DNA from: Fistulifera solaris
Lineage: Eukaryota
Assembly: GCA_030295235.1 (NCBI GenBank)
Contig: AP026162.1
Location: 1,550,001-1,614,000 of the forward strand
Length of the DNA stretch: 64,000 bases
Direction: 5' to 3'
In this document: positions 1 to 64,000 of the stretch, in pieces
How positions within the stretch are numbered: the first letter of the stretch is position 1
Layout of the letters: the number at the start of each line of letters is the position of its first letter
The notes under the pieces: generated by a model
What the model was told of the DNA's origin: nothing
Seen by the model: the letters and a program-made list of their open reading frames with translations, nothing else
Database searches by the model: none
Made by a program: the position numbers and the translations under genes

Positions 1-734
1 GCGTGTCTAGGAGAGTTAGAGCAGAATGCGTTAGATCGCTTTTACAGCTTATGGTCTAATGGCGAGCCAATCGATTCGCACCTTTCAAAGGATGTTTGCG
101 ACTCCATCTGCACTTGCTTCACGACAGATCCATCGGTTTTATCATTCGCACTCATGTTGTTCCGTGTCATTATTTTGACGGCAAAGGCGGAGGATATGCT
201 GGATTGCCTAAACTGGATTCGATCAAACCTTGGGTCAGTAGAGAGTCCACTTCACACGTCGACAGCGGCACGTGCACTGGCTTGGACTTGTCTTGCTAAT
301 TGGATGTCTAAAACCTCAAAAGAGTCATCATTTGTAGACGAGTTGATTGATCTGGCTATAGCGGATTTACCACATGCTTCACAACCGCGTCCTGAAGTCA
401 GGCAAGCCGCGAGTGCCTTCCTTTTAACACTTTCTTGATGAGAATACAAGGTGTTGAATATCTAGATAACGAGATATCCGATGCCGAAGTAACCTTGCTC
501 TGTAGTGTTTTGGAGAGTATCACAGAAGAGCCGGATGCATTGGTCCAGTTACGCCGTCTAATGATTGCTGGGCGCATCCTCAAGCCTCGAACAGCTGTTA
601 AAACGTCAACAGTTAGTCTGGTGCAAGATCTAGGACTCGTGGAAGCGATAAGAGCAATTTCTCTGAAGTCACCTGAGTGCAAAATCGACGAGCAGTGTAA
701 AGCGCTGGCTACTGATCTTATACAAATACTATGA
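1..734 (+). CDS. 3' part of a helical-repeat protein (possibly PUL-domain type); 5' end lies outside the window
   Basis: ORFs 154-438 and 435-734 join if one T is added in the run at ~422-425; ARM/PUL-like text (EVRQAASAFL...LRRLMIAGRIL). Family identity is tentative. Confidence 0.45.
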
Positions 735-979
735 CACGTGAAATAGCGACTGTGGTATACTCCGTGAAGTCATAAGGACATGTTAGACAGCTTTAGTCTC
801 ACTAATGAAAAAATCTAATTTTTACTTGTCACGCGATTAAGTTTTCGAAAAGATTGCTGCGCACTTGAAGCCGAAACACAGCAAGCTGGTTGACATTCGC
901 CATCCAAAACACGCTGAAGGATTGCGGCTCAGAAGATGCAAAATCCATGGTACACCTTGTACGCACTTAATCCAATGAT

Positions 980-1993
980 TCATTCTTGCCATCTCATATA
1001 GTCTGGACTGTTGGCCCAAACAATGACGTTCCCATCGTAGCTGGCTGTTATGACTACTGAATTATTGGAACTTTTGGGATGAACAGCGACGGCACACGTT
1101 GGGCGCGTATGTCCCATGAGACTTTGAACACACGTACCATGCACCAGATCATACAAGATACACTGGCCGTCTTCCGATCCTGTTATTATTGTTGAATCAT
1201 CAGCCGTGACGCCACACATCAGTCCATACTGTCCGGCTGCATGATGCTTGTCGTAGGTGTTGACTAGCTCGCCCGAATTCACCTCCATTAAGCGAATGGT
1301 TCCATCCAAGCAAGAAACTACCAAATACTGACCATCGTGCGTCTGTGCCATGCTCGTTATCGGACTTGAGAAATCGTCGCACCGCAAAATCCCTTTCCGA
1401 AGATCGTACGTTCTTACAATGCCGTCAACACTGGCGGTTCGAATCAGTGCTTCATTGTCATTCTGCACCTTATGGACATCCGTCACAGAGTCCTTCGCCT
1501 CCTTCAAGATCTGTATTGGTTCGTAACTCCTACTTCGTCCATCCCATATTCGAACAGTTGCGTCATAAGACGCGGATAGGAAAGTCTCGGAGTCTGTGCT
1601 TATTGCAACCGCATTCACGCGGCCGCTGTGACCTTGTAATCTACGTTTAGCTTGCTTTGTAACAACATCAGAAACGACAACAGTCTTTTCCGAAGCTGAC
1701 GCTATTGTAGTCGATTTCTCGTCGATCGCGAGGGCCGAAATGGGATGAGTGATACCGTCTTCGTACACTTGAATAGGAAGAGCCCTCGGAATGGCATCGA
1801 TGGGGATATCATCCCCGCCGGCCCACGGGCGCGGAGGAAACGCAGGATCCAGTCGACTGGGATTCCATAAACGAACCTTTCGATCAACTCCCCGGTCAAA
1901 CAATATTTTCCATCGTCTGGTTATTTGAACACAGAACAAGAATGTGAGAGCATGTAGCAACAAACAACAAATTTGACGAGTCGTCAATGACAA
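980..1993 (-). CDS. WDR83: WD40-repeat protein, MORG1/WDR83-like
   Basis: GHSGRVNAV, SASYDATVRIWDGRSRSYEPIQILKEAKDSVT, TGSEDG match WDR83; N-terminus probably frameshifted near 1890-1920. Confidence 0.8.
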   Translation of the reverse strand: MSLTTRQICCLLLHALTFLFCVQITRRWKILFDRGVDRKVRLWNPSRLDPAFPPRPWAGGDDIPIDAIPRALPIQVYEDGITHPISALAIDEKSTTIASASEKTVVVSDVVTKQAKRRLQGHSGRVNAVAISTDSETFLSASYDATVRIWDGRSRSYEPIQILKEAKDSVTDVHKVQNDNEALIRTASVDGIVRTYDLRKGILRCDDFSSPITSMAQTHDGQYLVVSCLDGTIRLMEVNSGELVNTYDKHHAAGQYGLMCGVTADDSTIITGSEDGQCILYDLVHGTCVQSLMGHTRPTCAVAVHPKSSNNSVVITASYDGNVIVWANSPDYMRWQE

Positions 1994-2754
1994 TTATGAC
2001 CTCAGATCAAAGTGAAGGAATTTCTGGGCATCATCATTTGCATTGCACATGCAGATATGATGAAATAAGAAGCGTTTGCATCACTGGCTTTATTGTGAAT
2101 TGAATGAATGAACAAATAAAGTAAACGTACTTGTGAAGCAAATGGTTTGCGCAGGGCCTTCATGTCCTACTAGCCGCGAGACCGGGCACGATGGATACTT
2201 CACCGGCGCCTTTGGATTCAGCACTTTCATTTACATCCCCTGTTCTAGCTTCTTGCTTCATCGAAGTGTATAATCATTGGAAGGTCGCGCTCGCTGACTT
2301 TTCGCTTTATTGATCGAGGCTCTGCGCTCGTCGCATGCGGTTATTTATTTTTTAGAAGGCTTGAGTCCTGGTTCACCGGGACTGAAACGCTAGAAACTAT
2401 GTGTGTTCAATCTGAACCAGGGAAGTCCGCCAACTAAAACGTACACAAGAAATAATTCTAATTTTTATAAACTCAAAATCTATTAACTACACAGCTGTGC
2501 CGTGAAATTATGAAAATACTGAAGAAAAAGGATGCAAAACTTGATCGCGAAAGCATACAGGCACATGCGAGTACAAGTTACTTGTGGGGTAGTTTGTGAG
2601 GGAAGCTTGCTGATTTGCTCGTTCCAACTCCTTCTTTCGGATGTAAAGCAACATCTCTGTGTTCTCCTTTTCCAACGTACGAAGTTGCTGCGTGCACATG
2701 ACAACTTTAGCCGAAGTTAACTATCATCATTAAATTAAGAAGAGCTTTCATCAA

Positions 2755-4890
2755 CTATTGCCTGCTGATCAATTCAATTGGAAATGTAGATGCTTGCTTC
2801 CCAAATATTTGTTCATAAGCAAGTCGTCTAAGTGTGTCATTAAAGGGGTCTTCTTTACGGGCTCGTCTCAAGTCATCCAAGCCCTTTTGTACTGTTTGTT
2901 TGGCGTCACGGTAAACTTTCTCGCAAGCGTCTCTGTCGTTGGGATCTAACTCACGGGTGTAAATCGGTTTCCCAAAAATAAAATAGTTCCGTTCTGGAAA
3001 AGCCGGTGTAAATATAGGAAACCCCATATTTTCTTCCCCCTTCTTAGTATCGTACCTAGCAGCCGTCACGTTCAATGATCCTTCTCTCAGTCTTTTCCCA
3101 ATGAACGGCAGGTTGAAAGATTCCTCCACTTCCAGTATGCCATTTACACTATCCACCATACCGATCGCACTAAAGGGTATAATGGTTGCATTGAAACGGG
3201 CGGCAGTTCGTACAAAATCCACCTTTTCGGGCCACTTCAAAGCATAATCTTTGCTGATCGAGAGCGCTTCTTTCGCACCACCAGGAAACAACATGGTCGG
3301 TTGACCGGATTGCAGAAGACGATAAAAGTTACGAGGAGTCACCGGTACTGCACCAAAAGCTTGAAAGTTACGTGCAAAGTTGCCCGATTCCTTGATTCCG
3401 GCGGTGCGGCCTTTGAGCTCGTTGAACGGCCCAAAACCCACAGCGACAGGATGGGCCAGCCCCGTGGAATCTTATTCTTTTCTTTGAGCATTTGAGCGAA
3501 TATTAAGTTCAAATCCAAAGCGACTTGACGCGGAACGAAATGCGATATTTCAGAAACAGCTTCGAGATTGATCCAGTCGCAACGCTGATCGGATTTACTT
3601 ACAAAATTGATGATTACCGACGAACAGAACGGGACCATCCATGTCAATTTTTGACAAGCCCCTCCAACGATATCCATCGGAATCAGTACTAAAGAAAACA
3701 GGACTGTGTGCTCTTTCGAGAGGTCGAACAGTGCTTGCTAGGACCTCCTCCAATTCTTCTTCAGTTGGCATAGTCCAATCGAGAATGGGATCGTATGGTT
3801 TCTTCCCTTGATGCTTAAAAGGATCAATATTCGAGTACAATATGGCTTCCGTCAAGTTAACACTGTCATCCAAAACAAAGTGACCTCGATTTCTAACAAG
3901 TAATTTCTCTGAATGAGGAATTAACTTCAGTAACCTGTCACATTCCGTAGCTGAAGGTACGAGTGCATCTTCTTTCCCAGCAATGACTAAAGTGGGAACA
4001 TTGATTTGTTCCAAGCGAACAGCTGCCGTCCCAGGTAATAACCAACGAGTGACACGATGCTCGAGCAGCGATGCTGGCAAACGCTCTTCCGTCACTGCAA
4101 TGAGATGCTGCGCGGTCTCAAGTATGTTTTGAAGTAAGGCCGGGTTCGGTTGACGCAGTGATGGTAGACTGACTATAGTATCCAGAATGCGTTGTTGCTG
4201 CTGTCGATCTGGAATCGTTAGCCCAAGAATGAAACTTCCCAGTAGCCCATAGGGTGTTATGCCATCCGTTAACTCATTTTTCGGCAAAGCAGCCAGCAGC
4301 GGCACCAAAGTGTCCCACCATGTTTGGTCAAATGAGGTCGCCGGGTTGACGAGAACAAGACCTTCGAGTAAGTCCACTTTCCGCAAACGAATGGCTACCG
4401 CCGACGCAATTAATCCCCCACAGCTCTCTCCAATCAACGTCACCTTGCGTTCAGGTGTTGAAGTCTCCTTAATGAATAAAGCAACAGCGTCCACAACCTC
4501 TAGAAAAGTCGAGGTGTCATTCGGACTGATTACGAGTCTCCATGTTTCGAACGTTCTGGCCAAGTCATCAAATTGAGAGACGGCGGATATCCCGTATCCG
4601 TCCAAGCCTGGTAAATAGACTGCAAGTGGCTCGTTGCTGTTATCCAGACTATTGAGGTGCGAGGAATCTTGCCCATCGGAGGATGGAGGAGCGATATAGT
4701 CGAAGCGAAGTGTCGGCGTAATTTCCGTAGAAAGAGCCGACGGTCTCTCTAAATCCCGATACACTTGTTGAAACGAGTCAACGAGATCTTGTAAAGTTTG
4801 TGGTTGAGGGGAAACCAGGGCATGTGCCACGTGCAGTGTTACGACGAACAGTGCGCTTATGAACGTCGACAGAGAATTTATTTTCTTCAT
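2755..4890 (-). CDS. alpha/beta-hydrolase + DAGAT acyltransferase (phytyl ester synthase/ELT-like), with signal peptide
   Basis: YLPGLDG, GESCGG and GHFVL hydrolase motifs; VGNHQ and LFPGGAKEA acyltransferase motifs; intron 3524-3602 (GTAAGT...AG); a G-run indel at ~3460 restores PRGLAHP. Confidence 0.85.
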
Positions 4891-5322
4891 TCGTTCGTTT
4901 GTCCTTTTGAAGCTAGAAGAATCGGGTGCTTGTGAGCGAATCCCACTTTTGAAAGCAGCTTTCGAATACCTCAAAGGACCCGGGGCTTGTATTATATGTG
5001 GAGATGATCATAAGAGAGCTGACAACAAAACCGTTCGCGACCGGTCGCAACAACATTTTCGTCGTTGCAAATAAATAAACAAAACGCGCAAAAAATGCGA
5101 TGAGTCATACATCGTGACTCAAAAGGAACTCGTGACCCCAGCCAGCCTTTCTGGTCCGCGTCTGTCCGTTCTTCGAGTGCCCCGCACCAACCGAAAATAA
5201 TAATGAAGAAAAACAAAACAAAAATCCATTTCCCTCGTTGCAGATTTTGAAAGTGAATAAACAACCTTGTGCTTTAGCAATCTCCTCTTTTGTTTCCTCA
5301 TTTCCGGTTAGTCAGACGGATC

Positions 5323-5856
5323 ATGTGGAAGCCTGGATCCTCCAAGCCGAGAACCGCAGCAGACGGCAACGACCCTCTACAAGCCACAAATTCGACCCCC
5401 GCTTTGAAAGAACAAGAAGACACCACCAGTTCGAGTCAACAAAAAACACGACAGCTATCTGGTTTGACCATGAATATGAAATTCATGAAACGGAAAATAG
5501 ACGAGCAAGAGAATCATCGACGACATAGTCATGACGGTGTAATACACCGACAATCCGATCCAGAGGAAACGACATCACCTCTTTCGACGGAGCCATATCA
5601 GATGGCAACATCGACAGACATGTATTGCTACAACAATCTACTCGGAAGACGATCGTTCGGTAACTTTAATAAATTCATGGAATCAGCGTGGACAGCTTGC
5701 TACGAGCAGTCGAAACAAAGTAACAGTCGGCACGCAGCTACCGATGAAGAGCTATTGCAGCGTTACAAAGACTTTAGTAGGAGGAAAGCTGTCGGTAACG
5801 ACATTGATGATAGACCCGTAAAGCGGAGCAAACGGAGAGCCAAGCAGTCGCTTTAA
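5323..5856 (+). CDS. MPP6: M-phase phosphoprotein 6-like exosome cofactor
   Basis: LSGLTMNMKFMKRK and GRRSFGNFN resemble the two conserved MPP6 motifs; basic C-terminus. Confidence 0.7.
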   Translation: MWKPGSSKPRTAADGNDPLQATNSTPALKEQEDTTSSSQQKTRQLSGLTMNMKFMKRKIDEQENHRRHSHDGVIHRQSDPEETTSPLSTEPYQMATSTDMYCYNNLLGRRSFGNFNKFMESAWTACYEQSKQSNSRHAATDEELLQRYKDFSRRKAVGNDIDDRPVKRSKRRAKQSL

Positions 5857-5962
5857 GCGTGTGAAAGTTATGCTTATAACGTTGTCTTATTATGCAAATA
5901 AAGTCTATATTCGTTCGTTGTCAAAATTGCAAAAGAAAATAGTTCGTCGTAGACCATCAGGA

Positions 5963-6742
5963 CTACAGGTTGTCAGTCCCGGCAATTAGACCAATCTGAC
6001 GCAACTTCTCTAATGTCATATCCATGTCACCATCGTGATGGACGAATATACCGCCGGCGGCTTCCCATTTCTCACGGAGACATAGGCGATCGTCAATGAG
6101 TACAGCATTCGGACCGCTCTCGTAATGTTTGTTATCGGACCAACATGTGATGACATTACATTTGTCTGTAGACACTTTTCTCCCATTCATGTTCAAATGT
6201 GTGCGAAAATGGCCCGCCATATCAATGTGATTCACTTGCACTCCCAACTCGCGCTCACACCAGCGCAATTTCTCCACGCGTGATGAAGGGTGATTGGGGA
6301 CGCCGGTCAAAATATCGGGCTGCAAATGCCGAATGGCTTGCCAGAGACGCTTTCCATCGCGTGTCCAGGGTAGCCGTTCAAAAAACGCATCGGCTTCTTT
6401 GACTTTTTGCCACATCGTTGAGCGTTTGACCGGAATATGAAAACTGGAAAACTCCTTCGGTAAATCGGGGAATATACTCCGTATGCCTGCTTCAAAATCC
6501 ACTAGAACGCCATCCAAGTCACAGTATACGCGAATCTCGGGTTGCTCCGCAACTCTTTGTGATAGGTAGCTCGGATTGTTGCTGTAACTGAAAGACATGT
6601 CGGTCGTGTTCTGCCATTGCGGTATGCTTGTCGAAAAGGAGACCTTCAATGCCGCCGGTGCAACCATTCTCGAAGGACGAACCACAAACGAAGTTGCGGA
6701 TGCAATAAGAATGAATAGAGGAAAGAAGCCACGGGCAGTCAT
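5963..6742 (-). CDS. HAD-superfamily 5'(3')-nucleotidase-like protein, probably plastid-targeted
   Basis: YCDLDGVLVDF (DxD motif I), LIDD motif, WEAAGG; signal peptide followed by ATS-F transit start. Confidence 0.8.
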   Translation of the reverse strand: MTARGFFPLFILIASATSFVVRPSRMVAPAALKVSFSTSIPQWQNTTDMSFSYSNNPSYLSQRVAEQPEIRVYCDLDGVLVDFEAGIRSIFPDLPKEFSSFHIPVKRSTMWQKVKEADAFFERLPWTRDGKRLWQAIRHLQPDILTGVPNHPSSRVEKLRWCERELGVQVNHIDMAGHFRTHLNMNGRKVSTDKCNVITCWSDNKHYESGPNAVLIDDRLCLREKWEAAGGIFVHHDGDMDMTLEKLRQIGLIAGTDNL

Positions 6743-7330
6743 GGCCGGAAGAAAAAAAAGTAAAGTTCACAGAGAGGGTAAAAAAAAACAATGCTTTGTG
6801 CGAACTCCGAACTTTGTCAATGTCTGCAAACACCAACTCGATTCTCTTCTCCTTTCGCCTCTTCCTTGTTAGTCAGTAGCTATTCGATCGTTTGATTAAT
6901 GCAGTTCAAAGTGAATTCACATCGCTAACAGTCATTTCAGTCGTGATTTCCGTGATGGTTGCGTTGCGATATCGAAGAGGCGAGAAGAACGACATCATCA
7001 AAAAAATGCGCCGTCTTTTTTTTCTTCGGGATTGAGACGTCACCGTCACCAGGGTCAAGGCTTGTTTAGAGCACGCAGCAAAGCTGTAGCGCTGAACAGT
7101 AGTCTCGCGGACTCGACAAGTACAAATTGAGAGTTACTGTAAGTACCGCTACGCGCTATTTATGGTCGGAGTTTATACCGCCCCTCTTTCTCCTCCGCCT
7201 CGCGTCCGGATGTTGTTGACTTTTTGACCCTCTATCTTTTTGACCCTCGTCACCCTTGGCAAGCAAAACAATCCGTACTTCACTCATCCTCAAGGCGAGG
7301 CTCGGTCTACTGTTTGACGTTTTCGCAGAA

Positions 7331-8332
7331 ATGAATCAACGCATACGATACGATGGTTCTAGCGCCGATGAAGAACAACCGAGCAAACCTCGTCCTGTTT
7401 TAATTTCCGTATCGCAGGGTTCCTCTGCCTTGGCGGAATCGGAAGTGAGCCATGCGCATCCTCCGATACATGCTTCCGATTCCTTCGATCCCTTCGGAAT
7501 TGGTGAATTGCAGCAACAGAAGGCAGTGCCTTTCATTAAACCGCCCCCGAATGTGAGCCGCTTGAGTCGACCCAACAAAATTCTGCCGCCCAAAATGCTA
7601 ATCAAACTGACAATACACGAGCAAGTTTCGTCGGTGGCAAAGCCAGGAAAAGAACGAGAGGGAACTTCGGAAGTCACCATCGATGGTACTATTTATGCTC
7701 AAGTGCAATGCAGTGACGCGAATCGAAATGCTCCGTTCTCACTCAAAACGGGAGAATTAAGTTCCGGAACTTTAACTTTGTATCCCAATCAAGATTTTTC
7801 GGCTTCTCCGACAAAATGTGATGCGATTGAAGTTCCGAAGAAAGACGTTGGATATGTACCAGTTGCTTTCTATACCATCACAGATGAAATCGAGCACATG
7901 CCGGTTCTTCTCGAACGAAAGGTGACTGTACAAGAAAAGTCCGTTCGAATTGCCATCCAAGTTCGATCCAAACTGTCCAACTTAGGGAAAATGGAAGACT
8001 TTTCGATCGCATTGGCTATTCCAGAACGGGTAGATGGCAGCTCTGTGGAAGTGGTCCGCGGGGAGGGGCATTACGATGAGCTCAAGCGGACTGTCATTTG
8101 GAAGCTAGCATCGCTCAACAAGGGGGAAAGTTTTATGGTCAGTGCTAACGCAAATCTATGGACAGTATTGGGCCCGGAAGAAGATGTACAATTCCCGGTG
8201 ATTCTTCGGTGTAGTTCTTCAGCGGATCACATCAGCTCGCTCGACGTGCAGGTTACCGAATGCGCTGAACATCCAGCCTCTTTGACTATTCAGAAAGTTC
8301 ATTCCTTTCTATTACTGCATCGCTTGACGTAG
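7331..8332 (+). CDS. Mu-homology domain protein (adaptor/muniscin-like)
   Basis: Disordered N-terminus with DSFDPF, then a beta-rich domain (GHYDELKRTVIWKL, QFPVIL) typical of MHD folds. Confidence 0.6.
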   Translation: MNQRIRYDGSSADEEQPSKPRPVLISVSQGSSALAESEVSHAHPPIHASDSFDPFGIGELQQQKAVPFIKPPPNVSRLSRPNKILPPKMLIKLTIHEQVSSVAKPGKEREGTSEVTIDGTIYAQVQCSDANRNAPFSLKTGELSSGTLTLYPNQDFSASPTKCDAIEVPKKDVGYVPVAFYTITDEIEHMPVLLERKVTVQEKSVRIAIQVRSKLSNLGKMEDFSIALAIPERVDGSSVEVVRGEGHYDELKRTVIWKLASLNKGESFMVSANANLWTVLGPEEDVQFPVILRCSSSADHISSLDVQVTECAEHPASLTIQKVHSFLLLHRLT

Positions 8333-8446
8333 AAATTATCAACTATCATTATGATTGTGCTTGTATGACTAGAGCTTTTAAATCAACGCCTGTAATGAAT
8401 GAAGCTGAGATTGAATAATGTAGCCTGTTAAAGTTTGTCAATGTCT

Positions 8447-10022
8447 TTACTGCACGCCAGCCTCGACCATCATGCATTCTTCTTTTCCATCGAACTCAAC
8501 TTTCTCTTCTCCGTCATTTGTCGGATTAACCCTTGAAAGGGCTTCGCTGCATGCCTTTGCGAAAGCACAGATAGCATCGACAACATCAGGACGAACCCGA
8601 GTAACAGGTTGCTCAGAAACTTCTTTACCTTCAGCCTCAGCGTGCGAGCGCTTCCGCGATTCACTTTTCTCGAAGAGCCCGCAGTTTTCTAGGACGTAGT
8701 CTCTCGTCTGAAGAAACTTCCGAGAAACGCACTCGTCACATTCCCAATCGCCCTCGGGAATTTTCGCTAACTTTGGACGAAGACAAGTTGCGTGATACTC
8801 TTTGTTGCATCCATCGCAAATGAGCAAGCTCCCACCATCACCGCAAACGCAGCAAGCATCGACGCTATTCTCAGCATTGTTGAACCGCTCCATTCGCTCT
8901 TCGCAGCATACTGTCTTGAGCAATCGATAACCCTCAGATGCTTTGAAGGATCCCAAATAATAAGCTAGAGCTGTTTTCATTGGAATACCCATCTCACTTG
9001 CAACAGCCGACATGTTCTTGCGTTTCTTGAAGATCAAATCCGCAAACTGTTTTCTGGTCTTCTGATCCCAATCGGAGCCATCGATAGGTGTCAAATTCTT
9101 GGCAGCATCCGTGAATGCGTCAACGTTGAAGTTCTTTTCCATCAGAAGAATGTACGCTTCTTCTCGGACGTTGTACGGAATAGGTTTCATGAGCGTATCA
9201 ACATCTAGGCCTTTTTTCGAGGGCTGCGGCGGCACTCCAAACGAGGTCCGACCTAAACAGAATTTAGTCGAGAAAGAGTTGGCATCCATCTTCATCGCTG
9301 CAACACGTACCTTGCCGGACATTCTTCCTCCGTATAAACGCCAGCCTTCGGCAAACTATTGACTTGGAACTCGGCCCCTACACTGCTGCTCTTAGTTGGG
9401 TAATGTCTTCCTCCACGCTTCCAACTAAGATCAATGCCGTCATCATCAGCAACGCTTGATGTCTCGCTTTTCACGCCTTCCTTGGAGCGCAAACGCCGTG
9501 CCGGTAATCTCGGTGAGAGGACTGGCTTTTTGACAACTTGTTCACTCCTCTCCGCAACAAGTCAGCCACAGAAGACTCTAGGTCGTTTCGCCTTTCATTA
9601 AGGCGATCTACGACGTCCTTGATTCTACTATAGTAGTCAACGCCTTTCACGCCCGTTCCTGGGTCAATATCCTTAGGAACGAAAATTAATTCATCGTTGA
9701 ACAGTTGCTGTGGAAATTTTCGGTTAGAACAAACAAATAATAATGGAAAGATAGCCGAGAATGATTATCCTCTAAGGATTAAGGATCACATCGTATACAT
9801 AAGCAGATCGTCTGTCCGCCTTCACAAACCTACCTTCGTCCATCCGGCCGAAAAAAGCGCTGGCCAAGCCACCGTGTGAAATACCTCAATGACCTTTTCC
9901 TTTTCAATGTGCTTTGCAAAACCTGAATTCATGTCATCTTTATTTTCTTCAGTCTTTATTATTACGTTGTTGTCGGATGCGATATCCTCTTTGTTTTCGA
10001 TATTTGAAGTAACAACATCCAT
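8447..10022 (-). CDS. Chromatin protein with ELM2/SANT-like region and PHD finger (multi-exon)
   Basis: CCVCGDGGSLLICDGCNKEYHATC...WECDEC PHD finger; SSVGAEFQV ELM2-like motif; spliced/frameshifted ORFs between 8447 and 10022. Confidence 0.7.
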
Positions 10023-10357
10023 TGCTGTTATGCTAATAATGAAAAAATAATAGTAAGGCGACGAGATTTTTTTTGTGTTGGCTGAACGCGAAGCGAAGCG
10101 ACGTGTTGGCACCGACGCACAAAGATAGCGGGCGGGCGGGAACGTTGACTCATGACTCATGACTGAATTCCAGTCGGACATTTTGTTGTATACACTTTAT
10201 CCCAGAGTGCACTTCGGAACACGTAGCACGTAGGTCCCTTTCAGACACCCGGTACGACACATTTTTAATAAAAAATAAAACGACAACAAAACAAGCAACA
10301 AAAATAATAGGAGTACGTAATGATGAGCCGCGCGAAAGCTAAACGAAGACAAAAATA

Positions 10358-11152
10358 ATGAACTTGAATGATAAACCGTTATCGCTGCTGAAATGCCTAG
10401 TGACTGGCGCCTCTTCTGGCATTGGAAGAGAGACTTGTCGAGTTTTGTCATCCCAAGGGGCTCAAGTCGTGGGGATTGGGCGAAACGAGGCAGCTCTTTC
10501 TTCACTGAAAAGTGAAGGTGCAATCGTCGCATTTCTTGTAGCGGATTTGACGATACCAGGAGAATGCGAGCGGATCGTTACCGAAGCATCATCTGTATTA
10601 GATGGATTAACGACAGTTGTTAATGCTGCAGGAGTGTTGAAAGGTGGCGCAATGGGTAAAATCGATCTTGCCAACTATCACTACAACATGATTTGCAATA
10701 CACAAGCGCCTTTTGAAATCATGGTACACGCCATTCCTTTTTGAAGAGAAGCAAGGAGTTTTTCCCATCCATAGTTAATGTTAGCTCAGTGAACGGTAAG
10801 CAATCCTTTGCCGGCTGTGCTACTTACTGCATGAGTAAAGCTGCACTCGATCAGCTTACCCGATGTGCTAGTGTCGATCTTGCCGCGGACGGCATTCGAG
10901 TCAACTCTGTAAATCCTGGTGTGATCAAAACCAACCTACAAAAAAGCAGGAGGTCTTTCCGATGAGCAGTATCATGAATTTCTTGCTCGCAGTATCGAAA
11001 CCACGCACCCTATAGCTGCCAGTTTGGGAAGAGTCGGCGAGCCTGCCGAAGTTGGGGAGCTGATTGCATTTCTCGTTTCAGATAAAGCCAAGTTTATAAC
11101 TGGAGAGTGCATTGCTATCGACGGTGGCCGCCAGAATCTTGGAGCACGATAA
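10358..11152 (+). CDS. Short-chain dehydrogenase/reductase
   Basis: TGASSGIG, NVSS, YCMSK, VNPG and IDGG motifs spread over three frames, joined by homopolymer indels at ~10740 and ~10945. Confidence 0.9.
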
Positions 11153-11212
11153 TATATTGCCGCATCCTCGATATGTTCGTTTCTAGTAAAAGTTAAATTA
11201 CAAATATTATGA

Positions 11213-14200
11213 TCATTGTCTAGAGCGATTTTTCTGGTGAGTGGCCAGAATATACGATGCGCCTTCACAACCTTCGCTGCTAAGCTTTCTTATTGAATCT
11301 TCAACTAGTGATGTCTTCCAGACCTTAGCTTCAATCATCCGCACGGATAACTCGGCGACTTGACTTGAGCTCGAGGTAGAAATACCGAGAGATATGATGC
11401 GACTGAGAGTCTTGACTTCCAAGCATCTTCTCTTGAGGGAACACAAACCATGATGTGACCAGGATTGGATGTCTGCGGCTAATGAAAGGTACGAGTGCAC
11501 AATCCGCCAACGACTTTCGACGCTCTCGGTGCTCGCAAGCGCGCAGTTCAAAACATCTGAGGACAACTTATCTAATTCAAATACTGCGACAAAGAGAATT
11601 CTTAGATTCTCTTCTGGAGGTATTTCCTTTCCCATATCACCCGATAGTATCTGAAAAGCTTTACTCGAATCATCAATCAAGGGCATGGCTTGATCAATGC
11701 TGAACAACTTTGACATATCACCTGAAAGTTTGTTTAAAGCATCAATACAATGTCCGACTAATTGCGCTGCATCATTTCGGTTTGAACTTTTCAAATCATT
11801 TGAAAATAATTCTTTCCCGGCGCTCGCCTCCAGTTTCATCCAGAGCGCTCTTTGACTTTCACGTACTTGTTGAAACATGCTCCCACTCTGTTCAAGTCCA
11901 TGATCAACGCCAAGTGAAGTGGCAACGGTGAGGACCCGGCGATCAAGCTGTACGGGCGACAGCAATTCCAATGCTTGCTGCAAATGTTCTCCTAACCACT
12001 TCCGCAAAACGTCGTTGCAACACTCGATCAGCACGTCGTCTCTGAAATCAATGCCTCCATTCTCAGCTAAACAGCGAGTTCTCATCTCCTCTTCGATCTT
12101 TCTTTGAAATTCTTCGATTGGCAATTTCTTAAGTAGTCGAGAAACAACAAATTCACAGATTAGCTTCATTTCCGGTTGCCGGTGAAAAAATCCATCTCTC
12201 AAATTTCTTCTCAATTTATCTTTGGGTGTAGAATACTCTTCCTCTGCTTTGACAATCCTAGGAGACGAGCTCGTGACTTGACTTAAAATGGACGGCCTTA
12301 ATTTTCTGGAGACGCCAGGGCTTTTGGTCGATTTGTTGTTTGTCCGGGAAATGCTCGCAACGAGTGAACGCAAATCTTCTAAATGCGCTATGGATGAGAA
12401 TATTGCATTCGGAGGGATTGTCGCGAAAACATCAGCCTTTTGCATTCCGTCGACATCGCTGGAAGAGAGCAAGGTGAAAGTTTGGACGCGGCTGCAACAC
12501 CGACTGCATTAGCGAAAAAGCTCTCCACAGCTAGAGCTACATGACACCCACTCACATCAGAAGCTTCCTTCGCCTTAGCTTTTTGCAATTGCCGCAAGAT
12601 TGAAAGCACCTCGACGTACGTCTTTGACTTCATAGCTGATATGTCCCAAGAGCTCATCTGAAGTAGCTCTATGATCCAAGGGACTACAAGATGTAGCTTG
12701 TTGTTCAATAGCGCACTTTCGATAACAGAAATGACACACAGTCCGCATCCCTTGAGCTGCAGTAAGGCATCTAAGGCGGGATCGGCGCTTTGTTGTTCAG
12801 TAGCTGTTCCAAAAGATCTCCAGTTGGGAGAGAAAAAGAGCAATCCAACATACCGAGCAAGCATAGACATCTCCAACAGCTTTGTTTCGCTTGTTGCATC
12901 TTCATCAGTTGTCTTTGTCATTTTGTTAATTATGGCGGATCTCAGATGAATGGCGAGGGCGTATGAGTCAGCGGAAAGAATAAACAGAAAGAAGAATTCT
13001 TGGTGCCCAGGGAACAAACGCAAAGCCTCCGACCGAGGAGAATCGGAGCTGCGAGCACGATCTGCGGCAACCTTGTGTGAGCTGCTTCGACTCTGCGATG
13101 CGGACTGTGAGAATCGTTGATGCAGCTTCTGCAATTTGTCCTTGTCTGCGATTTGCAAAAGTTCTTTGTCTGTTTCTTGCAGCGGAACCATACCAATTTG
13201 TAGGAGAAGGTCCACAAAAAAAGACGAAAACCAAGTATAGTTACTTTCCATGAGACCCTCGATCACCGTCCTTGACGACCGCTGGATCGACAAAAGTGAT
13301 TTCTCCACTTTTGAGGCATCGAGGACTTTGCCTCGTACACTAAGGAACGACCTTAGCTGATATAAGAATGCATCTCTGCTAGCTTCCCTGTTCATGTATA
13401 TAAGCTGCTCTTCAGGTGAGCGAAAGTTGTGTCGTGAATCTCGTTGTTCGTCAAACGGCAGACTCAGCAATGCTGTCTGATTGCTTGTAAAAGATGAGGA
13501 TAACATGCCGTTCCGATTCCACGCTTTTAACAGGCGGTCGCATTCATTGTAAACGGAGGGCACGAGCTCCAGAAGAGGTGGACACCGAGAGAGAGTCTCC
13601 CACATGACAGGGCCAAGACCATACAAAATCTTTTCTTGGCATCGAATTGATTCTGAAGCAAAATAAATGCAAGAGGGATTGTCGACAAGGATATGACCCA
13701 GTGGACTCTTTGACGAAATTCCATTTTTGGTTTCATTTGGAAGGACAAGTAGCCGAAATAGTAAATGAAGTTCGAGGGGAGTCGAAGGAACCAGACATGA
13801 ATCGATTAACGCCGAGTAAACAACAACCAAATGTTTTAGTGCTATGGTTTCCGACAAGCCTTCACTCTTCTGAGGGGTGAAAGCAGGCTGACGCGTTCTC
13901 TCTTTGTCCTCTTTCCACTTGAACGTTCCTGACTTTTCCGGAGTCACGGGAGCACTCGCAGATCGACTTAAAGCATTACTAGATGTGGAATTGCCAGATT
14001 TCGGTGCGAACGCTTTGGCAAACTGCTTCTGCGTAGGTACATCAAGCGGTACTTCTGAAGGCAAATCAACCAGATTTCCTTTCGACATCCCCCCATACCG
14101 ATGCATTCGAATCCGGTGTTAACGTGGCAGGGCGGATTCGTCGTTTGTTTCCTCCCTGAGAAGTGCTTTTCGTCGTCAATGTAGATTTCGTCGTCAATGT

Positions 14201-14500
14201 AGAAGCCGTTTTCGCTTTGACGGAGAGAGCAGGAAAAGATTCCTCGTATGACGGTGTTGTTTGTTTATTGTTTGAGTCTTCGAGAAAAGGACGACATGCA
14301 TCTCGTACAGCGTTAAGTAGAGCAAGTGACGTCTCCACTCGATTGTTGCAGCTGTAACTTCCACAAAAATTCTCACTTTCCCCAATAAGCCAAGATATAA
14401 GTAGACGCGTTGTTTCGGGACTTTCCAGAGCTCCAACGACGTTTTCAATAGCACGAAAGCGATGGCATGGACACGCATTCTTCTTTTCCGATTTGCCCAT
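11213..14500 (-). CDS. CDAN1: Codanin-1-like protein
   Basis: DSRHNF...RDAF, KLQKLHQRF, FPGHQEFFFLFILSADSY and FFHRQPEMKLICEFVVSR resemble codanin-1 blocks; three overlapping ORFs with frameshifts at ~14100 and ~12470. Confidence 0.75.
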
Positions 14501-14948
14501 TGTCTATTCAATGCTATTAGTCTACCCACGACACAGCAGTCGTTAATGTTTCTCTAGGCTTATTCAAAGTACAACTGACTGATTTGGAAGAAGCTCTTTT
14601 TGTTGTATTGAATCATCATCAAAAGAATGCAGATCGCTCCGTCGCGCAGTGCTCCTCTGTTCTCGCATCGTGTGTGTGTGTCAACCTGACCAGAGATATC
14701 AACCCTCACGGGGACGTCTGCAATCTGACAACATAGATCCATCATCTAGCCTCTTTACTACTAAATTGATTATACTACATTACTACGGAATCCGAACGCC
14801 CATCTCCCAGCAGAAAGCAGATTCTCAACCCAGTAGAAGCGTTGTGTAAACGGCGGAAATTAAAGCAGAACACCACATTTGCCACGTGTGATGGTGTTCT
14901 CGCATCGTACAATAAGGCGTGTGGGTGTGGGTGTGGTGTTTATAGAGA

Positions 14949-15320
14949 GGTGGTCCAGACAATCTGGACCAGTTGTATTTTCTTTGTATTTTCACGTTCC
15001 CAGGAAATCTGGGTGAGCGGTGTTTTCCACTTGGTCCAGAAATCTGGACCAGTTGTATTTTCACGTACCCAGGAAATCTGGGGTTTGGTGTTTACACGTG
15101 GTCCAGAAAATCTGGACCAGCTGTATTATTACATTTCCAGGAAATCTGGGTGTTTGGTGTTCACACGTGGTCCAGAAAACCTGGGGCTTGGGATGTACAT
15201 GTGTCCAGAAATTTGGATTTGTATTTCCACGTTCCCAAAAATGTCGGCGTGTGTTATTTTTTAACTGTCCACATAATCTGGACCCTTTGTATTTACACGT
15301 CTCCAGAAATCATCTGAACC
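14949..15320. repeat. Minisatellite array 1 (~67-70 bp unit) with palindromic GGTCCAGAAATCTGGACC core
   Basis: About 5 degenerate units of TGGTCCAGAAATCTGGACCAGTTGTATTT..CCCAGGAAATCTGGG..TTGGTGTT.ACACG. Confidence 0.9.
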
Positions 15321-15766
15321 TGTTGTGGTCATCTTCAAAATGTCATCAACCAAATTTAATAAAGGTTGTGGTTTACTACTACTTACTCTATATATCAGAG
15401 TGTGGACTACTTTTTTCAGTGACTCAACTTTGTTTGAGTCCCGTGACTTGTTTTCATCCACTAATAGCAACTCTATCATAGATTTTAGGCTTTGAAAAAT
15501 TTATACCTTTTAATCACGGTGCCATTGAAACACCATTCAATAATCACGGGTCGATTATATACATTATCTCCATTGTATTCTTCTAGTAGAGTGCTCTATT
15601 GATTATTCTGGCATAAAATGTCGCTGGTGATAGCGCACACCGTCTCACAACGGTTACATCCACTCAGTCATGTTAAGGCCTTTAAACGTCAAGCCTTGCT
15701 ATGTCAATATTGCAAATGCAATAACTAGGGGAACGTGATTTAAAACAGCGAGCATCAATCTATGAC

Positions 15767-16537
15767 CTACCCCCGCCCAACGAATGGCTGCGTGGTTGGC
15801 AAAACGACAAGCTCAAGTATACCGGTAGTGGGTGGCATCGCTACCATTGTTAACACACATTCTGCGACATCGTTGGCGTCCACGAAACCTTCTTGTTGAC
15901 GTGCTTGAATCATCTCCCGGGTCAGCAGATCACTGGCTACATTTCCAGGATGGATGATACCCACCGAAACGCCATGTTCTCGTCCATCTAAAGCGAGTGA
16001 GCGACTCAAGCCATTCAGTGCAAACTTGGAAGTGGTATAAGCTGTAGAGTCAGGTCGTGGCGACATGGCGGAAAGGCTTCCAACATTGATTATTCGGCCA
16101 CCGTTTGACATATGTTTAAACGCTTCACGAGAGCATAAGAAAGGTCCGAGCACATTAACTTTCATGACCCACTCAAAGTCATTTGCTGTTAAATCCGAAA
16201 GGGGTTTGTCGACGTTAGTTCCGGCATTGTTGATCAAAATATCAATTTGTTGGCCGTCATTTCCTTGAATGCGCGCGAAGAGCTCTTTCACGGAAGTTTC
16301 ATCCGTTACGTCACACGAGAAAGTCTCCACAGTGGGATTATCGCTCACGTTGTTGTTGTCAGTCGTAAGATTTTGTTTAATGTTCGCGGCGGCTTCTTTT
16401 AAACTCTCCAAGTTCCGCCCCGTCAGCACGACCGATGCACCGGCCTGCGCTAACTTGTTGGCGATGGCTTGGCCGATTCTACCGCTGGCGCCAGTGATCA
16501 GAGCCCGTTTTCCCTTAAGAAAGGATATTGTGGACAT
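15767..16537 (-). CDS. Short-chain dehydrogenase/reductase
   Basis: Intact 256-aa ORF with TGASGRIG, NNAG, YTTSK and HPG motifs. Confidence 0.9.
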   Translation of the reverse strand: MSTISFLKGKRALITGASGRIGQAIANKLAQAGASVVLTGRNLESLKEAAANIKQNLTTDNNNVSDNPTVETFSCDVTDETSVKELFARIQGNDGQQIDILINNAGTNVDKPLSDLTANDFEWVMKVNVLGPFLCSREAFKHMSNGGRIINVGSLSAMSPRPDSTAYTTSKFALNGLSRSLALDGREHGVSVGIIHPGNVASDLLTREMIQARQQEGFVDANDVAECVLTMVAMPPTTGILELVVLPTTQPFVGRG

Positions 16538-16933
16538 TTGTTAATTGGTTCCTTGCATAGCTTCTAAATTATAGCACTAATAATAGTCTCTATAGAATGT
16601 TGTGGTGATAGCGAAGAAGATCCAAACAATAAATGGCTATCTAGTTCACGGATTAAGTAATTCAGTACCGGTAAGATTTTTATCAACACCTCTGACGAAA
16701 ATACCTGGTAACAAGACATCGTCAAAACCAAACATCGCCCATTTCTAGATTTAGCGGTAAGCGGTAACACATCTACCAGGTAAGTTTAACCATAAAAGTT
16801 CAAAATATTTCCATTGGTTTGACCTCCCTTTGAGTGATCTTTCATCTTAGTCGATAGATATCGTCCAAACACTGAGTAATTTCTGTAAAATATTGAGAGC
16901 ACTTATATCAAAGTTTTATCTCAAGTAGCGTGC

Positions 16934-17016
16934 GCAACTTTGTCCGAGTTGGTCTAAGGAGGTGGTTTCAAGCACCACTGTATTCGTACGCATGGGTTCG
17001 AATCCCATAGGTTGCA
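16934..17016 (+). tRNA. tRNA-Leu(CAA)
   Basis: Acceptor GCAACTT/AGGTTGC; anticodon arm GTGGT-TTCAAGC-ACCAC; long variable arm; GGTTCGAATCC T-loop; downstream T-run. Confidence 0.95.
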
Positions 17017-17200
17017 AACTCTTTTTGATGATTTATTCCTCGTCTAACCTTGCCCACAGCAGCGTCATTTTTGTGAAAAAATAAAGGTTTGACGAGCGAC
17101 GAACAGTAAAGCTGCTGCTTATTAATCATCAAAATTTTGACCCTATTATTACACTTTCTCGCGCCAACACGGTCTTTCACCAAATCACTCAACGGATACA

Positions 17201-17477
17201 ATGTCCCTTCGAAGGCCACCAACGCGAATTGAGCTTAAGGCCGATGACATTGAAGAGTTCGACAAGGTAGGCAATTCACTCATTCATGCGTTACGAAACA
17301 CCCCCCGTTATGTTAACTCACGCCGTTTGTTCTGTTTAGGTTCGCAAGGAGGAAGCTTACACTCTCTTTCAAGTAAAGAATGATCACGCTGATGCAAGGA
17401 CGCCCCACATGCAAGCCAAGAAAATGGCGGCACTCTCTCGCATTGGAGTGACAGGCCGATTGCCCGAGAAACGGTAA
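17201..17477 (+). CDS. CDC26: APC/C subunit CDC26 (two exons, ~67 aa)
   Basis: MSLRRPPTRIELKADDIEEFDK matches the CDC26 N-terminal motif; intron 17267-17339 GT...AG gives an in-frame second exon ending TAA at 17475-17477. Confidence 0.85.
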
Positions 17478-17676
17478 GGTCAAGGTGCGCCTTAATCTAA
17501 TGCTGAAGTCTATTTGGATGTGAATGTAGTAGTGTGTGAAGCAGGTGGATTACACATGATTTATTAGAATCTCTATATACGACCTGGACGAACGTTCGAC
17601 GGAATCGTCGGCATTGTCTCCTCGAGTATAAGCTTTCTATCGTTTAGGCTGACGAATCTTATAGGGTGCCTTAACT

Positions 17677-18186
17677 TTAAATTCGATATTCTGGAGCACT
17701 GAGGTCGATCGTTTGCGGTAAAGAATTAGACACTTCGTCGAATGTCCCCGTGGATGGAATTCCGATTTGATTGCCTAGCCATCCAGGACCCAATATGACA
17801 TTCATACTGAAGAAGAAAGCGATTGCTGCTGCAAGAATGTATGTGAACACATTGATGCCGAACATCTACGTCGCCGCGTATGGTGAGATTTGTCATGCCA
17901 GTATTGATATCAAATTGAAATTGAAAATGAATATTCAACACGCACCCGTTGTATTACCATCCAGTTTGATGGCTTTCCAGCTTCGATTTCTGCTAGTGTC
18001 GCTTCATCCAATTCGTCATCACTAAGTAGAATTAAATCCCGATTATCTTCGTTATTGAGCTGCCCATGAAGGACACGCTGCTTTTTTGATTTGCAAGTGA
18101 TCGGACAGGGAATTCGAAAAAGCGTCAATCGGCGACCCTGGTGTCTGAAACATCAGAATCATCTTGAGTAGCAATAAATACCTCAT
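17677..18186 (-). CDS. Small single-TM protein of unknown function, probably plastid-targeted
   Basis: Exon ...EIEAGKPSNWMVIQR, intron ~17866-17945, exon FGINVFTYILAAAIAFFFSMNVILGPGWLG; hydrophobic N-terminus. Start is uncertain. Confidence 0.55.
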
Positions 18187-18653
18187 TGCTTGGTTGCAAA
18201 AATCTTTTTAAACCCGTAGTTCGTACGAGCAAAGCTTGAAGAATGAAATGGCCATCATCATCATCGCATCAAAGACAAAAGAAAGTCAGTCGAAGACGAC
18301 GCCATGTCTCATTTATGTTTTTCGTGACAGAAATTCAGTCACGGGCGCCCGTTTGGACTGTGTAAGTTACACTCTGTACCTGGTAGCTGTGCAATTGTGC
18401 ACTTGCGTAGGAACTGGTATTCGAATGTTATGCTTAAAACGAGTTCAGCTACTAATGGATAGCGCGAAAGTTTCCCGCCTTTCATCACACCTCGTCCCTC
18501 CATGTTTCGATCGTTATTGCGCGATCGACATGAATGAATGCACGGCAACGCAATGACATTGCAGCTGCTCGACAACAGCAACGGCATTTATTTTCCAAGC
18601 GTGCTTGATAAATTGTAAGCAATTAATTGAGTTATCAGTAAACTAGCTAAGCC

Positions 18654-19797
18654 ATGTTATGGGTCGATGAATACCGACCCACGAAACTGGAGGATCTTTC
18701 CTACCATTCGGATATTACCGATCGTTTGCAGGCGCTGGCACAGAACCCTGACTCCATGCCCCATCTATTCTTTTTATGGACCGTCAGGGGCTGGAAAGAA
18801 GACTCGCATCAACTGCTTACTCGAAGCTCTTTACGGACCTGGAGCGAGGAAACTCAAATTGGATCAACGCACATTTACAACACCCACCAACAAGACGGTA
18901 CAAATCAACATGGTTACCTCAAGTTATCACATCGAAATTAGCCCCGGTGATGCAGGTTTGAATGATCGTTTTGTCGTTCAAGATATTATCAAAGAGATCG
19001 CGTCCAACCAGAATATTTCGGCGATGAGCAGTACCAAGAAAACAGCACTCTTCAAAACTGTGGTTCTAGTGGAAGTCGATCGACTCAGTCGTCAAGCACA
19101 AGCCGCTTTGCGTCGCACAATGGAAAAGTACGCCAAGACATGCCGTCTTATTTTGTGCTGTGATTCGATGAGTAAAGTAATGGAACCTGTACGCAGTCGA
19201 TGTTTAGGAATTCGTGTGCCAGCACCGACTCACATCGAGGTAAGCCGCTTTGTAAATCGAAATCGCGCACGACATTCAATTGACTAAACACTTGTTTTTC
19301 CTCCTTTAAAGATATCTAATGTATTGATCAAAACCGCCCGTCGCACCGAACATACTCTTCCCGAAGAAGTGGCGAGCAACATCGCTCGTTCCTGCGATCG
19401 CAACTTACGCCGTGCCATTCTCATGTTGGAAGCCATGAGTACGCAAGGTCTCACCAAAGATCAACCGGTTCCGGTGACGGACTGGGAACTTTACATTCGT
19501 CAGATTGCCATTGACATCACCAAAGAGCAAAGTCCGCAACGCTTGGCAGCGACACGCGAAAAGATGTACGAACTTTTGGTCAACTGCATCCCTCCGACCA
19601 TTGTACTCAAGACCTTAGTTAGGGAATTGCTGAGAAATCTTGATGATACGTTGAAACCTTCCGTCGTAGAGTGGGCAGCCTTCTACGAACATCGCATCGC
19701 CATGGGAAGCAAAGAGATTTTTCATCTAGAAGCGTTCGTGGCAAAATACATGGCGCTGTACAAGAAGTATCTCAACGACCTATTCGATGATTTTTAA
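18654..19797 (+). CDS. RFC3: Replication factor C subunit (human RFC3 / yeast Rfc5)
   Basis: MLWVDEYRP, YGPSGAGKKT, AQAALRRTMEKY, RSRCL and IFHLEAFVAK motifs; T-run indel at ~18772; intron 19240-19311. Confidence 0.95.
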
Positions 19798-19834
19798 AAG
19801 AAAAAGTAAGTAATGTTACAACAATGCGACTTCT

Positions 19835-21118
19835 TCATGATTCTGCCGTAGACAATACTATTTTTCCGACCGTAGCACCACTGGATATAAGATCGTGCGC
19901 CGACGCAATGTCATTCATGTGCATCTCCACTACTCGCGGACACGATAATTTCCCTTCTTCCAGCCAAGCTAGTACTTGATCAAACAGATCAGATAGCATC
20001 TCGCGCTCGTTGGCAAAGAATGACAAATTGAAAGCCAAGACAGCTTTATTCACGGCTCCCATTTCCATGGGATCTAGTTTGGGCATGTTGGTCATCTTAT
20101 ACGCCATTTTCAGCCATTGCCAGGGCGACAGCATATCACGGCCCATGGGTAAATTTGTATGAAATCCAAAAACAATCAACCGTCCTGTCATTGCTAAATG
20201 ATCGTACGACTGTTGCAAGGTATCTACTCCGGAAGAATCCATTACTGCAGCATAGCCTGAAGGAGAAGCCGCGGCAATCTCATTCCACATGTTTCTCGTC
20301 GCACTCTTATCGATCACAACATCACATCCTAACCGTTTGGCTTCTTCTACTTTGGCCGAACGCCCAACGACGCCTACTACCGGTGACAAGCCCAATAACT
20401 TCGACATTTGAATGAGCATACTGCCGACTCCTCCGGCCGCTGAATGAATCAAAATGCCCTTGTTGTTGAATTTGGAGGGTATCGGAAAGTGCCCCGCCAA
20501 GAACAAGGAATAGAGTGACGTGAGGGCCACGGTAGGGATCGCCGAAGCTTGGCTGGTGGACCATCCGTCGGGAACTCGTCGAAGGTGCAAGGCGGGGACC
20601 ATGACGCGAGAGCTATACGCCCCAAATAAAGTGCATCCGAACACACGATCACCCACTCGAAATTGCCGCACGTCGGCGCCCACGTGCTCGACGACACCGG
20701 CAATGTCAAAACCAGGAACGATCGGATAGCCGACATACTGATTCGCACTCTCATAGAGGCCCCATCGAATACAGATATCCGCATAATTCACAGAAAACGA
20801 ATCGATCCGCACAATGACACAATCACTCGGCAGATCCTTGATATGAGCAAAGGCTCCTTCACGAGGCGACACGTTGTAGCCGGTCGTACAGTACCCCGGC
20901 TTCAAAGTAATGATGCGCAACTGCTCCACGCCACCGGGACGTGCAATCACCACGCATTTCGTATTATCGGATACGGGGCCTTCTGTTTGTTCCTGGGGCA
21001 ATTTCGGAACCAATGCGGGCAGCAGGCTCGGCGCAAACATTCGAACAAACCACGAGAGTAGATTGGCGCCCATTGCCATCAAAATGGCAGTGTCTTGACC
21101 GAGAATTTTCTTTCCCAT
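19835..21118 (-). CDS. MDR-family quinone oxidoreductase (VAT-1-like)
   Basis: VNYADI, PGFDIAG, LIHSAAGGVG and GKIVL motifs in an intact 427-aa ORF. Confidence 0.88.
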   Translation of the reverse strand: MGKKILGQDTAILMAMGANLLSWFVRMFAPSLLPALVPKLPQEQTEGPVSDNTKCVVIARPGGVEQLRIITLKPGYCTTGYNVSPREGAFAHIKDLPSDCVIVRIDSFSVNYADICIRWGLYESANQYVGYPIVPGFDIAGVVEHVGADVRQFRVGDRVFGCTLFGAYSSRVMVPALHLRRVPDGWSTSQASAIPTVALTSLYSLFLAGHFPIPSKFNNKGILIHSAAGGVGSMLIQMSKLLGLSPVVGVVGRSAKVEEAKRLGCDVVIDKSATRNMWNEIAAASPSGYAAVMDSSGVDTLQQSYDHLAMTGRLIVFGFHTNLPMGRDMLSPWQWLKMAYKMTNMPKLDPMEMGAVNKAVLAFNLSFFANEREMLSDLFDQVLAWLEEGKLSCPRVVEMHMNDIASAHDLISSGATVGKIVLSTAES

Positions 21119-21722
21119 CTAAATTAGAGTAATTTGATGCAACTGATCTAATGAATGATTGAGACGTTGGTATAAAAGGTCTTTCAAGGCGAAGACGAGA
21201 TGAGTTTCAACAAAATCATCATCGTCAAGCATCATCGCACTCATCAATCCTCATCATCTCTTAATCACGGATACTTTCTACAGGGCTAAATCGTGCATCG
21301 CAGTGGTGTTCTTCTGTATCGCTTGTATTGTACACACGGTATTGTCGCTTGTGTACTTTGTAGGGAAGAGAGGTGCGCGCGCCGAAACATCGTCCATCGT
21401 CTATCATCTTGCCGCCATGTCAACCGCGAAGCGTGAAGAAACGGTTGATCGGAGTCTTTTCCGGTTGCACGATTCCACAAAGAACGACTGCGTCGAAATC
21501 TTTCTACGTTGCTACATTACATCCTTATAGTAATTAGCCACTAGCCCAGTCGGAGTAGGCGTTCGATCGATTTCCGGATTTCCCAAAATCTCATTTTGAA
21601 AAAACACAGCTGGTCGCAAGTCTCATTATTTATCTCCATCCGACTTCTGAAAGCATTCGGAAGGCGACTTTACACGACGCCTTTTTCTATTCGATATCCT
21701 CATTTGTTAATTCATAGCTACC

Positions 21723-22055
21723 ATGACACGATCTTCTTCGCGTACCTCCACTACGGCTTTAACCGTTGCCGAGCGGGCGAAATTCAATCCAGTCCGACTG
21801 CGCATGCGCTACTCAAGGGGGCCGGGTAGCTTCTCGGCGTCTTCTGCCACCATAACGAGTATGGCATCATCGTTATCCCTCAATGAACTTCGCGAAGTTC
21901 CTTTTGTCGAGAAGTTCGATCCTGTGAATAACATTGCGCAGACCCCACGGACAAAGCCTCCATTGATGCAATGCCCCGATGCTCCTCGCAAGCGACAATA
22001 CTTCTTTGACGTTCCAAAGGGGATTCCGGAAAGAATACAGTTTCCCGAGTTTTGA
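21723..22055 (+). CDS. Small basic protein with TP...CPDAPRK motif (SIAMESE/SMR-like candidate)
   Basis: 110-aa ATG ORF alone in an intergenic gap; QTPR...CPDAPRKR.YFFDVP. Confidence 0.55.
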   Translation: MTRSSSRTSTTALTVAERAKFNPVRLRMRYSRGPGSFSASSATITSMASSLSLNELREVPFVEKFDPVNNIAQTPRTKPPLMQCPDAPRKRQYFFDVPKGIPERIQFPEF

Positions 22056-22739
22056 GAAATCGGGCGTTATCCGTGCGCCGACGACTATTTGTTAATACCA
22101 GGTACAACAGTCAATCAGCATGTCAAAAGTGTAATAAAGATTAACAACAGATTTTTTGATGTAAGCTTGCATTCAATAGAATCTACGAGGTAGTTCGCCC
22201 CTACGGACCAGATATCAACATCAAAGCTTGTTTGGTGACATGGATCCGAAAGAGAAGCAGTAAAAAGACTTTACGAGCCGCATAATCAAAGACAATCAAA
22301 TTAGATCTTCTGCTCATTTTGTTGCAATAGTCCGAACTTTTTCCAAACGTCTTTGGCGTACATTGTTATGTGATCGAAATTTGTGATAAGGAGAGGCCTG
22401 CGCTCCGTCATTAGAGATCAACTCCGACTTCAGACTCTTCCACAGAAAAACAATGCTTGTAACCAACGACCATCATTAACAAGTCGGACGGTGTCAATGC
22501 CGATAAGGACATGGCCAATAGAACGCGCTTCTAGGCGCTGCGGCGCTCGTTACCCAATAGCACGTAACTGATAGCTTCAGAGGATTAAAAGTCGTTCAAA
22601 AATATTTACGAAGTAACGCTTACGATCTGTTGCAGCGATTCAGCAAGTGCAGTAAGATGAGTCAGAAAACACCGCTTTTGATCAAGCGCAGCTATTAGGA
22701 AAGGATCATCGCTCATGCGTGTCTTCCTTTCGAAAACGT

Positions 22740-24153
22740 TTATGTCAAAGGCGTCTGCTCCTCTGTTCTAGCCGATGATTGAGTACGAAATCCCAACTGA
22801 GCGACACTTCTAGTTATTTGACGGAAGCGCCGGGCAAGCTTCTGCTCATCTGGTTCCCCCTGTAACTTCGGCCGGAGTGGGTAGGCACAACCAGCAAACC
22901 GGTAAAAGTCCTTGTACTAAACGGTCTTCATACAGCGCCCTTAGCATGTCGTCTAAACGTACGAGCTGTGAGGTGTTCTTGCACATTGTTGTCTGGGATT
23001 GTTGCTCTTGTACACGATCGGTAACCATTTGTAGATCAGACTTAACGTGATCAAAGGCCTCCTTCCCAGTTTCGACTTGACCCACAAGCCATTGTAGATC
23101 GGTTACAAACTGTCGCGTCACCAAGGAGTCAGACCCAGTCCTCTTGTGAAGCACAATGATAAAACTTTCCAGTGCGTCAATATCAGGTGCACCCAGCGAC
23201 TCGCGAATCAGATGTAGCGTGTCCAAATCGGGTCGAATTCTCCGGCTTAGCTCAGGATGACTCTCAAGATACTCCGAGATGATGGCAATATCATCACTCA
23301 TTCGTAGCAAAGCCCGTCGTGTACTAATAAAAGGCTTATCACGTCGCCGTCGACAGGCATCGGCTTTTTGAATAAGAGATCGTACATAGAAACAGATGCA
23401 AGCATTTGCCGCCATCCAAAGCGCTTTGTTGTATAGTATTTCGTCGGATAGATATCGCTTGACCGTGCTCAGATAATCATCAATGCTTTGCATCAACTCT
23501 TTGACAACTTCATTCTGTATCAGTTCCTCTTCCCATGCAGCACTAAAGATCGTTTGTGGTATAGATGTGTTATGCTGTATCTTCCGCAACAGAAAGACCA
23601 GCGACCGCTCGGTCGCCTGTACGGCGAGCCGACTGAGTTCGTGGACCAGGTCGTCCCCTAACGAAAGGAATGGGCTGTTTTCTGTTTTCCCCCGTTGTGA
23701 AGTCAATTCTTCTACCAGGTTTTCCATTCGCTCGGACATGCGCAAAAATCATTCGCCGCCGCGCATGTCTCTTCCAGTGTGACATACATTCGCTGATGAT
23801 ACCGTTCCATGTGTTCGTGTTGTACGCACTTGAGAACAAAGAGCATTCCTTCGACGAAAACACGGTCGTTCCCTTGTTCGACCAAAACACTGCGCTGAAT
23901 CTGAATCAACGAAAAGACGTCCTCAGCCAGCGATGTAGAGACTGATCCGTCGAGAGCCTCGTAGAAGGTATGTTCGGTACTGTTTGTTCGCAACAACAGA
24001 CACTATTGTGAGGACAGAGAGTGGAATTTACAGGTAAACGAAGATGAACAAAACTTACGCGTAAGCGTTTCTCACGGACTCAAACGCGTGCTTTTGAAAG
24101 TGCGTCAGAAACGACTCGCCTTGCAAATCTGTTAACTTTGTCTTGGTCGCCAT
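22740..24153 (-). CDS. Exocyst Sec6 C-terminal-like protein
   Basis: LEETCAAANDF.RMSE and other CATCHR-like helical segments; GTAAGT donor at ~24058; indels at ~23745 and ~22857 (the latter extends the frame to TAA at 22740). Confidence 0.6.
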
Positions 24154-24311
24154 GATGTGCTATTGGTATAGTCTTTAAATTGTTTGCGTTTGATCACTTG
24201 TAAAGTTTGTTTGTAATAAAACAGAGCGGTGATCTTTGCAGTTTTTGTTCGTGCTACATTAAGGTTAAAGATACAGGTTGATGAAATATTGTTTTTCCCT
24301 TTTCGTTAGAT

Positions 24312-24397
24312 GCTACCTTAGCATAGTTGGTTATTGTACCTGATTCGTAATGCATCGTTAGATCAGGAGGTCGCGTGTTCGAATCACGCAGGTAGCT
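24312..24397 (+). tRNA. tRNA-Thr(CGT) with ~12-nt canonical-position intron
   Basis: Acceptor GCTACCT/AGGTAGC; anticodon stem CCTGA/TCAGG with TT-CGT-A followed by extra ATGCATCGTTAG; GTTCGAATC T-loop. Confidence 0.9.
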
Positions 24398-25352
24398 CTT
24401 TGCAAATTGATTTGCCAACTTTAAACTAGCCTAGAGAGACCTAATTCGCCTAGGTGCATTATTTTGCACCTTAGCTCTACAGATCAACTAAATAAGGGTA
24501 CACAACGGGTCCAACCGGACTATCCGCAGGGTTCGGCACCATAATTCATCTATTTGCACCACTTCTTTGCTAACCAAGGTATTTTCTTTCTAATGAATGA
24601 TGTGTAATACTTGAGGTTGCCCATGAGTCGACGCTATAGTCCAACCATTACTTGCTCGCACTCACTTAAAAACGTCTTTAAGCGTCCTGGAAGTTTGTCC
24701 ACAGCCCAGTTTCCTGCGGTGCGTATGCCCGATCTCAGCTGAGTTTTTCCGAGGAAATGGGTTCCTCCACACGACTTTACAATAGATTTTTATTCTAATA
24801 AAGTCAATTGAGGCCCAGGATCCATGAGAAGACTTGATCTTGCTCGTTCTCGCACACTAAATCATCTGCTATCGAAAAAGATTTCAAGTGATTGTGTCGT
24901 CCTGCCAGCCGACACAAGTGTTGACTATGGAGTAAGCAACCCTAGCTTTACTCCGAGTTTTAGTTTTGACCCATCATTTTTAACTTGACCTTGAAGTCAC
25001 CGTAGTCCGAATCACGCCGCTACCCTCAAAATAATTGGTCAACGAATAGATTAGTCTAATGGTCTTTCAATGCTGTACTGGAATACTTGTTAACACGACT
25101 GCTTTTACCTGTTAGTCATGAAGACTGCTACCTAACTTCTTTTGTTTTGCTAGTTTGGTACTATACTTGTTTGTTTAAAAATTTAGAGTTTATTGGCATT
25201 TCTTAGCTTTGCAATCTAATCATCGATTCAATACGACGAAATGCCTGCGTATCGTTGTCTTCCTTTTCGAGGAAATAGCACCTTGTGTACTGTAGAAATA
25301 AATGTAGTAGTAGGCGCCTTTTACCACGACTGCCGAGTGCAGACGCGATCGC

Positions 25353-28174
25353 TGACAGATTTATAATAAGATTGATTCCTGGGTGTTCATGACTGGACAG
25401 TCTGTTTGTCTGTCAGGTGTGTGTTTTGGGTGGTTCATGACTGGGAGTGAGTCATGAAGCTTGAAGTTGAAGTTGAATACCAGTGTGAGGGAAGATATGT
25501 TTTTGGATTCTTCTCTCGCTACGTCAGTGACCACGTCAGTATTTTGAGAAGGATGAGACAGCTTCTCATTTTCATTAGTTTTAGATAATGCTCACAATTT
25601 AGAAACCCAGTTGATAATGAACTAGTTGTCATTACCTCGTATCGAGTACGGTCAGAGATACATTTGCTGTGTGGAATCTCAGAGGGTTGGCACACCTTGT
25701 GAGAACGGTTGAGTCGAGTTGGCACACTTGACGAACCAGTGTTAGGAGAAGGCTGGCACGCCGGATCTTTATACTGAAGCAGTAAGTACGCGCATTTCGG
25801 TTGGCACGCCGGATTGTACTTATTGACCTATACGGCAGCGGGTGGCCAGTTGTCGTACTCTTTGTGTGTAGTGTGCAGTGACACGGTCGGGTCATTCGTT
25901 CATAGCGAGTTCGGGTGATTTTGACGTCTGTGCGTCGATTGTTGCGTGTGTCGAGTTACACGTGGAATTGGATTGTGTCGTTTGTACTCTCGCGTGGAGA
26001 GTCTCAAATTCTGGGAGCTATCTGTGCGCTCGGAATTTTGTCAGATTAACAGTCGCAAGTCTCTGTACTACTTGGGCTTTGTGATTGGTGGGTTTCCGAT
26101 GACTCTGGTTCTTTCTGAGTCATTGTTTCTCTAGTGGATACTCTTCGTTATTGGTGACGTTCCCTACTGTTCAGTGTGCGGAGAGACAGAAACACGGGGA
26201 GACACGATTTCACTGTACATTTGTCCTACTTGGTGTACAACATGATTTCTTTCAGCGTACTTTCGCGGTAAGAAACCGGGATTCAGGTTGAGTACTACGC
26301 ACCAACCTACTTTTCAGTGGGAAACACTGCATTTTCATTTTCGCTTGGTGAATTTACTGTGGAGCGGCACTGTGGGAAGTTATTTTGTCTGACGTACCTT
26401 CGAGAAGACGGGGAGTGACAGATTTATAATAAGATTGATTCCTGGGTGTTCATGACTGGACAGTCTGTTTGTCTGTCAGGTGTGTGTTTTGGGTGGTTCA
26501 TGACTGGGAGTGAGTCATGAAGCTTGAAGTTGAAGTTGAATACCAGTGTGAGGAAGATATGTTTTTGGATTCTTCTCTCGCTACGTCAGTGACCACGTCA
26601 GTATTTTGAGAAGGATGAGACAGCTTCTCATTTTCATTAGTTTTAGATAATGCTCACAATTTAGAAACCCAGTTGATAATGAACTAGTTGTCATTACCTC
26701 GTGTCGAGTACGGTCAGAGATACATTTGCTGTGTGGAATCTCAGAGGGTTGGCACACCTTGTGAGAACGGTTGAGTCGAGTTGGCACACTTGACGAACCA
26801 GTGTTAGGAGAAGGCTGGCACGCCCGGATCTTTATACTGAAGCAGTAAGTCACAGCGCATTTCGGGTTGGCACGCCGGATTGTACTTATTGACCTATACG
26901 GCAGCGGGTGGCCAGTTGTCGTACTCTTTGTGTGTAGTGTGCAGTGACACGGTCGGGTCATTCGTTCATAGCGAGTTCGGGTGATTTTGACGTCTGTGCG
27001 TCGATTGTTGCGTGTGTCGAGTTACACGTGGAATTGGATTGTGTCGTTTGTACTCTCGCGTGGAGAGTCTCAAATTCTGGGAGCTATCTGTGCGCTCGGA
27101 ATTTTGTCAGATTAACAGTCGCAAGTCTCTGTACTACTTGGGCTTTGTGATTGGTGGGTTTCCGATGACTCTGGTTCTTTCTGAGTCATTGTTTCTCTAG
27201 TGGATACTCTTCGTTATTGGTGACGTTCCCTACTGTTCAGTGTGCGGAGAGACAGAAACACGGGGAGACACGATTTCACTGTACATTTGTCCTACTTGGT
27301 GTACAACATGATTTCTTTCAGCGTACTTTCGCGGTAAGAAACCGGGATTCAGGTTGAGTACTACGCACCAACCTACTTTTCAGTGGGAAACACTGCATTT
27401 TCATTTTCGCTTGGTGAATTTACTGTGGAGCGGCACTGTGGGAAGTTATTTTGTCTGACGTACCTTCGAGAAGACGGGGAGTGACAGATTTATAATAAGA
27501 TTGATTCCTGGGTGTTCATGACTGGACAGTCTGTTTGTCTGTCAGGTGTGTGTTTTGGGTGGTTCATGACTGGGAGTGAGTCATGAAGCTTGAAGTTGAA
27601 GTTGAATACCAGTGTGAGGGAAGATATGTTTTTGGATTCTTCTCTCGCTACGTCAGTGACCACGTCAGTATTTTGAGAAGGATGAGACAGCTTCTCATTT
27701 TCATTAGTTTTAGATAATGCTCACAATTTAGAAACCCAGTTGATAATGAACTAGTTGTCATTACCTCGTATCGAATGCACGGTCAGAGATACATTTGCTG
27801 TGTGGAATCTCAGAGGGTTGGCACACCTTGTGAGAACGGTTGAGTCGAGTTGGCACACTTGACGAACCAGTGTTAGGAGAAGGCTGGCACGCCCGGATCT
27901 TTATACTGAAGCAGTAAGTACGCGCATTTCGGTTGGCACGCCCGGATTGTACTTATTGACCTATACGGCAGCGGGTGGCCAGTTGTCGTACTCTTTGTGT
28001 GTAGTGTGCAGTGACACGGTCGGGTCATTCGTTCATAGCGAAGTTCGGGTGATTTTGACGTCTGTGCGTCGATTGTTGCGTGTGTCGAGTTACACGTGGA
28101 ATTGGATTGTGTCGTTTGTACTCGCGTGGAGAGTCTCAAATTCTGGGAGCTATCTGTGCTTCGGAATTTTGTCA
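25353..28174 (+). mobile_element. Non-autonomous LTR retrotransposon (TRIM-like) in three-LTR tandem arrangement
   Basis: LTRs at 25353-26043, 26416-27109 and 27482-28174, each TGACA...TGTCA; two ~372-bp internal parts, each starting GATTAACAGTCGCA (PBS) and ending GAGAAGACGGGGAG (PPT); no gag/pol. Confidence 0.9.
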
Positions 28175-31011
28175 TGTGTCGTCGCCAATCAATTGCCATT
28201 TGTTTGGCACCCTTTTCCCCGAAAGTCTTGGTTGAGAATTTTTTGGACTTTTTCTTTCGAGCGGGTAGCCCCTTTATGGATTTTCTCACAAGCCAAAGCC
28301 ACCCAGTAAGAATCTACGTTGAGGTCTTTTGTAGCGGAAAACGCCCACAACTGAGCCGTCTTTGCGTTCTTTACGGTAGATGCGTTTTGTTGTTGGCTCG
28401 GTGGATGATATCTCGTGGAAGGAGATTTCCAGGCCGGTTGTTCTCGCGGTCTTGATCGGCATGATCGCATGTCAGATCGCTACCCAGAACCTTGCCTGTA
28501 TGTCGCCTCCAGGACAAAACGGCAAAAGTTTCGTGTTCGCCATTTTCTGCTGGTCCATGAAGGTGATGCGGAACGAGATTACCCCGTTAATAAGGCTAAT
28601 CCGGCTTTTGGATCGGAATGTACTTGCCTCGGCCGAATATCGATGACGTGACTTCCATCTTCGCTGACAAGAATATATGATCGAAGAGAGGGTGTTTCCA
28701 CCAATTGAATTTCCCACTGCTGAAATACCACGGAATGATTTCGAGCGTGGACAATTCGTAATATTTTCTGCAAGAAAAACACAAGTTGTAATCGATGAGT
28801 AATGATCGATGAGCTGAGAGCATTTGTTTTTTGCACAGCATTGCAAACGCGGAACGTACTCTTTGTCTTTGTTGATGTTGACCAGTCAGCTGTTATCGGC
28901 AATCGATATCCAATCTAAAACAACGACGCGATTGTCTTGAATGCTGCCACCACTGTGATGACCCAAATATCCCTCCGGTCGCCCGGCCTTTGAACGTGAT
29001 CAGCACTAAGTGATGAATGTAAAATGTCTTTTTGGTGTTGTTGCAGAGACTGCTATACAGATCGACTCTCAAATATCCATCGCCATCGGCTCGAGAGCTC
29101 AGCACCATGTAGGATCTGGAAAGAACATGACCATTGGCACCGGGCTTAGCGATGAAAGCCTCTCCTATGACTTCGTCAAACTCTGGGTCAAAGTTGAATT
29201 CACTTGAATTGGTCGCCAACCCTGGTCACGGCTGATGATGAAACCATTCTCGTGGCAGAGATAAACCGTCGGGCAGCGTAGGCGGATTCCGCTTCCATCA
29301 CACACAAGCCACGCTCGCGACTTGACCTTTTTCATCTCGGATTTCAATTCGATCTCCTAGTTTCATCGGTCCTTCTTCTGGTTTAGGAAAATAGTCGGTC
29401 CATTCACCGATATGGAAATCTGCAGACCCGTCATCCATGAGATTTTCATCAACCTCGTCCTGTGGCGGGTCGTTACCATTGGCGTCTGTTGCTCTTTCGG
29501 CATCTCTGTTACGTCCATTGAGTTCAAAAACATTGGATGGGATCGCTCTCAACTGATCCGTCACCAACCAGTAATTGATAATCCCCACTGGGACAGGCTT
29601 GTGCGCTTCTGGCACAAAGTCACTTGCTTCCTGCGCCGTTGCAAGCGGAATTTTGAAATCGACGTTCGCCGAAGAAGGCCTGGCTCCATCCTCTGGCTTC
29701 TGGGTTGTTCATGAAAGAGAACAAAGAATTGTTAGAGTGTTCACCGACAAGTCATCGCGAAGCAACAATTTCGACTTACGCCTTGAACCGCCAAATTAAA
29801 GCCCTAAGGTCCGGCTAGATCACGTGGACCGATTGGGAGCCGTTGATTTCCCAGATCCTCGATCTTATGGCGCAGCTTCTCCACAGCGTTTTGAAGTGAT
29901 GCAGTTCGTGCAACTCTTTGATTGGCCGCGGGCGGCTGCTGCGCGGTGTCGCCCGCAGAGGCAGCGGAGTCATCTTCAACAATAAGAACTTCGGCTTTGG
30001 AGGCAATTGCGTTGGGATCGCCACTGACAGTATGAGCCGGCTTCGAGCGGGTGCGTTGGGATCGTACTTGACCGTTAGAACTTCGGCTTTGGAGACGGTT
30101 GCGATAGAATCGCCATTGACAGTACGGACTTCGGATTTAGAGGCAGGTGCGTCGATACACTCGACTTTAGGGGAACTGTCGTCGGCTGTGACGACTTCAT
30201 CGTAGACTGTGTATTCGCTGGCACTTTCGATGTCAAGAAGCGACTTCCCCATTTGGCGTTTTCACCTTGTCGCTCTGCAAGGTCTGAAGACCTCGCCAGC
30301 GTTTTCATAGAGTCTCTGGCCTGAGTCATGCTCCGAGTCTGGCGTCGCCCAAGAGATGGCTGCTTTGAGTGGGGATCAGTTTCCTTGGCCCGAGAAGCAT
30401 TGTTGGAAGCGGAAGCAGCAGCGGTGGATTTTGATTTTGACTTGCCGGTTGCTGCTTTAGCAACAGAAGAATCGTTGGAAGCAAATGCAGAAGTTGCATG
30501 TTTCGATTCGGATTCGTTGATCTTCTCAGCAGTTTGAAAAGCGGGAGGCGTTATCGACGGCGTCATCATCCTTGAGGACAGAGAGAGCCGCTGAACCGGT
30601 TAGCGGAAGCGAGACTGACAGGCTTTTTCGATCCAGGAGAGTCGGACGAGGCCCGAAGCTTTGAGTTGTTGGTACCAGAGATCATGATAGTAGAGTGAGA
30701 AGGATACCGAGAAATGGCGGATAATAGAGAAGGCGGAAGCAAAAGCTGATGATGATTCACGGCAGGCTGGAATTTTTGTGTCTGCTGCATTGTCGCTGTT
30801 TCGAGCAACTTCTTTTCATTTCTTTCCGTGGTCGATCAGAGCTGTCAGCGCACTCGGCGGGACCTGTCGTTTTTGTGAATGGGGATCATTGCCCCTTGGC
30901 GGCTTAGTTGCAGTTGCCCTTTCACTGGAACTTTGATTGAACTGAATTTGTGCGCGTCGTAGCTTATTTAGAAGCGAGAGAAACAACAGCCCATTGTTCT
31001 TCTTCAAGCAT
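28175..31011 (-). pseudogene. Broken long gene: low-complexity N-terminus, NUMOD4-HNH, second HNH, AP2 domain
   Basis: GYLRVDL..KTFYIHHLVLITFKG.RPEGYLGHHSGGSIQDNRVVVLDWISIADN; LTCDHADQDRENNRPGNLL; GVFRY..SYWVA..KKFSTKTFGEKGAKQMAIDWRR. Several frameshifts and an in-frame TGA at 28886-28888. The 5' extent is uncertain. Confidence 0.75.
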
Positions 31012-31476
31012 GGCCGATGACTACATACTCTTTCACCAGCTAGTGAACGATTCTATGGACATAAAATAGACGACACTCACAGTTGAATTCAAATGAAGCT
31101 ATTTCTAACCAATTGAACTCCTATCACGAACGGTTTTCACTGGCCCGATACGGAACAGATTGAATGTATTGAAAATCGAATGCTAGATTTAAATGTGGGA
31201 ATGAATGAAGAATCATCATCGAACATCCGGTAAGTCATCGCAAACAACGAGCGGACGGACTACGACGACTCTCGACTCTCTAGAGTACTGTATGAGAAAA
31301 TGTACTTCCAATCTTTGCAATGATAACCTTACCCATAAGCGATAACGATAACAAACGTTCATCCCTTTTCAATAAAAAGGGTTGCGTCGACACACACACA
31401 CACCCGCTTTTATTGTTGCTGTTTTATTCTACCCTTACTCCGTATCACTGGGCAGTATAATATTCCTTAACACAAC

Positions 31477-34228
31477 ATGACATCAGGTTCATCTCATTCG
31501 TACTCGTCTCCTTCAATGTCGACATCCCAGAGACCGAAAGTGTCAGCCGTTCTCACTGGAGCGCCGCTCCTATCCGACGTCGGCGTCTTGTTAGATCAAC
31601 TGGATTCAGACGCCCGCAACTCTTCTCCGTTTGATCCAGTGGCATTTTTGAATAAGAACTTTGCCAATGAATCGATTTTGACCAATCAGCTACCTTATTT
31701 ACGCAAGGCCGTGGGCGAACGCATGGAAACATTAGATGATCGTATATCCACCGCCCTGCAGCGACAATCCGAAACCGCCGCCGCTACCCGCAAACACGTG
31801 CAAGACGCGAAAGCATCCGTAGCCGCGCTCGAAAAACGCATCAAACAAGTCCAAGAAAAGGCATCACAAAGCGAAAAAGCGGTTCTGGAAATCACTCAAG
31901 ATATGAAGCGCCTGGATTATGCCAAGCGTCATTTGCAGCGGACGATTACGACTTTGAAACAACTGCACATGTTGGTCCATGCCGTAGAGCAATTGCGCTT
32001 GTGCATCGCGCAGCAGCCATTTCCGGATTACAAGGCGGCATCGCATCTCATGGATGCGACACGCCTGTTGCTGAGTCATTTTAGTGGGTACACGCAGAAA
32101 GTGGAACCCATGCGCATTTTGTCTTTGCAAGTTCAACGATACGAAGCACAATTGAAAGATGGGCTCGTTTATGGTTTTCGAGTCGTGGCATTTGGGGCTC
32201 GGAAGGCGATGGAACTACAAGACAAAAAGAAGCCTGGAATTAAAAGTAATAGTTCAGCCGCAATGGACGATGATTCAGATCATGAGGAGACGGTGGCTGT
32301 CATGACGGTTGAGGATATGCAAGGTGGAGTTTTGGTCTTTGATGCACTTGGAAATAGCACGCGAACTCAGTTCATCCGTACGTTTTGCGAAGATTATCTG
32401 GAGGATTATGTCAAACAGTTTGAACCTCCGTCGCCCGATACAAAACCAGAACGACGCGTGTCGAGTTTCAAAGCAACCGAAGCAAAGACGGAATCAGAAA
32501 AGTCGTTCGCTGGTCTAGATCAGCTTGAGAAGCGATATTCTTGGTTTCGCGATTTATTGGAGCAGCAATTGAAAGCGAAGTTCAAGCGTGTATTTCCGGA
32601 CGATTGGAACTTGCAAGCCACTTTGGCAAGCATGTTTCTTGAGTTAGTACGTTCTGCTTAGAAGTTCATTGAATGTGCATTGTGATAACTTGTGCTTACC
32701 CTTCTCTTTACCGTTATTGCAGACTCGAGATCATGTCCTTGCACTGCTCGACGGTCCTCGAAAAGACGCAGACGCAACTAATGCTACTATTCTTTTGAAA
32801 GCACTTCAGAAAACAATTCTCTTTGAAAAGGACATTACGGCTTATCTTCAACGTGAATTCCATACCGCTTTCACAGGAATCGACTCAGCTGATGTGTCTG
32901 ATGCCAAGGCAATTAAGCCACTCTTAGGCATAGCCTCAGCAGCGTTTGAGCCGTACATGAGCCCTTATATCGGCTTGGAGGAGCAAAAGATGGATGAACA
33001 ATTGGTCGAAGCTCTTGAAGATCGTACCGTAGATACTAGAGGTGAACGGCCGGTCTTCATTTCCTCTACCAATCTATTTGTGACTATCAAAGGCAGTATG
33101 GCTCGGTGCACTGCATTGACGAAGGGCCATGCTTTCTTTTTGTTGTACCAAGCTTTCAAAGACTCTCTGCGCAAGTACGCTCAGATTTTAAACGGAAAAT
33201 TACCGTCAGTGTTGCCAAACTCCGCAGTCGTGGGCGGGTTATCGCTTCCTGGGACATTCGGAGGCAAGCAAGATCAGAATGTCGAAGCATCGTACCGTCT
33301 TCCTCCTGGGGAAGAAATCACCGTCTGTCACGTTATCAGTACATGCGATTACTGCGCTGATACCGTAGAGGCTTTAGAAGATCTGATTCGAGATACAATC
33401 GATGAGGAATATCAGGATAAAATTGACATGATGTCTGACCAGGAAGTCTTTCATGAGACAACTGCCAAGTCGATTCGGGTTCTGGTCTCTGGTCTTTGTA
33501 ACCGACTTGATGGCGCTCTCAAAAGTATGGCCGCAATGAATTGGGGAACCTGGGATTTAGTAGGAGAAGAGAGTTCATACGTCCGCATGATCCACGAAGA
33601 AATCCAGCCAATGGTGTTGCAAATTCGTGGATTACTTCCTGCATCCTACTTTCGTAGCTTCTGCGATAAGTTTGCCAGTCAGTTCATTTCTCTTTACAGT
33701 GACAATCTAATGCGCTTGAAGCGAATCAGCGAGCCGGGAACACAGCAAATATTGCTGGATGTGTATAGCGTCAAGACACTCTTGCTCAAGCTTCCGATCC
33801 TAGAGGATGGAAAGGGATCAAAGTCGGGTGCGGCAGGAACAGCCCTCGCCCCGGCTATGTACACGAAAATGGTACAAAAACAATTTAGCGGCATCGAGAC
33901 TCTTCTAAAACTTGTCGGTACACCCAACGATCTTTTGATAGAGAATTTCAAGGTTCAAACAAGCAATGGAAAGCCTATCGATCTTCAGGTTGTTATGAAT
34001 TTGAAAGGATTGAAGCGAAACGAACAAGTCAGTATGCTGGAAAAGTATGGATTAGATCCCGTAAGTGCGCTAAAATCAGTAACCTCCGGCTTGACATCGG
34101 CAACGATCGTGTCAGAACGTGTTCAAGCTTTGCAAGACCAAGGATCTACCGTGGCTGCAAAGATGAATTCAGATTTGAGTCAGATGCGACAAAAAGTTGA
34201 CGACTTCCGCAAGTCCTTTAGGCCATAA
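31477..34228 (+). CDS. VPS53: GARP/EARP subunit Vps53
   Basis: FDPVAFLN, SEKAVLEITQDMKRLDYAKRHL...LKQLHMLV and GTQQILLDVYSVK motifs; intron 32647-32722. Confidence 0.93.
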
Positions 34229-34355
34229 TTGTTTCGCTATTCATGTTCCTTTTAACTACATAGAGAATGTTCGAAAAGAATTTCAGGAGCCATTTATCCG
34301 CTCTCTTCCGCTTCTTTTTCCTTCTTTTCTTTGCTATTTTTTATATATAGTCTTT

Positions 34356-35987
34356 TCATGCGAGACTTCTTCTTGTCGTACGAAGGAGTCGTGTCAATTT
34401 TGTCGTTTTGGAGCTCGTTTCTTTTTTGTTGTGCTTTCGGGGCAACTGTAACATCCAATCTTCAACTTGGCAGCCACTTTGCTTCATAATATTGGCAATT
34501 GTTCTTAACTGCTCCAAGTCGGCTTCAGTAAACAACGTAATAGCCTTCCCTTTGCGGCCAGCACGACCTGTACGACCAATTCTGTGCACATAGGTTACTC
34601 CGGACTGAGGCAAATCGTAGTTCAGTACAAGCTTTACAGCACTTAGATCCACACCACGCGCTACCAAGTCAGTTCCAATCAAGACCCATGTGTCGCCTTT
34701 GCGAAACTTCGCCACTGCATTCTCTCTAGCCGCCTTGCTGCGACCCGCGTGTATTACATCAACGCGGATGCCGTCGTAGAGTAATTCTGCAAATAGCGCT
34801 TGCGCTCTCTCTTGTGACTGACAAAAGACCAGCGCCGGAAAGTCAAACTCACCGCGTTGCACAAGTTGTCGAATGGCCAGTAACTTTCCTTGTTCATTAC
34901 CAACAAACATGAGCCTTTGGTCGATATCAGCGTTAGCGGCACCGCCACCGTCAATACTAACGACCACGGGATTACGTAAAATCGATTCAGAAAGCGTTCG
35001 CACCGTGGGCGTCACTGTCGCAGAGAATAGAGCCCTTGTCGCAGTAGCAGGGATTTCTGACAAGATTGTATCTATTTGCGACAGAAACGTTCGACTCTTG
35101 TCTGACCCACTATCCGAAGCATCAAGCAGACGATCGGCCTCGTCCAGAACAACGATTCTCACAGAATCAAGCTTGAGACCTTTCTGGATGGCATCAACAA
35201 TTCGCAATGGTGTCGATATCAGGACATCCAAGCCACTTTGACCACCAACTTGACCCAACACAGCTTGTGCAGCATTCGCTTTCGCTAAAAGAAGCGAAGA
35301 TAACCCACCTGGTTTACCCAGACCCAAACGCTCTACTTGTCTATGCAGCTGTGAGGCTAATTCCAGAGACGGCGCCAGTATGAGACTCGGAATTTCCCCC
35401 TTGTTTTTCTTGGCCCCCTTCGTTTTGTAGAAAATATTATGGGGAATGCTGCTCAGTAAGAGTGATGGGAGAATAAAAGCACCTGATTTTCCGGAGCCCG
35501 TTGGAGCCCCAGCCAACAAATCTCTTCGCTGCATCAAAGCAGGAATTGACTGCATTTGGATAGGTGTCGGTTCTTTCCACTTTCCTTCCTCGATATTGCA
35601 CAAGATGACACGGATCAGTCCTGTAAAGAATGAATCGTTGCACCATTCGGGGCAAGTGATTTCACTGAAACTGGAAATTGGGTCAGGAGAATCATCGGCG
35701 TGGGCCACTTTAATTTTCATGGAGCGGCGAAAGGCTGCCACTTCCTCGCGGTGAATTTGATTGCGCTTGGCTTCGCTGACATCTCTTTTCCCAGTGCGAT
35801 CTCGCGATTTCATTGCGTTGGACTTTTCGTCCTCCTCCTCCTCATCGCTTTCATCATCGTCGTCTGTAGTCACGTGTTCTTCCGGAGGCGGTTCCGTCAG
35901 CTGAGCGACGGTTTCGCGCTTTCGTTTCTGCCGCTTTGACTTGTCTATTCGCGCAGACGATGATAAGATGTTAAAAATTTCGTCCAT
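34356..35987 (-). CDS. DDX52: DEAD-box RNA helicase ROK1/DDX52
   Basis: PTPIQMQ, APTGSGKS, DEADRLL, SAT, HRIGRTGRAG; EQGKLLAIRQL and IANIMKQSGC are DDX52-like; C-terminus probably frameshifted. Confidence 0.88.
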   Translation of the reverse strand: MDEIFNILSSSARIDKSKRQKRKRETVAQLTEPPPEEHVTTDDDDESDEEEEDEKSNAMKSRDRTGKRDVSEAKRNQIHREEVAAFRRSMKIKVAHADDSPDPISSFSEITCPEWCNDSFFTGLIRVILCNIEEGKWKEPTPIQMQSIPALMQRRDLLAGAPTGSGKSGAFILPSLLLSSIPHNIFYKTKGAKKNKGEIPSLILAPSLELASQLHRQVERLGLGKPGGLSSLLLAKANAAQAVLGQVGGQSGLDVLISTPLRIVDAIQKGLKLDSVRIVVLDEADRLLDASDSGSDKSRTFLSQIDTILSEIPATATRALFSATVTPTVRTLSESILRNPVVVSIDGGGAANADIDQRLMFVGNEQGKLLAIRQLVQRGEFDFPALVFCQSQERAQALFAELLYDGIRVDVIHAGRSKAARENAVAKFRKGDTWVLIGTDLVARGVDLSAVKLVLNYDLPQSGVTYVHRIGRTGRAGRKGKAITLFTEADLEQLRTIANIMKQSGCQVEDWMLQLPRKHNKKETSSKTTKLTRLLRTTRRSLA

Positions 35988-36847
35988 AATGACAATACCA
36001 CACTTGCTGCACCGCACTTATAGTCGTCTTTGGAGTGAGAAAGCAAGAGAATAATCAAAAGGGTTCCTTCTTCACTCTTGCACGATGTTCAAGAAGAAAT
36101 TCTTTCAATCGACAATAAATAATGATGGCACGCGATGCTTTTTTATTTTTTATTTTTATTTTTTTCTTGGTTGAGCGGTGCGGTGGAATTTTATAGGATA
36201 CGCGCGCGTGAAATGCGCGCAGTGTGCCCTCCAGAAAATTTTAGGTGCGGTATAGTCTCTAGGTCTACAGGAATTGTGTCTCTGTTCCAGAAATTCTGGA
36301 AACTGTATCTTTCTAGAGAGTAGACAGAAATTCTGTGGGGAAGGGCGAGATCGAAAAAGCTAATAGACGCCGAAGGCTGCTAGTCTAGCAAAATAATAAT
36401 TACAAACTCTTATTTATCTTGTAGGTACTAAGTCTCGCGATCTTAACCGCTAGTAACTGATTTGGACTGGCAATCCCAAAGGCAACCGAATATAAGAAAC
36501 AAATCGACTAGTCTGAGGACGCGTAATATGAATGTCTTCACTGTGATTTGATCGACATAGAAATGATTCTTATCGCTCATTCATGAATCTTGATCACTAG
36601 AGTCGTCTTTTCGACCTATAGATGTCGGAGATATTTGAGTCTGTAAGCTTAATAGTTTCGGCGAAAAGAGGGCCGGAAGAATGTTTTTCCTCGTCCTGGG
36701 CTAGGGAGCTCTCAATGTCTATCCATGTGTTGATTATTCGGCATAGCGCAACTTCTTTAGTAAACAACTCTATTCTCTAGCCCGAATCGACATCTAGCAG
36801 AGGCATCCGTTATCTAACCTCTCCGTATCACCTAAGCGCAATTCTTC

Positions 36848-38142
36848 CTATAGACCTGGTTGCAGCTTATCCGTTGTGGGGTATTTCATACCGCGACTTT
36901 CCGCAACAACTGTTTTTCGTTTCGCAAGAACAACTGGATTCTTTGAACCGCCTCCTACTGAAAATCGTCGCTCGATGTTAACCACACGTGATCTTTCTTC
37001 GCTCATCTCGTAATCCCATTTCTCGGCTTCCTGGTATTTTCTCTCGTATTCATCGTCCAACGATTCGAGCAGTTGGTAATGTTCATTAAGTATCGTGAAG
37101 ACGCGGACACGGGCGAGATGATGTCCGAGTTCAGCCGCTGTCACAAGCCATTCCAAGGCATCAGCCCGATCTCTAGTGACACCCACACCATCGAGTAGGC
37201 ACTCTCCGAGCATGTACGCTGCTCCTGCATGTCCTAAATGGGCCGCACGTCGAAAAAGGTTTACCGCAAGCTCCGTGTTTTCTGCGATTCCATCTCCCGT
37301 GTATAATGCGACAGCTAATTCATAAGTAGCCGTGATGTGCCGATGTGCGTCAACACATCGTCTCCACCACACAACTGCCTGTTTAGGATCGGATTCCAGT
37401 CCAGCGACGCCTCCTTCGCTTAAGATGAGTCCTGTCAAGAGAAGAAACTGTAAGTCGACCCGTCGAAAGAATATTTCAAAAATGAATCAAACTGATCAAA
37501 CCTACCATACAAACACATCCCATCGGGGTGTCCCTTGTTGGCTAGTTCCTTGACCAAATTAAGACCCTTCTTTTGAAACACGGGGTTACTTTCGTGATAG
37601 ATGTAAAAGCAGGCGATTCGAAACTTAAGATCTTGACACTTCTTCGTATCTCCTCCTTCCAATCGCTCACAAAATCTCAAGTCAAATTCCAGGGAAGCGA
37701 TCTGATGTGCTTTTGGAATACGGCGCGGCCAGTCTCGTTTCATCTTTCGGGGAGTTTTGCCTTCGTGTGCTTCCGGCCATCGTCTTTGATAATCTGCGAG
37801 CAAATCTCGGTGATATGCTAATACTTGATAGAAACGCTTACTCTCGGAATACCCCGAAGGGCATTCATTGCCCACAAGAGCTTCCTCACGGCAGTGCGTA
37901 ACGAGATCGTCTTTCAGTTTCAGTGATGAGAAAAAAGCACTCAGATCATTTCCTTTGAAGCTCAAACGCGGGTCATCTTCGTCCCCGCGGTTTGATAGGC
38001 AGTAATAAGCGACGTTTGCTGTAGCCAAGGCGGCAATTGAGATGGAAAGATCATTATTTGCCGAAACCCTCTGTTGTCTATGGGTGGACGAAAAACCGAT
38101 TCTCCACGTGTTGCGGTTCATAAAGACCCTGGATGAATTCAT
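36848..38142 (-). CDS. Sel1-like repeat protein
   Basis: ATYELAVALYTGDG and AAHLGHAGAAYMLGECLLDGVG Sel1 repeats; intron 37432-37505. Confidence 0.85.
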
Positions 38143-38597
38143 TGTGCGACGTTGTTCGAAGAGGATGAAGAATATTACTGAACACAAATGGCGTCTCTAC
38201 GAATGATAAGAATTTGTTGTGAAGTCGAGTTCTGCTTTTGACTTTTGACATCCGCAAGCCTTTTTTTTGTTGTTACGCGATGCGGACGCTTTTTGCCGTG
38301 TCGGGATTTGTTCCTGTCGCACCACCATCCGTTCAAATCCATGTGAATCAACACTAATAACAGTCCGCAGTTATGATGCCACGCGAACGCGCTTTGAGTC
38401 ATAAAACAATAGTCTTCCGCGCAAGACTGCTGTCCAATCTTCATCTGTCTTGACAAGCTAGGCTGCATTCAAAAGATTTGACTTCGTAACGTCGATAAAA
38501 TGGGATCATTGTCTGACGACTGTGTTCGAGTCACGAGTCAATATCCTCCTTGTTGAAACGATACTGTTTAAGTGTCATCCGACAATAAAATTTCTGG

Positions 38598-39232
38598 CGG
38601 TCCAGAAATTCTGAAAATCTGGGGAGTTGCAGAAATTCTGGACCAGTTCTATTGCATTGGTCCGGAAATTCTGGACCAGTTGTATATCATTCATACAGAA
38701 AATCTGGGCTGGTCCAGAAATTCTGGACCACTTGTATTTCATTCACACAGAAAATGTGGGGCGGTCCAGAAATTCTGGACCAGTTTTATTACATTCATAC
38801 AGAAAATCTGGGGACTTCCAGAAATTCTGTACCAGAAAATCTTGATCTGGTCCAGAAATTCTGGACCAGTTGTATTTCATTCATACAGAAAATCCTGGGG
38901 TAGGTCCAGAAATTCTGGACCAGGTGTATTTCAATCATACAGAAAATCTGGGCTAGGTCCAGAAATTCTGGACCAGTTGTATTTCATTCATACGGAAAAT
39001 CTGGGGCAGGTCCAGAAATTCTGGACCAGTTGTATATCATTCATACAGAAAATCTGGGCTGGTCCAGAAATTCTGGACCACTTGTATTTCATTCGCACAG
39101 AGAATGTGGGGCGGTCCAGAAAATCTGGACCAGTTGTATTTCATTTATACAGAAAATCTGGGCTGGTCCAAAAATTCTGGACCAATTGAGGTCCAGAATT
39201 TCTGGACCAGGAGTTCTGGGTTCTGGACCAGT
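38598..39232. repeat. Minisatellite array 2 (~52 bp unit) with palindromic GGTCCAGAAATTCTGGACC core
   Basis: About 12 units of GGTCCAGAAATTCTGGACCAGTTGTATTTCATTCATACAGAAAATCTGGGCT; same family as array 1. Confidence 0.95.
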
Positions 39233-39366
39233 TATTTGTGATGTGTTGTTGTATTTAATTTTGTTTTCTTTTGCGGGCCACGGATGATACTTTGAATTCA
39301 TTCATGTTCCATCATTGTTCACAATAAAAACGAAAGAAGTGATCTCATTGCAAACATATAGAAAGA

Positions 39367-41412
39367 ATGAGTGCTAGAGCGATCCGGGCCTTAAGAGGAG
39401 GTAGTCATGAAGCGCACTTAGCGGAGAACGCGGATGCCGACGACGACTCCTCATCCGAAGAATACGATGAAAAACCGCGTTCGAGGCCATCGGCCTTCTC
39501 CGCCATGCTGGACACCGACGATGAAGAAGACGACAGCGACACCGGTGAAGAAGACACTGGATCCGAAGATGGAAATACTGATGTGCCAAAAGGGGGAAGC
39601 GAACGCAACAACGACGCTTTAATGAACCGTAAAACAAAACAGTCTGCGACCTCGCAATCGGCACACAATACAAAAGAACGACGACAAGGAAGGACAAAAG
39701 GATGATACCGAATCGGAAGAAGAGGACTTGGACACGCTACTCAACGAATTTACCCAGCATGATATTCAGCAGAATGAAGAAACGAAGCAGCACAAATCCA
39801 GTTTCTTTTCCCAGATTTGCGGAGTACAAAAGAGATTTATCCTAGATCTCGATGTTGATGCAGCCATGCGAAATGCATTATTGAACGGTGATTTAAGTCA
39901 TACACGAGGAACGAGCAATCAGAAAAGTCGACAGGTGCTTCTTTTTGGTCCACCTCGTGATAATTGGCCTCGTCCTCTTCATTTTGTTGGCGGTGGTATC
40001 GGAATGGTCACGTACGAACAAAGTCCGCGACCAATCCCCTGGCCTTACTCGGACATTGCGACACTAGTAAGGAATGACAACAAAAAAGATCTTATCGAAT
40101 TTGTTCAGGATATGAATCACTGGTTTACATTTCAGCATGCTCAGGACTGCTCTCGAGATTTGGAAGATTATGCCGTTGTAAAGCAGACGGGCGATTTGAA
40201 CGCTTTAGTCATGTTCGCGGCGCATCATCCCTATGTGACGGATGCACTGTTGCAGTTGACGGGCGTCTTATATCAAACAAACCATAGTCAAGAAGGGTTG
40301 GCGTTACTGCGACGATGCTTGTGGGTGTACGAGAGCTCCGCAATGTTGCCGTTTAACAACCGCGTGCTGGATGGAGCGGCCCTCATGGACATGGATCAAC
40401 CAGAAAATGCGACTTTCTTTCGATCACTTTTCAAACTGATCCAAGTCAGCACTGTGGCTGCTCTGCCACGTACTGCTGCGGCCGTCTGCCGCTATATTCT
40501 GGCTCTAGACCCGCTGCGTGATCCTATGCATGTTCTTGCTGTGTTGGATGCGTTCACGATAAATTGCAAGTCCGATACCTTTGATCAATGGCTCATTGAT
40601 TTGGTCGACAACAATTGTATTTCTATTTATTTTCGTGATGAGGAAAATCCAAAGCGTGTGTTTCAATGCACACTTGGGGAAATGCCCAACTGGTTGTTGT
40701 CGTATTCGCTTGCGCAGTATAGATTACACGGAAAGGAGGGCAGCTTTGATGGTCTCCGCAAGCTTTGACCCAATTTCCGGAAATCGTTTCGTTATTACTC
40801 CAGGAACTGGAGGTAGATATTACTGGAAGATCTTTTTTACGGGATTGGCCAACCGCTTTGGAAAAAGCTACGGAGCGGAGTTTCAGTACTAGGCGTTCTT
40901 GGGGAAGACAGCAAGGTGAACTGGATCCACATGAAGTTCAAAGAACAGTTCAAACCGCGGACAAAATACTAGCGCTGTACGTTCGACTAACGGCCAAAGT
41001 TTGGGGCGGCGACGACATTTTGCAGTTTCTATACGATACTTTGGTCACCCTTCCAGAATCGGAATCCCCGGCGCTTCCTCCAGCGGCTATCATGCGATAC
41101 TCTGCCTTGAATCCTGGTGACTTCCATAATCGTGTGGAACTACTTCCACAAGATATGAATATCATGGATGGTGGTATGATTGCGCACGCCATGACTGTGG
41201 TCACGAATCGCCCACGTTTTCTGAGGCACATGCCACGAGGAGCGATGCATGGTCAGCAACGGATGGACATCGAAAACTTACCAGCTGGTTTTCCTGCTCT
41301 TTTTGGTCCGCCCACGAATGTCGTGGATCCAGACTGGCCTTTGGTGGAAGTCTTGTGGAGGAGTTTTCTTCCATGGAATCACGTCGAAGGAGTCCGGCCT
41401 CCAGCAAGGTAG
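39367..41412 (+). CDS. TCF25: TCF25/Rqc1 ribosome quality control factor
   Basis: Acidic N-terminus; HPYVTDALLQL, LRRCLWVYE, ENATFFRSLF and LALDPLRDPM motifs; frameshifts at ~39690 and ~40750. Confidence 0.82.
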
Positions 41413-41499
41413 AAATTGATAGCCTTATCAACGAATTTAACAATTCACTTTTTATAAGTACGTAGTAGTAATTAGGTAGTAACAGTGTATTCGTTCATA

Positions 41500-42954
41500 T
41501 TAGTGAGTAGCAATACTCTCCAGCATCTCGAAATAAGTTGGAAACGTTTTAGCCGTGCAACCTGGATCATTGATAATTACATTGACTCCACCACAAGCTG
41601 CGAGGCTGAAAGTCATGGCCATACGGTGATCATCGTACGTTTCGATGAGTACGTTGTCGTTAATTTTGTTTCCCGCAGGAGGATGAATTATGCAGTAGTC
41701 GTTAAATTCTTCCACTGTGGCTCCCAACTTAGTGCATTCCGCCACGATTGCCTTCATTCGTTCAGTTTCTTTCAGGCGCCACGAATACACATTGCGGATG
41801 GTCGTAGGGCCCTCGGCAAATAACGCCGCCACCGCCAAGGTCATCGCCGCATCCGGAATCTTCCCACAATCCACATCGACTCCCTTCAGCCGAACCGAAG
41901 CGTCTCGCGTGACAGTGATGCTTTCTGGAGCCCACGTGACGGTGGCCCCCATCTGTTCCATGACATTGGCAAAAGCGACATCGCCCTGGACACTATCCGA
42001 ACCGCATCCTCGTACGGTGACAGTCCCTCCCGTAATGGCCGCACCAGCAATGAAATAACTCGCCGAACTGGCATCACCTTCTACCAAAATACTTCCCGGA
42101 CTAACGTACTTCTCCGTCGAAGCGATAGTAAACGACGGGGTTCCCTCCATATCTCCATCAATTTGCACATTGACACCAAACTTTTTCATGAGACCAATCG
42201 TCAACGCCACGTAAGGCGCCGAAATCAATTCATCTTTAATCGAAATTGTGACATCACCATCGACCGCGGGAGCCGCCATGAGCAGTGACGACAGAAACTG
42301 CGACGACATTTTTCCGCTAATCGATGCCTTCCCGCCTTGTAAACCTTTGGCACGGATTGTGACGGGAGGACATCCTGTCTCTTTGACACACTCAACATCC
42401 GCACCCAATTGTTGTAATCCATCAATCAAATCAGCAATGGGTCGTTCACGCATGCGCGGGACGCCGTCTAAAACGAATTGACCTTGTCCCATACAAAGGG
42501 CGGCCGCCAAGGGTCGCATGGCCGTGCCCGCATTTCCCAGAAACAATTCACACGTCTGATCTGGTGTCGGAGAGTTGATGGGGCCCGCCTGGCCAGTCAC
42601 TGTAACGGAATCTGAACTGTGCTTTTCGACGGGCACTTGCAAGGTATCGAGAGCTTGTAGCATGTACCGAATGTCGTCTGAATCGAGTAGATTGTCGACG
42701 CGCGTCGTGCCCTCACTCAAGGCTGCAAGTAACAAGCATCGATTACTGAGAGACTTCGATCCCGGTAATGTAACAGTACCATCGAGACTTTTAATGGGTG
42801 CGACAGTGAGTGTTTCCGCGACGCCTGTCTTGGTAGCTGACAGAGGTACGAAAGATGCCGACCGGAAGGAATGAACCGCAGTGAAGGCCTGTACGGAAGG
42901 TACAAGTGCTAAACATGCGATCAAACATGTTTTTGTATGAGTTTGACTCTTCAT
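41500..42954 (-). CDS. aroA: EPSP synthase, plastid-targeted
   Basis: [37 protein letters not shown] and DDHRMAM motifs; bipartite presequence VQA-FT. Confidence 0.97.
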
Positions 42955-43246
42955 ATTAACAAGAAGTAGATTAAAAGTGTTTAAGAGACAAAGATAATAG
43001 GGACTATTGCTACCTCGTACGCTTGCAGATGAAAATGGACCGCTTTGCTTTTATTTTCGTGGTGCGTGTCTTTCGCTTCAAACTTTGATGAGTCTGTCTG
43101 GCCGCTTGACGTAAGGTTTTACCAGGTACAAGGTCTAGGTGAAAAATATCCGGGTTTAGCTCAGGCTTGTCGCTCACGCCTGTATGGCAGAAAAGTTTTA
43201 CCGTCGTGATGATGATCCGATGCGGAAGGCAATCACTTTTGGCAAT

Positions 43247-43833
43247 CAATTGAATGACAATGGACGAAAGCGAGAGACGCAAAACGGAAGCCTTGGTTGT
43301 TCGGTTCATGACTGCTGTACAATCCAGTCTTGGATGGCGTAAACCAACACTCCCTTCCATAGTAAAAAATCCAAGGTGTCGATTCTCGGAATTTTCAACG
43401 TAAAAACAAATGAAACTTTCAGCAATTAGTTCAGAATCGTCATTGTTGCGACTTTATTTACCCGTAATTATAATTCTATTTGCAATTGAATGACAATGGA
43501 CGAATGCGAGAGACGCAAAACGGAAGCCTTGGTTGTTCGGTTCATGACTGATGTACAATCCAGTCTTGGCTGGCGTAAACCAACACTCCCTTCCATAGTA
43601 AAAATCCAAGGTGTCGATTCTCGGAATTTTCAACGTAAAAACAAATTAAACTTTCAGCAATTAGTTCAGAATCGTCATTGTTGCGACTTTATTTACAAGT
43701 AATTATATTTATATTTTGCAGTTGAATGACAATGGACGAAAGCGAGAGACGCAAAACGGAAGCCTTTGTTTTTCGGTTCATGACTGCTGTACAATCCAGT
43801 CTTGGCTGGCGTAAAACAACACCCCGCGTCATA
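43247..43833. repeat. Tandem repeat, 236-bp unit, ~2.5 copies
   Basis: CA(A/G)TTGAATGACAATGGACGAA.. starts at 43247, 43483 and 43719; third copy partial. Confidence 0.95.
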
Positions 43834-44222
43834 GTGTAGTGAAATTTCTAAGAGTCACGAAAAAATAGATAGAATGTACTATGACCTCTTTTATTTTTTA
43901 CAAAAATTAATAAAATTTCTGGAATCTAGTCTAGACAGAATTTCTGTCTGAATCAACACACCGAAATTCCAGAATTTCTGGAAGAAATCAAAAATCTTCC
44001 TTTGCACGCAACTACAGACTATACGTAGTACGGAGTAACAACTATAAGTTCTTAAGCTGAAACCTTATCCGATGTAAGACGCGCTCGGTTTGAAAGAAAA
44101 TTATTGCGAAATGAAGATGAAAAGCGATCAAAATGAAGTAACCAAGACGATGTCTATGGTAGACTTACGCCATTTTCCAAAGACGAAGGACCCAGAGTAA
44201 GGCAACAATATATCACCAAGCT

Positions 44223-45216
44223 ATGTCACTTCCCGGCGTTCAGTTGAGTAAAATCCTTTCGACTGCATACTCGAACGAGCATCCACCCCAAGATTGGGCC
44301 GACATGACGTTCTTGGTGCCCCACGAAAGCATTCGGAGACAACTAGTTTCTGTGCAACGAAGTGTAGAAGCTTTGCCAAATACTACTGACAAGGATAATT
44401 GCTGGAAAGTGACTCTTTTGCCAAATGGTTCACGGATGTATTTCACTTTCTCGTAACCCAACGTAGGTTCTCCTCCGCCCTCCGCTACTCGTCCTCGAAA
44501 ACGTTACCTTACTAATCGGCTCATCACTTCTCTTCGCAGATCACGAGGCCATCGAACAGATCTACAAGCCCTTTTGCTAGAACAGAAAGCAGAATGGCCC
44601 GATTTCAGTCATTCCATGGTTATGATTGAAATTTTGTCGTCGATTTATGGATGTTGTGATAGCATGCAAAAGCAGAACGGTCTCGATTGCACCGAAACCA
44701 TTACGGCTCTTAAAGAACAGGTACCCGATTTTGCTAAAAACTTGTCGGGTGCGTTTGTTTGTTGCTTCGTTAACATGCCTTGTGGTTTGTGCTGACAATT
44801 GTTTTGCTTCGAACGCCCTTTCTATAGAACACATGAACAAACTGGAAACCAAATTACCACCCATCCTTCGTGTTTCGGTGACAGAAAAACAAAATGCCAC
44901 CGCCGTTTCGAAAATGATTGCGTTTCAGGGAATTCCCGGACTGATGAAGATTCTTCCCGGTATCCTGTTGGCCAACCAAGAATGGATGACACGATCGTAC
45001 TACGCTCAATCGTACTTGAAAACGCTACCACCGCCCGTTTTGAAAGCACAAGTGACTACACTAATTCCCAATTACTGTCATTGCTACATGCGCATGCGGG
45101 ATGCGCCATTGTTGGCGAGTCCACCGGTGCTGAAGGAAGTTTCGTTTGATGAAGATCCTTCCATATTAAATTCGTCCCGTGGGCGTCTCGAGCGAAAGAA
45201 GGAAGAATTGAGATAG
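44223..45216 (+). CDS. Hemerythrin/HHE-domain-like protein (multi-exon)
   Basis: FLVPHESIRRQL, HEAIEQIYKP and EHMNKLE resemble hemerythrin H/HxxxE ligand segments; GT-AG introns near 44464-44539 and 44748-44827; a frameshift near 44418. Confidence 0.55.
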
Positions 45217-45499
45217 GACTAATGGATGTTTTATTAGGTCTTTATTAACATATAGTCAGCTTCGCTTTTTTTTAATTCAAAACCCTAGAGTTTGTGATCT
45301 CAAGCAGGCACTTCGAGCTTTAATGGCGGTGTGACGATCCTTTTATTGTATGTTAGATCGAAAAGTGACGTTGCGACTTCGGCAACAACATTCTGCGTTG
45401 TTTCGAGGCAGCTAACGCGACGACGAAAACGAATGAGGGGCCATAAAACCAAAATAATAACACCAGGCGCCACTACCTAAGACTTACTTCACAAAAAGA

Positions 45500-47941
45500 A
45501 TGTATCCGTTGTTTCGTTCCGTCAAGTCGATCTGCATAGTTCTATGGACCGTGCTTTGGATCATTCCGTTGCATCATTCCTTTCATCTGACACACCGCCG
45601 ATCACAATTTGCAACGACACGGAACGCGCATGCATCTACTGGATGGTTTCCTGTCTTGGAAGTGGAACAGGAGGATGATATATTTCATGAAAACGATGCG
45701 CAGGAAATATTAGAAGCGCAGTCGGCCATTTTGGCGGCCGACTTAGCGCGCGCTCGACTGAATTCGATCGAGAAAACATCCACAATCAACGCAACCTTTA
45801 CACGCGAAATGGAACCATTCGTACGGGGTCGATTTATGGATCTAACATGTACGGCTGTGGGTGAACAGAGTCTCGAGAATTTATTCTTTGATCAATCTGC
45901 TTTGGTTCAACGTGCCGTTGAGGAGGCGTCCACCTGGGATGTTCTCCGTGGAGCCGTCCTCACCTTCCAGTCGCTGTGTGCCATGGCTACGCAAGTAGGA
46001 TTGCGGGGACCGCCGGAACAGTTAAAACGGATGGTAGCTCATTTAGACGATCGGAATGATAAAACGTTGATCGAACGAGATTTTCGACACACGTGGGACC
46101 GGGATAGTGTGCGGCGACTCAAATATAAGGTCGATCGGTCTCCCGCTCTGGATTTGCTCGCCGAACTCATGTGGAAACGAACGCCACAGGGTGCTTTTGA
46201 TTTACTTATTAGACTGGGAGCTTGGACGGAACACGAAGATCTGGCGTTACTGCGCAGTGGATTTCCATTACGATTCACCGAGGAAGAGGATGCATTGGCG
46301 AAACAAGCTTTCAAAGACGAACGTGACCCTGATGCGATGTTGGGAATTCGGAAAGATCTGAGGCATTTGAAGGTGTACACGATTGATGGCGCTTCGACAA
46401 CTGAAATCGATGACGGTCTTTCCCTAGAGACTGTATCCAAACCCGACGGGACGACGCGAAATCGGATATGGATTCACATTGCTGATGCAGACCGCTGGGC
46501 ACCGCGTGGGTCGAAGCTCTTGAAATCGCTAGGCAACGAATTACATCGTTGTATCTTCCTTTGGGATCAATATTTATGTTTCCCTCCAGCGTCAGCTCCG
46601 ACTTAATGGCGCTAAAGACCCACAGAGATTCATACGCTTTGTCATTAGCGGTTGAGCTGAACGAAGACGGATCGGTCGATCCAGACTCGTTGATGCTGAC
46701 TCCTTCGATTATTCGTGTTACATATCGCCTTACCTATGATGAGGTAGACGAAATGCTTGAAGAAGGTATTGGATATCATGAGGAATGGGAGTTAGGTGCT
46801 TTGCTCGCGGAAGCGAAAAAGCGCCGCAAATATCGCTGTGCGAATGGTTCGAGCGAACAGCTCATTCCTCGTCCCATCCCGACAGCCTCTCTGTCGGTAG
46901 ATCGCAACAATACGCTTCCAGATGAGTTTGATATTTCGTTGAGCATACAAGTCGCTTACAACTCGGGGCAGAATCAAAGCAAAGCGACACTTGAAAACCC
47001 GAATTCACCTCCCAGCTTTGAAGATCCTGTATCATCATCGTATCTTTTGGTTACCGAGGCTATGATCATGTCGGGGGAGTGCCTCGGACACTGGAAAACT
47101 AAAATAGAACACGACTATAAACAAAACAGCGGCAATGAACACGATAATACTTTGCGGCTTGCCTTTCGAGCTCAACCCAAACCAGGTAAGTGACTTGTGT
47201 CTCCTTATGACCAAGCTCTTCCAAGCGTCTCAACGCTCGTTTCCAGAGTTTCTACAGAGATTGCGAGAATACAAAACGTTTTTAGATTTATTAGAACAGA
47301 ATGTCGGCGATGGTTATTGTCACGCCTGGTACGGCCGCCGTTTTTTGCAAGGTGCAAAAGTATCGGAAACCAAAATGCCCCACGCCGGACTCGGTCTTAG
47401 TAGCTATGTGCAATGGAGTAGCCCGATCCGCCGTTTCTCCGATCTGCAAGTCCATTCTTGCATCAAACGATATCTGCGGAGAAACCGTGTCTATGAGTTA
47501 TGGAAAGCGGGAGAGAGTATTCCGGACGGACTTACTTCACTAGATCTTGGTCTTCCGCAAGGTTTCGAGGATGAGAGCGGCCGACTAAAACCGCCAACAG
47601 CACCAATAAAGACAGATATGCTGGACAACGATATTGATTTCATGGAAGGAGGAGGCTTATTGGGTGCCGCAAGAAATCTCCAGAGACGGTCCCAGGAGTA
47701 TTGGCACTTTGAGTACATTCGCCGAGCATATGTTGCTGACCCTGGGAAGGTCTATGATGCTGTAATCCTTGGTCTTGTCGATCCCGCGAAGCGTCAACAT
47801 GCTATATATGTTTATGAGCTTGGTTTGGAACACCGCTACACCTCACCAGCTGGCATACTAGATGCAGGTGTCAAATTGAGACTCTTGGTGGATGATGTCT
47901 CTCCACGGCACGGATTACTATCATTCGTCCGCACAATGTAA
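45500..47941 (+). CDS. Ribonuclease II/R (RNB domain) family protein, probably organellar
   Basis: YTIDGASTTEIDDGLS, IHIAD, YLP, HAGLGLSSYVQWSSPIRRFSDLQVH motifs; frameshift at ~46520; intron from 47186. Confidence 0.9.
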
Positions 47942-47962
47942 CATTTAATCATGATTGTAACT

Positions 47963-48818
47963 TTACTGCAGCGACGCTGCATTTGTTTGTGACAATCGTT
48001 TCTGCTCTTCGGCTACCCATCGCTCGGCGTCTTGCCAGCCTTCTTCGTATACAGATGTCAAATCTTTCCTCGACGTTGCTTGCGTCGCAATGCGAAAGAG
48101 ACGCTCGAGCTGGCCATCGCCTTCCGCACGTGGAGAAATACAGTCTTTTAAAAGCGAGGCATCCAAGCCTATTTTGTCTTTGGGAAAACAAGTGACAGTA
48201 ATTGTGCGATCGACGTCAATGTTGGCTACCGCAAAGTCTGGGCAACCGAAGCGCTCCCTCGGAACGGTGAAGTAGCCATCCACGAGCAGGCGAGGGTAGC
48301 CCTCCGACGTGTCCAAATGGAAAGGTAAATTGGTTGTAAAGAACGGAAACATTGAGGGAATGACACACCGAGCGAACAAGCTCGCTACGGTTGTTGAATT
48401 GTGTTTGAAGTATGTTGCGCGCTCGAGGAAACACCTCTCGATATGCGATCCCTGTAATACCAGGCCGTGACATGGCGTCCTCGAACCTCTCTTCCGTGAG
48501 GAGTTCATCGAGTTTTTCTCTCAGCAAAGGCAAGAGCCGCCCCCGAGCTCCTCCCATTTGTTCACAGCGATCGGAAATATCAATGGTCGCCTCTAAAACT
48601 TGGGCAGACGGCACTCGACTCGCGTGACTAGCACACGCAATGGCTCCGGCGGATGAGCCGGCGATAGGCGTCTCTGGGGTCAACATCTGATGGTACTCGA
48701 GAGCGCCAATCACGCCGACATGATAGGGAAGCAACAGTCCTCCCGGAGAGAACGAGAACCCAGTCTTCATCTTTGTAAAGGCTATTTGGTAGGCGAATGA
48801 ACTGCAATGCTTCACCAC
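47963..48818 (-). CDS. Patatin-like phospholipase
   Basis: FSPGGLLLPYHVG, GSSAGA nucleophile elbow and LVDG catalytic Asp; frameshift at ~48360. Confidence 0.85.
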
Positions 48819-49635
48819 AAAAGCGAAAATTTTCGATAGGTCGAACCGCCGTGTAAAAGCAATATGAGTTATAACAGTAAAAAGCGGCGTGGCGCTTTTC
48901 TCAGGAAAACCGTGTCCCGTGATTTGATACTACACTCAATCTTAGTGTAATGCTTTCGTTTCCAGCCTGTGAGTCACGAGTCTTTAAAGTGGGTGCAGTC
49001 TGTCCGTGCGTCCTCTGCGACATTTATCAGCCACACTGCGACGCAGACCGACACCAGAGTACCGCTCCGAAATCTCCTTTACTTTTGAATAAGACACTAA
49101 CATTTCTGGTACTTTGATGTCTAGTGTGCTCAAACCGTGCTTTTCAGCCAAAAATGCAAGGGCATAACACAGGATTTTTTGCCGCTTTTTTTCACCCTCA
49201 TTTTGTATTATTGAGCGACCTTTTGAAGCAGATAAACGATATACTTCTCGATTTTTCTGCATTTAATTATAGTCATGCGATTAAGAAGGCGTAAATGAAG
49301 GATGCGCGTGAAAAAATGGATTGAGTAAGGGCTTAATTCCTTCATTAGAGGGTGGATTTGCCCAGTGGTTCTTGTCTCCTCCGAGCATGATCTTACCAGC
49401 AGCTCGACGATGGCTTAATTTCGGCCGAAGAGGGACATGATCTTGTAGAAATAGCTACAGATACGAGGCTAGAGGAGATGGGGGATACGATTGTTTACTG
49501 TAATCATTTGTCATCGCGAATCTGGACCGCCGTAGATACTGATTTACTAGATAGTAGACCTAGTACGGCGCTGGGGCGATGTTCTTCGAGATTGGGACCA
49601 TCTCTGTAGATTTTTCAGACGCCAAAATCACATTG

Positions 49636-51100
49636 TCAGATGTTTGCTATCCTAGCAAACGCTACCCATGTCACCCGATGTGATTGTCTCATCAGGGCAC
49701 AGCGCAAATAGCGACTCGTAAGAGTCCTGTCCGTGACAGGAAGCCAAAAATTAAGCTCACCATTCTGATGACCATATTGCGCAGCATCGTGTGCCTTTAC
49801 TTGCGTCCAAGCAGGCCCAGGTTGCAGACGTAATGTAGGAGGCCGTTGGTAGTAAAAGGTGACGTCCTGTTGGTCTTCGGCAACACCAGCGGATACTAGG
49901 CGTCTCTTCAGATAGGGCAAAACAACTTCCAAAAGAAATTTATCGAATAAATCCAGAAATTCATTGTCTTCCACAATAAAATCTGAAAGATATTTTTGGG
50001 CACTTTCACACTGTCCTCCATTGACCTCGCGCCATGTTGATGGTACAGCTAGAACGAAATCTTCCAAACGACGTTCTGCACTTTCCGTCGAACGAAATTC
50101 TCCAACAGTGTTTGAGTCGCACCATGAGAGCAAGCGTATCAGCGCTCCCTTTACATCATAATTTTCCAAGTCGTATTCAAACACTTCTTCCTTTCGAACG
50201 TCATCCAGAAGCCAGGTGGTACCAGTTTCCTACCCGTCGCTGGTTTGGGATTTGGATCGTGTGTTCGCTTGAACGGTGCAAACTTCCACGCGATGCGCGG
50301 ATGATTTGAGCGTGGGTATGCCGCAATTGTAAACGAACACCAATAATCTCTCTTCGTCTTGTGGCTTTTTCGCGTACGGGTCTACATCTACGAACGGTGC
50401 TTCTATCCTTAACGCCGCCTTGGAATTGTTGCGCACACAATAAATGACGCCGTTGCTGGCCACCACTCCTCCTTCCCACTTTGCTAAACCTTGCACAGGG
50501 CACGGCAATGGCCACGTCGTGACATCTTCGGACCTGTAATCAATCTGAAGAACACTTTCGGCACCCAGCGGGATCGCGAACACCATGCGCTTATGCTTGA
50601 GTGTCAATCCATTTTGCCACTTGTTTTGACAAATGCGCTCCATCTGTTCATTAAAAATGTTGAGGCCAATATTCCGAACAGTCCGTGTCGCCGTGTCTAC
50701 TTGGAGTACATATTCGCTCCCGCTGGGGAAGCAATAGACTTTGCCATCCATGCCCGTCATGGCACCCATATACTTGTACTTTCCACCCGTTCGATGGCGT
50801 CCGGTTTGAATCGCATCATTCGTTACTTCCGTTAATATCGGCTCCGGATCGGATGGTTCAACAAAATGAACTGAATCAGCATTCGCTGGAACTGAAACGT
50901 TCGTCCCATCCGGTGCGGCCGACGCTCCGTGCCATTTGTGACCTCCATTGCCATAATCTCCGTGCAATGTAATTTTATCCGGCGCCATGATCCGTATAAC
51001 ATGAGGTGAATTGTGAGGTATACCAAAATTCGCTCCATCTTGATTCCCGACCACCCCGCCGTACCATTAACAGCGTCCAGCAATTGATATGCCGCTGACA
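49636..51100 (-). pseudogene. Truncated beta-propeller-repeat + 2OG/Fe oxygenase-like gene fragment
   Basis: KWHGA/KYMGA/KWQNG/KWEGG repeats, then YQRPPTLRLQPG..HDAAQYGHQNGELNFWLP; lacks a start, is frameshifted and ends abruptly at ~49715. Confidence 0.6.
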
Positions 51101-52019
51101 AATCTCGATCGCCTACTTTACCGCGAGAAAAATGCCTAGTGCATGAAGGTAAAGACAGAACGAGCAGAAAAGGGGGTCTGTGTCTGTGTCTGTGTCTGCG
51201 AGCTTTGGAATACCATAGGATCAGCCTTGGAATATCTTTCTGTCTCATAGCGTTTGCCGAGGTAAACCTCGGGAAGAAAATCGATACTTCGGTGAATTGA
51301 AAGCGTTGATGAGACAGGCAGGTGACGATCTACTCATCAAACGGACACAACCTGATACTCAGAAATATGTATTTACTTTGGCGCTCAAGATCGAAGTCCA
51401 TTAAGCACCGGTCAACATCACGCCAGGGTTCGGATCAAGAAACGCTCTGCTGATGATTCTCCCCCAAACCTGCTCTTCTACATTCGGCTATCCCTCCGCA
51501 GCTAACACAATATGCCTTGCCTCTTCGATTCTAGACACAAACCTCCAAGCCGTGAAGCTCCCTTCGTAGCACGTACCGCAAAGCGGTTGATAGAACACAG
51601 TTCGTTCTGTGATGCCCAGTCTTTCTCAATTCGACTTGCGTATTGGTTTCATTGTGCTGTATTCAATGTTCGCCTTTAAAGTCCTGTCTTTAGCTGTATG
51701 AGGTACATGTTCGATTGCCGATCGCGCAAGTAGATTCGTGAATTTTCTGCGGGCTTTGTTTTATGAAGCAATGCGTTTGAGCAGCGTCTGATCGACCAAA
51801 GCAGTTTGCTTTAGTCGCTAGTATTGAAAAATAGCGTTAACGTTTTAAAAGAGTGAATGCACCGAATGAACAATAATGATCACATCAACCGCCGAACCGA
51901 TCCTTGGGGCGGATAACACAGCTGCGGCCACATCTCCCGGCTCCCGGTCCCTTCCTCAAAACATTGTCTTATTCAATCATCTTTTCTTTTGAGTAAGTAT
52001 TATGATTTCTTGATTTATT

Positions 52020-52547
52020 GTGGAGCCAGGTCATTTCCTATAAGAAATAATAAGATGTAAGCTGCAGAGCTATTACGCGATGGAGCAAAATGAAGCCTTT
52101 CGTCCGATTTTGCCTTACAATCCCCTTGCAAAATGTTACGGATTTCACTTAACCAAAACGACATTTCCCAGATGGATTATATTTAGCTGGCGAAAACCAT
52201 TTATGAACTATAGTCGATTGTGTAGGCGGAAAGCCATAAAGTGGCGACGGTCTCCCTCTAAGTCATTAAGGTTATTCAACTTTTAGATCAAATAACCTTA
52301 ATTAATTGAGCAAAAACAGATCCCTTTATGGTTTTCCGCCTACACAACCGACTATAGTTCATAAATGGTTTTTGAGAGCTAAATAAAATCCATCTGAGAA
52401 ATGTCGTTTTAACTAAGTGAAATCCGTAACATTTTGCAAGGGGATTGTAAGGCAAAATTTCGGACGAAAGGCTTCATTATTTTGCTTCATCACGCAACTC
52501 TGCAGCCTATATCTTGTTATTCAATGGAAGAAATGCCCCGGCTTCAC
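52020..52547. mobile_element. Long inverted repeat / MITE-like foldback (arms ~220 bp, spacer ~82 bp)
   Basis: 52020-52241 is the imperfect reverse complement of 52324-52547 (e.g. CCTTACAATCCCCTTGCAAAATGTTACGGATTTCACTTA / TAAGTGAAATCCGTAACATTTTGCAAGGGGATTGTAAGG). Confidence 0.85.
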
Positions 52548-52677
52548 GCTTGCTTTTAAACAAACTCTAAGAGATCTGGATCTTGCGCATCTATCGCAGC
52601 AATCACTTTTCCGCAGCAAATCGAGACTGCTCTCTAAGCATCGCTTCATAAATCAGGCGCACACGCATGAACCGAAT

Positions 52678-53125
52678 ATGACGGGTTTTTCCAAGAACGC
52701 TGTACTCTACGGACAAGTCGTGGTGGGTCCTCCTGGGGCGGGAAAAACGACGTATTGCAACTTGCAACGGTATGCAACAATATTTGTGTCTGCTGCAACG
52801 CAATGCGTGGGTGATGAATATGGATAGCGAACGATCCGGGCGATTTGTATGAAACAGTACCTTGTATTTGATGTACGACACGACTCGGATTGATCGGCTC
52901 TTTCGGATAAAACGCGAATTATGAAGCCTCAATCCAATGACGCGGTCTCATTTCAGAGCAACGAAGCAGGTTAAACAAGATGCGGCCCAACTTGAAGAGG
53001 CTGCGCTTGTCTACTTAGTAAATAATGCTTTATTTCCGACCGCTTTTTTTGTTGCATTATACCTTCATTTCGAGTGGATGCCTCGAAAAATGACGGCACG
53101 TCTACACTATTGGAAACGATTTTGA
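52678..53125 (+). pseudogene. Degenerate GPN-loop GTPase (GPN2-like) fragment
   Basis: YGQVVVGPPGAGKTTYCN, then shifted GMQQYL..RNAWVMNMD; downstream sequence decays with stops. Confidence 0.7.
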
Positions 53126-53398
53126 GCTGTTGTAAACGAAAAATATCTATTGGGACCCAAGCACTGCTCTGCAATATCGCCTGAAACCCAACGTGTTGAC
53201 TGGCTCGTCAGGATGAGGCGCGGAATATAAATCCTCAGACACAATATTAGGACGAAGCATTTTGACCAGTTCCATAGGGTAAAGGGTCGCTCGATGTTCA
53301 TCATAATTGTCATATTAGTACATCATAAGGAGTTTTACTATAGTGTTACGTTGACCTAATATATAGATCTACAACGCTTTAAGAATTGTTGCTAATCG

Positions 53399-54874
53399 TT
53401 ATACCTTCCAAATAAAAGCGTCCCCGTCCATTGAGGCGCCGCATAAGCAGCTCCCGTCCTCATTAAAGGACAGATGGTTCAGCGTGGTTGAAGTGCCCAG
53501 TCTATCGGTCAACGCGACTTGATAGTTGCTTCGATCCATGTCAAACTTTCGTTTCCGACTGGAAAAATTTAACTCGTCAACCTTCAGCTCATCAATTTCT
53601 AAGTTGGATTCGTGCACAGCTGCGACACAACCCATGTCCGCACATAATGAAGAGACAGGAGCGCTGGAACCCACATACTTTCGCTCAAGACATTGCAATT
53701 TAACACCGCGGAGAGTATCCAGAAGGAAATCTTGGCGAACATGCTCACACTTCTTAGTGACTAGCGCCGAGACCAGTACTCGGTCTCCGCCGACTGCTGA
53801 AAGCTTGTATTGCGTCACATCCTGACCCTTGGATGATATCAGATTGTCATAAGAAGAAATTGGTGAAGAGGGACAGGCGACATCCTTGGGATAAGCCGGT
53901 AGTAGGATTTCGCTGCAAAAGGATCTTGTGTTTCGTAGATCCCATACACAAACAACCGTCCGGGCAAGGTTTTCCTGAACGGTTGCTACGCTTCTGTCTG
54001 TAAGAAAGCAGCCTCCTTTAAAATCCATCATTGTATCCTTCTTTTCATCCATGGAGAAGTAGATTGCGTTCTGTGACAAATTAAAGCGTGTATCACAAAG
54101 AGTAACACCAAAATAATCATTAGGATCTCCCATGTGCAAAGCTTGAATATTTCCTGTCATATGTTCCCAAAAGTCCCAGCACTGAATGGACTGTAGCGGC
54201 TGACAATCCAAATTATCCCATTGGTATATTTCCGGCAGAGCTGTCGATAAGAACGGGTCGTCTATTTGTTCTTGCAAACTAGCAAACCTGCCATGATAGC
54301 GACGCATTGCTCTTCTAGCTGTCCAGCCTTTTCGTATGAAATTAGAATTGTGATTGGCTGTCATATTGACTTTCTTTTCGAGGAACTGGTTGGTTGTCCC
54401 TGTGCTCCACCACTTTGTTGACTGGATTGGTGTCGACGATGGCTTGCCGTATTCGGTGTCGTACACCTGAAGATCGCCTGTAGGCATGCCTACCGCGATT
54501 GATTGTCCTCTATCAAAGCTACGACATTCGAAATGACGAAAAATCCAGTTGGAGGACGGAAAACTTCCCAGTTTCAAAGAACATTCCAGTGTTGTCTTGT
54601 CGTTACAGACCTTCTCCTTCAAGCGAATGATATCTAAGGTCCCATTCGACGAGCACGCCATGATTGTATCGCGGTTATCAACAAACCAGCAACCACAATA
54701 GGGACTCATGGACGAATTTCTATACACATGATCCACATTGTTGCGATGTGCTGCGATCTTTTCGCGGAAACGCCTCTTCACGAGTTTGTTGGCGAAATCT
54801 TTTCTGGATTTTTGCGACCCCCTATGCGTGTAAATTGTGTCAGTTGTCTCAAACAGGTTGGTGGAACTCTTCAT
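53399..54874 (-). CDS. Divergent WD40/beta-propeller protein
   Basis: Long intact ORF; VCVWDLRN and LSFNEDGSCLCGASMDGDAFIWKV. Confidence 0.65.
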   Translation of the reverse strand: MKSSTNLFETTDTIYTHRGSQKSRKDFANKLVKRRFREKIAAHRNNVDHVYRNSSMSPYCGCWFVDNRDTIMACSSNGTLDIIRLKEKVCNDKTTLECSLKLGSFPSSNWIFRHFECRSFDRGQSIAVGMPTGDLQVYDTEYGKPSSTPIQSTKWWSTGTTNQFLEKKVNMTANHNSNFIRKGWTARRAMRRYHGRFASLQEQIDDPFLSTALPEIYQWDNLDCQPLQSIQCWDFWEHMTGNIQALHMGDPNDYFGVTLCDTRFNLSQNAIYFSMDEKKDTMMDFKGGCFLTDRSVATVQENLARTVVCVWDLRNTRSFCSEILLPAYPKDVACPSSPISSYDNLISSKGQDVTQYKLSAVGGDRVLVSALVTKKCEHVRQDFLLDTLRGVKLQCLERKYVGSSAPVSSLCADMGCVAAVHESNLEIDELKVDELNFSSRKRKFDMDRSNYQVALTDRLGTSTTLNHLSFNEDGSCLCGASMDGDAFIWKV

Positions 54875-55212
54875 GATAGCAGTTCCTTCTTTCCATTTGT
54901 TCAAATTCTTATTAACGTTCCGCTTTCGTCGTCATTGTCGATCGTCAAATCGTTTTATGCATCGTCGCATTTTTTGGTGTGAAAAATGGCATGTCTGGCT
55001 TACGTTAGTCCGGTACTCGTAAACCTATTACATTTATCCGTTGAAGATCATTTCGGTCACGACCATGTTTCGGTCTAAGGCTTATTAGTGCCACAAGACT
55101 ACAACACAGCAGACAGCAAAGCAGCTCGCACCTCGCATGCTGCTCCTCCCATTTGTTGACTGCAAAAGGCAACTACTCCCAACAAAATATCGGCGCATTG
55201 CAAAAGAAGACC

Positions 55213-56329
55213 ATGGAAGCCCCTGAAACTGCCCCCGAAGCAATTGCTCTTCCCGATCCCCCAACCGATGGTATCACGAGTCTCCGATACTTGTTAGGCG
55301 CACCGAAATCACTGTTAGCGTCGACCAGTTGGGATGGAAGCGTGCGAGTACACGATACCTCAGAACAACGGCGCGTTTTCTCTCATGCGATGGAATGTGG
55401 TCCTTTGTTAAGTCTGACGACGATTGACAGTAATGATCATCGACATTCGGTAGTAACAGGTGGGATGGACGGGTCCATCCGATCGGTTGATTTAGAGACG
55501 TCGGCTGCTGAGATCATCGGAAGTCACATGGAAAGTGAGACTCCTTCCTGCTCGTGCCTCCTTTCCTTAGCGGATTCCAGTTCTCCATCGCTGATTGCCT
55601 CGGCAGGATGGGACCAGCAATTTCATATCTGGGATATTCGTAAGAAGGGAAAACCCGCTGTGACTGTTGCTCTCCCGGGCAAAGCCTATTCGATGGATCT
55701 AGACCCCAAACACAATCGCGTTGCCCTGGCAACTTCGGGGCGGCGTACTTGCTTCATAGATATACGCAGTGGTACGGAGGCAGAGCTCGTACTGGATCGC
55801 GAATCCACCCTCAAATATCAGATGAGATGTATTCGATTCTTTCCGGAAGGTGATGGCATTGCGGTGGGCTCTGTCGAAGGCCGAGTGGCGGTCGAATACT
55901 TGGAGGAATTAGTTCCCAAATCCAATGCCAAGTTGAGTAAATATGCATTCAAGTGTCATCGATCCGGCGATGTTGTGTATCCCGTGAACTGCATCGAGTT
56001 TCATCCACGGTTCGGCACCTTTGCCACTGCTGGTTGTGATGGATGTGTCGGTAAGTGCTTTATCATGTCATAAATTTCTCTGATGATGTTTTCTCACGTT
56101 GATGAGCCCGGCCTTCTCAGCGCTTTGGGATGGGCAAAATAAAAAGAAATTGACGACGTTGCCCAAACTGCCGACATCCATCTCCGCGCTCGCGTTCAAC
56201 AGAGACGGCCAAGAGCTGGCGATCGCTTCGAGCTATACCTTTGAAGATGGCGAACGCGAACACCCTCATGACGAAATCTATATTAGAAAGATGCTTGACT
56301 CCGAGTGCATGCCAAAAACTGCAAAGTAA
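55213..56329 (+). CDS. BUB3: Mitotic checkpoint protein BUB3
   Basis: DGITSL, RESTLKYQMRCI, SVEGRVAVEY, YAFKCHR and LAIASSY motifs; intron 56051-56120. Confidence 0.93.
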
Positions 56330-56424
56330 TATGAAACGGTCTTACAAGTCAATTAGTCAAATGGTAAAAGCTACCAAGCACGGTTATCCTGTCGATACTC
56401 CCTGTCATGAAGGAGCGGAATAGT

Positions 56425-57186
56425 TTATATTAAACCTACGGCTTCAGCAAATCGGTTCATTTTTCGCTGCGTCGATTCGGTGACTTCGTCCCAGTAATTC
56501 ATTATCGAGCTTCGTTTTAACGTTTCTTGGCGTTGTTGCCTAATCTTCAACGCTTCCAACCAAGCTTGATTCACCTCATCCGTCGAAAACCCTCGGTGCT
56601 TCTCCAGTATTTGCTTACGGTCCTTGTACGAAAGCTTCAATTCTTTCCGTTTGCGCCTTGGTTCTCGGTCTCTTTCATACTCGTCTAAACTAATCTTTTT
56701 CGTGATTTCTTGTGAATAATCGAGTGACACAGGAGGACCTGATACAGCGGAAGGATGATCTCCAAGTGTCATGTAAAATTCGTGTATTTCCAAGCAATCG
56801 AATCCTACCGACCGTCGATTCGATGGGGCTGGATCTGGTTCTTCTGTGCAACGTTTTGACGATATGAAAGGTGCGCAATGGCAGTTCGCGCACCCCTCCA
56901 TGAGAACATTCGAAAGCTGTTCGAAGAAGCCGACCGGAACTTCTACTCCTTCGTCAATTGTCTCATTATAGTCGCATTTGCTTTCTTCTAATATCGCGTC
57001 GTCGTTGCTCTCGGCGGTCGCTTTGTTTGGGAATTCACAATTCATTTTAAGGACAACGCGTTGTTCCCTGTCGGTTAAATATTCTACTTCTATACTCCCA
57101 ACAAGTTGCGCATCCGTGTAGTTTTCCACCAGCCGTATTGTCGTCCGCTCGGGCTCCGCCGATCGTCTTTGGTCTTTTGATATCAT
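56425..57186 (-). CDS. Diatom-type hypothetical protein
   Basis: SVGFDCLEIHEFYMTLGDHPSAVSGPPVSL...SLDEYERDR..RR is a motif I recognise from an expanded diatom family of unknown function. Confidence 0.65.
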   Translation of the reverse strand: MISKDQRRSAEPERTTIRLVENYTDAQLVGSIEVEYLTDREQRVVLKMNCEFPNKATAESNDDAILEESKCDYNETIDEGVEVPVGFFEQLSNVLMEGCANCHCAPFISSKRCTEEPDPAPSNRRSVGFDCLEIHEFYMTLGDHPSAVSGPPVSLDYSQEITKKISLDEYERDREPRRKRKELKLSYKDRKQILEKHRGFSTDEVNQAWLEALKIRQQRQETLKRSSIMNYWDEVTESTQRKMNRFAEAVGLI

Positions 57187-57694
57187 TCGAACGACTAAAC
57201 AAGAATTCAGCTGAAGGGAGACGAAGAAATCCTTTCTTGTCAAGATGACTTTTGTTCTTGTAGACGGCTTTCAAATTTCGACACTCAACGAATGCAATAA
57301 AATGGCGGCATAGCCGGAGTTGCACGAAGAACAGGTCGTCAATTTATTTAGCTTATATATATGCTGCTGTTTACGTCACAAAAGTCTTTCAACGGAAAAC
57401 GTTCCGAGTGTCACTTAGTGGCATGGCATAATATATTTCCGTTGACAAGAATGTATTTGTTGGTACTTAGAGATGTCTACTGAGGGCTGAGGTGCACGCT
57501 CTGCGACATTGGTTTCCAACATTTCGACGAAAGCAAAAAATGCACCGCGCGAAAAAGAACTGCGTTACGAAAGGTAATAATTAGTAATAACTGCTTGTTT
57601 GATGCATGTTAATGATAGTCTTGTGATCGAGCTAAAATCCTATTCAGAAGGCCAAAACCATCATTTAGGTCGCGACAGTCGTACTCGTCCCTCC

Positions 57695-59116
57695 ATGAAC
57701 GGAACAAATACTGCACCAAAGCGAAGGGCGGGTCTATCGAACAAGCCTGAAGTGCACTCACTGGAAAACAATAAACCGACTAATACTCTGTACAAAGAAA
57801 AGCCCTTCCAGGACGTTACGTCGAAACCATTGGTGTCTTTGAGCAGTATTTTCGTCGCTATACTTGTGCTTTTCTTAGCGTTCGCTACCGCTACTTTTCT
57901 ACAACATCACAACAATCGACGGGGTCGAGCAATGGAAACCGAGAGAAATTTGATACACGATGATTTGACTAGTGGGACGGATAATAAGATGGACCCATGC
58001 CCTGAACAAACTTTGAGAGATTTTTGGAGCGATTTCGCAACTCCAGGTTACCACATTATTTGCTTGAAACGATCTCGAAAACCTGAGGACGCGTTCATTC
58101 AGGCCAGTTTCTACGAAAATGGTCTCAAAGCACGTGAGAATACTGTAGTACTCCCTCTCACTTTGAACTGGGAGTCATTAAAGCAGTCTTTCGTGGAAAA
58201 CTTGGGTTTACAAAAGAATATTTCGGACCGACAGCCTTGGGCACTCTATTCAACCACTGGCGTTCGTCTGGTAAGCGAAGAAGAGCAAGAACCTGTAGCT
58301 GGTCAGTATCCCAACAGGCTGGCTGAGTACGGAGTATTTCTACTATTTGAAGGCGGTCAATTCATTTGGCCCGGTGTCCGCATTGGTTTCCGTCGTGCTG
58401 TTGACCTTTACTCCGTAATGCCTCCAGAAAGTCCTGATTTAAGCGATCGGCACCGCGAAGTCGTACTTGAAACATTGTCTGTGACACCGTTGGTTCTTTC
58501 TGTTACCGGATTTTTGACTACTGAGGAGTGTCAACACATACAAAGACTTGCAGAACCGTCGATGGAATACTCAGAGGTGGTTCTCATGGACAAAGATGCT
58601 GGAAGACCTGCATCTGACTTTCGAACGTCACAGACAACATTCTTGCGGTCTACGGATGATTTTATGGTGGATATTGACTATCGAACGTCGAGCTTAGTAC
58701 GACTGCCGCGAAGTCACCAAGAGTCGGTTCAGGTGCTCCGGTATGGCCTTGGTGAAAAATACGACAATCACCATGACTATTTTGATCCTAGGGCTTATCA
58801 AAACGACCAGAGAACATTAAGTCGCATCAAAAATGGACGAAAGAATAGAATGGTGACAGTATTTTGGTATTTGAGTGACGTCGTGTCGGGCGGAGAGACA
58901 GTCTTTCCTCGCTTCAACGGAGGAAGGGAAAAGAATATGAAAGACTGCGAAACGGGTCTAAAGGTGAAGCCAGAGGTGGGAAAAGTGATTATCTTTTACA
59001 GTATGAAACCGGATGGCAAGCTGGATCCTTCCAGTCTCCATGGGGCGTGTCCTGTACAAGAAGGCGTTAAATGGGCTGCAAACAAATGGGTATGGAATGA
59101 GCCTATGAGGTTTTGA
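57695..59116 (+). CDS. Prolyl 4-hydroxylase (type II membrane 2OG-Fe dioxygenase)
   Basis: Single TM; RTSQTTF, QVLRY, HHDYF, GGETVFP and SLHGACPV..GVKWAANKW motifs. Confidence 0.92.
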   Translation: MNGTNTAPKRRAGLSNKPEVHSLENNKPTNTLYKEKPFQDVTSKPLVSLSSIFVAILVLFLAFATATFLQHHNNRRGRAMETERNLIHDDLTSGTDNKMDPCPEQTLRDFWSDFATPGYHIICLKRSRKPEDAFIQASFYENGLKARENTVVLPLTLNWESLKQSFVENLGLQKNISDRQPWALYSTTGVRLVSEEEQEPVAGQYPNRLAEYGVFLLFEGGQFIWPGVRIGFRRAVDLYSVMPPESPDLSDRHREVVLETLSVTPLVLSVTGFLTTEECQHIQRLAEPSMEYSEVVLMDKDAGRPASDFRTSQTTFLRSTDDFMVDIDYRTSSLVRLPRSHQESVQVLRYGLGEKYDNHHDYFDPRAYQNDQRTLSRIKNGRKNRMVTVFWYLSDVVSGGETVFPRFNGGREKNMKDCETGLKVKPEVGKVIIFYSMKPDGKLDPSSLHGACPVQEGVKWAANKWVWNEPMRF

Positions 59117-59459
59117 AAGCCGTTCTGGAAAGTTCTAGTTATCATCAGTTTTCATAGCTTCAAAGCGATTTAGCCTATAATTTATTCACCTAGACTACTA
59201 CTGTAAGAGAGAGCTCTTGAATAAAGATCGTTAGATGACTCTCTAGTCGTCTCTAGCTGTTTAGTCTAAACGGATAGCAATTAACGCCTTTTCAACGTCC
59301 CTTACACTAGATGCTTTCTGAACGGAAATCGTTCGATCGCACCATCATTACATATTTACGTGAAGGAGTACCATATCCTTATTTTGAATGCCAAGTGGCG
59401 AAGTCGAACTGTTTTACTCCGTATTTGACATCAATAACAAATCATATATTGCTTTGACC

Positions 59460-61112
59460 ATGAGCAGCACAGCGACCCCTTATTATCAGCAGGGTCGTAC
59501 CCTCAGCCACTTGTGGTGAGGGGGGACGTATGTAGCACCGGATCGAGGTACCGCCAAACACTCTAAAGATTCGCAATCTGGAGTGTACGTAAATTCCAAT
59601 GCAGCTCGTCTCTACGATGAAGGGCTGACAGTAACGGATTTGAAGCCCGATGCTCCTGCTGGGCGTCCCTGTCGTGATGTGTTTTGGGGCCTACTGTTCT
59701 ATGCGCATATATTCCTTTTGGCGGGTCTGGCTTTCTTATTCACGCCGACTATGATTCAAGACGTCGCCGAGGGCGTCGAACAAGGCGGGCAACGAATGAT
59801 GCGGATGCTAGAGGAAAGAAACTACGGCAACGAAAACGACGAGTCTGGTATTAGTCCTGCGGCTCTTGTTGTTTCACTTTGTTTGTCGAGTGTGTACGCG
59901 CTAGGCGTCTCAACTCTAGCACTTGGTTTCATGATGTCCTTTGCCGAAGTTCTCATCAAGCTGGCTCTCTTCTTTAATATCGCTTTCTTCGGGGTACTTG
60001 CAACTTTTTTCTTTCCTTGGAGGAGCGATTGGTGCGGCTCTCATGTGTCTTCTTATGAGTGCGTTTTCGGCTTATTATGCTTACCGAGTATGGGATCGAA
60101 TACCGTTCGCGGCTGCTAACTTGGTGACAGCAGTTACGGCGGTTCGTGCCAATATGGGCCTCGCTTTTTACGCATATTTGTCTTTGGTGATTCTTTTTGG
60201 TTGGAGTATCTTCTGGGCGATAAGTTCGGTCTCTACCATGTATGTTCTGGGAGGGTGCAACCCCCAACTCGAATGTCAGAATGAAGTCGGTGCGTCGATC
60301 ATCTTCTTGTTCCTGATTAGCTACTATTGGACGATTCAAGTCATTTCTAATGTAGTGCACGTCACAACCAGTGGTACCGTCGGCACATGGTGGATGGTTC
60401 CGGAAGAAGCGAATGGATGCTGCTCACAAGCCGTGCGAGATTCATACTATCGAAGCATGACGACATCCTTTGGAAGCATCTGTTTAGGGAGTCTGATTGT
60501 GGCGATTTTACAAGCGATCAAGGAGACTCTTCACCATGCAAGAGAAGAACATGGTAGTGCTCTAGCGTGCTGCGCTGAATGTATTATCGGTTGCGTGGAA
60601 AGTCTAATGGAATATTTTAACAAGTGGGCATTCGGTACGTTTGTCAGCATATCCGTTCAACTTTTCCAATCAATCAACCTCACGCACGTATCATCGAACG
60701 ATCTAAAGTTTATGTTGGGCTTTATGGTTTCAGCTTTGTAGAAGCGGGTGGTAATGTCATGAAACTCTTTAGGGAACGAGGATGGACAAGTATCATTACT
60801 GATTACATGATCGACACGGTGTTGTTCATGGTTAGTTTGGGAATCGCGATTCTCGTTGGAGTTCTGGCGATGTTCACCAGTGCTTTTCAGGGTGGTAATG
60901 ACGGGGGAACACTGGGCCTGTCGTTTGTCATTGGATTCATCGTTGGTTATAGTATGTGCACGACTCTTTTTTCAGTTGTCAGCAGCGCTGTCAACACGGT
61001 AATCGTGTGCTACGCAGAAGCGCCAAATGAGTTTCAAGCCAACCACCAGGAGCTTTCAAACAACATGAGGGATGCATGGCGAAGAACGTGGCCCAATGAA
61101 TTCAATTACTAG
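59460..61112 (+). CDS. Choline transporter-like (CTL/SLC44/Pns1) membrane protein
   Basis: CRDVFWGLLF, SFGSICLGSLIVA, YFNKWAF and YVGLYGFSFVEAG motifs; T-run indel at ~60008; intron ~60635-60708. Confidence 0.88.
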
Positions 61113-61218
61113 TGGGCAGCGGTAGTTCCTTGTTGTTGAGTAGACCGAAATGTAAAGAAGTAAAGACCGAAAAATTACACTTGTCAACGAGATTGCACCA
61201 AGCCTTTTAGTAAACTAC

Positions 61219-62136
61219 TTACAGACTGACGGAATGAGATACCTCGTGCGCTTTCTGCTCCCGCTCTCGTGCCTGTTCAGCAGTGAGAATCAGCACTCCA
61301 TCGAGATCACAGAACACAAGATCATTCGGTCGACATTCCACATCCCCGAGGCGAACTGATAGCTGTGATTGACCCTCTCCATTCCGTTTGGACTTACGCG
61401 GTGTAGAACCCAAAGCCATGACTCCTAACTTAACTTTCGACAGTGCCGCAACATCCCGTACACATCCATGTATCAGAATACCGGCCCAGTTGTTCTCCTG
61501 AGCTTTGATTGCCAGCATATCACCGAGCAATGCACAGCGCATAGAAGCTCCACCATCTACCACCAAAACGCTTCCTTTTCCATCTGTTTCTACAAGCTCC
61601 TTTACACGAGAGTTGTCTTCGAAGCACTTGACTGTGACGACTGGTCCGTAAAACTGCTTGATACCTCCAAAGGATCGCCACGCCACAGTCGGCACCCGCG
61701 CTGTATCTAAGTACTCATCGTATAAATCACACGTTGGAACGAAACCAGCTTTATAGGACGAACTCGAAGACAACTTTCTCTTTTTCGGTGTCGAATCGTT
61801 AAAGTCGCCGCCATTACTGAACATTTCCATTTTCTGGAGATGATCTTCGTGTCGTATCCTTACGTGATACCGCACACCGGAACTATCACCGCACTGATAA
61901 GTTACTCTCTTATTACACTTCAAGCACCACGCATCGACGGCATCTTTCGACTCCCAGGTTTTGTCTGGATCAAATCGCGGCGCAATAAGTTGAATGAAGT
62001 CCCAATACGTTGTACCCACGGCAGAAACTCTGGCCCGTTTCATCGGAAAGAGTAATCGGGGGTCAATGTGGTTCGGATCGTCTGCAGTTCCTTCTTCTTG
62101 TCCCTCGACTTTTTCGTCATTGGGTAAAGAGCTCAT
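61219..62136 (-). CDS. BED-type zinc finger fused to RraA/HMG-aldolase domain
   Basis: AWCLKC...YHVRIRH finger; PKKRK; then TCDLYD, FEDNSRVK, VVDGGAS..ALLGDMLA, GCVRD and DLDGV (RraA family). Confidence 0.85.
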   Translation of the reverse strand: MSSLPNDEKVEGQEEGTADDPNHIDPRLLFPMKRARVSAVGTTYWDFIQLIAPRFDPDKTWESKDAVDAWCLKCNKRVTYQCGDSSGVRYHVRIRHEDHLQKMEMFSNGGDFNDSTPKKRKLSSSSSYKAGFVPTCDLYDEYLDTARVPTVAWRSFGGIKQFYGPVVTVKCFEDNSRVKELVETDGKGSVLVVDGGASMRCALLGDMLAIKAQENNWAGILIHGCVRDVAALSKVKLGVMALGSTPRKSKRNGEGQSQLSVRLGDVECRPNDLVFCDLDGVLILTAEQAREREQKAHEVSHSVSL

Positions 62137-62614
62137 CTCCGTGAGCTTTAATGTTGTGATCTTAGTTGGTAATGAGTACTAATACAATTGCAATCTTTAT
62201 TACTCCGGAGTATTACGCCGCATTGCCTTTATTTTGCACGACAACGACGAAATGCGATTCAAATCCAGTCACGACAAAAAGTAATATACACTTTGGGACT
62301 ATAGTAGGGTGCCTGATCGCGCATCGCGCAAGGGTTCTTTGTGATCGCTCCAACGAAATTTACCAGAGGTCTATAGAGTAAAAAGTAGTCTGGTGATTAC
62401 ATCGCATTCGCAGCGGTAAACACGTCAAAGCGTTCATCGCGGGCGGCCGTTTTCACACAAAAACTGAAACCGAAAAAATGAAAACTATATACCATGAAGA
62501 GAAAACGGCCAAGTAAAACATGAATGACCCGTTTTCATCTTTTTTATCGTGCAGCGGTATCATCAATCGGCATCATGAAAGGCTCACAATTTTATTGTTG
62601 GACGAAAACATATC

Positions 62615-63418
62615 ATGAAAAGCTTCCTTGCCCTTTTCTTTGCTGCCTCGGCCTTTCTCGTCGTCTCGGCTTTCGCCGACGAAGACATTGGTCTCTGCTG
62701 CCTATGTGACGACTGCAAGCCTGTTGTTCGTGGCCGTGAATCTCTGAAGGTTGATGACAAGGGGAAAACCTGCAATGCTCTTTACATGGAGCTGGCGGAC
62801 CCTACGAACGACTCCAAAATGGGCAACTCCCTGTGTCTCAATCAGATTCGTCGGTTTCGTTCTCATTGCTGCGATGCCACGCATATCCCCATTGAGATTG
62901 TACAAGCTCCGACTCCCGCGCCCAATTTCGGAATGGAAGAAGGAACCGAGCCCATCTGCAACATCTGCCGCGATGGTTCGTATCCAACGATTCCCTTCGC
63001 CAAGATTGTTACATTTGATCGCTTCATCAAAGGAGAAAAGACTTGCGATGAACTGTACCGTATGGGACTAACAGGCAACATCCCGGATCAAATCTGCAAT
63101 CCATTGGTGAATTATGCGAAACGGCCCTGTGGTTGCACGTCGAATCAAGCCCTTCGTGCGCCGACACGCTCTCCCACAGCCGCACCAGTCACCATTCCTT
63201 CGACGAGTCCTACCAGTGATCCTTCTATGACTCCTTCACACAACTCTGAAACTTCAGCAAGCCCTTCTACTAGCCCTTCGCTCGCACCCTCCCAGGCGCT
63301 GAGCGAGATCGACGATTCGTGGAAAGAAAGCACTTGGTGGAAAATGATCATGAAACGCATGTCGAGATTCTTCAACCGCGAACAGCGTCGCTTGAGAGGA
63401 AAGTACGAGCTTAACTGA
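62615..63418 (+). CDS. Secreted Cys-rich protein with Pro/Thr/Ser stalk (cell-surface type)
   Basis: Signal peptide, two Cys-rich modules (CNICRDG..TC..C..CGC) and PTRSPTAAP/PSTSPS repeats. Confidence 0.75.
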   Translation: MKSFLALFFAASAFLVVSAFADEDIGLCCLCDDCKPVVRGRESLKVDDKGKTCNALYMELADPTNDSKMGNSLCLNQIRRFRSHCCDATHIPIEIVQAPTPAPNFGMEEGTEPICNICRDGSYPTIPFAKIVTFDRFIKGEKTCDELYRMGLTGNIPDQICNPLVNYAKRPCGCTSNQALRAPTRSPTAAPVTIPSTSPTSDPSMTPSHNSETSASPSTSPSLAPSQALSEIDDSWKESTWWKMIMKRMSRFFNREQRRLRGKYELN

Positions 63419-63757
63419 GCTTTTTACTTGTGTGGTAAACGAAGGCAACACAACATAATTCTAGAATAAAGAGTAAAAACAATGATAATTAACGAGATGA
63501 TCCTGGACCCTTGACCGCCATAGTCTACTTTGATGTCGTAACGACACTGAAGTAACACCACCTGTTCAGATCGTGTTGCGTACGATCCGAACCCCGAATG
63601 AATTCAATTGTTCTTTTCATCCCATAGTAAACATCGTAAAAAGATCCCACCATACTTGCAGAACACACGAGCTTGACACGGCGAAATAGGCGTTGTCAAG
63701 AATCTTTCGCTTTGATCTCATAAAAAATTGTTCTTCGTCTTCTTTGAATACTTTTCA

Positions 63758-64000
63758 ATGCGTATTCTTTCACTTGCTCCGCTCTTAGCCCTTGTGGCGT
63801 CAAGCTATGGCTTTACTGCGACTGCGCCTCCGATGCGTTCGGTAAGTTTATGCTCGTCATCTGTGCCGTTCGATTTGCTCTGGTGAGAAACCTCTTCTAA
63901 CTTCCGACACAATAGGCTGCTACTCGCATGTCTCTCATGACTCAAAGTGAGAGTGACGCTTTGATTGCCAAAGTGAATGACTGTGCTGAAAGCGAGTGCG
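63758..64000 (+). CDS. 5' part of a probably plastid-targeted protein, runs off the window
   Basis: MRILSLAPLLALVASSYG-F presequence; GTAAGT intron ~63842-63916; exon 2 ATRMSLMTQSESDALIAKVNDCAESEC. Confidence 0.65.

Follow-up and report, generated by a model that had tools for sequence, protein, structure and literature searches.

A putative primer-binding site complementary to the tRNA-Asn(GUU) anticodon arm in a non-autonomous LTR array of a diatom and in diatom-associated Ty1/copia elements

We found that a tandem array of LTR units in 64,000 nucleotides of diatom DNA (the whole stretch analyzed, hereafter the window) carries, directly behind its LTR ends, a 14-base site antisense to part of tRNA-Asn. 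The evidence as a whole is best explained by a primer-binding site (PBS) that is predicted to pair with the anticodon arm of tRNA-Asn(GUU) and not with the 3' CCA end of a tRNA, a reading that we regard as probable. Going further, the balance tilts slightly toward the view that a diatom-associated Ty1/copia clade of at least about 50 environmental families, together with its non-autonomous derivatives, is fixed on a tRNA-Asn(GUU) 5' fragment ending at C40, and that a hairpin starting in the 3' part of the PBS leaves the loop-complementary bases free for a possible first contact with the anticodon loop. The host itself is a diatom on sequence grounds, and all named best matches of its EPSP synthase are from diatoms.

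The array has the order LTR-internal-LTR-internal-LTR, occupies positions 25353-28174 of the + strand, and comprises the following features.

25353..26043, + strand: LTR1, 691 bp, TGACAG...TTTTGTCA (sequence read, repeat families, copy identity)
26044..26057, + strand: putative primer-binding site GATTAACAGTCGCA, the antisense counterpart of positions 27-40 in tRNA-Asn(GTT), kept in metagenome loci
26044..26415, + strand: internal region 1, 372 bp, with PBS, leader, and purine-rich tract, without ORF
26050..26087, + strand: predicted RNA hairpin of PBS bases 7-14 and downstream sequence
26402..26415, + strand: polypurine-type tract GAGAAGACGGGGAG, adjoining LTR2
26416..27109, + strand: LTR2, 694 bp (sequence read, repeat families, copy identity)
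27110..27123, + strand: second copy of the putative primer-binding site (sequence read, exact motif search)
27110..27481, + strand: internal region 2, 372 bp, ending in the tract at 27468-27481
27482..28174, + strand: LTR3, 693 bp, 98.6% identical to LTR1, followed by the unrelated flank TGTGTCG...

The three LTR copies, of approximately 691 bp, start with TGACAG and end with TGTCA, that is, with TG...CA ends and short inverted termini. Each 372-bp internal part is non-coding and closes with the purine-rich tract, a purine run with one C interruption, so that a PBS beside the 5' LTR plus a polypurine tract beside the 3' LTR, a structural feature of LTR retrotransposons, are both present. We detected no ORF of at least 150 amino acids in the internal part, no retroelement domain in the 16 of 32 window ORFs of at least 200 amino acids that were subjected to a domain search, and no tRNA within 25353-28174 by ARAGORN or Rfam. 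Besides, neither a further copy of the element nor a helper element was identified within the 64-kb window. A gag-pol with RVT_2 and integrase, the feature of autonomous Ty1/copia elements, is not part of the window element; the original prediction treated it as a copia element, and it is instead a non-autonomous tandem array without an ORF. A canonical LTR-internal-LTR copy would measure about 1.75 kb, which is over the TRIM size criterion (a whole element under about 1 kb, as quoted in PMC10886601). Taken together, the window element is in all probability a short non-autonomous LTR retrotransposon that holds cis signals only.

It is possible, and we would give this a minority share, that the array is a dead relic formed by local tandem amplification of an LTR and its leader, and that the site has no present function in the window copy. 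The tandem structure, the lack of an ORF and of a second copy in the window, and the absence of a matching target-site duplication of 4-6 bp at the array (flanks ...GATCGC and TGTGTC...) speak for it; recombination between copies is a possible origin of the array. None of the runs listed for the element is recorded as RNA, which is in line with a relic and silent on expression. On the other hand, the two units are 99.4% identical over 1067 columns and LTR1 and LTR3 are 98.6% identical over 696 columns, the PBS and the tract are intact in both units, and 56-76% of the words of the element occur in small sequencing runs from the source organism, a share that would fit several copies. Even a relic would leave the origin of the site uncontradicted.

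The 14-mer occurs exactly twice in the window, both times on the + strand, and each copy follows the LTR end ...TTTTGTCA with no base in between; since both are part of one repeated unit, they amount to one independent observation. When the window was shuffled, the 14-mer with up to two mismatches gave 0.46 matches on average, and at least two matches in 8 of 100 shuffles. No TGG was found at the LTR/internal junction. Thus, the original prediction of a non-TGG site directly after the LTR end, repeated at 27110, was confirmed by exact copies at both junctions; its start at 26044 stands, and its end moves from 26058 to 26057.

In antisense, the 14-mer matches tRNA-Asn(GTT) exactly from position 27 to position 40, as seen in tRNA genes of viral contigs. 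Among the matches listed in a scan of these contigs, 65 of 120 loci had the motif inside an ARAGORN-predicted tRNA, which bears out the earlier notion that its reverse complement reads as the anticodon 5' stem and CTGTTAA loop of tRNA-Asn(GTT); no predicted tRNA covered the motif in the other 55. All 66 tRNA genes carrying the motif among the matches listed were tRNA-Asn(gtt), with 46 distinct sequences and the motif always antisense. It takes in the anticodon stem's 5' strand and the loop of 7 bases, and reaches two bases into the 3' strand. The 16-mer consisting of CA and the PBS was found at six viral-contig loci, and the motif string did not occur in the literature searched, on either strand, in DNA or RNA form.

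The same junction is present in other elements. The 19-base string TGTCA+GATTAACAGTCGCA was found at 70 metagenome loci forming 47 flank clusters, with no DNA-level likeness among the clusters beyond the junction and none between the window element and the 70 loci outside it. As these loci were picked with the motif itself, the exact conservation of the site in them is partly by construction. At the 3' border of the site, the information content falls from 2.0 to 0.52 bits among the 47 cluster representatives, and the next base is a purine in 42 of them. The 70 loci contained no tRNA genes, nor was a second LTR end seen within 2 kb on either side; the metagenome locus L129 shares the tract/LTR junction ...GGGGAG/TGACA with the window element.

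A second sample comprised 20 loci picked by protein similarity and not by the site. An 11-base core, GATTAACAGTC, directly followed ...CA in six of the 20 (L207, L210, L217, L220, L223, and L224), and in four of the five with 100 nt or more visible ahead of the ORF. In this sample, only the last three PBS bases, counted from the priming end, showed mismatches, and the positions complementary to the anticodon were invariant while the stem-distal ones varied. A 14-mer search of 17 MAGs with copia-like contigs matched solely the PBS of L210. A 9-mer search of two of those MAGs gave 57 matches, 30 of which were made into loci; these were free of tRNA and contained one new junction (L246), along with repeats of the L220 and L224 junctions in L242 and L248.

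We further characterized the proteins of the junction-bearing relatives. Among 30 ORFs immediately downstream of the site, 20 were mutually homologous, 10 had no detectable relative among the other ORFs tested, and none directly matched a Pfam retroelement family. The ORF following the PBS in L176 is the N terminus of 23 long proteins, 21 of which contain RVT_2. These polyproteins of about 1,900 amino acids carry a copia-type reverse transcriptase (RVT_2), and among named sequences their closest relative comes from Nitzschia inconspicua, a diatom. An integrase-core match (profile E 2.1e-4) lies upstream of the reverse transcriptase, and this region has an invariant D908/E943 pair, 35 residues apart. 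Four polyproteins searched with simple regexes gave no D[ST]G, CCHC, or HHCC motif, and viral contigs contained no polyprotein relatives. In having copia-type polyproteins in diatoms, these elements are like the diatom-specific copia-like CoDi elements (Maumus 2009, PMC2806351); in the main text of that paper, the term "tRNA" is absent and "PBS" stands for a buffer throughout. The window element may be a derivative of the junction-bearing copia clade, with which it has in common the TGTCA/PBS junction (70 loci) and the tract/LTR junction of L129, and no other DNA-level likeness.

With regard to the tRNA of the host, the contigs of sequencing run X2 from the source organism, 51.6 million letters in all, included two that were at least 80% like the tRNA-Asn(GTT) reference. 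One is a nuclear-type tRNA gene at a depth of 26, followed by a T5 run; the other, at a depth of 220 and with AT-rich flanks, is probably plastid. The reference matched no contig in runs X5 and X3, which is not evidence of absence. The nuclear-type contig aligns to the reference across the anticodon arm with four differences whose positions are not itemized. If the cloverleaf holds, three of the four fall in the T stem, and therefore at most one of the 14 arm positions differs. Thus, assuming a regular T stem, the host arm would have at most one mismatch to the 14-mer, and the leftover difference could hit the anticodon; under the PBS reading, the arm of the host tRNA-Asn would presumably be identical to the complement of the site.

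The isotype of this contig is not proven, because its 5' 19 bases (acceptor and D arm) also occur in viral contigs, there only in phage genes for tRNA-Met (seven) and tRNA-Lys (two); the same 19-mer had no match in prokaryote genome contigs. Together with the unplaced differences, one of which may lie in the anticodon of the sole nuclear-type contig, this lends some color to the idea that the site binds another tRNA, namely, an isoacceptor with the same stem and loop frame and a different anticodon (e.g., Lys, Ile, or Thr) at the cost of one internal mismatch. We consider that unlikely. The exclusive occurrence of the exact complement in tRNA-Asn(gtt) genes among the matches listed, the invariance of the anticodon positions in the protein-selected loci, and the finding of just one nuclear-type and one probable plastid contig in X2 all argue against it.

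Slightly less likely still, the block might be another cis signal of the U5 border (integrase end recognition, packaging, or dimerization), with priming taking place elsewhere or otherwise and the match to tRNA-Asn being incidental. The conservation of the LTR-terminal TGTCA and of two T-rich positions before it in the cluster representatives would suit such a signal, as would the hairpin that overlaps the 3' part of the block. This hairpin (26050..26087) has a minimum free energy of -14.5 kcal/mol and a z score of -2.99, with none of 200 shuffles as good, and the same tendency was seen across the family. However, an incidental match would have to be an exact 14-base antisense in the right loop frame, with two closing pairs, at the obligatory PBS position; there is no alternative TGG... 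PBS after the LTR, and PMC10886601 describes a site of this kind as the PBS of fungal elements. Tf1-type self-priming, in which the transcript doubles back so that its 5' end pairs with the site and yields the primer on cleavage, is known in some copia lineages (TAR) and in Tf1/Sushi elements (PMC6317226), but we found no point in its favor and rejected it as highly improbable, since the 691-bp LTR contains no stretch of 7 or more bases of the PBS complement and, of 63 related metagenome loci whose upstream sequence covers 300 nt or more, none carries a 9-mer of that complement in the upstream 1 kb.

Priming by a 5' half of tRNA-Asn, as originally proposed, thus gains support from the sequence complementarity and from the junction in related elements. 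Neither the survey of other elements nor the host tRNA contig, as far as the latter could be compared, spoke against it. Under this scheme, the window element, which keeps LTRs with TG...CA ends, the PBS, and the polypurine tract, would be copied by a helper. The PBS against the U5 end would pair with positions 27-40 in the anticodon arm of cytoplasmic tRNA-Asn(GUU). Because the minus strand starts at the base pairing with the first PBS base, the primer would be a tRNA-Asn 5' fragment with its 3' end at C40, and we suppose that it is released by a cut at 40/41 within the anticodon stem's 3' strand. Autonomous Ty1/copia-type elements of the large diatom-associated clade with the same junction might provide the enzymes in trans. 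Two considerations weigh on the other side. The hairpin is predicted to hide PBS bases 7-14 in the free RNA, which would count against easy priming. Besides, t6A37 and queuosine-34 are usual in tRNA-Asn and would hinder its pairing with the site, which counts against the PBS reading.

The proposed mechanism is that known for Drosophila copia and yeast Ty5, for which anticodon-arm priming by initiator tRNA-Met is established (cited in PMC10886601 and PMC6317226). As in those elements of the Ty1/copia superfamily, the PBS lies next to the LTR and is the complement of a stretch inside the tRNA that takes in the anticodon loop, and the primer implied is a tRNA 5' fragment made by cutting within the anticodon stem, whereas here the tRNA would be Asn(GUU), the host is a diatom, and the primer end would lie at position 40. 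Plant lineages with 1/2tRNA-Met and 1/2tRNA-Ile primers (Bianca/Osser; PMC6317226) are similar in that half-tRNA priming is lineage-wide and confined to Ty1/copia, and differ in tRNA species and host kingdom. Where tRNA-Asn is mentioned in that survey of plants, it stands solely with PBS types described as complementary for the most part to 3' ends of tRNAs, in 2% of elements.

The closest parallel comes from the Helenus TRIMs of the rust fungus Puccinia and their copia partners, one lineage of which is described as having a tRNA-Asn-GTT anticodon-loop PBS (Kojima 2024, PMC10886601). These are likewise non-autonomous LTR elements with a PBS matching a tRNA anticodon loop, and in the supplement the internal regions of Helenus-3_PGr-I and Helenus-2B_PSt-I start with cGATTAACAGTCGAA, 12 bases of which agree with the window site. 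In contrast to the window element, their LTR holds a tRNA-like gene (ARAGORN and Rfam found none in the window LTR), the fungal site begins one base earlier and reads ...TCGA instead of ...TCGCA on the stem side, and the hosts are rust fungi, whereas a large clade of autonomous elements appears to be fixed for the present site. The novelty is therefore narrower than first claimed: literature searches found no description in diatoms, but priming from the tRNA-Asn-GTT anticodon arm had already been proposed for Helenus. The survey in other copia elements, which came out positive in both the 70 loci (47 clusters) and six of the 20 protein-selected loci, would extend a known unusual mode of priming to a new group, as many diatom-type copia elements share the site.

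Since standard LTR annotation seeks complements of tRNA 3' ends, the PBS of a whole clade may have been missed or discarded; one diatom genome paper filtered LTR candidates by LTRdigest PBS calls (PMC7466962). With the 11-14-base site as a marker, diatom copia elements of a large group, and their derivatives without proteins, could be recognized in a simple way. If the clade-wide reading holds, diatoms must make a specific cut in tRNA-Asn at 40/41, a defined tRNA-Asn fragment would be a host factor, and the known stress-induced retrotransposition could be tied to tRNA cleavage. Short tRNA fragments over the D loop and anticodon are described in Phaeodactylum, with no explanation given (PMC4247016); a supplement of that paper contains no entry for tRNA-Asn. 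The diatom elements would also be an independent example, in stramenopiles, of a change of tRNA among copia elements with half-tRNA priming. For comparison, the primer of copia is 39 nt long.

By reading positions 24200-31600 of the window together with a repeat search, we delimited an array in which a unit of approximately 1,065 bp is repeated head to tail:

25353-26043, LTR1
26044-26415, internal segment 1 (372 bp)
26416-27109, LTR2
27110-27481, internal segment 2
27482-28174, LTR3

All three LTRs start with TGACAG and end with TTTTGTCA, and the internal segments open with GATTAACAGTCGCA and close with the purine-rich GAGAAGACGGGGAG, which abuts the next LTR. Identity is 99.4% between units 1 and 2 (1067 columns) and 98.6% between LTR1 and LTR3 (696 columns). 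Neither an ORF of at least 150 aa within the array, nor a target-site duplication (the outer flanks read ...GATCGC and TGTGTC...), nor a further copy of the element elsewhere in the 64-kb window was found. Besides, no retroelement domain was detected in the 16 scanned of the 32 window ORFs of at least 200 aa, all 16 of which look like host genes. The array represents a short, tandemly arranged LTR retroelement of the non-autonomous kind and not a coding copia element.

The original prediction placed a primer-binding site (PBS) directly after the LTR end, and this was confirmed: the 14-mer has two exact matches in the window, at 26044-26057 and 27110-27123, each forming the first bases beyond an LTR; the two count as one observation because they are copies of one unit. 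In a scan of viral contigs, which yielded at least 120 loci, the motif lay inside an ARAGORN-predicted tRNA in 65 of the 120 loci listed and outside any predicted tRNA in the remaining 55. Among the matches listed, all 66 tRNA genes with the motif were tRNA-Asn(gtt), always with the motif antisense, and all 46 distinct tRNA-Asn gene sequences read ...TGCGA-CTGTTAA-TC.... In these viral tRNA-Asn(gtt) genes, the complement of the site therefore takes in the 5' half of the anticodon stem, all of the loop, and the first two bases of the stem's 3' half (canonical positions 27-40). The proposed reading as a tRNA-Asn(GTT) anticodon arm is thus borne out on real genes.

We found TGTCA followed by the 14-mer at 70 loci in a scan of metagenome contigs. 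Because these loci were selected on the motif, its invariance among them is by construction, and the informative part is its context. After orientation on the motif, the sequences on both sides were unrelated among the loci; with a cutoff of 75% identity across 60 nt, the flanks fell into 47 clusters, to which the window's element adds a 48th, and blastn matches between the window unit and the 70 loci were confined to 20 to 35 bases around the junction. The base 3' of the 14-mer was G or A in 42 of the 47 cluster representatives and would not pair with the G preceding the arm in the viral tRNA-Asn(gtt) genes, so that the complementarity ends at 14 bases.

A sample of 30 ORFs of at least 169 aa, from 29 of the 70 loci, was used to characterize these elements. 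In blastp, twenty significantly matched ORFs from other loci (approximately 20 to 45% identity), and none of the 30 downstream ORFs directly matched a Pfam retroelement family. The 656-aa ORF of one locus (L176) corresponds to the N terminus of 23 proteins with lengths of 1,249 to 1,934 aa, one of them named as coming from Nitzschia inconspicua, and PF07727 (RVT_2) was present in 21 of the 23 (residues 1357-1572 of the 1,870-aa P0001). The profile of 19 aligned proteins (the shorter four, P0008, P0010, P0015, and P0023, were omitted) matched retroviral integrase catalytic cores upstream of the RT with an E value of 2.1e-4, compared with 0.029 for a single sequence, and D908 and E943, spaced 35 residues apart, were invariant. 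The junction-bearing elements with these polyproteins are of the Ty1/copia type. Simple patterns for a D[ST]G motif, a CCHC knuckle, and an HHCC finger had no match in four of the polyproteins, and the first approximately 650 aa had no Pfam match; an invariant LVDRGANGG block stands at P0001 residues 546-557 of the alignment, where the aspartic protease motif is expected. At one locus (L179:262-2271), the ORF directly behind the 19-base junction is not gag-like but encodes 670 aa with cGAS-like Mab-21 nucleotidyltransferase domains.

The polyprotein alignment was also used as the search key against prokaryote genome contigs, yielding 20 loci (L206-L225), all in MAGs labelled bacteria. In five, 100 nt or more precede the estimated ORF start, and in four of these (L217, L220, L223, and L224) GATTAACAGTC directly follows ...CA; the remaining one, L218, is a fragment whose match is limited to residues 528-847. 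L208 carries, at an odd position, a version of the junction with two mismatches. Against the full 14-mer, L210 has no mismatch, L207, L217, and L220 have one, and L223 and L224 have three, always within the last three bases, at the end opposite the priming end. What is conserved is thus the 11-base core, the complement of tRNA positions 30-40. In the MAG contigs L207 and L210, the same junction, including the PBS, lies beyond the 3' LTR, indicating tandem arrangements. The LTR-internal-LTR-internal order was seen repeatedly: in the window (three LTRs, 25353-28174), at L207:2695 and L210:3048, and in L128/L129, a single 12.5-kb metagenome contig with two identical junctions 7,442 bp apart (99.2% identity over 2,449 bp). 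These could be true tandem elements or assembly loops through repeats. The 20 contigs code for copia polyproteins of the diatom type, whereas their MAGs carry bacterial labels such as Sphingobacteriaceae and Weeksellaceae, among others, and one bin includes three such contigs, which suggests that the 20 contigs are eukaryotic and mis-binned.

The named best hits of the window's EPSP synthase are all diatoms (81 to 92% identity; Pseudo-nitzschia, Seminavis, Cylindrotheca, Nitzschia, Cyclotella, Epithemia, and Thalassiosira among them), and hence the host is a diatom. Parts of the element were present in seven sequencing runs, four of them from one organism. Using the 74-base tRNA-Asn(GTT) gene of a giant-virus MAG (L068:274-347) as a reference at 80% likeness, we recovered two contigs from a run of the source organism (X2). 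One, with a depth of 220 and AT-rich flanks, is probably plastid. The other, with a depth of 26, aligned over reference positions 294-336, including the whole arm (301-314), with four differences (positions unlisted), and its ends show a pairing acceptor stem, a 3' T-stem strand ending in GCC, a discriminator G, and a TTTTT run. Normal T-stem pairing would place three of the four differences in the 5' strand of that stem, so that the 36 other bases of the alignment could contain one at most; we infer that, if the T stem pairs normally, this contig differs at no more than 1 of the 14 site positions. The 19 bases at its 5' end are shared with phage genes for tRNA-Met and tRNA-Lys, so that its assignment to tRNA-Asn is provisional. 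Searches of prokaryote genome contigs and of MAGs with copia-like contigs found no diatom tRNA-Asn.

In copia-type elements the PBS abuts U5, so that its first base pairs with the 3'-terminal base of the primer, which would here be the C at tRNA position 40. Because an intact tRNA has no 3' end there, the primer would have to be a 5' piece of the tRNA generated by cleavage at 40/41. Self-priming is excluded, since the LTR contains no 7-mer of the PBS complement and no 9-mer of it occurs upstream in any of 63 related loci. As the element is noncoding, gag, RT, and integrase would have to be supplied by a helper, possibly one from the copia clade of the junction loci. The window element and L129 have in common ...GGGGAG followed by TGACA at the tract/LTR junction, and this, with the common TGTCA-PBS junction, points to that clade as the putative source.

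In most families (L127-L196, just 3' of the site) a hairpin begins in the last PBS bases, and its sequences differ with compensating changes, as in L223 (135-160) and L224 (155-177). With its anchor at PBS bases 10-15, the best ungapped stem averaged 6.49 bp over 47 sequences (46 cluster representatives and the window), against 5.00 bp in shuffled downstream sequence (maximum of 5.51 in 200 shuffles). The window's own predicted fold (26050-26087; z of -2.99) hides PBS bases 7-14. We propose that such a hairpin may leave unpaired those bases that match the tRNA anticodon loop, which could then make the initial contact with it.

Half-tRNA priming is established in copia and Ty5, and the same logic has been extended to plant lineages (PMC6317226 and PMC10886601), being inferred for Osser, Bryco, and Gymco-II (Met) and Bianca (Ile) (PMC6317226). 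According to Kojima 2024, the PBSs of fungal Helenus TRIMs and Puccinia copia families match anticodon loops of tRNA-Tyr, -Ile, -Asp, and -iMet, tRNA-Asn-GTT was chosen once, and internal regions in the supplement start with cGATTAACAGTCGAA (PMC10886601). The fungal FunCo1 elements are described as using an internal tRNA-Lys segment (PMC5445492). The main text of the CoDi paper on diatom copia-like elements mentions tRNA nowhere (PMC2806351). Our literature searches, the supplements of PMC6317226 and Table S3 of PMC4247016 aside, brought up neither this site nor half-tRNA priming for diatoms. The 14-mer site after the LTR is real, and the in silico evidence supports its reading as half-tRNA priming by tRNA-Asn well; for the host tRNA, this evidence consists of a bound on the number of mismatches. 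The mechanism and also the tRNA are those of one fungal case (PMC10886601), but here they would operate in diatoms, with the site fixed across a large copia clade.

Adjoining the array, the minus strand at 28175-30700 holds broken reading frames (pieces of 70 to 174 aa) of no obvious family, which may represent a decayed or intron-rich host gene. Approximately 950 bp upstream of the array, ARAGORN called an 87-base tRNA (Ile, gat) at 24312-24398, unreported by Rfam at the gathering score; it resembles a tRNA gene with an intron, and its isotype is uncertain. The window also contains arrays of approximately 52-bp units around the palindrome GGTCCAGAAATTCTGGACC (38607-39236 and 15019-15316), plus a separate 236-bp tandem repeat (43247-43840).

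Follow-up and report, generated by a model that had tools for sequence, protein, structure and literature searches.

The locus described here raises the question of whether a diatom-like nuclear genome carries a working endonuclease gene of the phage type or only the remains of such genes. The original prediction had placed at 28175..29300 one intron-less gene with two HNH units and an AP2 domain behind a long disordered N-terminus. In the window (the whole stretch of DNA analysed, 64,000 nucleotides), an island of about 7 kb, poor in genes, extends from a tRNA-Thr gene to VPS53 and would contain two inactivated HNH endonuclease genes. Two such genes, adjacent and on the same strand, are considered the best explanation of the whole locus, with a probability of about 0.6; what survives is a fossil in the genome, with no double nuclease still at work. 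The analysis demonstrates which domains are present, how they are disrupted when compared with intact relatives and where the locus joins an LTR-like array. The features of the locus are the following:

24312..24398, plus strand: tRNA gene at the island edge, called Thr(CGT) with a 12-nt intron in the intron-aware run and Ile(GAT) in the default run.
25353-28174, plus strand: LTR-like tandem array A-B-A-B-A, from the repeat analysis.
28173..28262, minus strand: C-terminal half of an AP2 domain, KKFSTKTFGEKGAKQMAIDWRR, matched by Pfam AP2 (PF00847) below the gathering score.
28243..28399, minus strand: candidate N-terminal strands of AP2, ..SVVGVFRYKRPQRR.. and ..SYWVALACEK.., in two other frames, from resemblance by eye.
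28422-28517, minus strand: HNH2 motif ..LTCDHADQDRENNRPGNL.., the core of remnant 2, from Pfam HNH_3.
28596..28887, minus strand: spacer between HNH1 and HNH2, with competing weak readings as NUMOD4-like WEIQLVETPSLRSYILVSEDG or HTH-like GNSIGGNTLSS...
28889..28981, minus strand: HNH1 catalytic motif RPEGYLGHH..DNRVVVLDWISIADNS, from inspection, relatives and alignment.
29689-28886, minus strand: pseudogene 1, a diatom-family I-HmuI-like HNH_3 protein, from frameshift-aware alignment to P0001, P0002 and P0003.
29804..30599, minus strand: low-complexity open frames rich in Ser/Ala/Lys, in three phases, with no Pfam match.

Concerning the surroundings, both predicted flanks, tRNA-Thr and VPS53, were found, although the Thr(CGT) call is obtained only when introns are allowed. 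The tRNA was the sole Rfam match. The neighbouring genes are cellular and present long intact frames, and the GC content at the locus (46-49%) is the same as the window average. By tblastn, the HNH locus is a single copy within the window. None of the observations made here demonstrates mobility. An integrated virus or a fragment of a polinton-like virus (PLV) is not supported, as the neighbours are cellular and no hallmark genes (capsid, integrase, packaging ATPase, polymerase) appear among 47 flanking ORFs (at least 45 aa; 23750-26600 and 29650-31500), none of which had any Pfam match at E<=0.01, integrase, RT and capsid domains included. Moreover, a search of 24000-33000 for inverted repeats (30 nt or longer) gave none.

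Gene 1 was delimited by alignment to its closest relative, P0001. It starts with the ATG at 29689-29687, and the feature is thus larger than had been predicted. When read through, 212 of 250 residues (84.8%) are identical to those of P0001, and tblastn gives E=3.6e-108. Both are colinear over 29689-28942 and no intron is found in that span, in agreement with the proposed intron-less structure. Four frameshifts separate gene 1 from P0001, near 29671 (-1), 29309 (+1), 29203 (-1) and 28982 (+1), and a premature TGA at 28888-28886, where P0002 has Arg, falls about 10 codons ahead of the P0002 and P0003 ends. With these lesions, gene 1 would be unable to make the family protein; together with the stops that flank and follow HNH2, they contradict an intact tandem-nuclease gene.

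HNH1, HNH2 and KFSTKTFGEKGAKQMAIDWRR were all seen as predicted, on the minus strand and in three frames. By inspection, HNH1 (also read as RPEGYLGHH..DNRVVVLDW; pattern GHH..DN..ADN) keeps all three positions of the H-N-N motif, the His and the two Asn. In HNH1 and HNH2 we take the His to be catalytic and the Asn to be metal-binding, as in I-HmuI. PHROG HNH families match HNH1 over 28893-29225 (best E=8.6e-6). This unit is split by a frameshift, and among the 12 stop-to-stop pieces scanned with Pfam, the one matched by HNH_3 lies in the HNH2 unit.

The frame changes could instead be indel errors of the assembly, gene 1 at least being intact and possibly an expressed family member. The read-through is conserved inside the shifted segments and has one stop on its path, three of the four shifts fall at short runs (tt, gg, ggg), and all minus frames are stop-free over 290 nt, all of which would fit this explanation. 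A frame change in an RNB domain near 46510-46525, also at a GGG run, suggests that some indel errors exist; it is the only gapless frame change in a conserved domain found elsewhere. However, other parts of the window hold ORFs 396-576 aa long that Pfam families match without interruption, such as EPSP synthase (profile 2-417 of 417). About 40 kb of long ORFs contain a single suspect frameshift, compared with at least four in the 0.8 kb of gene 1, and the following 0.7 kb adds more stops and shifts. In addition, the TGA arose by substitution and not by an indel, and an indel error cannot account for the AP2 end, which is physically truncated by an LTR terminus. Since the neighbouring genes are intact and suspect shifts are so concentrated in gene 1, genuine decay is favoured over assembly error, and an intact gene hidden by errors is considered unlikely.

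The array that produces this truncation alternates unit A (691 bp, with TGACA..TGTCA termini) and unit B (372 bp, ending in the purine tract GAGAAGACGGGGAG), and its copies are 98.6-98.9% identical. Its right terminus lies exactly at 28174/28175, abutting the AP2 fragment. No target-site duplication was seen at the array.

With regard to the relatives of gene 1, a search with P0001 among 1.84e9 (1.84 billion) representatives retrieved 23 proteins at E<=1e-3, of which 9 belong to a eukaryote-type family and 13 are bacterial or phage proteins with NUMOD4 and HNH_3. The family consists of nine single-member clusters that are unnamed or labelled 'hypothetical' or 'uncharacterized', and the sole one with a named source is P0007 (Fistulifera solaris GAX15357.1). 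Its members present a variable, long, low-complexity N-terminus, a conserved N-terminal module with the signatures ..NYWL..IP.N..LNG.. and Y.CH.DGF, and an I-HmuI-like DNA-binding sheet followed by the HNH_3 core, in which the catalytic-motif His is invariant (8/8 members). Pfam HNH_3 scores of these relatives range from 16 to 26.7 bits, only P0008 being above the cut-off, and PHROG HNH families match the family profile with E down to 4e-13. Scans of metagenome contigs with the family alignment (A2) and with P0001 gave no match, and A2 in IMG/VR reached 11 loci in which the generic HNH core alone was matched. A full-text literature search returned no paper describing this diatom HNH family, which appears to be undescribed.

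The NUMOD4 label given to the locus was not borne out, as the Pfam NUMOD4 profile matches none of the 12 window pieces at E<=1. The same model (PF07463) matches none of the nine family members at E<=0.01; by phmmer, P0001 residues 157-249 align to proteins whose matched part is NUMOD4 plus HNH_3. Regarding the three domains expected from HMM searches, HNH_3 was obtained above the cut-off and AP2 only partially and below it, and NUMOD4 gave no match.

I-HmuI is the intron-encoded HNH nicking homing endonuclease of phage SPO1. The family profile matches it (PDB 1u3e) with E=1.3e-5, the only significant PDB match by sequence profile. The fold was tested on the relative P0008 and not on the window copy: its AF2 model (pLDDT 75.6) matches 1u3e in Foldseek (E=3.8e-4, prob 1.0) and in VIA (Z=8.8, rmsd 3.1 over 100 residues; next chain Z=3.6). 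The modelled P0008 thus has the I-HmuI-type fold, an N-terminal sheet plus a beta-beta-alpha-metal core. At E<=1e-3, 119 viral proteins are matched by this model as well, among them homing endonucleases of phages, giant-virus HNH proteins and EsV-1-119. The presence of I-HmuI-like sequence bears out the idea of a phage-type HNH endonuclease in a eukaryotic nuclear context. The N-terminal DNA-binding sheet, the HNH core and the His/Asn motif positions are common to I-HmuI and the diatom family, whereas the diatom proteins are nuclear-encoded, carry an extra conserved N-terminal module and long disordered N-termini, and do not have the C-terminal NUMOD3/HTH part of I-HmuI; the window copy, unlike I-HmuI, is broken. 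Judging from the modelled fold and from the His and Asn residues that are conserved, the most likely activity of intact members is to bind DNA and to nick or cut it through the His-Me (beta-beta-alpha-metal) site, as I-HmuI does.

A further reading, possible but doubtful, is that these proteins are an undescribed and patchily distributed set of diatom-nuclear, I-HmuI-like HNH nickases with their own N-terminal module, derived from homing endonucleases of giant viruses or phages and either still selfish or domesticated, beside which an HNH-AP2 relic has been left. The disordered N-terminus of such nickases would probably be nuclear-targeting.

The next question is whether HNH1 and HNH2 belonged to one gene. 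Remnant 2 (about 28590-28173) is probably a more decayed HNH_3 gene with AP2 at its C-terminus, in the order of phage and viral free-standing homing endonucleases; its N-terminal part is past recognition and its 3' end is cut at the terminus of the LTR-like array. HNH2, which reads CDHADQDRENNRPGNL..ANNK (pattern DH..NN..NL..ANN), lies in the one of the 12 pieces matched by HNH_3 (PF13392; 28371-28586, E=7.2e-6, 26.0 bits versus a cut-off of 24.8). Six PHROG HNH families match this unit with E of 0.009-0.08, and 22 of 30 Atlas feature matches are generic HNH_3 clusters, which is taken as a lead only. HNH2 and the AP2 piece share a frame, with stops at 28371-28373 and 28314-28316 between them.

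A single ancestral gene, now degenerate, in which a disordered N-terminus was followed by two HNH units and then by AP2 at the C-terminus, would explain why the HNH units lie close together on one strand. There is also room for a former fusion, because no start codon is seen in the putative first frame of unit 2, and past the TGA the frame of gene 1 runs on without a stop for 137 codons, to 28472. Two-unit proteins of this kind do exist, as 8 of the 13 bacterial or phage-type matches carry two NUMOD4-HNH_3 units. Nevertheless, the family does not continue in this way. Seven of the eight aligned members reach the HNH motif (the P0001 gene model stops inside it), all seven terminate 9-35 residues past it, near where the window also has its stop, and AP2 is present in none of the nine members. 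The window NINKDKEYV aligns with NINQDRRYV at the very C-terminus of P0003. Furthermore, unit 2 reaches raw alignment scores of 53-59 with phage-type proteins but 32-46 with members of the family, and is therefore no recent copy of unit 1; in tblastn no family member aligned to unit 2 below E 0.37. Two separate genes are preferred since the family ends soon after the HNH motif and unit 2 is unrelated to it by tblastn. A single ancestral gene is quite improbable, and the single protein with two HNH units and AP2 is not supported. Neither arrangement would be unusual in any case, contrary to what had been proposed, because two-unit proteins are frequent among the phage-type matches and NUMOD4-HNH_3-AP2 is reported for a Symbiodinium polinton-like virus (PMC12220804).

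Returning to the two separate genes, the second depends on HNH2 and on an AP2 domain of which only half was recovered. Pfam AP2 matched one of the 12 pieces (27873-28313; residues 19-47, profile 23-51 of 54, E=9.3e-5, 23.1 bits versus a cut-off of 33.3), and the 46-aa AP2 piece alone gave E=3.4e-5 and 24.5 bits over profile positions 22-51 of 54. The predicted AP2 is thus recovered in its C-terminal half, below the cut-off, but its N-terminal half (GVFRY.., YWVA), sought on two in-frame pieces of the other frames, gave no Pfam match at E<=10. The piece lies within a Lys-rich stretch.

It could be argued that only gene 1 is real and that the HNH2 and AP2 matches reflect chance or composition in non-coding DNA. 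In this sense, the AP2 match is below the gathering score and in Lys-rich sequence, and the 71-aa HNH2 piece has no homologue in phage records (tblastn), among longer database proteins or in IMG/VR. When 8 viral AP2 segments were combined into a matrix that tolerates frameshifts, scores stayed at noise level, the locus ranking 85th of 428 bins and 158th without frameshifts. In a frameshift-aware alignment with the HNH-AP2 protein L011, 61 of 100 shuffles scored equal or higher. By phmmer, the AP2 piece has no match in the PDB, and AP2 is found in only 10% of the members of its top Atlas cluster. However, HNH_3 exceeds the curated Pfam cut-off with the full DH..NN..NL..N motif, and AP2 lies behind it without a change of frame, which is the domain order of known HNH-AP2 proteins. 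Two independent chance matches to families that co-occur in nature would be unlikely, and an origin of both by chance is very hard to accept.

Remnant 2, as the second of the two decayed genes, can be compared with known systems. It resembles the free-standing HNH-AP2 and NUMOD4-HNH_3-AP2 endonucleases known from phages, cyanobacteria, ciliates and viral elements of eukaryotes, in that HNH_3 is followed by AP2 without a change of strand or frame. The IMG/VR proteins L011/L012, L013, L014, L028, L029 and L031 have both domains in this order, and HNH followed by AP2 is given for gp02 of phage WCHABP1 (PMC5936750). For such endonucleases, Magnani et al. 2004 is cited in PMC5029118 and PMC1702500. 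In contrast to these, remnant 2 is a fragment with stops between its domains, an undetectable N-terminal half of AP2 and a 3' end cut by the LTR terminus. Moreover, it is not close to the sampled viral AP2 subfamily, and no viral or PLV gene set surrounds it. AP2 is described as a prevalent domain among plant, apicomplexan and diatom transcription factors (PMC1702500). Unlike the diatom AP2 transcription factors, the AP2 of remnant 2 is joined to a nuclease and decayed, and for these reasons remnant 2 is not considered a transcription factor.

Provided that the decay is genuine, this locus does nothing of its own and its value is that of a pointer, leading to nuclear-encoded nucleases of the I-HmuI type that form a rare family. 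Both genes presumably go back to endonuclease genes that were selfish or had been acquired horizontally, and have presumably lost their function. An old proposal derives the AP2 DNA-binding domains of eukaryotes from endonucleases of the HNH-AP2 type, and a remnant of this type in a diatom-like chromosome bears on it. If the nickase-family reading were true, a relic of the kind of gene from which eukaryotic AP2 factors have been proposed to descend would lie inside a stramenopile chromosome. Neither the pointer to the family nor the HNH-AP2 remnant would surprise specialists, because HNH-AP2 and NUMOD4-HNH_3-AP2 proteins, the latter an architecture that is already known, have been found in phages, ciliates and protist viral elements.

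Two further regions of the locus deserve mention. In the spacer between both HNH units, the NUMOD4-like and HTH-like readings come from weak alignments (raw scores 48-52), and no Pfam family matches the spacer frames. Its 290 nt free of TAA, TAG and TGA in all minus frames form the longest such run in the window, and no meaning is read into it, as the next ones (273 and 248 nt) are not far behind.

Upstream of gene 1, the low-complexity frames may be a degenerate disordered N-terminal region like those of P0003, P0007 and P0009, and may have belonged to gene 1. A stop near 29804-29815 parts them from the P0001-type start, and upstream of 29702 no tblastn alignment to the family relatives was obtained. 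Of the long disordered N-terminus and rare family that had been proposed, the relatives are indeed rare and unnamed and have long low-complexity N-termini, but these do not precede a protein with two HNH units and AP2. Within the low-complexity region, a 48-bp tandem repeat is found at 29988-30142.

The window, with 46% G+C, is eukaryotic nuclear DNA rich in genes, in which ORFs of at least 150 aa total about 40 kb and carry cellular domains (VPS53, DEAD helicase, zinc ADH, Sec6-like, RNB, Tcf25, EPSP synthase, WD40 and choline transporter). The HNH/AP2 locus sits in its largest ORF-poor gap, at about 23750-31470, with the following features:

24312-24398, plus strand: tRNA (ARAGORN), on one flank of the gap
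25353-28174, plus strand: LTR-like array, A-B-A-B-A (self-comparison)
28173-28262, minus strand: probable AP2 fragment of remnant 2
28422-28517, minus strand: HNH2 of remnant 2
28886-29689, minus strand: gene 1, carrying HNH1
29988-30142: 48-bp tandem repeat (3.3 copies, 67% matches) inside low-complexity minus-strand frames
31471, start of VPS53, the other flank of the gap

The tRNA is read by default as Ile(GAT) and, once introns are allowed, as Thr(CGT) with a 12-nt intron, which suits a nuclear gene; hence its earlier tRNA-Thr label is reasonable. It was also observed that all three minus-strand frames are free of TAA, TAG and TGA across 28596-28887. This 290-nt run is the longest of its kind on either strand of the window (next, 12968-13242 with 273 nt, then 15015-15264 with 248 nt).

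The original prediction proposed one intron-less gene of unusual architecture with two HNH domains and an AP2 domain. All the strings on which it was based are present in the three minus-strand frame translations of 28100-29420, so the observation is real, but too much was read into it: two decayed endonuclease genes lying side by side, each with an already known architecture, describe the locus better than a novel double-HNH+AP2 protein does. What is modestly new is the uncharacterised diatom family that includes gene 1.

This family was reached through a 110-aa piece (28893-29225), which retrieved one longer protein, P0001 (250 aa, 80% identical, annotated 'hypothetical protein'). HMMER with P0001 against 1.84 billion representatives gave only 23 proteins at E<=1e-3, which split into a eukaryote-type family (P0001-P0009), P0010, and bacterial or phage-type proteins (P0011-P0023). 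The latter carry HNH_3 in 13 of 13 cases, NUMOD4 in 12 and two HNH_3 units in 8. P0010 was rejected as a repetitive false positive, matching P0001 (E=3e-6) via a short repeated motif; its 612 aa consist of about ten near-identical 60-residue repeats, with no apparent relation to the HNH family. Since P0007 is annotated 'hypothetical protein FisN_8Lu353 [Fistulifera solaris]', the eukaryote-type family occurs in diatoms. An alignment of eight of its members showed low-complexity N-termini that vary and are often long, together with a conserved module (..NYWL..IP.N..LNG.., then P..Y.CH.DGF) and the core GY.RV.LY...HL.LITF.G.RP.G..G.H...DN...L.W....NS. All seven members that reach the core end 9-35 residues past it, and the P0001 gene model stops inside it. 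Neither AP2 nor NUMOD4 was matched by Pfam in any of the nine members. No description of this family was found in full-text literature searches of main texts.

Concerning the fold, the only PDB match of the family profile was I-HmuI (1u3e, E=1.3e-5). The AlphaFold2 model of the member P0008, built with the family alignment (pLDDT 75.6, pTM 0.75), also resembles I-HmuI by Foldseek (E=3.8e-4, probability 1.0) and by VIA-align (Z=8.8, rmsd 3.1 over 100 residues), where the next-best chain, I-PpoI, reached Z=3.6. This model matches 119 viral proteins at E<=1e-3, mostly phage HNH/NUMOD4 homing endonucleases, and also giant-virus proteins and Ectocarpus virus EsV-1-119.

In the window, tblastn with all 23 proteins gave matches at E<1e-3 confined to 28853-29702, which indicates one locus in the 64 kb. 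A frameshift-aware protein-to-DNA alignment placed P0001 residues 1-250 on 29689-28942 (84.8% identity), colinear and free of introns as had been predicted, and required frame changes near 29671, 29309, 29203 and 28982. Furthermore, a TGA at 28888-28886 occupies the position of an Arg in P0002, some 10 codons short of the P0002 and P0003 ends. Upstream, the low-complexity minus-strand frames at 29804-30599 are similar in character to the disordered N-terminal regions of P0003 and P0007, with no alignment to the relatives by tblastn and no Pfam family match. The frames around the tandem repeat encode repeated SKAEVL-type peptide units.

The predicted domains were recovered in part when 12 stop-to-stop pieces of the locus were scanned with Pfam. 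HNH_3 on 28371-28586 was above its cut-off (E=7.2e-6, 26.0 bits versus 24.8); AP2 on 27873-28313, a partial domain (residues 19-47, profile positions 23-51 of 54), was below it (E=9.3e-5, 23.1 bits versus 33.3; the 46-aa piece scanned alone, E=3.4e-5, 24.5 bits), and NUMOD4 had no match in any piece. PHROG HNH-endonuclease families matched both units, best at E=8.6e-6 for 28893-29225 and at 0.009-0.08 for the HNH2 piece. HNH2 and the AP2 piece share one frame (28586 and 28313 are 273 nt apart), with stops between them at 28371-28373 and 28314-28316. The proposed N-terminal AP2 strands (GVFRYKRPQRR, YWVALA) lie between these stops in the other two frames and are AP2-like by eye. They found no support: Pfam gave no match at E<=10, alignment with the IMG/VR HNH-AP2 protein L011 was no better than with shuffles, and with a matrix built from 8 viral AP2 segments and tolerant of frameshifts, the locus came 85th among 428 bins. 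Likewise, neither the putative NUMOD4 in unit 2 (WEIQLVETPSLRSYILVSEDG) nor the equally weak HTH-like reading that overlaps it in another frame is established. HNH2 is therefore taken as real, AP2 is probable, and the remainder of unit 2 is unreadable.

Unit 2 gave no tblastn match at E<0.37 with any of the 23 proteins, and its frameshift-aware raw scores were slightly better with phage-type proteins (53-59) than with the diatom family (32-46), so it did not arise by a recent duplication of unit 1. Searches of phage records, IMG/VR and the protein database yielded no relatives of unit 2.

The 3' boundary of remnant 2 is the LTR-like array, with 2.65 copies, 98.6-98.9% identical, of a repeat unit some 1065 bp long. 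The 691-bp A repeat begins TGACAG and finishes TTGTCA; the 372-bp B part ends in a purine tract, GAGAAGACGGGGAG, immediately preceding the next A. The array shows no coding capacity, obvious tRNA primer-binding site or target-site duplication, and it is organised as LTR-internal-LTR arrays are; it appears to be a non-autonomous LTR retroelement of small size that was amplified by unequal recombination. The final A ends at 28174 and the Pfam AP2 match at 28173-28179 (profile position 49-51 of 54), so remnant 2 has lost its original C-terminus together with its stop.

These disruptions could instead be assembly errors in an intact gene 1. One frame change, at a GGG run in the RNB (RNase II-like) gene, has no gap in the DNA (46505-46530, plus strand; junction near 46510-46525): the Pfam match reaches profile position 55 in one frame at ~46525 and resumes in another at ~46522. 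It may be an assembly indel, or this conserved gene may truly be frameshifted. Near 40750, the Tcf25 junction is ambiguous, with no clear donor site seen. Three other inspected junctions resemble GT..AG introns (VPS53, ~32630-32710; RNB, ~47180-47260; choline transporter, 60634-60708), and the window has many ORFs of 396-576 aa whose domain matches are continuous. Suspect sites thus amount to about one per about 40 kb of ORFs versus at least four in the 0.8 kb of gene 1, with further disruptions in the 0.7 kb beyond, and the TGA and LTR junction are not indel-type errors. An intact gene 1 is accordingly unlikely, and on this indirect evidence decay of the locus is real with a probability of roughly 0.8. 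The high identity within the shifted segments indicates that such decay would be recent.

The locus had also been considered probably mobile or virus-derived. Self-comparison found no terminal repeats at the locus, none of 47 flanking ORFs carries a hallmark domain of viruses or transposons by Pfam, and the base composition is that of the host. Family clusters hold 1-2 members each. In two other genomes the gene models are truncated (P0001, which stops within the HNH motif) or split (P0006 and P0002, apparent halves of a single gene on equally long contigs). Together with the rarity of the family, this fits patchy, decaying selfish genes, and it also fits a fast-evolving lineage-specific host gene.

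Among known systems, passages in PMC5029118 and PMC1702500 (primary source Magnani et al. 2004) place HNH-AP2 endonucleases in cyanobacteria, ciliates and viruses, with a proposed link to plant AP2 factors. Phage proteins with HNH_3 and AP2 or HNH_3 and NUMOD4 appear in a passage of PMC5936750, and a NUMOD4-HNH_3-AP2 fusion matching I-HmuI, from a Symbiodinium polinton-like virus, in one of PMC12220804. In IMG/VR, a query with L011 led to related NUMOD4-HNH_3 proteins at L046, L032-L035, L017, L024 and L043, on very large contigs of 110-510 kb, two of them labelled GVMAG. L046 has a 430-aa stop-to-stop frame with two NUMOD4-HNH_3 units, so tandem-unit forms are also carried by giant viruses.
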